Of a DNA stretch of 39,452 nucleotides, positions 1 to 39,452 are shown one piece after another. This DNA comes from Acetobacteraceae bacterium (lineage in GTDB: Bacteria > Bacillota > Sulfobacillia > JAIMBG01). Where the stretch lies: assembly GCA_023511555.1 (NCBI GenBank), contig JAIMBG010000003.1, positions 1-39,452 on the forward strand, given 5' to 3'. The notes under the pieces were generated by a model that had not been told where the DNA came from, ran no database searches, and saw nothing but the letters and a program-made list of their open reading frames with translations. The position numbers were made by a program, and so were the translations under genes. Positions within the stretch are counted from its first letter, which is position 1; every line of letters begins with the position of its first letter.

Positions 1-790
1 GGATGCCGAAGTCCTGGAACCAGGAGATGAAGCGACGCACCACGGCGATGGGCAGCGCCTCGGGCAGGGTCACGAAGAAGAAGGCCGTCAGGCCCGTGTC
101 GGTGAGCAGCCGCTTGGCGGCGGCGATGCGGTCACGGAAGTGCAGCAGGTAGTCCAGCAGCGGGTCGGCTTCCTCCTGCTTGCTGTAGGAGAGGAGGCGC
201 CGCAGCGAGCGGGCCTCTTCCCGGCTCTGCACCATCTTCTGCACCCACATGGAGTAGACGGCGGACATCCCCAGCAGCCTGCGGGCGTTGGCAGTGGGGG
301 CTGTGTCGAAGACGTAGACCTCGTACTCGCCGCGGAAAATCACGTCGATCATGCTCTCGAACATGGCCGATTCCTCGAAGGCCGGGTTCATGGTGGCCGA
401 CTCCACGAAGGCGTCGGCGCGGGTGCGGATCTCGGCGTACTTGAGGAACCAGTCGATCTTCTCCTTGATCTCCCGTTTGGACCGCTCGATGGTCTCCCGC
501 GTGTCGATCTCCAGGGCAGATAGCCCCTCTGCTCCCCGCACCGGTGTGACCCGGCCGAAGACGTCCTGGTCCAGCAGCCCGCTGAGGCTGTGCACCGGGT
601 TGGTGGAGACCAGCAGCACGCGCCGCCGCTGGGCCAGCCCCAGGGCCGCCGCCCCGGCCAGCACCGTCTTGCCCACGCCGCCCTTGCCGCCGAAGAAGAG
701 GTACTTCAAGGTGGGGCGGGCCTCGATGACGGAGGACAGCGGTTCCTCCACCAGATCCGCCCAGGTGGCGCTAGCTATCTGCACGCTCAC
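1..790 (-). CDS. ArsA/Get3-family ATPase (second paralog), 3'-truncated by the window edge
   Basis: Not in the ORF track. Manual translation from GTG at 790 gives MSVQIASATW...KYLFFGGKGGVGKT (deviant Walker A), LLVSTNPVHSLS (switch I), NPAFEESAMF, YVFDTAPTANA (switch II) and AFFFVTLPE. It overlaps the stop of the upstream paralog by 20 nt. Confidence 0.9.
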   Translation of the reverse strand, partial: MSVQIASATWADLVEEPLSSVIEARPTLKYLFFGGKGGVGKTVLAGAAALGLAQRRRVLLVSTNPVHSLSGLLDQDVFGRVTPVRGAEGLSALEIDTRETIERSKREIKEKIDWFLKYAEIRTRADAFVESATMNPAFEESAMFESMIDVIFRGEYEVYVFDTAPTANARRLLGMSAVYSMWVQKMVQSREEARSLRRLLSYSKQEEADPLLDYLLHFRDRIAAAKRLLTDTGLTAFFFVTLPEALPIAVVRRFISWFQDFGI

Positions 791-1766
791 GTCCGTCTCC
801 CCCAAACATGGCATCGGCCATGCGCGCGATCATCTCCAGCCCGGTGACGTCCCGCTCGAACTCCGGAATCCAGGCCAGCACCTGCCCGCCGAAGAGGTCG
901 CTGATCTTCCGCAGGTAGCCCTGCTGCATCTGCAGCCGGTGCCGCAGGTAGTCGGGGATCTCCTCTTGGGCCAGGGCTTCGGGCAGCACGCGGTTGACGA
1001 TGTACCCGCTGATGGGGACCTGGAAGCGAGAGAAGAGCTGCGCCGCCTTCTGCGTGTCCAGCAGGACCATCTCCTCGGGTACGATGACGAAGAAGAAGGC
1101 TGTCCTCGCCTGGTCGGTTAGGATGCGGCTGCTGGTGGTGATGCGCTGCCGGATGTCCTGCAGCTCCTGCAGGATCAGGTCTTCTTGCAATTGCTCCCCC
1201 TTGAAGCGGGCGGCCATCTCCGCATACTGCTGCATCTCCTCGCGCAGCCGGGTGATGCGCTCGATCCACTCGTCGTATACGCTGGCCATGCTCAGGTAGT
1301 AGAGGGCGTGACCCAGGGGGACCAGGTCGTAGATGAAGTAGTCGTACCGTCCGGCCACCACGATGTCAACCACCTGGTCGAAGATGGCGCTCTCCTCCAT
1401 GGCCGGCTCGGCCGAGGCCGCGGCGATGTAGTGCTCAATCTCATCGGGCACGCGGTCGAAGCCGTACATCTCCAGGATCTTGCGACGGATTTGGTCCTGA
1501 TACTCCTTGATGTGCCGGTCGGCGTCGATCTCCTGGGCGAAGAGGCCGGGGATGATCTCTACGGGCCCCCGCCCGTAGATGTCCCGCTGGAAGATGTCGG
1601 AGAGGGAAGCCTGGGGATCCACGGAAAAGACCAGGACCTTGTACCCGCGGCGGGCCAGGTAGTAGGCGGTGGCCGCCGAAAACGAGGTCTTGCCCAGCCC
1701 GCCCTTCCCCCCGTACATGATGTAGCGCACGTCAGGGAACTTCTGAAAGAAAGCGGCCAGCGACAC
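771..1766 (-). CDS. ArsA/Get3-family ATPase (first paralog)
   Basis: GGKGGLGKTS Walker A, SVDPQASLSD, EPAMEESA, YDLVPLGH, FFFVIVPE and IVNRVLP. GGAGGAGGTG SD before the GTG. Confidence 0.92.
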   Translation of the reverse strand: MSLAAFFQKFPDVRYIMYGGKGGLGKTSFSAATAYYLARRGYKVLVFSVDPQASLSDIFQRDIYGRGPVEIIPGLFAQEIDADRHIKEYQDQIRRKILEMYGFDRVPDEIEHYIAAASAEPAMEESAIFDQVVDIVVAGRYDYFIYDLVPLGHALYYLSMASVYDEWIERITRLREEMQQYAEMAARFKGEQLQEDLILQELQDIRQRITTSSRILTDQARTAFFFVIVPEEMVLLDTQKAAQLFSRFQVPISGYIVNRVLPEALAQEEIPDYLRHRLQMQQGYLRKISDLFGGQVLAWIPEFERDVTGLEMIARMADAMFGGDGRERADS

Positions 1767-1795
1767 CGCACTTCACCTCCTCCGGTGGGCCGGGG

Positions 1796-2185
1796 TCAAA
1801 ACAGCGCGTCGGTGAGGTCCTTCTCCCTCAGCATCCGCCGCTTCCAGGTCGCGATCTGCGGCACCACGTAGGGGAGCAGCCTCAGGGAGTAGTAGGGGGG
1901 CAGTATGGGCACTCCCAGAAGGTCGCCCATGGTGATGAGGATGAAGAGGTGCTCCATGCTGGACCGCGTCTTGAGCGCAAAGCGCGTCATGTCATGGGCG
2001 GCCATGCCGTAGACGAACTCCTTGACTATGCTCCCCACCGTCTCCCGGGGTTTCTTCTCCCCTGCGCCCTTAGCGCCGGCCCTCCCCGGGCCCTCGCCGG
2101 CAGCCTTCGCCGGGCCGCCCCCTTCGGCGGGCCCGGCGGCCTTCTCAGCCGCAGGCCGCTTTCTGCCTCGACCCAGGAAAGCCAC
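1796..2185 (-). CDS. Small CstA/ArsA-associated protein with a hydrophobic C-terminal segment
   Basis: Lies between cstA and arsA. C-terminal part MEHLFILITMGDLLGVPILPPYYSLRLLPY resembles, from memory, small proteins found in cstA-arsA clusters. Start placed at GTG 2185 after AAGGAGGG; the ORF track extends to 2215. Confidence 0.75.
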   Translation of the reverse strand: MAFLGRGRKRPAAEKAAGPAEGGGPAKAAGEGPGRAGAKGAGEKKPRETVGSIVKEFVYGMAAHDMTRFALKTRSSMEHLFILITMGDLLGVPILPPYYSLRLLPYVVPQIATWKRRMLREKDLTDALF

Positions 2186-2275
2186 GATGCCACCCTCCTT
2201 CCCCGTGGCGGGCAAAGGGACCGGGACCGGGCCCTGCAGGGGCCCGGCCCCGGCCCCGTGGCCGAACCCCGAACC

Positions 2276-3964
2276 CTAGTCCGCAGCGGCCGGGGCCTTC
2301 TTGGCTTCGGCCCGCTTGCGGTAGAACGCGCCGACGCCGTCCACCGCCAGCACGATGGCGGCCACGATGAGGAATATGCCGATGGCGGCGGCGATGATGT
2401 TGCCGCCCACCTCGACCCCCAGCGTCCGGCCGGCGGCGGGCTTGATGGTGCCCGCATACAGCTTCATGACCTTGATGATGAGGGTGTAGCTGGTGTAGCC
2501 CAGGGCGGCGATGGTGGTGACGAGCATGAACCACATGGGGCCGTATGTCCACCAGAAGTTCTTCTTCTGGCCGGCCAGCCAGATGGAGGCCAGCAGCAGC
2601 CCCAGCGCCGCCATGAGCTGGTTGGCGCCGCCGAACAGCGTCCAGATGTAGCTGAAGGTGCCCGTGACCACCAGCACCCAGGTGATTAACAGCGCGATGA
2701 GGGTGCCCACGTGGGGGTTGCGCAGGAACCCGGCCTTCTCCGGCGCCAGGTCGGCCGTGGCCACGCGGGCGAAGCGCACCGCGAGCTGCAGCACGGTGAT
2801 GGCCAGGACGACGAACATGGCCCCGGCGAAAGCCGCCCCGAAGCCGGAGGGGATCTTGAGGAAGGCGAGCAGGTTCGCCATCCCGCCCACGAACACCGAC
2901 GCCGGGCCGGCCTTAAGCGCCTCCTTGTAGGCGCCGAAGGTGGCGAAGCTGGCGGCTATGATGAGGGCCACCGTGGCCAGCACCATCTCGGTGAACATCG
3001 AGCCCGCCACCACGTACCGGGTGTCGGTCTCACGCTCCAACTGGCGGGACGTGCCCGAGGCCGACAGCAGCCCGTGCCAGCCGGATATCGCGCCGCAGGC
3101 GATGGTCACGAACAGTATGGGCCACAGCGGCCCGGCGCCGATCTTCCAGGTGGTGAAGACCGGGGCGCTGAACTGGGGATGACCGATGAAGATGCCTATT
3201 ACCGCGCCCACGATGCCCAGGAACACCAGGTAGAAGGCGATGTAGTTGACCGGCTGGGCGTATGCCCAGATGGGGAGCACCGCGCCCAGGTAGCTGAAGA
3301 ACAGGGTGTAGAGCAGGAGGATGTGGAAGTTCAGCTTGATGGGGAGCACGGTGCCCGCCCAGATGCACACGAACGACAGCACCACCATGATCACCGTGGT
3401 AAGGATGAGGTCCCACCGGGCCCGGTAGATGAGGAGACCGGTGCAGATGCCCAGCACCATGAGGCCGAGTATGGCCAGCGGGATGGACGTGGTGCTCATC
3501 ATGGCCCGGGTGATCATGTCGGCGAACGCGGCGCAGATGAGGATCAGGTAGAAGTAGATGAAGGCCAACAGCACGGAGCGGGCGCGGGGCGATATCAGGC
3601 GGTAGCTCAGGGCCCCGTAACTCTGGCCCTCGTTGCGGATGGAGGTCATGGCGGCGGCGTAGTCGTGCGCCCACCCGAACAGCAGCGTCCCCAACACGAC
3701 CCAGAGCAGGCCCGCCAGCCAGCCCCACTGCATGGCCACAATGGGCCCCACCACCGGGCCCAGGGCGGCGATGGACTTGAACTGGTAGCCGAACAGCACG
3801 TGCCGGCTGGTGGGCATGAAATCCACGCCGTCCATGTACATCTTGGCCGGCGTCACCTTGTTGGGGTCGGAGACTATCACCCTGCGGTCTATGTAGCGGA
3901 CGTAGACGTAGTACCCGAAGAATGCCACGACGAGGGCGATAGCCATAGCCAGAGCGGAATTCAT
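2276..3964 (-). CDS. cstA: Carbon starvation protein A (CstA-family peptide/pyruvate transporter)
   Basis: TPA..YMDGVDFMPT, FKSIAALGPVVGP, GWAHDY, LFVTIACGAISGWH and IWTLFGGANQLMAAL, plus many TM helices. ATG at 3964. Confidence 0.93.
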   Translation of the reverse strand: MNSALAMAIALVVAFFGYYVYVRYIDRRVIVSDPNKVTPAKMYMDGVDFMPTSRHVLFGYQFKSIAALGPVVGPIVAMQWGWLAGLLWVVLGTLLFGWAHDYAAAMTSIRNEGQSYGALSYRLISPRARSVLLAFIYFYLILICAAFADMITRAMMSTTSIPLAILGLMVLGICTGLLIYRARWDLILTTVIMVVLSFVCIWAGTVLPIKLNFHILLLYTLFFSYLGAVLPIWAYAQPVNYIAFYLVFLGIVGAVIGIFIGHPQFSAPVFTTWKIGAGPLWPILFVTIACGAISGWHGLLSASGTSRQLERETDTRYVVAGSMFTEMVLATVALIIAASFATFGAYKEALKAGPASVFVGGMANLLAFLKIPSGFGAAFAGAMFVVLAITVLQLAVRFARVATADLAPEKAGFLRNPHVGTLIALLITWVLVVTGTFSYIWTLFGGANQLMAALGLLLASIWLAGQKKNFWWTYGPMWFMLVTTIAALGYTSYTLIIKVMKLYAGTIKPAAGRTLGVEVGGNIIAAAIGIFLIVAAIVLAVDGVGAFYRKRAEAKKAPAAAD

Positions 3965-4168
3965 CCTCCAATCCCCCCGTAACGTGGAATCCGAGTTGAA
4001 TCCCCGCCGCAAGCTCAGGCTTTCTGCCCCTCGAGCACCAACCGGGCCGCCTTACCCTTCCCCTCGAGGCATCACCTCCCTCGCCCCCGCGCGCGGTGCC
4101 CAGGACCACGGGGCCCTTCCAGGCGCCCGCGCCGTACCAGGACATGAAGGACTGCACCGGGCTAAGAG

Positions 4169-4196
4169 TTTCTCTGGCAGTCCTGCCCGTTCCTTC
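4169..4196 (-). promoter_or_regulatory. SigH-like promoter candidate for the cstA operon
   Basis: GAAGGA-N18-GAAA on the minus strand about 200 nt upstream of cstA. Same pattern as six other operon heads in the window. Confidence 0.4.
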
Positions 4197-4396
4197 CTGT
4201 CGTCAGATTTTTCTGTGGGGGCGAAGGGGTCAGCCACCAGGAGGGAGCGCCTGCGATGCCTTGTGTGGGGCCGGCACGCCGCTACGCGGCCAGTGCGCTC
4301 ACCCCCTTGGCCGTCGCGGGTACCGGGCACCCGCGCCACGACTTCCAATGCATGCCGGCCCGTTGCGGGCTTCGCGTCGCCGAGAAGGCTGGCACT

Positions 4397-4425
4397 AAAG
4401 GAAATTGGGAGAAGATGTGGAACAA
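4397..4425 (+). promoter_or_regulatory. SigH-like promoter candidate for the PHP-ATPase/Schlafen pair
   Basis: AAAGGAAAT-N11-GTGGAACAA, one mismatch to the Bacillus SigH consensus RNAGGAWWW-N11/12-RNNGAATWW. Confidence 0.5.
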
Positions 4426-4497
4426 TAAAGGGGGACGGGTGACAGAAGAGCTCAGAGAAACCCCGGGGAGGCCGAGAAGGAGGGGAGGCGCCCGGGA

Positions 4498-7266
4498 ATG
4501 AACCAGGGAGGGCCCAGCACCAATCCGGAAAGTGGCGGTGGATGCCCAGGCCGGGGTGCGGTTTGGCACCGGGTTGACCTGCACCTCCACAGCCCTGGTG
4601 TGGAGAGTTTCGCCTGCCCCTCCGGAGCCAACCTCAGCAGCGAGGCGGGGCGTGCAGAGGTTGTCGAGAAGTATCTCGCGCAACTGGCGAGCCAGAACAT
4701 CGGCGTCGCAGCGATCACGGACTACAACGGCATACGGCTACACTGGTTCGAGCTTCTCGCCGCTGGGGCCGCAAACCGTGGCATGGTGCTACTTCCAGGG
4801 GTGGAACTGTCCTTCAGGTCGGCCGGGAAGCACGGGCTTCACGTGCTAGCCGTCTTTGACCGCGACGCAGATTGGGCTGGGATCAACCGGTTCCTGCAGG
4901 CCCTGGACAGAGACCCCGCTACCCCGCTGTTCACGGACAGGCTACATCGCGACATTGACCCCAGAGGCAGCATCGCGGATGTACTAAAACAGGTGAGAGA
5001 CCGCTTCAATTGCCTGCTCATTTTTCCCCATCCGGAAGGGGATAACGGTTGCTTCAAAACCTTCAAAGCCCAAGACGCAGCTCGACTTCTGAAGGAGGTA
5101 CGGCCAGACGCAATAGAACACTTTCCGACGGTCGAAACCAGAAAGAAGGCGGCCGTTGAGGTGCTCGGTCCCGACTTCTGGCGCTACCTGTCGCTGGTCG
5201 AGTTCTCGGACGCCAAGCGCATTGAAGAAGTCGGCACCAGGACGTTGGCCGACGGGAGCCCCCGTGCGACCTTCATAAAGCTCAGCGCCACGGACGTGAG
5301 CGCTCTTCGGCTGGCACTCCACGACCCAGCAACGCGCCTGAGCATCGGCGGAATCCCGCGAGCCCCCCATGCCAGGATTGTAAGCACCGCTGTCGAGGGC
5401 TCTGGGTTCCTCGGCAATATCAGCATTGAGTGGAACGATGACCTTAATGTGATCATTGGAGGCAGAGGGGCCGGGAAGTCGGCCATTCTCGAGACGTTGC
5501 GCTACGCTTTGGCACTGTCTCCCTATTCGGACGAATCGTCCCGGATCGACTTGGTCCGGCATGCTCTAGGCAGCGGGGGCAAGGTAACCGTGGTGTTAAA
5601 CCGGCCGCTGGGAGGCGTCAAGAGCCGCGAGTATGTGGTAACTCGAGTCCTGGGCGAAGAGCCCCGCGTAACTGAGGCTGACACAGGAAAGCTTGTGGCC
5701 ATACCCCCCCGTCAGCTGCTGGGCCCGGTCGGCGGCCCCACGATACTTGGGCAGCGAGAGATCCAAGCAGTCTCTCAGAGTACTGGCTACCGCCTGGCTC
5801 TCCTGGATGAACTCATTGGTGACGAGGCACGCGAGCGTGCTAACGCGGTTCGTGAGGCTATCGAGGAACTTCGAGCCAACGCGCGAGAGATCCTGGCCGC
5901 CCGCAAGGCCCTGGAGAAGCGAGAGGAACACCGCCAGCGCCTGTTGGCAATCCGGCATGAACTTGATGTCTATGAGAGACACGGCGTTGCAGACAAGCTT
6001 AAAGAGGTCGGCGATCTACGTAGTGACGACCAACTCTTACGGACCGCAGGGGATACCATCAGGACGGTCAAAAGCGACTGGTCAGCCATGTGTCAGGATC
6101 TTCTTGCCGCGCTGGACGCGGGACACCGCGGCTTGCTTCGCGGCCAGAGCAAGCAGAAGGCACTGCTGGAGGAAGCTGCCCGGACCCTCGCGGAACTGCG
6201 GGACCGGTTGGGGTCCCTCTCGAAACAGGGCCTGACCCTGCTCGACGAAGCCGACCGGGCCTTTGGGGCATTTAGAGACCGATGGAAGGAGCTTATCCTC
6301 CCTCTGGAGGAGGAGATCAACCGCATCAAAAGGGAGGTACGTACCGACGTCCTCGACCCGGACCGCCTCTTGAGATTGGTCGAGGAGCAAACCGCCTTGA
6401 TGCCTTTGCTCGAAGACCTGGACCGGATGGAACGGCGACTCGCGGACCTGCTCGAGAAACGCCGGGACCTGCTCGCCCGAGTTGCCGACCTCAGGTTAGA
6501 GGAACACAAGCTTCGCAGAGAACGGGCCGATGCCATCTCGAGACTGTTACAGGACCGTCTATTACTTAGGATAGAGTTCAAGGGGCACAGGGAAGAGTAT
6601 AAGAAGCGGCTCGCGGCTATGCTGAAGGGGGCGGGTTTGTACCCTGATGCAATTGACAACATTGCAATGGCAACTGACGGGATCCAGTTGGCGGACGCTG
6701 TCCAGGGGGGCCCAGAAGTGGTTCAAGAGCGCTTTGGGCTCACCCCCGCAATGGCTCAACGGTTGGTCAAGCAACTTACGGACGACGAGTCGAGACTCTT
6801 CGAGTTGCAGACCATTATACCCGCCGACGCTGTGGCGGTGTACCTAAGAGTGGACGACGAGTATCGGCCCCTGGAAAGGTTGTCCCTGGGTCAGCGCGCG
6901 ACCGCCATCTTGCTGCTGCTGTTTGCGTTCCAGGGCCGTACTCTGGTGCTGGACCAGCCCGAGGACGACCTCGACAACAGATTCGTGTATGACGACATAG
7001 TACAGATCCTGAGAGAGCAAAAGGGCCTAAGAGATCCTGGGCACCGACGCCAGATCATCGCCGCCACTCATAGCGCTAACATCCCGGTACTAGGCGACGC
7101 TGAACTCGTGCTTGCCCTGGAGGCGAGAGAGGGCCGGGCCCACATAATCGGCCGCGCGTCGATTGACGACGCGCGCATTCGAGAGCTGGTCAAGGCGGTC
7201 ATGGAGGGCGGCGAAGAGGCCTTCCGGCGTCGGGCGGAAAAGTACGGGGGGGTTCCACCCTCATGA
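4498..7266 (+). CDS. PHP-domain + coiled-coil ABC ATPase fusion (Ppl/TrlF-like, putative anti-phage protein)
   Basis: N-terminal PHP motifs DLHLHS, AITDYN, LPGVEL, HVLAVF and FSDAK. Walker A GGRGAGKS, long coiled coil, signature LSLGQR, Walker B/D-loop LVLDQPEDDLD, H-switch ATHSANI. Confidence 0.88.
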   Translation: MNQGGPSTNPESGGGCPGRGAVWHRVDLHLHSPGVESFACPSGANLSSEAGRAEVVEKYLAQLASQNIGVAAITDYNGIRLHWFELLAAGAANRGMVLLPGVELSFRSAGKHGLHVLAVFDRDADWAGINRFLQALDRDPATPLFTDRLHRDIDPRGSIADVLKQVRDRFNCLLIFPHPEGDNGCFKTFKAQDAARLLKEVRPDAIEHFPTVETRKKAAVEVLGPDFWRYLSLVEFSDAKRIEEVGTRTLADGSPRATFIKLSATDVSALRLALHDPATRLSIGGIPRAPHARIVSTAVEGSGFLGNISIEWNDDLNVIIGGRGAGKSAILETLRYALALSPYSDESSRIDLVRHALGSGGKVTVVLNRPLGGVKSREYVVTRVLGEEPRVTEADTGKLVAIPPRQLLGPVGGPTILGQREIQAVSQSTGYRLALLDELIGDEARERANAVREAIEELRANAREILAARKALEKREEHRQRLLAIRHELDVYERHGVADKLKEVGDLRSDDQLLRTAGDTIRTVKSDWSAMCQDLLAALDAGHRGLLRGQSKQKALLEEAARTLAELRDRLGSLSKQGLTLLDEADRAFGAFRDRWKELILPLEEEINRIKREVRTDVLDPDRLLRLVEEQTALMPLLEDLDRMERRLADLLEKRRDLLARVADLRLEEHKLRRERADAISRLLQDRLLLRIEFKGHREEYKKRLAAMLKGAGLYPDAIDNIAMATDGIQLADAVQGGPEVVQERFGLTPAMAQRLVKQLTDDESRLFELQTIIPADAVAVYLRVDDEYRPLERLSLGQRATAILLLLFAFQGRTLVLDQPEDDLDNRFVYDDIVQILREQKGLRDPGHRRQIIAATHSANIPVLGDAELVLALEAREGRAHIIGRASIDDARIRELVKAVMEGGEEAFRRRAEKYGGVPPS

Positions 7267-8450
7267 ACTGGGTGGAGCTTCGGGCCCGCATCGCCAAGTG
7301 GGAGGATCTCCATACGGAGTTCAAGGAGTGGCTACCGCATAAGGATGACGTAGCTGCGAGCCTGGTGGCGTTCGCAAACACGGACGGGGGGCAATTGGTA
7401 ATCGGAGTCACGAAGGAGCGTCTCATCAAGGGAGTCGACGACGCGGATGCTGTGGCTCGGCTGGTGGACGACGTTGCCACCAACAACTGCGAGCCGCCGA
7501 TCACGGTGATCCAGGAGGTCTTGTGGCCCGACAACCACGGACCGGGGGCCGAGACAACCCTCACGGCCAGACCAGTCCTGGTGGTGAACATCCCCAAAGG
7601 GGATCAGCGTCCGTACCGTACTAACCGGGGTGTATTCTACATCCGGACGACATCGGGGCGCCGCAGCGCGTCCCGCGAAGAACTGCTGCGCCTCTTCCAG
7701 GCCACGGAGAGCCTGTACTACGACGAAACACCGCTCCATCGCCTTTCCCTGTCTGACTTCGATTTTGACTCCCTCGACAGGTACCTTGAGGCCACGGGGC
7801 AGCGGCAGCTTCACGGCGACCCGGAACGCCTGCTGACAAACTGGGGCCTCTACCGCAACGGCCACCCCACAATCGCCGGCCTCGTCCTCTTTGGGCGCGA
7901 GCCCCAGCGGCACCTCCCCTTCGCTCAGATCAACGCGGCTCGCTTCCCCGGTAGGGACAGCTCCTTGGAACCGTCTGACCGGAAGGACCTGACAGGCAGG
8001 CTCCTGGACGTGATCGACCAGGCAGAGCGCTTCCTGGACCTCCACCTCAGGGTCCCCCACGAGATCCGCGGCTTCGAGCCCGAACCCAAGCCGGAGCTGC
8101 CCAAGGAGGCCCTCCGAGAGGCCATCGTCAACGCCGTGGCCCACCGTGACTACACGATCCACGGCCCCGTCCGGCTGTTCGTGTTCGACGACCGCGTGGA
8201 GGTCCACACCCCCGGCAAGCCCCCGAACACCGTCGACGAGGGTGCCATGCGCGCTGGAACCCACGTGGTCCGCAACCCGCGCATATACGCGCGGCTTTCC
8301 GACGCCGGCCTGGTCACGCGGGCCGGAACCGGAATCCCCCGCATCATCCGACTGGTAAAGCAGGCCACAGGCCGCGACATCGAGATAAACGTACGGGAGT
8401 TCGAGGTCCTGTTGACCATCCCCAGAACCCGCGCCGACTCCGCGCCGTAA
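7263..8450 (+). CDS. Schlafen/AlbA_2 domain + HATPase_c_4 (RecG_C-like) protein
   Basis: WEDLHTEFKE and VAFANTDGGQLVIGV (AlbA_2). ALREAIVNAVAHRDY, FDDRVEVHTPG and RNPRI..GTGIPRI (HATPase_c_4). ATGA overlap with the upstream stop. Confidence 0.88.
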   Translation: MNWVELRARIAKWEDLHTEFKEWLPHKDDVAASLVAFANTDGGQLVIGVTKERLIKGVDDADAVARLVDDVATNNCEPPITVIQEVLWPDNHGPGAETTLTARPVLVVNIPKGDQRPYRTNRGVFYIRTTSGRRSASREELLRLFQATESLYYDETPLHRLSLSDFDFDSLDRYLEATGQRQLHGDPERLLTNWGLYRNGHPTIAGLVLFGREPQRHLPFAQINAARFPGRDSSLEPSDRKDLTGRLLDVIDQAERFLDLHLRVPHEIRGFEPEPKPELPKEALREAIVNAVAHRDYTIHGPVRLFVFDDRVEVHTPGKPPNTVDEGAMRAGTHVVRNPRIYARLSDAGLVTRAGTGIPRIIRLVKQATGRDIEINVREFEVLLTIPRTRADSAP

Positions 8451-8473
8451 AAAAAGGCCGCCTCTCGGCGGCC
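8449..8473 (-). terminator. Intrinsic terminator of groESL
   Basis: On the minus strand: GGCCGCC-GAGA-GGCGGCC followed by TTTTTTT. Confidence 0.8.
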
Positions 8474-8602
8474 GTAAACAGACAGTCCTCAGCCCTAACA
8501 CAGCACGGCAAACCCAGGCCGGAGCCGCGGCCCGGCCCCGCGGGTGCAGCCCCCGGGCAGCCCTGCGGGGCCGGCGCCGGCGCGCACTTCCGCCCTCCCC
8601 GT

Positions 8603-10219
<1,617 letters not shown>

Positions 10220-10257
10220 CTAAAGCCCCCTCCCTCTTCGCCGGGTAGAGGTCCCGG

Positions 10258-10545
10258 TCACTCCACCACGGCCAGGACGTCGCGCTCGCTCAGGATCAGG
10301 ATTTCCTCACCCTCCAGCTTGACCTCGGAGCCGGAGTACTTGGAGAAGATGATCCTGTCGCCCACCTTGACCTCGAGGGGCACCTTCTCCCCGTTGTCCA
10401 GGACGCGACCGGACCCCACCGCCAGGACCTTGCCCTGCTGCGGCTTCTCCTTGGCGGTGTCGGGGAGAACGATGCCGCCCTTGGTCCGCTCCTCCTGCTC
10501 TATGACCTGGACCACCACCCGGTCTCCCAGCGGCCTCAGCTTCAT
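10258..10545 (-). CDS. groES: Co-chaperonin GroES
   Basis: [28 protein letters not shown] and VKVGD..FSKYSG. Confidence 0.99.
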
Positions 10546-10595
10546 TCCCCAGCTCCCTCCTTACGTACCCGGCGTGACGCCCCCCCAGGGGCCTG

Positions 10596-10622
10596 TTAGC
10601 ACTCCAGGCCGGTGAGTGCTAA
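10596..10622. promoter_or_regulatory. CIRCE operator (HrcA binding site)
   Basis: Exact TTAGCACTC-N9-GAGTGCTAA between the promoter and groES. Confidence 0.98.
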
Positions 10623-10631
10623 CCCACCAAT

Positions 10632-10661
10632 ATAATAAACAGCCGCCCTCCCCCCAGTCAA
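10632..10661 (-). promoter_or_regulatory. SigA-type promoter of groESL
   Basis: TTGACT-N18-TATTAT on the minus strand immediately upstream of CIRCE. Confidence 0.75.
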
Positions 10662-10930
10662 CATACAATAGCGGTGCCTCTAAAGCCATCCAGCAGCACA
10701 CTCCGCCGCCGGGGGCGTTTAACCTCGCTCTATCTCGCCCTAGCTCCCTCGGACTCATGTGGAGCGCAGCGCCACCCCTCCGGCACCTCGAACCGTAGCC
10801 TGCCTCCCCAGGCTATTATTGCCCCCGCCGGTGCGCTTATGCGAACGTCCCGCCGCCTGCCCGCCCCTTCCAGGCGGAGGATGCGGGCCCCGCATCCGGA
10901 CGGCCCCCCGGCTCCCTGGACGGCGGGCAG

Positions 10931-11425
10931 TCAGGGCCCGGTCCGCCCGCAGTCGGCGGCCTCTCCCCTCAGCACCTGCACCGCGTGCGGCAGGGCCGGG
11001 AGCACCGCCTCCAGGCACTCGGCGGCTGCCGCGGGGCTGCCCGGCAGGTTCACGATCAGCGTGCGGCCCCTCACCCCGGCCGTGCCCCGGCTCAGCATGG
11101 CGTGCGGGGTGCGGCGCAGGCCCATCATTCTCATGTGCTCGGCGATGCCCGGCACCTGGCGGTGGGCCACGCGCAGGGTGGCCTCGGGCGTGACGTCGCG
11201 CGGGCCCAGGCCCGTTCCTCCCGTGGTCACCACCATGTCTACCCTGAGCTCGTCTGCCAGCTCCACCAGCCTCTCCGCGATGCTCTCCAGGTCGTCCGGC
11301 AGCACCTCACAGCAGACCACTTCGGCCCCGGCGTCCTCCAGCATCTTCCTTACCATCGGACCGCTCCGATCCTCCCGCTCCCCCCGGGCGGCCCGATCAC
11401 TGGCCACCACCACTGCCACCCTCAC
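10931..11425 (-). CDS. moaB: Molybdopterin adenylyltransferase MoaB/MogA
   Basis: VASDR...REDRSGP, LPDD, TTGGTGLGPRDVTPEAT, AMLSRGTAG and IVNLPGSP. Confidence 0.93.
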   Translation of the reverse strand: MRVAVVVASDRAARGEREDRSGPMVRKMLEDAGAEVVCCEVLPDDLESIAERLVELADELRVDMVVTTGGTGLGPRDVTPEATLRVAHRQVPGIAEHMRMMGLRRTPHAMLSRGTAGVRGRTLIVNLPGSPAAAAECLEAVLPALPHAVQVLRGEAADCGRTGP

Positions 11426-12027
11426 GTCTCTCCCCCTCCCCGGCCCCGGCCGACCGTCTCAGCAGAGGCGGGCGGCCATGCCTCCTCGCGGCGGAACTCC
11501 CCCGTCCTCCCGCCGCTCTTCTCCACCAGCCTGATGCCTCCGATCACCAGCCCCCCCTCTACCGCCTTGCACATGTCATACACCGACAACGCGGCGGCCG
11601 CTACGGCCACCAGCGCCTCCATCTCCACCCCGGTGCGGGCCACCGCCCTCACCCTGGCCTGTATGTGAAGCCTTCCCACCGCCCTCTCAGCCCAGAACTC
11701 GACCTCCGCGGCCTGAAGAGGCAGGGGGTGGCAGAGCGGCACTATCTCCCAGGTATGCTTGGCCGCGGCGATGCCGGCCAGCCGCGCCACCGGCAGGGCG
11801 TCGCCCTTGGGCAGGGCCCCGCCCAGCAGCGCCTCCAGCGTGGCGGGCGACATCTGCACCCAGCCCCGTGCCAAGGCCTCGCGTTCCGTCTCAGGCTTGC
11901 AGCTCACGTCCACCATGCGGGCGTCCCCGGCATTCACCGAAGCCGGCCCCTCCTCCCCCCGGGCGGCGGCGATGCGTCGGACCCCAGGGGGTCCCAACCT
12001 GGGACCCGACGCCCCCGCATTCGGCAC
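11422..12027 (-). CDS. moaC: Cyclic pyranopterin monophosphate synthase MoaC
   Basis: ARMVDVS.K, KGDAL.VARLAGIAAAKHT..IVPLCHP, TGVEMEAL, VYDMCKA and LVEKSGG. The true start may lie downstream of 12027. Confidence 0.95.
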   Translation of the reverse strand: MPNAGASGPRLGPPGVRRIAAARGEEGPASVNAGDARMVDVSCKPETEREALARGWVQMSPATLEALLGGALPKGDALPVARLAGIAAAKHTWEIVPLCHPLPLQAAEVEFWAERAVGRLHIQARVRAVARTGVEMEALVAVAAAALSVYDMCKAVEGGLVIGGIRLVEKSGGRTGEFRREEAWPPASAETVGRGRGGGET

Positions 12028-12044
12028 CGTCCCCTGCCCCCTAC

Positions 12045-13052
12045 CTAGCCGCCGATGCGGGCCATGCAGGGTGCTTCGCCGCCGACCCGGCCTTCCCCTC
12101 TCTCCCCCGCAGCAAGCCGGTGAGACCGCGGCTTCAGACTGGCGGCGCGTTCCAGCGCCCGCCTCAGCGCCGGCTCGGGGCAGCCGGAGCGGAGCAGCGG
12201 CCCCAATGGGACTTCGGGCCCCCCAGCCAGACAGGGGCGAAGCGCCCCATCGGCCTGCAGCCGGAGACGATTGCAGGAAGCGCAGAACCCGCGACTCATA
12301 GGGGCGATAAACCCCACGGCGCCCTGGCCGCCCTTGAGCCTCCCATACTCCGCCGGCCCGGCCCCGGCCACCCCGGGGGCAGGCTCAAGCGGTCCCAGCT
12401 CCCGCTCCACAACGGCCCGAACCTGGGCAGTGGGCACCCGCGCCCTGGCCGACCACGGCCCGGCCTCGCCCAGGGGCATGAGCTCGATAAACCTCACATG
12501 GACCGGGGCCTCGAGCGTCAGCGCTGCGAAGCGCGGGACCTCGTCCAGATTGAACCCTCGCACCACCACCACGTTGAGCTTCACCGCTGCGAACCCCGCC
12601 AGGAGCGCCTCATCCAGGCCCCTCAGCACCTGGCCCAGCCGGCCGCCGCGGGTGATGCGGGCGAAGCGGTCGGCGTCGAGCGAGTCCAGGCTGAGGTTGA
12701 GGCGGGCCACCCCGGCCTGGCGCAGGTCGCCGGCCAAGCCGGGAAGCAGGGTGCCGTTGGTGGTCAGCGACAGGTCCGCCAGCCCGGGAAGCCGTGACAG
12801 GAGGCTCAGGAAGTCGAGCAGACCCTGGCGCACCAGCGGCTCGCCGCCCGTCACCCTGACCCGGGTCACGCCCAGCTCCAGGGCGCATTCCACCACCCGC
12901 AGGATCTCCTCATAGGTGAGGATGTCCGAAGGGGGCCGCAGCGCCACGCCCCCGGGGGGCAGGCAGTAGATGCAGCGCAGGTTGCAGCGGTCGGTGACCG
13001 AAAGCCTCAGGTAGTCCAGCCTGCGTCCGTAGCGGTCGATGAGGCCCGGCAA
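12045..13052 (-). CDS. moaA: GTP 3',8-cyclase MoaA (radical SAM)
   Basis: YLRLSVTDRCNLRCIYC, TGGEPL, RFIELMP, FCASCNRLR..DG.LRPCL and C-terminal IGG. Start placed at TTG 13052 after GAGGAGG. Confidence 0.96.
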   Translation of the reverse strand: MPGLIDRYGRRLDYLRLSVTDRCNLRCIYCLPPGGVALRPPSDILTYEEILRVVECALELGVTRVRVTGGEPLVRQGLLDFLSLLSRLPGLADLSLTTNGTLLPGLAGDLRQAGVARLNLSLDSLDADRFARITRGGRLGQVLRGLDEALLAGFAAVKLNVVVVRGFNLDEVPRFAALTLEAPVHVRFIELMPLGEAGPWSARARVPTAQVRAVVERELGPLEPAPGVAGAGPAEYGRLKGGQGAVGFIAPMSRGFCASCNRLRLQADGALRPCLAGGPEVPLGPLLRSGCPEPALRRALERAASLKPRSHRLAAGERGEGRVGGEAPCMARIGG

Positions 13053-13056
13053 GGGC

Positions 13057-14997
13057 TTATGCCTCCTCGTCGCTCCACCGGGTCCGGCCCGTCTCCTCCA
13101 GGCGGTAGCCGCCCAGGGCGGCCACCCGGCCGGCAAACTCCGCGCCCCCAAGCACCCGCAGGAGGGCCTGGGCCGGTTCGGTGCAGTAAAACTCCTCGGG
13201 GACGACCAATTCATAGCGCTCCGTGGCCACCGGCACGAAGTCCAGGCCGAGGGCCAGAGCCGCCGCCCTGAGCCCCAGGCCCACGTCGGCCGAGCCTGCC
13301 TTGATGGCCGCCGCCACCCCGGTGTGGGTGAACTCCTCCCGCCCGTAGCCGGAGATCCCGGCGGGGTCGAGGCCGGCCCGGTGGAGGAGGTGGTCCAGGA
13401 GCACGCGGGTGCCCGAGCCGCGCTGGCGGTTGATGAACCTCACCCCGGGGCGGAGGAGGTCGGACACGGAGGAAATGCCGCGGGGGTTGCCCGGGGGCAC
13501 GATGAACCCCTGCTCCCGGTGGGCCAGGGTGACGAGCGCCGCGCGCCTTCCAGGCCAAAAGCGCCTGAGGTAGGGGAGGTTGAAGTCGCCGCTGGCCTCG
13601 TCCAGGAGGTGCGACCCGGCCAGGTGGGCCTCGCCCCGGGCCAGGGCGGCGATGCCCCCCAGGCTGCCCCAGTTCGCCGTGGCCAGCCTGAGCCCCGCCT
13701 GGCTCCAGGCCAGGTCCGAGAGCACGTCCAGGGCCAGGTCGTGGCTTCCGACCAGCAGTATGGTGCGCTCCAGCTCCGCCCAGGGCAGGAGGAGCTCGAC
13801 CTCGACCTCCTCGCCCTCCCCCAGGCCCTCGCTCTCCGGGCCGACCCGGATCCAGCCGTCCGCCCGGACCAGGCTGGTGGTGGCTCCGGCGCCCCGGCCC
13901 AGGGGGACGGCCACCACCCGGCCCCCCACCCGGGCCACCTTCACCCGCACCAGCTCCTCCACCCCGGCCGTGGACGCGACGGCACGCGCCAAGCGGGCCC
14001 GGACCCGCTCCGGCCCCGAAGAGGGGGCGCCCAGGAGCGCCAGGATGATGGGCTCCACCACCAGGCGGCAGGCCAGGTAGGTGGAGACCGGGTAGCCGGG
14101 AAGGCCCACGATGGGCTTCCCTTGCTGGCTCAATCCCAGGAGGGTGGGCTTTCCCGGACGGATGGCCAGTCCCCGGACGAGCACCCGCCCCAGGGACTGA
14201 ATCACCTCCAGGGTGTGGTCGCCGGAGCCGGCGGACGACCCCCCGCCGATCAGCACCAGGTCCGCCCAGGCCAGGGCTTCGGCCACGGCCGCCCGGATGG
14301 CGGGGACCTGGTCGGGCTGAAGCGGCCAGGCCCGGGGCTCAGCGCCAAGTCCCAGGCAGAACGCGACAACCACCTGGGAGTTGGACTCCACCAGCTCACC
14401 GGGGCCCAGCCCCTGCGCCGCCCGTGAAGGAGGGACGAGCTCGTCGCCGGTGGGGATCACCGCCACCCTGGGCCGGCGCCTCACCTCCAGGGCCTCTACG
14501 CCGCCGGCGAGCAGCGCCCCGAGGTCCTGGGGCCGCACCCGGTGCCCGCTGGGCAGGATGAGGTCGCCCGCCACCATGTCCTCCCCCACCGCCCGGACGT
14601 GCTGGCCGGGGGCTGCGGCTGAGGTGAGGACGGGTTCCTCCGGGGTGCCCAGCACCTCTTCCACCGGGACTACGGCGTCGGCCCCGGGGGGCAGGGGGTC
14701 GCCGGTGTCCACGGGCCAGGCCGACTGTCCCCGCAAGAGCCGCACCGGCGCCCTCTCGGTGGCGCCTGCGGTGGCGGCGGACGCCACCGCCAGCCCGTCC
14801 ATCGCCGCGGCCAGGAAGTGGGGCACGGTGAGCCGGGCCCGCACCGGGACGGCGGTAACGCGGCCCAGCGCCTGGGCCACGGGCACCGTCTCCGCCCCAA
14901 GCGGCAGGGCCGTCCCCGCCCCGGCCATGGCGGACAGCAGGCACTCTAGGGCCTGCGGAACCGGAACCACCTCACGGTACCTCCCGGCCTCAGCCAC
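13057..14997 (-). CDS. moeA: MoeA fused to a C-terminal periplasmic-binding-protein-like (PBP) domain
   Basis: AAMDGLAV, VDTGDPLPPGADAV, IPTGDEL, GGSSAGSGD, IRPGKP and GLPGYPVS, then GSHDL, GSLGG, FINRQRGSGTR and GYGREEFTH. Start placed at GTG 14997 after GAGGGAGG. Confidence 0.92.
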   Translation of the reverse strand: MAEAGRYREVVPVPQALECLLSAMAGAGTALPLGAETVPVAQALGRVTAVPVRARLTVPHFLAAAMDGLAVASAATAGATERAPVRLLRGQSAWPVDTGDPLPPGADAVVPVEEVLGTPEEPVLTSAAAPGQHVRAVGEDMVAGDLILPSGHRVRPQDLGALLAGGVEALEVRRRPRVAVIPTGDELVPPSRAAQGLGPGELVESNSQVVVAFCLGLGAEPRAWPLQPDQVPAIRAAVAEALAWADLVLIGGGSSAGSGDHTLEVIQSLGRVLVRGLAIRPGKPTLLGLSQQGKPIVGLPGYPVSTYLACRLVVEPIILALLGAPSSGPERVRARLARAVASTAGVEELVRVKVARVGGRVVAVPLGRGAGATTSLVRADGWIRVGPESEGLGEGEEVEVELLLPWAELERTILLVGSHDLALDVLSDLAWSQAGLRLATANWGSLGGIAALARGEAHLAGSHLLDEASGDFNLPYLRRFWPGRRAALVTLAHREQGFIVPPGNPRGISSVSDLLRPGVRFINRQRGSGTRVLLDHLLHRAGLDPAGISGYGREEFTHTGVAAAIKAGSADVGLGLRAAALALGLDFVPVATERYELVVPEEFYCTEPAQALLRVLGGAEFAGRVAALGGYRLEETGRTRWSDEEA

Positions 14998-15170
14998 CGA
15001 CCACCCCTCCCTCGGATCCGCTCCCCCGCCCCGCCCGCGGCCGGGCCCGGAGCTGCCCGCCCACGGGGCCGGCGGCCGCCGTCCACCCTCCCGCAGCGCC
15101 GGCGTCCCGGACCGGTCAACCGCCACCACCGGGGGACGCCGGCCCTTCGGCTTGCCCTTGGCCCCGGCCC

Positions 15171-16739
15171 CTACCTGCAGAGCAGAACCTCGGCCTCCTC
15201 TCCGGCCTCCAGCCCCTCCCGGGCCTCGGGCACCCGGGCCAGGCCGTCGGCCCACACCAGGCCGGTGATGAGCGCCGACCCTCCCGGGACGGGGCGGGCC
15301 CACAGCCCCCCGTCCCTCACCTCCAGCCGCACCCTGACGTAGTCCTCCCGGCCCACGGCCGACGGCACCCGCTCCACCAGCCGTGCCCTCACCCAATCCG
15401 CCGGGGCCCAGCCGGGCCAGACCCCGCTCCCGGGCCGCCGGGCGCCGGAGGGCGTGCCGGCCGGCACGGGCCCGTCCCGTGAGCCGGTCAGCCCCGCTTC
15501 GTCAGTGGGGATGGCAACCCCGCAGCCAGCGCGCGCGGCGGCCGCCGCCGGGCCCGCCCGCTCAGTTTCGGCGGCGGCTGGCCTGCCGGGGACCGCCTCC
15601 GCGCCGGTCCCCCCCTCCAGTCCTGCCAGCAGGAGCAGCGCCGGCCGGGCGAACAGTTCGTAGCTCACCAGCGCCGACACGGGGTGGCCGGGCAGGCCCA
15701 CCACCGGGCAGCCCCTGGCCACCGCGAGCACCGTGGGCTTCCCAGGCCGCACCCGGACGCCGTGAACCAGCACGCCGGGGGGGCCCAGGGCGTCAAGCGC
15801 CGAGGCCACCAGGTCGCGCTCCCCCACGGAGCTTCCCCCCGACAGCAGCACCATGTCGGCCTCCAGCGCCTGGGCCAGGCCGGCGCTGAGCTCAGGCCCG
15901 CGGTCGGGGAGCACCCCCAGCCCCCAGGGGATGCCGCCGTCGCGGCGCACGCAGGCGGCGAGCGCGGGCAGGTTGCAGTCCCGGACCCGCCCGGGGCCGG
16001 GGGACTCTTCCGCCGGGACCAGCTCGTCGCCGGTGGAGACCACTGCCACCCGGGGCCGCGCCCAGACGCCCACCCGAACCCGGCCCACCGCCGCCAGCGC
16101 CGCTATGTCGGCGGGCCTGAGCCGCCAGCCCCTGGGCAGAACCATAGCCCCCCGGGCCACGTCCTCCCCCACCGCCACGCAGTTCTCCCCCACCGCCACC
16201 GGCCTCAGCACCGCCAAAACGGAGGACGGCGCGGCGCCGAGGGCCGCGCCCCCGCCCCCGGAAGCCGCGGCCCGAGGCACAAAGCCCCCCGGGCCACCTG
16301 GGGGTGCGGGCCGGCCCTTTCCGGCCCCGCCAGGGGGGCCGCCCGCCCCCAGCACCTCGGCGTGCTCCAGCATGACCACGGCGTCGGAGCCCGGAGGCAG
16401 CATGGAGCCGGTGGCCACGGCCACGGCCTGCCCCGGGCCCACGGAGCCCGCGAACACCTGGGAGACGGACACCTCACCGGCCAGCTCCAGGTAGGCCGGG
16501 AGCGCCTCCGTCGCCCCATAGGTGTCCTGGGCCCGCACGGCGAACCCGTCGACCCGGGAACGGGGGAAGTGGGGCACGTCGACCGGCGAGGTGACGGCCT
16601 CGGCCAGGACCCGCCCCAGGGCTGCGTCCAGGCCCAACTCCTCCACCGCCGGAGGAAGGCCCCGCCGGGCAGCGCCCACTGCCTCCAGGAACAGGGCCCG
16701 CGCCTCGGCCACGCCCGCCAGTCTCCGCCAGCCCCGCAA
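15171..16739 (-). CDS. moeA: Molybdopterin molybdotransferase MoeA (Glp) with Gly/Pro/Ala-rich insertions
   Basis: PHFPRSRVDGFAV, ATGSMLPPGSDAVVMLE, STGDEL, SGGSSVGERD, VRPGKP, GLPGHPVS and GREDYVRV. Start placed at TTG 16739 after GGAGGTG. Confidence 0.93.
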   Translation of the reverse strand: MRGWRRLAGVAEARALFLEAVGAARRGLPPAVEELGLDAALGRVLAEAVTSPVDVPHFPRSRVDGFAVRAQDTYGATEALPAYLELAGEVSVSQVFAGSVGPGQAVAVATGSMLPPGSDAVVMLEHAEVLGAGGPPGGAGKGRPAPPGGPGGFVPRAAASGGGGAALGAAPSSVLAVLRPVAVGENCVAVGEDVARGAMVLPRGWRLRPADIAALAAVGRVRVGVWARPRVAVVSTGDELVPAEESPGPGRVRDCNLPALAACVRRDGGIPWGLGVLPDRGPELSAGLAQALEADMVLLSGGSSVGERDLVASALDALGPPGVLVHGVRVRPGKPTVLAVARGCPVVGLPGHPVSALVSYELFARPALLLLAGLEGGTGAEAVPGRPAAAETERAGPAAAAARAGCGVAIPTDEAGLTGSRDGPVPAGTPSGARRPGSGVWPGWAPADWVRARLVERVPSAVGREDYVRVRLEVRDGGLWARPVPGGSALITGLVWADGLARVPEAREGLEAGEEAEVLLCR

Positions 16740-16919
16740 CTTCAGCACCTCCCCGCCGCCATCAGGGCGCCTGCGGCCCCGACTGCCGCCGGTCAGGGCG
16801 CGGGCGTCGGCGCCGGGGGCCCACGCCGCCGCGGCCGCCGGGCCCGCCCACGACGCGGGTGCGCAGCCGCCCCGCACTCCCCGGCCCTGCTGTCCCGCGA
16901 CGCTGCCCTGCCGCCGCCC

Positions 16920-17150
16920 CTATCCGAAGCAGCCGAGCTGGCAAGCGGTGATCCGAACCCCGGCGCTATCGGCCGCCGCCCCTACCTCGCGAGGGGAGAC
17001 CCCCAGGCGCCGGGCCAGCTCCAGGGCCCGGGCGCAGGGCAGGCGGCCGTCCGCCGCCGCCTCAACCACCGCCGCCACCACCCGGGGGTCAGGATCCCCC
17101 GTCGGGGGCGGCGCCACCCTGTCCTTGCACCTGCCACCCACGCCGGACAC
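16920..17150 (-). CDS. Small Cys-containing protein (about 75 aa) ending CQLGCF
   Basis: C-terminal part of track ORF 16920..18161: DGRLPCARALELARRLGVSPREVGAAADSAGVRITACQLGCFG. GGGGAGGT SD before GTG (17150 or 17141). First gene after the riboswitch. Confidence 0.8.
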   Translation of the reverse strand: MSGVGGRCKDRVAPPPTGDPDPRVVAAVVEAAADGRLPCARALELARRLGVSPREVGAAADSAGVRITACQLGCFG

Positions 17151-17179
17151 ACCTCCCCGCCCCCCGGGCCCCGCCCCCC

Positions 17180-17218
17180 AAAAAGGCGCAGGCACCCGTG
17201 CGGACGAGTGCCGGTGCC
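17180..17218 (-). terminator. Intrinsic terminator, probable riboswitch expression platform
   Basis: GGCACCGGCACTCGT-CCGC-ACGGGTGCCTGCGCC-TTTTT between the aptamer and the first CDS. Confidence 0.7.
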
Positions 17219-17241
17219 ACGCCGGACATAGCCGGCGGCCA

Positions 17242-17410
17242 ACTCCTTTCCAACACGGGAGGTACGGGGGTTTCCCCCGCGCCCCAGACAGGGGCGCTGG
17301 CCGTGCCCTCGGCCGCCCGCCCCCGAAGGGAAGGGACGGGCGGCTCCGGCCCGGGGGCCGTGGGCAGAGCGGCCGGACGCCCCCCGCCTTTAGGCCCCGG
17401 GGCTCGGAGT
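17242..17410 (-). ncRNA. Moco (molybdenum cofactor) riboswitch
   Basis: Minus strand reads ACTCCGAGC...CCTAA...ACGG...GAGGG...GGGG-GAAA-CCCC..CCTCCCG..TTGGAAAGGAGT, with P1 ACTCC/GGAGT. This matches the Moco RNA motif, and it sits upstream of moeA/moaACB. Confidence 0.9.
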
Positions 17411-17447
17411 ATAAGATTGTGGTGAAGCCCGGGTCGACGGTGACCCA

Positions 17448-17474
17448 TTTCGCCGCCCGCGCCCCGAATCCTTC
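17448..17474 (-). promoter_or_regulatory. SigH-like promoter candidate for the riboswitch/Moco operon
   Basis: GAAGGA-N17-GAAA about 40 nt upstream of the aptamer. Confidence 0.45.
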
Positions 17475-17481
17475 CCGTCGG

Positions 17482-17510
17482 GCAGGGAACCGCACGCCGT
17501 CCGTCGAATT
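17482..17510 (+). promoter_or_regulatory. SigH-like promoter candidate for tdk
   Basis: GCAGGG-N18-GAATT, about 45 nt before the ATG. Confidence 0.45.
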
Positions 17511-17555
17511 GCAGCACAGCCTAACTTGCTGGGCGGGGGGAGGTCGAGCGCAGCC

Positions 17556-18167
17556 ATGGCCTTCAAGGGCAGCCTGGTGGTCATCGCGGGCTGCATGTTC
17601 GCCGGAAAGTCGGAGGAGCTCATCCGCCTGGTGAAGCGGGCCGCCATAGCCCGTCAGCGGACCCTGGTGTTCAAGCCCTCCCTGGACGACCGCTACGACC
17701 GCGAGGAGGTGGTGTCCCACGACGGGGTGGGGGTCAAGGCCATCCCCATCGACCCCCACCAGCCCCAGGCCATCCTGGAGCGGGTGGACAGCCTCACCCA
17801 GCCGGTGCAGGTCGTGGCCCTGGACGAGGGCCAGTTCTTTTCCCCCGCCATCCTGGACGTGGTCCAGGACCTGGTGGGACGCGGCGTCCGGGTGATCGTC
17901 GCCGGGCTGGACACCGACTTCGCCGGCCGCCCCTTTGGGCCCATGCCGCAGCTCATGGCGCTCGCCGACGAGGTGATGAAGCTCAAGGCCATCTGCGTAC
18001 GGTGCGGCCAGCCCGCCTTCCACACCCAGCGCCTCATCGACGGCCGCCCCGCCCCCCTGGACTCCCCCCTCATCCTCATCGGCGGCTCCGAAACCTACGA
18101 GGCCCGGTGCCGCGACTGCTGGGAGATGGGGAGCCCGGAGCAGAGGCCCCAGCCGTCCCAAGCCTAG
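17556..18167 (+). CDS. tdk: Thymidine kinase
   Basis: GCMFAGKSEELIR, FKPSLDDRY, VSHDG, ALDEGQFF, AGLDTDFAGRPF, KAICVRCG and IGGSETYEARCRDC. Confidence 0.97.
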   Translation: MAFKGSLVVIAGCMFAGKSEELIRLVKRAAIARQRTLVFKPSLDDRYDREEVVSHDGVGVKAIPIDPHQPQAILERVDSLTQPVQVVALDEGQFFSPAILDVVQDLVGRGVRVIVAGLDTDFAGRPFGPMPQLMALADEVMKLKAICVRCGQPAFHTQRLIDGRPAPLDSPLILIGGSETYEARCRDCWEMGSPEQRPQPSQA

Positions 18168-18245
18168 TAGCCCCCCCCGCCGGGTGGAGCCTCACTGTTG
18201 AGCGCGAAGCAGGACCAGGCGATGAGTTCTGCGAACCCCGCCGCC

Positions 18246-19100
18246 TCACTTCGCGTAGCTGTAGAACCCCCGCCCCGACTTGCGGCCCAGGTAGCCGGCC
18301 TTGACCATCTTCCTCAGCAGCGGGCAGGGCCGGTACTTGGGGTCCCCCAGCCCCTGGTGCAGCACCTCCATGATGGCCAGGCAGGTGTCCAGCCCGATGA
18401 GGTCGGCCAGGGCCAGAGGCCCCATGGGGTGGTTCATCCCCAGCCGCATCACGGTGTCGATGTCCTCGGCCGTCGCCAGGCCCTCCATGAGGCAGTACAC
18501 CGCCTCGTTAATCATGGGCAGGAGCAGCCGGTTGGCCACGAACCCGGGGTAGTCGGCCACGGTCACGGGCGTCTTGCCCATCCTCCTGGCCAGCTCCAGC
18601 ACCGTCCGGTGGGTCTCGTCGGAGGTGGCCAGCCCCCGGATCACCTCAACGAGCTGCATGAGCGGCACGGGGTTCATGAAGTGCATGCCGATGAACCGGT
18701 CCGGCCGCTTGGTGGCCGAAGCCAGGTCGGTGATGGAGAGCGAAGAGGTGTTGGAGGCGAATATGGTGTGGCTTCCCGCCTTGTCCTCCAGGGCGGCGAA
18801 CAGCTTCTTCTTTACCGCCATGTCCTCCACCACCGCCTCGATGACCACGTCCGCCTCCTCCGACTTCCCCAGGTCCAGGGTGGGCGAGATGCGGCCCAGG
18901 GCCTCGTCCTTCTGGGCCGCGGTCAGCTTGCCCTTCTCCACCGCCCGCTCCAGGTTCTTCTGGATGACCCCCAGGCCCTTCTGCACCAGCTCCAGGGTGA
19001 GGTCGTGCAGCCACACCGTGCAGCCGGCCTGGGCGGCGACCTGCGCGATGCCGGACCCCATCTGCCCCGCCCCCACCACAAGCACGCGATTCACTTCCAC
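18246..19100 (-). CDS. hbd: 3-hydroxybutyryl-CoA dehydrogenase
   Basis: [56 protein letters not shown] and [12 protein letters not shown]. Confidence 0.96.
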
Positions 19101-19122
19101 CAGAGATCCCTCCCCGGCCCGC

Positions 19123-20307
19123 CTAGGGCTCGACCCTCACGATGGTGGCCTCGCCCTGGGCCATGCCGCTGCATATCGTAGCCAGCCCCAGGCCCCCGCC
19201 CCGGCGCCGGAGCTCATATATCAGGGTCATGAGGATGCGCGCGCCGCTGGCCCCGATGGGGTGACCCAGGGCCACCGCGCCGCCGTTGACGTTGACCTTC
19301 TCCGGGTCCCACTCCCCCACCTTGATGGCGGTGAGCGCCACGGCAGCGAACGCCTCGTTCACCTCGATGAGGTCCATGTCCTCCGCCTTGAGCCCGGCCC
19401 GCTCTAGCGCCGCCCTGGCGGCCACGGCGGGCACGGTGTTGAGGTAGCGGGGCTGCACCGACGCCTGGCCCTGGGCGACGATGGTCGCCAGGGGCTTTAT
19501 CCCCATGGCCCTGGCCACGTCGGGGTGGAGCAGGACTATCGCCGCCCCCCCGTCGTTGAGGCCCGGCGCGTTGCCCGCGGTCACGGTGCCGTCGGGCTGG
19601 AAGGCCGGCTTGAGCGCCGCCAGCTTCTCCAGGCTGGTGTCGCGGCGGGGGTGCTCGTCGACGGCGAACACCGCCGGCGGGCCCTTGCGCTGGGGGATCT
19701 CCACCGGCGTCGTCTCGTCCTTGAACTTGCCCGAGTCGATGGCGGCGATGGCGCGCTGGTGGCTGCGCAGCGCCCAGCGGTCCTGCTCCTCCCGGGTGAT
19801 GCCGAACTCCTTGGCCACCTCATGGCCCAGCACCCCCATGTGGCAGTCGCAGGCCGGGCACCACAGCCCGTCCTTGACCATGGCGTCCACGAGAGGGGCG
19901 TGGCCCAGCCGGTAGCCCCAGCGGGCCTGCTCCAGGATGTAGGGAGTGCGGCTCATCGACTCCATGCCCCCGGCCACCACGATCCTGGCGTCGCCCGCCC
20001 GGATGAGGGCGTCCCCCAGGTTAACCGCCCGCAGGCTGGAGGCGCACACCTTGTTGATGGTGTCGGACGGGACCTCGGGCGGAAGCCCGGCCTTGAGCCC
20101 CGCCTGCCGCGACGGCACCTGGCCGGCCCCGGCCTGCACCACCATGCCCATGAACAGGTAGTCGATCTTCTCCGGGTCGACCCCGGCCCGTTTTACCGCC
20201 TCGCGGATGGCGATGGCGCCCAGGTTCACCGCCGGCACGTCCTTGAGGCTTCCGCCGTATGTACCGAACGGCGTCCTCACCGCGCTGGCTATCACCGTTT
20301 CCTTCAT
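19123..20307 (-). CDS. thlA: Acetyl-CoA acetyltransferase (thiolase)
   Basis: [59 protein letters not shown] and ATICSG. ATG at 20307. Confidence 0.95.
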
Positions 20308-20487
20308 GACCGGCACTTCTCCTCCCCCGCCACTTGTTTTCAGGTCAGCCGCCTGCAAGCCGGGCTGGCACCGAACCCCGCCGGCGGCCGCCCGGCGACC
20401 GCCGCCGGCCTGGCGACCCCACCGGGTCCAGCCCGGCCGCCGTCCGCGGCCCATGCCCGCCGTTCGGCCGCCGGTCGCGGCCGGCCT

Positions 20488-21381
20488 CTACGCCAGAAGC
20501 CCCTCCGGGCCCGCATAAACCGTAAGCCTTCCGCCGCGGGCAAACCCCACCAGCGTAAGCCCCAACTCCTGGGCCCGGGCCACGGCCCGATCGGTGGGGG
20601 CGGCCCGCGAGGCCACCATCCCCAGGCCCACCCGGGCCACCTTCTCCACCATGGCCTCCGACAGCCGGCAGCTCGCCACCAGGTAGACCCCGGCCGCGGC
20701 CGGCGGCGTGGCCGGGCCTCCGGCGCCGGGAGCCCCGGCCGCAGCGCCAGCCCGGCGAGCCCCCGACCCGCCGCCAGCGCCAGGCGCCCCAGCCCCGCCC
20801 CCAGGCGCCCAGCCTGCCCCGCCGCCGCATGCCCACCAGCCCACGACCTTGTCCACCGCCCGCCACCGGCTGAGGTCCTCCCGGACGACCAGCAGCTCCG
20901 GCCCGCGGGCCAGGCCGGCGCAGTGGGTGCCGCCGGTGGCCCGGTGCACCGCGGCCGCCCGGCCCAGCGCTTCCATGGCCTTCAGCACCTCCCCGGCGCT
21001 TACCCGCGGCCCGGGCGGCGGAGGGCCCTCGATCAGGCGCCCTGGCGGCGGCACGGCACCGCCGGAAGCTCCCTGGGGGGCAGGGCGCGGCCCCGGCCGG
21101 CTCCAGATCCGGGCCTCCCCGGAGGCGGCGTCTACCTCGACCCTTTCTACGGCCCCGGGGCCGGGGACCAGGCCCTCGGAAAGGACGTAGCCCCACACCA
21201 TCTCCTCCAGGTGGAGCGGGGAGCACTGGAGCCGCCCCAGATCCCGCCCGTCCAGCCAGATCCTGAGCCCGGACTCCCGCACCACCAGGTCGCGGCCTTC
21301 CACGGGCCGCCCCCCGCGGATCAGGCGCACCGGCACCCAGGTCGCAAGCGCATCGTCCCCCTCACTCCGCAGTCCTACCAC
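20488..21381 (-). CDS. fdhD: Formate dehydrogenase sulfurtransferase FdhD (divergent)
   Basis: CSP..LEEMVWGYVLSEG, TGGTHCAGL, VREDLSRWRAVDKVVG, RLSEAMVEK and SRAAPT..AV..AQELGLTLVGFAR. Lies directly after the FDH genes. Confidence 0.85.
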   Translation of the reverse strand: MVGLRSEGDDALATWVPVRLIRGGRPVEGRDLVVRESGLRIWLDGRDLGRLQCSPLHLEEMVWGYVLSEGLVPGPGAVERVEVDAASGEARIWSRPGPRPAPQGASGGAVPPPGRLIEGPPPPGPRVSAGEVLKAMEALGRAAAVHRATGGTHCAGLARGPELLVVREDLSRWRAVDKVVGWWACGGGAGWAPGGGAGAPGAGGGSGARRAGAAAGAPGAGGPATPPAAAGVYLVASCRLSEAMVEKVARVGLGMVASRAAPTDRAVARAQELGLTLVGFARGGRLTVYAGPEGLLA

Positions 21382-21886
21382 CTCCGCCGCCCCCGTCGGG
21401 CGCCTCCCTGGCGAAGCGGCGCAGGAGCCGCGACGCCTTATCGGGGGTGAGCCTCCCGAACGTCTGGTCGTCCACCATCATGGCCGGCGACAGCCCGCAG
21501 GCTCCGAGACAGGCCACCCTCTCCAGGGTAAACGCCCGGTCGGGGGTGGTGTCGCCCGGGGCGATGCCCAGGTCGGCTGACACCCGGCTCAGGATGCGCT
21601 CCCCGCCGCGCACGTGGCAGGCCGTGCCCAGGCAGACCCGGCACACGTGGCGGCCCCGCGGCTTGAGGTGGAACTGGGCGTAGAACGTGGCCACCCCGTA
21701 CACCTTGACCGCAGGCAACCCCAGGGCCCGGGCCGCCTCCTCCAGCGCCGGCCGGGGCAGGTATCCCATCTCCCTCTGGATGTCCTGGAGCAGGGGGATG
21801 AGCGCCCCCGGCTGCCCCCGATACCTGTCCAGCAGCGCGCCGAGCTTCCCGGAGTCCTCGACCGGTTCACCGCGCACGCCCCTCAC
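21362..21886 (-). CDS. NuoE/HydC-like [2Fe-2S] subunit of NAD-linked formate dehydrogenase
   Basis: LIPLLQDIQ..GYLP, VYGVATFYAQF, VCLGTACHVRG and VACLGACGLSP. Confidence 0.93.
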   Translation of the reverse strand: MRGVRGEPVEDSGKLGALLDRYRGQPGALIPLLQDIQREMGYLPRPALEEAARALGLPAVKVYGVATFYAQFHLKPRGRHVCRVCLGTACHVRGGERILSRVSADLGIAPGDTTPDRAFTLERVACLGACGLSPAMMVDDQTFGRLTPDKASRLLRRFAREAPDGGGGGGRTAE

Positions 21887-24590
21887 CCCCTTCGGCCTGG
21901 GCCGCCCGTGCCACGCGGGCCGCGCAGACCTTGAACTCCGGTATCCTGGCCACCGGGTCCAGGGCGGGGTTGGTGAGGAGGTTGGCCGCAGCCTCTGCGA
22001 AGTGGAAGGGGAGGAACAGGACCCCCCGCGCGGTGCGGTCGGTGACCTCGGCCCTCACCCGCACCCGGCCCCGGCGGGTCGAGACCTCTACCCAGTCCCC
22101 GTCCTCAACCTTGAGCCGCGCGGCGTCCTCGGGGTGGATCTCCACCCTGGCCTCGGGCCGGTGGGCGGAGAGCCCGTGCGACCGGCGGCTCATGGAGCCG
22201 GTGTGGTAGTGGTAGAGGATGCGGCCGGTGGTGAGCACCATGGGGTACTGGGCATCGGGCACCTCGGCCGGCCGCCGGTACTCCACGGGGATCAGCCGCC
22301 CCCGCCCCCGGGGGAACCGCTCGCGGTGAAGGACCGGGGTCCCGGGGTGGTCCGGGGAGGGGCAGGGCCAGACCAGCCCGTCCTCCCCCAGCCGTCCATG
22401 GCTCACGCCGCCGTATGTGGGCATGAGCCCCGCCATCTCCTCCATGACCGCCGCCGGGCCCCGGTACTGCCAGCCCTGGCCCAGGCGCGACGCCAGCTCC
22501 AGCACTATCTCCAGGTCGGGCCGGCTCCGGCCGGGAGGCTGCAGCGCCCGCCGCAGGAGCTGGATGCGGCGCTCGGTGGAAGTGAACGTGCCCTCCCGCT
22601 CGGCGAAGCTGGCGGCAGGCAGTACCACGTCGGCCAGCTTTGCCGTCTCGGTGAGGAAGATGTCCTGCACGGCCAGGAAGTCGAGGCGCTTGAGCGCCTC
22701 CTCCACGTGGCCCAGGTCGGGGTCGCTCAGCATGGGGTTTTCGCCCACGATATACATGGCCTTAAGCTCCCCGCGCCGCGCCGCCTCCATCATCTCCACC
22801 ACGGTGAGGCCGGGCTCGGCGGGGAGCCTGACCCCCCAGGCCCGCTCGAACCGGCCCCGGGCCTCGGGGTCGTCGACCCGCTGGTAGCCGGGCAGGTAGG
22901 CCGGGAGCGCCCCGGCGTCGCAGGCACCCTGCACGTTGTTCTGGCCCCGCAGCGGGTTGACCCCGCCGCCGTCGCAGCCCAGGTTGCCGGCCAGCATGGC
23001 CAGGTTGGCTATGGCCAGGACGTTGTCGGTGCCGGTGGTGTGCTGGGTTATGCCCATGGCGAAGAAGATGGCCCCGGGCCTGCGGGTGCCGTAGACCCTG
23101 GCGGCCCTGACCAAAAGCTCGGCGGGCACCCCGGTTATCTCCTCCACCCGCCGGGGGGGATAGGCCTCGAGCACGCGCGCCAGCTCGGCGAAGCCCTCGG
23201 TGCGCCCCTCCACGAACGCCGCGTCGTAGAGCCCCTCCTCAACCAGGACGTGGGCCAGGCCGTTGAGCAGGGCCACGTCCGTCCCGGGACGGTGCTGGAG
23301 GTGGATGTCGGCGCAAAGCGCCAGCTCGACCCGCCGGGGGTCGGCCACCAGCAGGGCGGCCCCGCGCCGGTGCGCCCGCCCGATGCGGGCGCCGATCACG
23401 GGGTGGGCCTCCACCGCGTTCGAGCCTATGACCAGCAGGGCCTGGGACCGGTCGATGTCGGCGATGGGGTTGGTCATGGCCGCGCTGCCGAACGCCATCA
23501 TCAGGCCCGCCAGGGTGGAGGCGTGGCACAGCCGGGCGCAGTGGTCCACGTTGTTGGTGCCCAGCGCCGCCCGGGCCAGCTTCTGAATGAGGTAATTCTC
23601 CTCGTTGGTGCACTTGGCGGAGCTCAGCACCCCCACCGCCTGGGGGCCGTGGCGGTCCCGGGCCTCTTTCAGCCCCCGGGCGGCCGCCTCCAGCGCCTCC
23701 TCCCAGCTCGCCGGCACCAGCCCGCCGTCCTTGCGCAGGAGCGGCTGGGTGAGGCGGTCGGGGCTGGAGAGGAAGTCCAGCCCGAACCGGCCCTTGACGC
23801 ACAGCAGCCCCTCGTTGGCCGGGCCCGGGGCGGGCGAGGCCCCGATGAACCGGTTGTCGCGGACGTGGAGGTAGAGGCTGCAGCCCACGCCGCAGTATGG
23901 GCAGATGGTGCGGACCCGGGTCTGCTCCCAGGCCCGGCCCTTGCCCACGAAGGCCCGGGGCATCAGCGCCCCCACCGGGCAGACGGCGGCGCAGTTGCCG
24001 CAGAAGAGGCAGGGGCTCTCCTCCAGGGGGACGTCAAACGCCGTGGTCACGCGGGTGGCGAACCCCCGGAAGGCGAAGTCCACGGCGCTCCGCCCCTGGC
24101 GCTCGGCGCACATCCTGATGCACCGGCCGCAGAGGATGCACTTTCTGTGGTCGCGGATGAAAAACGGGTTGCTGTCGTCGGGCGGGTAGTCCTTCCTTTC
24201 CCCGGGGTAGGTGGTGCGCTCCACCCCGTACTGGTAGGCGTAGCGCTGCAGCTCGCACTCCCCCGCCTTTTGGCAGGTGAGGCAGTCCTCGGGGTGGTTG
24301 GCGAGCAGCAGGCTGATGACGGTGCGGCGCGCCCTCACCACCCGCGGCGACTCGGTCTCCACCACCATGCCGTCCTGGACCGGGGTCACGCAGGAGGCCA
24401 GCAGGGTGCGGGCGTTCTTCACCTCGACCAGGCACAGCCTGCAGGCCCCGATGTCGCTGAGCAGGGGGTGGTGGCAGAGATGGGGGATGGCTATTCCCGC
24501 CTCCTCCGCGGCCTGGAACACCGTGGCCCCCGGCCGGGCCAGGACCTGAAGGCCGTTTATCTGGAGCTTGAGGCTACCCACGGGACTCAC
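21867..24590 (-). CDS. fdhF: Formate dehydrogenase alpha subunit (Mo/W-bis-PGD, Cys ligand) with N-terminal NuoG-like Fe-S domains
   Basis: IPHLCHH..GACRLC, HPEDCLTC, CILCGRCIRMC, CLFCGNCAAVCP, CPYCGVGC, DHCARLCHAS (TGC codon), PLRGQNNVQG, LTTGR..HYHTG and PEFKVCA. Confidence 0.95.
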   Translation of the reverse strand: MSPVGSLKLQINGLQVLARPGATVFQAAEEAGIAIPHLCHHPLLSDIGACRLCLVEVKNARTLLASCVTPVQDGMVVETESPRVVRARRTVISLLLANHPEDCLTCQKAGECELQRYAYQYGVERTTYPGERKDYPPDDSNPFFIRDHRKCILCGRCIRMCAERQGRSAVDFAFRGFATRVTTAFDVPLEESPCLFCGNCAAVCPVGALMPRAFVGKGRAWEQTRVRTICPYCGVGCSLYLHVRDNRFIGASPAPGPANEGLLCVKGRFGLDFLSSPDRLTQPLLRKDGGLVPASWEEALEAAARGLKEARDRHGPQAVGVLSSAKCTNEENYLIQKLARAALGTNNVDHCARLCHASTLAGLMMAFGSAAMTNPIADIDRSQALLVIGSNAVEAHPVIGARIGRAHRRGAALLVADPRRVELALCADIHLQHRPGTDVALLNGLAHVLVEEGLYDAAFVEGRTEGFAELARVLEAYPPRRVEEITGVPAELLVRAARVYGTRRPGAIFFAMGITQHTTGTDNVLAIANLAMLAGNLGCDGGGVNPLRGQNNVQGACDAGALPAYLPGYQRVDDPEARGRFERAWGVRLPAEPGLTVVEMMEAARRGELKAMYIVGENPMLSDPDLGHVEEALKRLDFLAVQDIFLTETAKLADVVLPAASFAEREGTFTSTERRIQLLRRALQPPGRSRPDLEIVLELASRLGQGWQYRGPAAVMEEMAGLMPTYGGVSHGRLGEDGLVWPCPSPDHPGTPVLHRERFPRGRGRLIPVEYRRPAEVPDAQYPMVLTTGRILYHYHTGSMSRRSHGLSAHRPEARVEIHPEDAARLKVEDGDWVEVSTRRGRVRVRAEVTDRTARGVLFLPFHFAEAAANLLTNPALDPVARIPEFKVCAARVARAAQAEGGEGRAR

Positions 24591-26523
24591 CTCCCCGCCT
24601 GGGCGACCGGTCGCCTGGGGCAGCCGCCGCGGAGGCGGCAGGGTTTGGGCTGGCCTCCCCTGCGGGCGCCTCGTCCGGAGAGCCGGTCAGCACCGCGCCG
24701 AAGGCGCAGGCCGCCTCGCAGGCCCCGCACCTTATGCAGCGGGCCGGGTCGATGACGTGGGGCTCCTTCCTTACACCCGAGATGGCCCCGGAGGCGCAGG
24801 CATCCAGGCACTTGCCGCAGCCCTTGCACCGGGAGGGGTCGATGTAAAAGGCGCAGAGCGCCCGGCAGACCCCGGCGGGGCAGCGCCGATGCAGCACGTG
24901 GGCCTCGTACTCCTCGCGGAAGTAGCGCAGCGTGGTCAGCACCGGGTTGGGGGCCGTCTGGCCCAGCCCACAGAGCGACGACTCCTTGACCACCTGGGCC
25001 AGCTCCTCCAGCCGCTCCAGGTCTCCGGGCCGGCCCTCGCCCCGGGTGAAGCGGACCAGCATCTCCAGCATGCGCCTGGTGCCCTCCCGGCAGGGCACGC
25101 ACTTGCCGCAGGACTCGCTCTGCACGAAGTTGAGGAAGAACCGCGCCAGGTCCACCATGCAGGTGCGGTCGTCGAGCACCACCAGGCCGCCCGAGCCCAT
25201 CATGGCCCCCGCCTGGGTGAGCGAGTCGTACTCTATGGGGGTGTCGAGCAGGGACTCGGGAAGGCACCCGCCCGACGGCCCCCCGATCTGGACCGCCTTG
25301 AACCCCCGGCCCTCCTTGATGCCGCCGCCCACCTCGAAGATGAGCTCCCGGAGGGTGAGCCCCATCGGCACCTCGGGGAGCCCGGTGCGGGCGATCTTGC
25401 CCGTGAGCGCGAACACCTTGGTGCCCTTGCTCCGTTCCGTGCCCACGGCGGCAAACGCATCGCCGCCCCCCAGGATGATGGTGGGGACGTTGGCGTAGGT
25501 CTCCACGTTGTTGATGTTGGTGGGCTTGCCCCAGAGCCCCTGGATGGCGGGGAACGGCGGCCGGGGCCGGGGCATGCCCCTCTCCCCCTGGATGGAGGCC
25601 AAGAGCGCCGTCTCCTCCCCGCACACGAACGCCCCTGCGCCCTCCTTGATCTTGAGGTGGAAGTTGAAGCCCGTGCCCAGGACGCCGTCGCCCAGGATGC
25701 CCAGGTCTTCGGCCTGGGAGATGGCGAGGCGCAGCCGCGCCACCGCCAGCGGGTACTCCGCCCGGACGTAGAGGTACCCCTCGTCCGCGCCGATGGCAAA
25801 CGCGGCTATGATCATGCCCTCGATGACGGAGTGGGGGTCGCCCTCCATGACGCTCCGGTCCATGAACGCGCCGGGGTCCCCCTCGTCCCCGTTGCAAACC
25901 ACGTACTTCTTGTCGCCCGGGGCGCCGGCGGTGAACTCCCACTTGAGGCCGGTGGGGAAGCCGGCCCCGCCGCGGCCCCGCAGCCCCGAGCGCTTCACCT
26001 CGGCGATGATCTCCTCCCGGCTCATGGCGCTCAAGGCCTTCACCAGCGCGGAGTAGCCGCCGTGGGCGATGTAGTCCTCGATGTTCTCGGGGTCGATGAA
26101 GCCGCAGTTCTTCAGCACCACCCGGCGCTGCTTGGCGTAGAACTGCAGGCCGGGGTAGGGCCGCTCCGGCGTCCCCACCAGGCCCACCAGCCAGTCTTCG
26201 ACGCGGCGGCCGCCCACCACCTCTTCCTCCACCAGCCGGGGGACGCGGTCGGGGGTCATGTTGCCGTAGCTCCAGCGCTCGCCGTCGCGCTCTACGTCCA
26301 CCAGCACCTCGGCCTCGCAGAGGCCGATGCAGCCCACCCGGGCGATGTCCGCCCTGAGCCCGCGGCGGCCCAGCTCGGCCTCCAGGGCGGCCAGCACCTC
26401 CCTGCCGCCGGCGGCCACGCCGCAGGTGCCCAGCCCCACGATGAGGCGGAGGCCGTCCTTGGCCTGGGCCTTTTGGGCCAGCCGGTTCTGAAAGTCCTTG
26501 AAGTTGGCCAGGGTTAATCTCAT
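24574..26523 (-). CDS. NuoF/HydB-like FMN/NADH-binding subunit
   Basis: N-terminal thioredoxin-like Fe-S domain (TCG..GCIGLC), SGLRGRGGAGFPTG.KW, CNGDEGDPGAFMDR, GAGAFVCGEETAL, GGPSGG, ESCGKCVPCREG and C-terminal 2x[4Fe-4S]. ATG at 26523. Confidence 0.94.
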   Translation of the reverse strand: MRLTLANFKDFQNRLAQKAQAKDGLRLIVGLGTCGVAAGGREVLAALEAELGRRGLRADIARVGCIGLCEAEVLVDVERDGERWSYGNMTPDRVPRLVEEEVVGGRRVEDWLVGLVGTPERPYPGLQFYAKQRRVVLKNCGFIDPENIEDYIAHGGYSALVKALSAMSREEIIAEVKRSGLRGRGGAGFPTGLKWEFTAGAPGDKKYVVCNGDEGDPGAFMDRSVMEGDPHSVIEGMIIAAFAIGADEGYLYVRAEYPLAVARLRLAISQAEDLGILGDGVLGTGFNFHLKIKEGAGAFVCGEETALLASIQGERGMPRPRPPFPAIQGLWGKPTNINNVETYANVPTIILGGGDAFAAVGTERSKGTKVFALTGKIARTGLPEVPMGLTLRELIFEVGGGIKEGRGFKAVQIGGPSGGCLPESLLDTPIEYDSLTQAGAMMGSGGLVVLDDRTCMVDLARFFLNFVQSESCGKCVPCREGTRRMLEMLVRFTRGEGRPGDLERLEELAQVVKESSLCGLGQTAPNPVLTTLRYFREEYEAHVLHRRCPAGVCRALCAFYIDPSRCKGCGKCLDACASGAISGVRKEPHVIDPARCIRCGACEAACAFGAVLTGSPDEAPAGEASPNPAASAAAAPGDRSPRRGGESRG

Positions 26524-26726
26524 GCGCCGCACCACCTGCCTTCGCCCCAGAATCCCCACAGCACCGCAGGGCGGTCGCCGACCGCAATCAAGACGCTTTG
26601 ACCTCGCCCAGGGACCCTGCGCCTCCACGGACGCCCGGCAAGCCTGTGCCGGCCGCCCCCAAGACGGCAACGGAGTTCCGCGTCCCTGCGGGGTGCCCCC
26701 CGCGCCCAACCGCGCACCGGACAGTT

Positions 26727-26754
26727 ATTCTAGACCCCGGGAGGCTTCTCCTTC
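26727..26754 (-). promoter_or_regulatory. SigH-like promoter candidate for the FDH operon
   Basis: GAAGGA-N18-GAAT (TAGAAT) about 200 nt upstream of the NuoF-like start. Confidence 0.5.
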
Positions 26755-26919
26755 AGGGGGGAGAGAGGGGGAGGGGAAAGGAGGGAAGGGCGGTGTGTAC
26801 GAGATCAGATGACGCTCGCCTCCGGTGAACCGAAGCGCCGCAGGTGACTGTAATGCTTCCGGCCGTCAAGCGGGAGGTCTCGCCGCCAGGGGGGACCGCC
26901 AGGCGGGAGGTACGGGCGG

Positions 26920-27690
26920 TCAGGGCGTCGGGCCGCGCGCCCTGCCTCGGAGTCCCAGGAGCAGCCGCACGACGCTGATGGCGTTCTCGTCGGCCTCGAA
27001 CTCGTTGGCCTCGAGCACCACCGTGGCGCAGTCATCCTCGGTGAGAAAGCCGGTGATGGTGCGGTCCTCCAGGATCAGGCGCAGCCGGGCCCTGCCGAAG
27101 GGGCACCCGGCGGGGCCGCAGTAGGTGGCCTCCCGGAGCCCGGCCTCCACCAGGCGCAGCACCGCGGGGTCGTCGACGACGAACGACCCCGTGCGGGTGT
27201 CAACGGCGATGCGCCGCAGGCCCCGGATGTCGCCGGGGTCGAAGGGGCGCCAGGCAGCCAGGGCGTGGAGCCGCGAGGCGAGCGCGGGGGCGCGAAGGTA
27301 GGCGCCCCCGAAGTCCACCCAGCCCTTCCCCAGGGCGTGGACCACCACCACGCCCTCCTCCAGCGTCGTCGCCGCGGTTATCGAACGCTCGCCTTCGTAC
27401 AGAAGATCGAGCGCCACCCCGGTGAGGCGCCGGTGGCAGTCCTCCATCACCGGCGCCCCCTGCAGCAGTGAAGTCAGCTCCGCGATCGTGGCGGGGTCGC
27501 TGATGGTGGCCTCCCAGCGCGCCCCGAAGGAGCGGCAGACGGCGCGGAGCGGGACGGCGGCGGGAAGGCAAAACCGGCCTCCGGCGATGGTGGGCGGGTC
27601 GAGCCCGCCCGCCGCACTCAGAGCCGGCAGCGCGAGGGTAAGAAGCAGCCCCAGCGCCGAAAGCGCGGCCAAGAAGCGCTTCGAACCCAT
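26920..27690 (-). CDS. Hypothetical exported protein with two internally similar domains
   Basis: Signal peptide MGSKRFLAALSALGLLLTLALPALSA. Repeated pattern TISDPATIAELTSLLQGA / VVDDPAVLRLVEAGLREA. GGAGG SD. Confidence 0.7.
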   Translation of the reverse strand: MGSKRFLAALSALGLLLTLALPALSAAGGLDPPTIAGGRFCLPAAVPLRAVCRSFGARWEATISDPATIAELTSLLQGAPVMEDCHRRLTGVALDLLYEGERSITAATTLEEGVVVVHALGKGWVDFGGAYLRAPALASRLHALAAWRPFDPGDIRGLRRIAVDTRTGSFVVDDPAVLRLVEAGLREATYCGPAGCPFGRARLRLILEDRTITGFLTEDDCATVVLEANEFEADENAISVVRLLLGLRGRARGPTP

Positions 27691-27970
27691 GGCGTTCATC
27701 CCTCCGACGGCGGCGGCTCCACCAAGTATCCGCCACCGCAGACGGCCCGGCCTTTCCTGGGGGGGAGCCGGACTAGAAGGCCCCGGGCCCCGCTGCAGCA
27801 CGCGGGGAAGGGGCTTCAGGAGGTCCCCGTCGGTCTCAGGGGGGCTGGCTGAACAGCGGCGGTCTTCTGGACGGAGCTGGCGCGGCGTGCGATGGCGCGC
27901 AGCGGGGACAGGGCGTCACGGGCGTGTCCAGGGGTATGTGGGGCTTCAGGGTGGTGACAGCCCTGCCGAG

Positions 27971-28040
27971 GTGCTCAAGTCCTGCGGCAGCAGCCTGCCG
28001 TACGGCGTGCTCAGGGCCTGCGGCAGCAGGCTGCCCTACG
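27971..28040. repeat. Two-copy 36-bp-period tandem repeat
   Basis: GTGCTCAAGTCCTGCGGCAGCAGCCTGCCGTACG vs GTGCTCAGGGCCTGCGGCAGCAGGCTGCCCTACG (30/34 identical). Confidence 0.85.
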
Positions 28041-28090
28041 ACGACGAACAAGGCGGTGGATAGTTGCTCCAGAACCGTACGCCGATGAGG

Positions 28091-29314
28091 TTAGGGCACA
28101 ACGAAGGTCACAATGCTCTCCCGCGAAGGTCTCCGCCCATACTTACCCATCTGCTGCGCGCTGTTGCCCCTGTACCTGACAGCGAGAATGCGGCGGCACG
28201 CGAGGCCAGCTTGTTCGCCCACCTCGGCGCACAACTCATCTACCGGGACCAGGACACCACAGTACTGAGCGTTTCCAACGACGACAGCCACCCTGGCTCC
28301 CGGAAGGCACACGCGACGGATCTCGCTCAACGCAAGATACATGTCGATGAAGTAGCCTTCCACCATAGCGGGAACCCGTCGATCTGTACTGGCGGCCTGA
28401 ATCAGGGACACAATCTCCCTTAGCGTCGAAGGTCGCTGGTACCCTCGAGGCACGGGGCGTTGCGGCCGGGCCTCGGGATGAGAGTGAAAGCTCTGGTATC
28501 GGAGCGCCCGAGTCTGCTCCCAGTTCAAGAACGCTAGCATGAGTTCAACGCCGAACACCCTGGTATAATCATGTCGGTTGGGATAAGGCGGAGAAGTGAT
28601 GACTGCTGTAAACACGCGTCCCGTGACAGGCAGTCGCCGCGCGTCGGCCTGTTCCACCGCCCATTGAGACCCGGAAGGACGATGAACGCGGTTGAGGTCG
28701 GAGAGCATCATGCCTAGGCGCTCAGCAAGGGCGTGGGGGAAGGTGTGTGCTGGCGCTCTCGTCTTCACCCATTTAAGCCAGCCGCCCGCGGGTATGGCTC
28801 GGCTGTACCGGGGTATCACGCCCAGCACGCCGAGTCTAAAAAAGTCCCTCTCGGGTTCAGATAAGGGCAGCTCAGCTATGGTAGCAAGGGCGGAGGCGAA
28901 GGTACCTAGCAAACGGCCGGGCAGCGCCCTTCTTACCAGTTGGGAGTAGCGTCCATGAGCACGACCGGGCTTACCAAGGGAGTCAAGCAGTCGGGAAGAG
29001 AGCGCGGAAAGCCGCTTGACGTCCAAGTCGCTGACCTTTGTTCTCGCTGCGAGGACGGCCAGGGGCGAAAGGTCAAACCCGGTCGCGGGTACACCCTGTT
29101 CACGCGCGGCAAGTACCGTCGTCCCGGCCCCGACGAACGGATCCAGCACGCGATCCTTGGCACCCAAGTTCCACTCCTCAAATAACGCGTGTACTAGGTC
29201 GCTGGAGAAGCTGTGGGGAAACACGTACCAGCGGTGAATGGGCTTGGAGTGAAGACCGTGGGGGGTCACCCAAGGTCCCCAGGCTGGGCGTTCCTCTACC
29301 GCATAAGTGGGCAC
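28091..29314 (-). CDS. Amino-DNA methyltransferase, SPPY type (probable m4C, alpha motif order)
   Basis: WYVFPHSFS, VLDPFVGAGTT (motif I) and GFDLSPLA, then ADARRLP..VITSPPY (motif IV). Confidence 0.9.
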   Translation of the reverse strand: MPTYAVEERPAWGPWVTPHGLHSKPIHRWYVFPHSFSSDLVHALFEEWNLGAKDRVLDPFVGAGTTVLAAREQGVPATGFDLSPLAVLAARTKVSDLDVKRLSALSSRLLDSLGKPGRAHGRYSQLVRRALPGRLLGTFASALATIAELPLSEPERDFFRLGVLGVIPRYSRAIPAGGWLKWVKTRAPAHTFPHALAERLGMMLSDLNRVHRPSGSQWAVEQADARRLPVTGRVFTAVITSPPYPNRHDYTRVFGVELMLAFLNWEQTRALRYQSFHSHPEARPQRPVPRGYQRPSTLREIVSLIQAASTDRRVPAMVEGYFIDMYLALSEIRRVCLPGARVAVVVGNAQYCGVLVPVDELCAEVGEQAGLACRRILAVRYRGNSAQQMGKYGRRPSRESIVTFVVP

Positions 29315-29320
29315 TAGCGT

Positions 29321-31105
29321 TCACCCCGCGCGCTCATGGCCGATCCCCCGATATGCCGGCTGCGGGAACTCTATCTTGATCGGCTGTCGGTATATGGGGT
29401 GCGATAGCAGCAACTCCCCTTTGTTCAAACGAGTGAGGTGCGCCTTTAGAGCCTGAGCAATATGCCGGTACGCGGGTTCGGAGAGCTCCGAGGAGTCGCT
29501 GCGACCAATGACCTTGGTTGCACAGTTCCCAACGACTTGGGGATGGACTTCGCTCATGAATTGCTCCGCCGAGATGAGAACCACCCCCAGCGACCGGCCC
29601 CGGGCGGCGATGTCCAGAACGTACTCGAGTATCGAGGATTCTCCCTCCGTCCGCCGTGAAGGAGCATATTTGTTGAGCTCGTCGACGAACAGTATGACTT
29701 TCTTCGGTAGGTCACCCAGTTCGTCGACTGTAGCCTCAGCATACATGTTGTATACTTCCTGCACAATGTGGCCCAAAGCCAGGGCTCGCTCTTCCTCCGT
29801 CAGTCTCGCCACGTCCACCACGGTGACCTGGCCCCCGCGAATCTGCCGGATCTCCTCACCCAGATTGACGGCACGCCGGGTGGCGCGCTGCTCCACAAAC
29901 ACCCCCGACTGGCGATTCTTGACCACCCGCCTGAGGATTCGCACGAAGCGTCCGACGGACGCAGGTTTCACCCCGCTGACCTCCTGGGGCACCCCCTTAT
30001 CCATGAGCGGCGGTCCGCTCAGTAGATCGCTCCACGTGCTGACTTTGCTCCATTTCGGCTCCTGATTCATGATTCCCTGATGGATTTCGCCGATTAGCGC
30101 TCCCAGGGTGTCCCACGGGTCCGGCACCCGAATGAGCAGCCCCAGCCCCGGTCCGGGGGAAGTCCGCGTCCCTATAACGTCTTCCAGCGAGTATGCATAC
30201 ACCTGGAACTGGTCCGGTGGCTCCCCGAAACAATTGGGAAGGCCGGTGGTTTGAGTTTCCTTCCCCCAAGGCAGCAGATAGCGAACGTTGTCGAAGGGCT
30301 GGGGCCGAAGTCCAAGGAGCTCCCACAGCTCATACTCCTCAGCCTTCATATCGTGCCTGGGCTTATCAATGACCAGGAGATCATTCTGCTTCACGTTCAG
30401 AATCACCACTGCGATGTCCTTGGAGCCAACCGTCTGCAGTATCGACTGTATAAGAAACATGGCGTATGAGGTTTTCGTGGCGAGGCCGGAGATGCCAGCT
30501 ATGTTCACATGCGCCCCCTCAGGCCCCAGCACGTAGCGCTTGTCAAGGTACACGCGCACCCTGCTGCCATTGGAGATGCGCACGACCCCAGCGGGAATCG
30601 CGACTCGGTCCCTATGCTGGCGCTCGTACTCCATCATCTTATCGATGCCTAGGGCGACGTGGACCCCACCTTCGTCGGCGAAGCGCACCGGTGAGTCGCT
30701 CTGTACTGGCATGTAAATGCCCATCGGATAACGCTTGGGGTCGGAAGGGTCATAGTTGGCTAGGACACTTACTTCTGCCACGTTTGCCCCCTGCCTCGGC
30801 GTCTGGGGCAATACCCGGGTGCTCCCAAAATCGCTAGAAATATAGTTCGAAAGATGCGACGGAGCGTCCGTGACCTGCTCTATATTGGTCACTAGCCCAA
30901 ACGTTCGTGTCCCTCCGATATGGTCGGCCTCCACTATGTCAAAGGGATTGACGATTTCCTCAGGCGCCAACCAGAAGAAGAACTTCTCCGCAGAGTTGGG
31001 CTCGCGGTCGGTGGCAGAGGCTTTTCCTATGATTCGGCGGCTCCCGTCCACCGCTTCTTGCTCCGCTGATTCTTTCTCACTGCGAGGCACGACTCGAACT
31101 GCCAC
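29321..31105 (-). CDS. HerA-like ATPase/translocase with an atypical Walker A
   Basis: N-terminal HAS-barrel-like region, HVNIAGISGLATKTSY, VILNVKQNDL, Walker B LFVDELNKYAP and arginine-finger region IAARGRSLGVVLISAEQ. Start placed at GTG 31105. Confidence 0.85.
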   Translation of the reverse strand: MAVRVVPRSEKESAEQEAVDGSRRIIGKASATDREPNSAEKFFFWLAPEEIVNPFDIVEADHIGGTRTFGLVTNIEQVTDAPSHLSNYISSDFGSTRVLPQTPRQGANVAEVSVLANYDPSDPKRYPMGIYMPVQSDSPVRFADEGGVHVALGIDKMMEYERQHRDRVAIPAGVVRISNGSRVRVYLDKRYVLGPEGAHVNIAGISGLATKTSYAMFLIQSILQTVGSKDIAVVILNVKQNDLLVIDKPRHDMKAEEYELWELLGLRPQPFDNVRYLLPWGKETQTTGLPNCFGEPPDQFQVYAYSLEDVIGTRTSPGPGLGLLIRVPDPWDTLGALIGEIHQGIMNQEPKWSKVSTWSDLLSGPPLMDKGVPQEVSGVKPASVGRFVRILRRVVKNRQSGVFVEQRATRRAVNLGEEIRQIRGGQVTVVDVARLTEEERALALGHIVQEVYNMYAEATVDELGDLPKKVILFVDELNKYAPSRRTEGESSILEYVLDIAARGRSLGVVLISAEQFMSEVHPQVVGNCATKVIGRSDSSELSEPAYRHIAQALKAHLTRLNKGELLLSHPIYRQPIKIEFPQPAYRGIGHERAG

Positions 31106-31124
31106 TGCCTGATCCCCCCGACTC

Positions 31125-32258
31125 TCATTGTTGGGCACGTGCAGGGAAGGCTGGCCACCTAAGCCCTGCGCGCAAAGCCTCACTGGAAATGAACGCATTC
31201 TTGACCGCCTGCTCGGCTAAGTGGATCGCATAGAGGTGCGCGTGCCAGCGCGGGTCCTTACCGTGCGGTGTTACATGTCGCTCAGCAACCAGTACCGCGG
31301 ATATCTCATCGATCAGCTCTGAAGGCACTGCTTCGCGGGTTGGGTTGGGAAACTCGACCTTGACCACCCCCATGAGGGGATAATCCAGGTGGCGTTGCTC
31401 CCGAAGACGAACGTACCACACAGCCATCTGGCCCGAGCGGACGGAGAAAGCACACGTCCGCGCTGAATGGGGTAGGCCGGCGAGCAATTCATACAAGTTC
31501 ACTACCTGCCTTGCGCCACCCCCAGGCAGCGTAAAGGTCGGCTCACGGCTGAATGACTTGGTCACGCCGAAGAAGTGCGGAACGTTGCGCCATGCGTGCA
31601 GGTCCTTGCCCAGGCTCCCATCTAGAACCAGCCAGTGGCCGGGTTCCCGCGCGAGGTTGCGTCCCAAGGCGTCCTCCAGCTTTGCCATCATGTGGTGGGC
31701 CTTGTGTGCAGCACGTGAACGGGGCTCCTTGCCAGGGGACGTCATCTCGCTTTCGCCGTCTTCCTCCATGATGTCGCAGAATCTGTATGGACCGCCAGCC
31801 TCCTGTACCAGCTGGGCGACGCGTTCTCCAAAGGACACAGCCTTCTTATCCATCATCAACACGATCTGCCTTTCGAATCCAGCCACCTTTACTCGCCCGT
31901 CGTCCAGCCGGAACACCACGGCGGCTCCGATCTGGGCCACATGGACAGATGTGCGCCGCCTGCCTTCAACCACGTCTCCCAGGAAATACGTTCGGGCGGA
32001 GCCGTCCAGGAAGTACCTCAACATGTGATGCTCGTTCCGATGTAGCGGGCGTAATGTCACATACGGCCTCCGGTTGGGGGCCTCCAAGACGACGTCCAGC
32101 AGCCGGTCTTCGCCCATTCGAAGCGTATCGATGACCTCTTGATGATCCGGCCGCACCAGATCCTCCATGGCCTGGCCGGTAGCGGGCAAGACCTTGCCTT
32201 CCCGGTTTATCAACTCCAACGCGGGATGAAGGCCTGCGAAAGGATTGCGCATCGTCAC
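31125..32258 (-). CDS. NurA-like (RNase H fold) nuclease
   Basis: YFLDGS (motif I), LVLDGSL (motif II), FGVTKS and C-terminal HLYAIHLAEQ. Directly upstream of the HerA-like gene; GTGA overlap with the IIG stop. Confidence 0.75.
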   Translation of the reverse strand: MTMRNPFAGLHPALELINREGKVLPATGQAMEDLVRPDHQEVIDTLRMGEDRLLDVVLEAPNRRPYVTLRPLHRNEHHMLRYFLDGSARTYFLGDVVEGRRRTSVHVAQIGAAVVFRLDDGRVKVAGFERQIVLMMDKKAVSFGERVAQLVQEAGGPYRFCDIMEEDGESEMTSPGKEPRSRAAHKAHHMMAKLEDALGRNLAREPGHWLVLDGSLGKDLHAWRNVPHFFGVTKSFSREPTFTLPGGGARQVVNLYELLAGLPHSARTCAFSVRSGQMAVWYVRLREQRHLDYPLMGVVKVEFPNPTREAVPSELIDEISAVLVAERHVTPHGKDPRWHAHLYAIHLAEQAVKNAFISSEALRAGLRWPAFPARAQQ

Positions 32259-35200
32259 GAATCCTCCAGGGACCGCCTGATCTCGGCCGACTCCTCGTCA
32301 GTCAGCCCCCACAAAGCGGCGGCCCATCGATCTACCTGGCCCTGAATCCGGGCGACGCGCTGCCACTCGGTCTGCTTGGCTGCTTCGTGAGCCTGCTGAG
32401 AGAGTTCAGCCAGCCGGACATGGGCTGTATTCTTGGGGGAAAACCGCGGTATGCTTACATGTTTCAGGACATGAGGGTCAGGATGCAAGACTATGTAATT
32501 CTTGATGGCGAGGCGGGATGGCGCCGAGTTGAGCACAGCACAGAGGTAGTGCGCCTCCTCCTCGCTTGCGCAGTCAACAAGAATACACGTGTGATCGGGA
32601 ATCACAGGCTTTGCGACGCCCAGGACGTCCGCGCGTCCCACGACGGCAGCCTCTACCTCGTTAGCTACCTCCCGCCATACGACCTTCCACGGAGCAAAGG
32701 TGAAGAGGCTGACGTTAAACATCGACCAATAGGGATCTGCATCTTTGAAGTATCGTCGGAACGCCGCCCGCCGCCGCAGAAGCACCTCGAATCTGGAAAG
32801 ATACGAGTGGGCTTTCGGATACCGTGCCTCCATGACCTCACGGCTTATGCCTCTACGGGTCGACGGATCCTGGGTCATCAAGATGTGGCCAGAAGGGACG
32901 GCGGACCAGCGCCTCACGTCTCGCCCCCGCAACAAGGGATAGAGCAGCTCCGGTTCCACCGACGCCTGAGTCCGCGGCACCTCGCGACGCGCACCCTCAG
33001 TAATGTTTGCCACGATGGCGAAGCCGCCGGGCCGGGGACTCACGATGTCAACCCAAAACACGGCATTCGCCCCGCCTGTGTTGCATCCCTCGTGAGCGGT
33101 GTAATGAGATGAACCCAGCACTTTACGCAGGGCACGGATCGACCAGCGCCTCCCGGTCAGCCACGCTGAGGTAGGGTCTCCGGCGTCAACCGGCTCAGCA
33201 AACCACTCACGGTAGGTTACCTTCTCGCTGCTGACCGCTGCATAGGGAGTGTCAAAACCGATCGCGCTCCCCCGCCCCGTCTGCCGCTTCTTCCAGTACT
33301 GGTAGGACACGGGATAACGCACCGCGTGCCCTTTAGCAAACACAGCCACCGTGGGCCTGTTCGTCGCACGCTCAAAGGGGTCCAACTCTGTCATGTCTTC
33401 CACCACCAGGGGACCGAAAGGCGTTCCATCAGGGAGGCAAAAGCGGCGGAACCCCTGGCTGGCAGCCGAGGCCTTGAACAGGCTCTGCGAAAGCAGGAAA
33501 CCCAGCTTGCCACCTTGCCGCAGGTATCGGTGAGCGGCAACGTAGGTCATGAGCATGGAAATGTCTTTCTTGCCTTTCCCTAGGATGGTATCCATGCCCT
33601 CGTGGGGAAACAACTTATAGTACTCCCATAGGGGCTTCGTCCGCGAGCGGTAGTCGTCCGGCAGGTTCTCCCAGTTCACCCATGGGGGGTTGCCAACCAC
33701 ATAGTGGCAAGGCTCCAGAAAGAGCGGGGCGAAGGTGTTCTTCACGATTCGGGCCCAGACCCCGTCGAGGCCCTCATCGTGCAACTCTCGGAGCTGACGG
33801 TAAAGCAGCCTGATGTCTCCCTCCGCAACCGCCATCTCCTCCGGCTCGACGATACCCGCCGAGGACACCCGTGCCAGAAAGGCGTCCTCGGCGACACCCG
33901 CCTCCGTTGCCTCATCCAGGAGATTCGCCAGGGCGTCCAGCCGCTGGCGGTCTGCGAAGCAGGCTGGAATGCGGAACACCCCTACCGAGGTCGTGAGAGG
34001 GTACACGTTGTCCTCGAAGATCCCCGTCCCCGGTTGCGGCGTGAGCACCGAGTCAGCCTGATACACTGGAATATCTATGGGGCGATCAGCTAGCCGCGCC
34101 TTCAGCAGGTCGCCGAGGGCAAGCAGGTAGTTGGTCCGCGCGGCAATGACTGCCAGTGGGTTGAGGTCGATCCCCACGACATTCTGAAGGATCAGCATCA
34201 GCGTCTCGCGCGCATCGGACTTCTTCCTGCCTGCCCGATCTCTGATATGCCGTATAAGCGCTACAAGGAACGTACCGGAGCCGCAGGCGGGATCCAGAAC
34301 TCTCTTGCGAGGGTTGCCGAGGTCAGCCTCCCCGAGTGTTTGCCGGATCAGCCTCTCCGCAAGCCAGTCAGGGGTGTAGTACTCGCCCAGGTCATGGCGA
34401 ATGTCGCGCGGGAGGAGGTAGTGGTACAACTTCTTCAACAGGTCGCGGGCATTCTCCGGCGCAAGCTCCAGAGTACCGGGATCATACTTCGCCAGTTGCC
34501 TTGCCAGGCGTGCCGCCGCCCACTCCACCTCCTCGTCCCAGGCTGGCAGGTACCACCCGAAAAAGTCACCTTCTAGAAAGTTCCGGATGCCGTAATCCCT
34601 GAACGGGTCTCCCCGCTCAAGCGCAGCGAAGGCCCAGCGCAGGTCTGCTCCCTCTGTGCACCCCAGCTTCTGCAGGGAAAGGTGCGAGCCTCCGGCAAAA
34701 TGCTCCGCCGCCAGAAAGGCTATGAGCTTGATGAGCAGCGCGTAGTACGTGTGGAGTGCGAAGAATACCCGCGGGGCCTCCACATACCTCGGCTCCAGCC
34801 CCATGCCCCGCACAAAGCTCTGGAATTCCTCCTTGCCTTCGATACGGGAGGCCCACTCACGGTAGTCGGTCGCCTCCCCGAAGAAGGTCGCCCACTGCTC
34901 GAAAAGCTTGATCACCAGAGGGTGCTTGCTCCGGTGAAGTGCTCGGTACAACGCCCTCACCGACCGCTTCGCGTTGTCGGTACGAGGTCCAAAGTCGGCC
35001 AGCAGATTCTCAGGGACCAGGGCAGCACCTGTGGCAAGCGAAAACAGCAGGCGCAGGAACAACTCTGCGGAACCCTCGTTGACAGCTACCGGCTCATCAA
35101 TTGACCAGCCGTCGCCGACCCGTCTGACGAAGATAAAGTAAAACCCGTCTGTTACCACACCGGCCAAGCGGCTTGCCTCGCGCCGTTCCCGCCTAGCTAC

Positions 35201-35515
35201 ATCCAAAATATAACCCTCAACCTGCTCTATGACGCTCTTGTTGGCATGCCCAGCATTGCTTGGCCTCAGAGTACCAGGGCGTTTGTACTCCAGGACGAGG
35301 CGGTTGTACAGGGAATCGACCCTACCACGGGCAACGGAATACTCGTCTCTAGGCTTGAGAACGAGCCCGGCCTCCAGGGCCGTCTCCTCGAGAACGCGGG
35401 CTGCCTCCCGCCGGAAGTCGGCCTCGGTTCCCCCCCGCCCCGCACTTTCTTGGAGGGCCTGGGCGACCCGGGAGGCAGAACGGGAGACCAGTTCTTCAAC
35501 AGTCGCGCTCCCCAT
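32255..35515 (-). CDS. Type IIG restriction endonuclease-m6A methyltransferase-TRD fusion
   Basis: PD-(D/E)xK nuclease motifs EADFR, GRVD..LVLEYKRP, EQVEGY and VVTDG. Gamma MTase motifs GEYYTP, LDPACGSGTFL, GIDLNP and VGNPPW. TaqI_C-like TRD motifs PLLRGRDVRRW, KVVWRE and YLCAVLNS. Confidence 0.92.
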   Translation of the reverse strand: MGSATVEELVSRSASRVAQALQESAGRGGTEADFRREAARVLEETALEAGLVLKPRDEYSVARGRVDSLYNRLVLEYKRPGTLRPSNAGHANKSVIEQVEGYILDVARRERREASRLAGVVTDGFYFIFVRRVGDGWSIDEPVAVNEGSAELFLRLLFSLATGAALVPENLLADFGPRTDNAKRSVRALYRALHRSKHPLVIKLFEQWATFFGEATDYREWASRIEGKEEFQSFVRGMGLEPRYVEAPRVFFALHTYYALLIKLIAFLAAEHFAGGSHLSLQKLGCTEGADLRWAFAALERGDPFRDYGIRNFLEGDFFGWYLPAWDEEVEWAAARLARQLAKYDPGTLELAPENARDLLKKLYHYLLPRDIRHDLGEYYTPDWLAERLIRQTLGEADLGNPRKRVLDPACGSGTFLVALIRHIRDRAGRKKSDARETLMLILQNVVGIDLNPLAVIAARTNYLLALGDLLKARLADRPIDIPVYQADSVLTPQPGTGIFEDNVYPLTTSVGVFRIPACFADRQRLDALANLLDEATEAGVAEDAFLARVSSAGIVEPEEMAVAEGDIRLLYRQLRELHDEGLDGVWARIVKNTFAPLFLEPCHYVVGNPPWVNWENLPDDYRSRTKPLWEYYKLFPHEGMDTILGKGKKDISMLMTYVAAHRYLRQGGKLGFLLSQSLFKASAASQGFRRFCLPDGTPFGPLVVEDMTELDPFERATNRPTVAVFAKGHAVRYPVSYQYWKKRQTGRGSAIGFDTPYAAVSSEKVTYREWFAEPVDAGDPTSAWLTGRRWSIRALRKVLGSSHYTAHEGCNTGGANAVFWVDIVSPRPGGFAIVANITEGARREVPRTQASVEPELLYPLLRGRDVRRWSAVPSGHILMTQDPSTRRGISREVMEARYPKAHSYLSRFEVLLRRRAAFRRYFKDADPYWSMFNVSLFTFAPWKVVWREVANEVEAAVVGRADVLGVAKPVIPDHTCILVDCASEEEAHYLCAVLNSAPSRLAIKNYIVLHPDPHVLKHVSIPRFSPKNTAHVRLAELSQQAHEAAKQTEWQRVARIQGQVDRWAAALWGLTDEESAEIRRSLEDS

Positions 35516-35589
35516 CGGCCCCCACCCTTCTCAAAGCCCGGGAATGCAGACCAGGCTTGGGCGAGCAAACGCTTCGTCCAGAGAGGACT

Positions 35590-35617
35590 ATTCGACGACT
35601 GCGACGAGCTCCCCTGC
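35590..35617 (-). promoter_or_regulatory. SigH-like promoter candidate for the IIG operon
   Basis: GCAGGG-N18-GAAT (GTCGAAT), the same form as upstream of tdk. Confidence 0.45.
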
Positions 35618-35667
35618 GGTCGGCGAGTAAGCAGTCCAATCGAAGAAACTGCTCCCGCCTTACCAAG

Positions 35668-35697
35668 ATACTACCACCCCGGTCTTCTAAGAGTCAA
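35668..35697 (-). promoter_or_regulatory. SigA-type promoter candidate for the IIG operon
   Basis: TTGACT-N18-TAGTAT with an extended TGn. Same -35 hexamer and spacing as the groES promoter. Confidence 0.6.
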
Positions 35698-36228
35698 GGC
35701 GTAGCCCTGGCACTTAGAGGTGACAGCAGATTCCTTGGCCCTGGGCAACACGTTCCTTCCCGGTTGCGCTAGTCCACACCCGCCGAGCCCCGAGCCAGCC
35801 CCGCTCCTGGGGGCCGGTTTGCGACCGCCGGACGGGCCGGGCGGGAGGAAACCGTACATGAGCGCAGGAGCGGTCGCCTACGCCGTCGGCTTGAGGACTT
35901 CAAGCGCCTCCTTCGCCACAGGTCGGCTCGTAGACTCCCTGAGGGCTCATGATCCTGAAGCGCCTCTGCCTCGTCCGGCGCCGGGCCACGAGTTCACCCC
36001 AGAATCACGGCATCAAAGGCTCTGAAGTTAGGCAAGAGACTGCCGGGTCGGCCCCGACTCCACCATTCCGCCTCCGCATCCCAGCCCGCCATACCCGGCC
36101 TCCACTCCTCGTTCCACCGCGGCCATGCCCCTACCGCCCGGGATGGTGCCGCGGCGCCGGCAAAAAAGAAGGGAGCCCGGCCCCCCATCCGCTGTGCCCA
36201 CCCAAATCCGCCCCCCGCCGAGGCGCCG

Positions 36229-37641
36229 CTACAGCCCCATCAGCCTCTCCAGGGCCGCGCCCCCCGGCCCGCGGGGGACGGCGAAGATGACACCCTGGGC
36301 GCCTTCCCCGCCACCCAGGCAGGCGAAGTGCAGCCACTCGTCCGCCGGCAGCACCACCAGGCGGCGCAGCCTGATGATGGCGCGGCCTGCGGCGTCTCGC
36401 TCCAGCCCCTGCGGGACCCGGTCCAGCGCCGGGGCAAGGCTGGCCGCCGACGAGTAGGCCAGGTCCAGCGCTTTGCCCGCCCGGCCGAGCTCGGCGCCCA
36501 CCTTGGCCTCCACTGCCGCGACCGGCCCGGAGGCCGTCACCCGGCCCCTGAAGCCGCCCAGCGCCGACTCAAGCGCTGCCGCCACCCCAGCCAGGGCGGC
36601 GGGATCAAGGCCGCTGGGCTGGCCGCCGCGCACCACCGCCCCGGAAGACGGGGCGCCGGCCACCACGGCGACCGGCGCAGCCTGCGGGGCTTCGGCGTGC
36701 TCCTGCGTCACCTCGGGGTCCAGGGCCGCCACGTTTGCCACAAAGGGCCGCGGCTCGCCCTCGACCCAGGCCGTGCCCTCGAAGTGGTAGACGGGGTGGA
36801 GGTAGGGCTGCCTTTCGGGGTTGGGCGACTCCCAGTAGGCCAGGGTCACCCTCTCCACCCGGGCCCGGTCGGCCCCCTCGGGCAGGTCGATGGCCCCCCG
36901 CCCCGCCACCAGCTCCGACAGCGCCGACGCGACGCCCCGGAGGGGCATTGTCCGGTAGGGCTCCAGCCTACGCCAGTAGCTCGACACGCCGACCACTTCA
37001 AGCCCCCCGTTACAGCGCGCCACATCCACGTCGATGCGTGACACGCCCAGCACCGGCAGGCCGCCGATGGCGCGGCGGTAGAGCACCGTCTTGCCTACCA
37101 CCCGCTCCGCCAGGTCATCGCCCCTTGCAGCCACCGCCGGCTCTACCCGGGAGGGCTGGAACTCAGCAGGGAGAAGGCCCCGCTCCCTCAGGAACGAGCC
37201 GGCGAGGGCTACCGCCTCGGCATCGGAACAGGGGTCGGCTGCGCTGGGAAGGGGCTCCGGCCACCGTCCCGGCGTCACGTAGGAGAAGGTGCCGTCCCGG
37301 TTGACCACCAACTGTCGCGCGCCGTCGCTCACCACATAAATGGGGCCCTTGGACTCCACGGGGCCCTCGAGCCCCAACAACGCCGCCAGCCTGCGGGCCT
37401 CTTCCGGCCCCGCCCTCTGCGGCGCCACCCGATACACGGGGCACCGGTCCGGGAGGCCCTCGCCCAGCGTGTCAGCGTGCTCCCAGGTCACCGGCGGCAG
37501 GCTGCGGCCCACCGGAGGGAGCTGGAGGGCAGGGACGGCACGGCCCGCCCCCGGTCCCAGAGCCATGACCGCCACGGCCGCGATCAAGGCGAGCCCGGCG
37601 GCGCACGAAACTGTCGCCCACAGGGTCTTCCTGCCTCTCAT
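36229..37641 (-). CDS. Hypothetical membrane-anchored/exported protein (possibly YycI/YycH-like fold)
   Basis: N-terminal MRGRKTLW + hydrophobic helix. EAVALAGSFLRERGLLP, YRRAIGGLPV, VTLAYW and YLHPVYHFEG. ATG at 37641. The fold assignment is only an impression. Confidence 0.7.
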   Translation of the reverse strand: MRGRKTLWATVSCAAGLALIAAVAVMALGPGAGRAVPALQLPPVGRSLPPVTWEHADTLGEGLPDRCPVYRVAPQRAGPEEARRLAALLGLEGPVESKGPIYVVSDGARQLVVNRDGTFSYVTPGRWPEPLPSAADPCSDAEAVALAGSFLRERGLLPAEFQPSRVEPAVAARGDDLAERVVGKTVLYRRAIGGLPVLGVSRIDVDVARCNGGLEVVGVSSYWRRLEPYRTMPLRGVASALSELVAGRGAIDLPEGADRARVERVTLAYWESPNPERQPYLHPVYHFEGTAWVEGEPRPFVANVAALDPEVTQEHAEAPQAAPVAVVAGAPSSGAVVRGGQPSGLDPAALAGVAAALESALGGFRGRVTASGPVAAVEAKVGAELGRAGKALDLAYSSAASLAPALDRVPQGLERDAAGRAIIRLRRLVVLPADEWLHFACLGGGEGAQGVIFAVPRGPGGAALERLMGL

Positions 37642-37769
37642 ATGCCCACTTGCCCGCCAAGAATCGAGGTCTCCCCCCCGGACGGGCCGGCCGCTTTGTA
37701 GACCAACCGGATTCAAAGCTGGGAGGGGCCGAGCAACGTAGGAGGGCGTCAACCGGGGTCGACGCACCG

Positions 37770-38603
37770 CTACCCCAAATCCCCCGCCGAGGCCAGGGCC
37801 CACACCAGGCTGAGGTCCTCGCCCGCACCGGGGCCTCGGCGCATAATGATGTTTTCCCTCACCGGGCGGAGCCCCACCGCCCGCAACGCCTTGAGCGCCG
37901 GGCCGTTCAGGCCGGGCGCCTCGGCCACCACCTCGGCGCCGGGGGCCAGCGCCCCCAGGCATCTCTCCAGAACGCTCACGGCGGCAGCCTCCCCCGGCTG
38001 GGCCGAGCCCCAGGGGCCCAGCCGCCAGCGGTCGGCGCCCACGCGCGACGCCATCAAGAACGCCCCCGGCTCGAAGAACAGCGATGCGGCGCGGAGCATC
38101 AGGGCGAGCACCCGGCCCCGGTCCACCTTCCATCCCGCCCGGTCCATCTCCAACACCCGCTCCTGCTCGGCGGGCCCGACCTGGCCGGGCGAGGGGAGGG
38201 GCTCACCGCCGCCCGGGGCTTTCCCCTCAAACTTCACCACCCGGTGGTAGGGCGAAAACCCGGCCCGGAGGTAGAGCCCCTGCGCCTCGGGCACGCTCTC
38301 CAGGTAGACGGACCTTATGCCCTGGGCCTCAAGCCACTCCAGGGCATGGGTCAAGAGGCGGTGGCCCAGCCCCCGGCCCCGGAGAGGGGGTTCGAGGATG
38401 AGGTTGCCCAGCCAGGCGACCTCGCCGTAGCTCACCGTGGTTATGAGCCCCACCGGCCCGCCCTCCCCCTCGAGCACGAAGCAGCCCTCCGGGCTCAGGT
38501 CCAGGTACCGCCCCAGGTCCAGGGCGGTGGTGGCCCAGCCCTCGGACTGCATCAGTGCCGCCAGCCGCGCAATGTCCCGGGCCTCCAGCAGCCTCACCCG
38601 CAC
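37770..38603 (-). CDS. GNAT-family N-acetyltransferase (tandem GNAT-like domains)
   Basis: AWLGNLILEPPLRGRGLGHRLL (acetyl-CoA motif A) and AQGLYLRAGF. Start uncertain (38603, 38612 or 38654); the ATG at 38654 lies inside a hairpin. Confidence 0.88.
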   Translation of the reverse strand: MRVRLLEARDIARLAALMQSEGWATTALDLGRYLDLSPEGCFVLEGEGGPVGLITTVSYGEVAWLGNLILEPPLRGRGLGHRLLTHALEWLEAQGIRSVYLESVPEAQGLYLRAGFSPYHRVVKFEGKAPGGGEPLPSPGQVGPAEQERVLEMDRAGWKVDRGRVLALMLRAASLFFEPGAFLMASRVGADRWRLGPWGSAQPGEAAAVSVLERCLGALAPGAEVVAEAPGLNGPALKALRAVGLRPVRENIIMRRGPGAGEDLSLVWALASAGDLG

Positions 38604-38628
38604 CGCCGCCACCCCCGTCTTCCAAGCA

Positions 38629-38655
38629 AATGAACCCAGCAGGGCTGGGTTCATT
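38629..38655. repeat. Perfect 12-bp inverted repeat (terminator, attenuator or operator)
   Basis: AATGAACCCAGC-AGG-GCTGGGTTCATT between the peptide gene and the GNAT gene. Confidence 0.7.
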
Positions 38656-38699
38656 CGCCCGCCCCCCGCCCCCTCGGGCCGGGCGCGAAAGTGGGCCCG

Positions 38700-38792
38700 C
38701 TACTTCTTCTTCTTGCTCCCGGCGCCGCCCTTGCCGCCCCCGGACTTCGCCGTCTTCTTCGTGGCGGCCGGCTTCTTGGCTGCACACGGCAT
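38700..38792 (-). CDS. 30-aa Lys/Gly/Ala-rich basic peptide
   Basis: Below the ORF-track cutoff. Manual translation MPCAAKKPAATKKTAKSGGGKGGAGSKKKK*. Strong SD GGAGGGGGTGA, all Lys codons AAG, GC-rich third positions, promoter-like motif upstream. Confidence 0.7.
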   Translation of the reverse strand: MPCAAKKPAATKKTAKSGGGKGGAGSKKKK

Positions 38793-38863
38793 CCGGCCTC
38801 ACCCCCTCCCCCCTGTCCCGCCGGGCCTTCGCCGGGGCGGGTATGAAGGAATCTGCCGGGGGT

Positions 38864-38890
38864 TTTCTACACCGCGGCCCATACTCCTTC
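38864..38890 (-). promoter_or_regulatory. SigH-like promoter candidate for the basic peptide
   Basis: GAAGGA-N17-GAAA (TAGAAA), about 70 nt upstream of the ATG. Confidence 0.4.
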
Positions 38891-39292
38891 TGTGGTTCCA
38901 TCCTGACCGGCCAAAACTCCCAGGGCGTCGGAGCCGCTCCCCAAGCAGCCGGGGTAAGCCAAGGCGCAGCTCAAGGGCGCCCACCCGCACCTCCAGCTCC
39001 GATAGAAGCACTCGGGTGGCGGCGGAGAGGAGCAGGGCGACCCCGTGCCATAGGTGTTCCAGTATGCCGGACGGTAGGCCACGATGCTCGTGTCGGCGTA
39101 GCGGCGGGCGGAGACGTAGCACTCAACGTCACCTTTGTCGGTTGCGGTGTAGGTGTAGATGTCGCCGCTCTATGACATCACTTTTTCGATCCAGGTGGTG
39201 GACGGGTACACGCTATGGTCCCGGCTTCCGATTCCGTAGCGGCTCGTGGCGCCGCCGCAGCCGCGGCCCCCCAAAGGGCGAAGACACAGAAG
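38867..39292 (-). pseudogene. Probable gene remnant with an internal TAG
   Basis: One frame reads ..YGIGSRDHSVYPSTTWIEKVMS*SGDIYTYTATDKGDVECYVSARRYADTSIVAYRPAYWNTYG.., with coding-like codons on both sides of the TAG at 39170-39172 and no clear start. Confidence 0.35.
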
Positions 39293-39296
39293 CTAT

Positions 39297-39325
39297 AGGG
39301 AGAGGGCCTGTCCGGCCCTCTCCCT
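39297..39325. terminator. 12-bp perfect hairpin, possible terminator
   Basis: AGGGAGAGGGCC-TGTCC-GGCCCTCTCCCT with only weak pyrimidine tails on either side. Confidence 0.5.
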
Positions 39326-39452
39326 TTCCTTGCCGGCGATGGTTCGGCGCCAGCCGAAGCGCCAGCCAAAGCCAGGCCCCCGGTCGGCAGCCGCCCGGCC
39401 CACCGGAGGGGCCCGCCCCCTCCAGGTCCTTCCGCGCCGCCCCGCCCTCTGC

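Follow-up and report, generated by a model that had tools for sequence, protein, structure and literature searches.

Why would a nuclease and an ATPase related to the HerA-NurA end-resection machinery lie between the genes of a restriction-modification (R-M) locus, and do the four genes work as one? This arrangement occurs in the window, the 39,452-nucleotide stretch of DNA analyzed here, which comes from a high-GC metagenome-assembled genome (MAG). Four intact, tightly spaced open reading frames (ORFs) encode, in order, a Type IIG restriction-methylase, a NurA-fold nuclease, a HerA-type ATPase, and a second methyltransferase. A preliminary description of this DNA had proposed four co-directional genes forming a single cut-and-resect defense system, and all four ORFs are indeed present on the minus strand in that order:

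32255 to 35515, minus strand: predicted Type IIG restriction endonuclease-methyltransferase that includes a target-recognition domain, TspDTI/Tth111II type; 1,086 aa (PADLOC, Pfam, and motifs)
31125 to 32258, minus strand: predicted NurA-fold (RNase H-like) nuclease; 377 aa from a GTG or 375 aa from an ATG at 32252 (AlphaFold and Foldseek)
29321 to 31105, minus strand: predicted HerA/FtsK-type ATPase, a TdtA-like bacterial HerA; start uncertain (31105 or 31090), longest ORF 29321 to 31198 with 625 aa
28091 to 29314, minus strand: predicted second, stand-alone amino-methyltransferase; 407 aa (PADLOC MTase_II, PF01555, and an SPPY motif)
35668 to 35697, minus strand: promoter-like site (TTGACT, 18 nt, TAGTAT, with a TG), some 150 nt before the IIG gene begins; one consensus match against 2.0 expected, hence weak evidence
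36167 to 36186, minus strand: terminator-like GC hairpin followed by a T-run, shortly past the upstream neighbor gene (36229 to 38133); a pattern match only (8 found versus 5.6 expected)
28000 to 35900, no strand: low-GC island that holds the four genes with their leader and nothing else (GC profile)

The junctions are as tight as first described, with a probable correction at one start codon. The IIG stop codon TGA overlaps a GTG (GTGA), but as a start for nurA an ATG at 32252, two bases past the IIG stop, agrees better with the N termini of homologues (MRNPF...) and gives the 375-aa protein found in the database. From the nurA stop at 31125, the likely HerA start, GTG 31105, lies 19 nt downstream, matching the spacing of about 20 nt noted earlier, and 7 nt beyond a GGGGGGA run. 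In the database the protein begins at GTG 31090 and has 589 aa. Starting at the alternative ATG 31198 would make the gene run into nurA for 74 nt, an extension that alignments of the homologues do not cover. Between the HerA stop and the GTG at which the second methylase begins lie the expected 6 nt. The terminator-like hairpin after the upstream neighbor suggests that the four-gene cassette is its own transcription unit.

The first gene product matches the PADLOC model REase_MTase_IIG (PDLC03630) over its full length (residues 18 to 1084, 1157 bits) and the Pfam families N6_Mtase, MmeI_Mtase, and Eco57I. It carries a nuclease motif of the D-EXK form (D67...E76-Y-K78), FVRGMG at 234 to 239, the S-adenosylmethionine (SAM) motif DPACGSG at 408 to 414, and the catalytic NPPW at 609 to 612. 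Judged by these motifs, the enzyme qualifies as a nuclease, a gamma-class m6A methylase, and a target-recognition domain in one predicted chain, and its DPACGSG, NPPW, and FxRGMG (234 to 239) place it in the TspDTI/Tth111II subfamily. Published Tth111II motifs are FARGMG (234 to 239) and VVGNPPW (614 to 620), and the TspDTI subfamily is defined by a DPACGSG/NPPW signature, with D422, D464, D500, NPPW626, and F732 as the TspDTI residues. The corresponding family-invariant residues here are D408, D450, D488, N609 to W612, and F714, at offsets of 12 to 18 from TspDTI, and F(A/V)RGMG, VVGNPPW, and DPACGSG all fall at matching positions. We looked for a hypervariable target-recognition domain and found conservation to be fairly even along the protein, so we make no claim of diversified specificity.

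The assignment of the second gene was less direct. The preliminary description had called it NurA-like; the fold is supported, and a family sequence model is not, with no match in Pfam or NCBIfam (E ≤ 0.01) or in PADLOC. Against NurA of Deinococcus radiodurans (7f6d_H) the sequence scores are marginal (E of 0.26 with a single sequence and 0.0093 with a profile) and cover only the C-terminal part. An AlphaFold model of medium confidence (pLDDT 68, pTM 0.72) has D. radiodurans NurA (7f6d_G) as its best Foldseek match in the PDB (E of 1.4e-8), followed at ranks 2 and 3 by TM1739 of Thermotoga (1zup, "putative nuclease with RNase H-like fold"; 1.2e-6). Sulfolobus solfataricus NurA (2ygk_A, 1.5e-5), the HerA-NurA complex of Thermococcus kodakarensis (9x1l_G, 4.4e-4), and TdpAB (8wfd_G, 1e-3) were also recovered, and four of the top five matches either bear NurA or HerA-NurA titles or are 1zup. 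The model thus supports an RNase H-like NurA fold. Residues D85 (in FLDGS), E98, D137, D213 (in LDGS), H339, and H341 are conserved without exception among 22 homologues, and these acidic and histidine residues are candidates for the catalytic site. A search for fused forms of the protein (661 to 2000 aa) found none, which is weak evidence. Membership in the NurA family leans on the medium-confidence model and the marginal sequence scores. A complex prediction for IIG residues 1 to 340 with the NurA-like protein returned a score of 0.00, which gives no answer and is not evidence either way.

The ATPase and second methylase calls were confirmed, as was that of the IIG enzyme. The ATPase matches D. 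radiodurans HerA (7f6d_B) with an E value of 1.3e-41. In the numbering of the 625-aa ORF, its Walker A motif GISGLATKTS (K242) aligns with the unusual P-loop GISGVATKTS of 7f6d_B, and its Walker B motif FVDELNKYAP (D506, E507) with VLDELNKYAP. By similarity and both Walker motifs, the protein is predicted to be a bacterial HerA of the D. radiodurans type. In PADLOC it is matched by mad8 (3.8e-12) and by HerA models (1e-10 to 2e-3, the best at 1.3e-10); the archaeal equivalog NF040819 does not reach its threshold (14.7 bits, cutoff 970). The second methylase matches PADLOC MTase_II (PDLC03224, 3.9e-54) and Pfam PF01555 (29.1 bits, cutoff 26.7), with motif I DPFVGAG at 58 to 64 and motif IV SPPY at 241 to 244, about 175 residues apart. 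Its product is perhaps m4C, which is a guess.

To ask whether the four genes belong together, we compared related loci, 40 in all and spread over more than 12 phyla, counting at each position only those loci that could be assessed. NurA is followed by HerA in all 34 such loci; of 34 loci, 33 have the second methylase next, and of 37, 33 have the IIG gene upstream. Across 24 cassettes the four proteins diverge together, their pairwise identities showing Spearman correlations of 0.86 to 0.90 (the pairs are not independent), and each protein has hundreds of strong homologues. With so many homologues and such conservation of gene order, the set is far beyond chance, and the combination of cross-phylum synteny, co-divergence, and tight junctions indicates that the four genes are one unit. 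The earlier single-system claim is therefore strongly supported: in these related loci, nurA-herA pairs adjoin IIG and methylase genes across phyla. A Type IIG R-M pair that happens to lie beside an unrelated housekeeping NurA-HerA repair pair would be in keeping with the repair role of HerA-NurA in archaea and Deinococcus, as given in PDB titles. This explanation is very improbable; the synteny (33 of 37 and 34 of 34 loci) already contradicts it, as do the co-divergence, the tight junctions, and the single low-GC island holding all four genes. Further, the NurA-like protein was not found in 39 of the 40 same-class genomes searched, which indicates that it is not a housekeeping gene.

The recovery of relatives depended on the search. 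A search of genome contigs with a single NurA-like sequence gave no relative, and an alignment-based search then recovered them. Viral contigs yielded a single relative, which has the full cassette, indicating that the module is rare in that collection under the search patterns used. In a tblastn search of 72,556 plasmids, no close relative was present and matches had only 24 to 30% identity.

The preliminary description took this to be a candidate undescribed system. That is not supported: an operon with these four gene types in identical order was published in 2017 from the integrative and conjugative element (ICE) ICEth1 of Thermus thermophilus HB27, under the names tdtA operon and "DNA secretion system" (Blesa et al. 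2017, PMC5365140). There the operon comprises TTC1877 (Tth111II/TthHB27I, 1,106 aa), TTC1878 (NurA-like, 377 aa), TTC1879 (TdtA, AAS82221, 568 aa), and TTC1880 (an N4/N6 methylase, 410 aa), is co-transcribed, and lies in low-GC (58%) DNA. The paper also names a cluster in Chloracidobacterium thermophilum. The window proteins are of similar size (1,086, 377, 589 to 594, and 407 aa), the IIG motifs occur at matching positions, and the window operon also lies in low-GC DNA (about 60%, in a host of about 72%). The window operon is a new copy of this known tdtA-type module, and one further intact copy is all that the window contributes. Motifs, sizes, and architecture suggest that it is orthologous with TTC1877 to TTC1880. 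The two differ in the IIG nuclease motif, which is D-EXK in the window and D-EXE in Thermus enzymes, D-EXK having been reported for non-Thermus homologues. They differ also in host, the window MAG being high-GC and of a lineage other than Thermus. No Thermus entry is among the best 120 homologues listed or in ESM Atlas clusters.

The surroundings differ as well. ICEth1 has an integrase, a tRNA attachment site, 47-bp repeats, and a transposase, none of which is found around the window cassette. The window holds 0 tRNA genes, no convincing pair of direct repeats flanks the cassette, and no integrase was found among its neighbors, which are NuoF-like and formate-dehydrogenase-like genes and ORFs without a family. 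An ICE-like context for the window cassette was thus looked for and not found; only the low-GC step remains. As described at the outset, the cassette lies in lower-GC DNA: GC is 0.58 to 0.63 between 28 and 36 kb (about 0.60) and 0.71 to 0.74 on either side (about 0.72), with edges at about 28.0 kb and 35.8 to 36.1 kb. Of 40 further genomes in the same class, one was found to have the cassette, as traced by the NurA-like protein. Given this distribution and the GC step at both edges, the host acquired a bare 8-kb cassette by horizontal transfer.

Horizontal spread raises the possibility of a selfish addiction or mobility module, which would persist mainly through post-segregational killing and its own spread while bringing the host little net gain; NurA-HerA would make the loss of methylation lethal. 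The distribution is patchy, with identities of 70 to 80% across phyla that resemble horizontal gene transfer, and decayed copies exist (loci L002, L014, and L022). PMC5365140 gives a loss of ICEth1 at up to 8% during growth, from which its authors suggest that continuous re-invasion is needed. The sequence cannot separate such a module from defense, since conservation of the four proteins and intact catalytic motifs fit both; we regard a purely selfish role as improbable.

What, then, would the module do? We lean, by a little, toward a horizontally acquired tdtA-type copy that restricts incoming DNA by cutting and then processing it, whether as defense or as selfish R-M. The cut-and-resect mechanism proposed earlier is plausible and favored on this analysis. 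By analogy with characterized relatives, the IIG enzyme would add m6A at its asymmetric recognition site in host DNA and nick or cut unmethylated sites a few bases downstream. As solved HerA-NurA complexes would suggest, a NurA dimer on a HerA hexamer could then load at the nick or break and, driven by ATP, unwind and degrade or thread the DNA. Tth111II mostly nicks DNA with a single site and cleaves incompletely, which offers a rationale for a coupled resection machine: the HerA-NurA step would turn the weak, mostly nicking cleavage of the IIG family into irreversible processing. The second methylase would add a further, putative self mark. In Thermus, the same cut-and-process activity would be needed for DNA donation to competent neighbors. 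In a genome like that of the window, which lacks ICE functions, and for a module found across very different cell envelopes, the selected role would be restriction of incoming DNA.

Donation is the one role with experimental support, and the sole experiments on the operon show DNA donation and not defense, which we counted against the favored reading. In PMC5365140 and PMC7767461, strains with tdtA, nurA, or the restriction enzyme knocked out donate far less DNA or none. The former gives a decrease of 4 to 5 logs without nurA and about 3 logs without the restriction enzyme, with no transfer seen without tdtA. TdtA is described there as a hexameric ATPase that fractionates with the membrane, and the operon resides in an active ICE. 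No phage or plasmid restriction test of a tdtA-type operon was found in the literature searched. Loss of the second methylase in Thermus reportedly has a minor effect on transfer (thesis cited in PMC7767461); this protein has no explained role, which also counted against the favored reading, as did the medium confidence of the NurA model with its marginal sequence scores.

The corresponding alternative is a DNA-donation machine, in which the IIG enzyme makes multiple transfer origins and NurA and TdtA trim the DNA and pump it to a competent recipient ("transjugation"). Several observations in the window and its relatives do not fit such a machine and were counted for restriction over secretion. 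The integrase, tRNA gene, and repeats are missing at the window, an integrase is found in only 1 of the 104 nearest flanking ORFs of related loci, and the plasmid collection holds no close relative. Similarly, no operon protein has a transmembrane-like segment; in the ATPase, hydrophobicity stays below transmembrane strength (maximum KD19 of 1.41). Across the more than 12 phyla in which the operon is labeled, including two archaeal MAG records, envelopes are very different, and no envelope-spanning partner is conserved among the flanking ORFs. The Thermus phenotype could also arise secondarily, from breakage of the chromosome in a species that is polyploid and highly competent. On balance, we consider donation as the general role to be unlikely, though less so than a purely selfish one.

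The IIG-NurA junction also bears on this choice. Extra DNA is inserted there in 10 of 33 related loci, with variable defense-type cargo: AAA_21 with DUF4276 (PADLOC HEC-01A, 1e-41), MNT with HEPN, Fic, and a STAND-like ATPase with a PIN-like protein. Such cargo speaks for restriction and against donation. It is confined to a distant clade (45 to 50% identity), the window cassette lacks it, and defense genes are only scattered among the nearest ORFs of the 38 related loci scanned; both the confinement and the scatter were counted against the favored reading. A broader form of the favored reading would make the operon a widespread restriction system in which a weak, nicking IIG enzyme marks non-self, a dedicated HerA-NurA pair destroys it, and the junction docks defense cargo, with "transjugation" in Thermus as a side effect on its own polyploid chromosome. 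We put this forward tentatively, with slightly less than even confidence.

So far, work on the operon has covered a single species and a single aspect, DNA donation. The four-gene unit is strictly conserved in many phyla, usually without a conjugative-element context, and in one clade embeds defense-type genes. If restriction with a hand-off to HerA-NurA is correct, it would explain the poor in vitro cleavage by Thermus-family IIG enzymes. If DNA export is general instead, a minimal DNA pump capable of secretion would turn out to be much more widespread than is currently assumed.

Several known systems share parts of this design. Like Eco57I-type IIG enzymes with a companion methyltransferase, the window operon combines a nuclease, a gamma-class m6A methylase, and a target-recognition domain with a separate second methylase; it differs in having conserved NurA and HerA genes between them and a companion methylase of another, SPPY, type. 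Sir2-HerA and DUF4297-HerA likewise join a HerA-family ATPase to an effector in a mobile module. Their HerA proteins match the window ATPase weakly (8xau_A, E of 0.024; PADLOC HerA models as above), whereas the window effector is a NurA-fold nuclease in a module with R-M genes. The HerA-NurA end-resection complex (D. radiodurans 7f6d; Sulfolobus, Thermococcus) is closer: DrHerA shares the P-loop and Walker B motif of the window ATPase, and NurA structures are the first matches of the nuclease model. Unlike members of that complex, the window nuclease has diverged beyond the reach of Pfam's NurA model, and its gene pair is flanked by R-M genes in an accessory set, not by mre11/rad50 or a housekeeping context.

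MADS (mad1 to mad8) of Pseudomonas aeruginosa resembles the window operon in pairing a methylation-based self mark with ATPase-nuclease modules. It has eight genes, including a kinase and an OLD-like MAD3-MAD4 pair, in contrast to four genes of another architecture here. Membership in MADS was rejected, with only weak matches to mad8 (44 bits, HerA-like protein) and mad2 (47 and 26 bits, IIG enzyme), none to any other mad model, and none for the NurA-like protein. TdpAB is built like HerA-NurA, and its chain G is the structural match to the window NurA-like model noted above. The TdpABC system to which it belongs (TdpAB PDB 8wfd/8wet; An et al. 2025) is linked to DNA modification and is listed among phosphorothioate-based R-M defenses. 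Its modification is a phosphorothioate made by TdpC and not a methyl group, and it has no IIG enzyme; the likeness is structural. If restriction with a HerA-NurA hand-off is true, the tdtA-type operon would be a methylation-based counterpart to TdpABC and MADS.

The window is one entire 39,452-base contig of a 2.49-Mb metagenome-assembled genome that is 88.6% complete. Between about 28.0 and 35.9 kb its GC content falls from 0.71-0.74 to 0.58-0.63, and this low-GC stretch holds exactly four ORFs, all on the minus strand, and nothing beyond the operon. These are the four genes named in the preliminary description, whose account of all three junctions also agrees with the sequence.

32255-35515, minus strand: Type IIG enzyme, ORF of 1086 aa
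31125-32258, minus strand: NurA-like protein, ORF of 377 aa
29321-31198, minus strand: HerA-like ATPase, longest ORF, 625 aa
28091-29314, minus strand: second methylase, ORF of 407 aa

At the first junction the IIG stop and a GTG overlap as GTGA, and an ATG two bases on is a better fit to the N termini of homologues. The most probable start of the HerA-like gene is the GTG at 31105, 19 nt past the NurA stop and with a G-run ahead of it; the database start, the GTG at 31090, gives 589 aa. The HerA-like and second methylase genes are 6 nt apart. As pattern matches only, a promoter-like site lies 5' of the IIG gene and a terminator-like hairpin at the end of the gene preceding the cassette. Neighbors of the cassette are NuoF-like genes, formate-dehydrogenase-like genes, and ORFs without a family. 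A 36-nt tandem duplication (27971-28042; two copies, 86% identical) lies about 50 nt past the second methylase stop, at the GC step closing the island, and might be an insertion scar. A second lower-GC stretch (4498-8450, plus strand; 0.60-0.63) encodes a 922-aa SMC/AAA_21-like ATPase and, from a start that overlaps the stop of the ATPase gene, a 395-aa protein of the Schlafen AlbA_2 plus HATPase_c_4 type; the two could be another defense-type or mobile pair.

The IIG enzyme aligns along its full length with the PADLOC REase_MTase_IIG model (1157 bits) and has a PD-(D/E)XK-type nuclease motif (D67...E76-Y-K78) and the methylase motifs DPACGSG (408-414) and NPPW (609-612). The HerA-like ATPase aligns with Deinococcus radiodurans HerA at an E value of 1.3e-41, and the two have in common Walker B and an unusual P-loop (GISGLATKTS in the window protein, GISGVATKTS in D. 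radiodurans). The second methylase scores 3.9e-54 against a PADLOC Type II methylase model, barely passes the Pfam PF01555 cutoff, and has motif I at 58-64 and SPPY at 241-244. No hydrophobic stretch of transmembrane strength was found in any of the four proteins.

The NurA-like protein has no match in Pfam, PADLOC, or NCBIfam, and its similarity to D. radiodurans NurA is marginal (E values of 0.26 with the single sequence and 0.0093 with a 22-sequence profile). An AlphaFold model made from the 22-sequence alignment (pLDDT 68, pTM 0.72) has NurA structures as its top structural matches (7f6d_G, 1.4e-8; TM1739, 1zup, 1.2e-6; Sulfolobus NurA, 2ygk, 1.5e-5), with a Thermococcus HerA-NurA complex and TdpAB chain G among the further ones. 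Because profile matches are absent, sequence scores are marginal, and NurA structures come first for the model, we call this a predicted NurA-fold protein and not a Pfam-family member.

Among 8,000 candidates scored, the NurA-like protein has 900 homologues at E ≤ 0.001; the best 120 of these are 68-80% identical, and the labeled ones come from many phyla. A pattern scan with the 22-sequence alignment, taking one genome per species, gave 40 related loci (numbered L below) whose record titles span a dozen or more phyla, and gene order was scored by tblastn of the four window proteins against them. In all 34 loci that reach past NurA the next gene is HerA, and in 33 of them the second methylase comes after it; the exception is a Geobacter pair (L039) at 30% identity. 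Of the 37 loci with sufficient upstream sequence (L018, L019, and L036 cannot be judged and were left out), 33 have the IIG gene upstream in the same orientation; in L021, L028, L031, and L039 it was not found within 10 kb. Further, across 24 cassettes complete for all four proteins, pairwise identities correlate (Spearman 0.86-0.90), a descriptive measure since identity pairs are not independent; conservation is strongest for HerA (mean, 0.69) and weakest for the second methylase (0.48). The four-gene order thus recurs across phyla, supporting the earlier suggestion that the four genes form a single system, and their adjacency by chance is effectively excluded.

Several loci depart from this layout. 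L021, L028, and L031 keep NurA-HerA-methylase with no IIG gene in the 10 kb upstream, where L028 instead encodes an AAA_21 ATPase together with a DNA-binding protein of HU-like type. The distant Geobacter MAG pair (L039:10001-15593; 30-33% identity) has neither IIG nor second methylase and is followed by HATPase_c_3 and radical-SAM proteins. L002, L014, and L022 are decayed cassettes with a split or internally deleted IIG gene; the HerA gene is likewise split or deleted in L002 and L022, and the L022 IIG gene is broken by an insertion with a 291-aa ORF on the opposite strand.

Of 40 further genomes in the same class, one carries a relative (44% identity; order IIG-NurA-HerA). The full cassette occurs on one IMG/VR contig, and no close relatives were found on 72,556 plasmids. 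Two relatives carry archaeal MAG labels (a Methanomethylicaceae HerA-like protein, 79% identity; a Heimdallarchaeota NurA fragment, L036, 48%), which could reflect real cross-domain transfer or binning error. The flanks of 38 loci were also surveyed, the two closest ORFs of 120 aa or more being taken per side by a crude greedy picker; among these 104 ORFs no family recurs. AAA_21 appeared three times and Phage_integrase and a Mutator transposase once each, and PADLOC matches were scattered, at most two ORFs per model.

The preliminary description put the system forward as a candidate undescribed one. An operon of this composition is, however, already published as the tdtA operon of Thermus thermophilus HB27 (Blesa et al. 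2017, PMC5365140). There, tdtA (TTC1879, 568 aa) encodes a hexameric ATPase of the HerA/FtsK family whose pore can accommodate duplex DNA, and is cotranscribed with TTC1877 (1106 aa, identical to the Type IIG enzyme Tth111II), TTC1878 (NurA-like, 377 aa), and TTC1880 (N4/N6 methylase, pfam01555, 410 aa) on ICEth1, a 14.9-kb element of 58% GC. T. scotoductus and Chloracidobacterium also have tdtA-like clusters that include related restriction enzymes, according to the same paper.

Tth111II carries FARGMG at 234-239 and VVGNPPW at 614-620 (Zhu et al. 2014, PMC3899748), and the window enzyme carries FVRGMG at 234-239 and VVGNPPW at 606-612. DPACGSG and NPPW mark the TspDTI/Tth111II/TsoI subfamily (Zylicz-Stachula et al. 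2012, PMC3384240), and TspDTI residues D422, D464, D500, NPPW626, and F732 are offset by 12-18 from the family-invariant D408, D450, D488, N609-W612, and F714 of the window enzyme. The nuclease motif is an atypical D-EXE in Thermus enzymes and D-EXK in other homologues (PMC3384240); the window enzyme has D-EXK, like the latter and unlike the former. The tdtA operon and the window cassette are also alike in gene order, gene sizes, and low GC. Together with the IIG motifs, these published features make it very likely that the two belong to the same operon family, of which the window cassette is a new, intact member. Whereas ICEth1 is an integrative element, the window island is the operon only, with no tRNA gene found in the window and no convincing repeats flanking the island.

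Tth111II recognizes CAARCA, methylates one adenine, and is stimulated by SAM; on single-site DNA it mostly nicks the top strand, and double-strand cleavage needs several sites (PMC3899748). HerA-NurA complexes have solved structures (PDB titles). In the proposed mechanism, the window IIG enzyme would set an m6A self mark and nick or cut unmethylated sites, NurA-HerA would load at the nick or cut and processively unwind and degrade or thread the DNA, and the second methylase would add a further self mark. Restriction of incoming DNA is the purpose we favor in this genome, with about an even chance of being correct.

Genes embedded in related operons bear on this reading. The IIG-NurA junction holds 0.8-3.5 kb of inserted DNA in 10 of 33 loci with both genes, covering every cassette of the 45-50%-identity clade but one (L033).

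L023-L030, L037, L038, L040: cargo between IIG and NurA, variable genes
L020:6834-9846: cargo between HerA and methylase, similar insert

A cargo AAA_21 ATPase is adjoined by DUF4276 in L026, L037, and L038, and by an ORF without a family match in L028; the two such ATPases scanned match PADLOC HEC-01A at about 1e-41. L023 carries a nucleotidyltransferase (MNT) and HEPN pair, L025 a Fic protein, and L024 an IS200 transposase. The scanned trio in L027 and L020 (an unknown protein, a STAND/NACHT-like ATPase, and a PIN-like protein) matched no PADLOC model, and three similarly sized ORFs are present in L030. Type I R-M loci and others like them are known to carry variable defense-type genes at one operon junction. 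By analogy, such cargo would lend indirect support to a defense context, in a distant clade and not in the window cassette itself.

DNA donation as in Thermus ranks second, at perhaps half the likelihood of restriction. In HB27, this "transjugation" is abolished when tdtA is deleted, and drops 4-5 logs when nurA is lost and about 3 logs when the restriction enzyme is lost (PMC5365140). In the current model, the cuts that the restriction-methylase TthHB27I makes at several genomic sites serve TdtA, aided by NurA, as transfer origins (PMC7767461); methylase loss has only minor effects on transfer (thesis cited in PMC7767461). A largely selfish addiction module ranks third and appears improbable. 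In the freely readable literature searched, we found no published test of a tdtA-type operon for phage or plasmid restriction.

Related systems are known. "HerA/FtsK capture" by defense systems is described as a general theme (Krishnan et al. 2024, PMC10853773), with no mention of the tdtA-type operon in the passages covered. TdpABC has been listed among phosphorothioate-based R-M systems, and the window NurA-like model matches its TdpAB complex in structure. MADS combines a methylase with two ATPase-nuclease modules (PMC13662399), and the window HerA-like protein matches its mad8 model; MADS, however, has eight genes and another design, whereas the window cassette has four.
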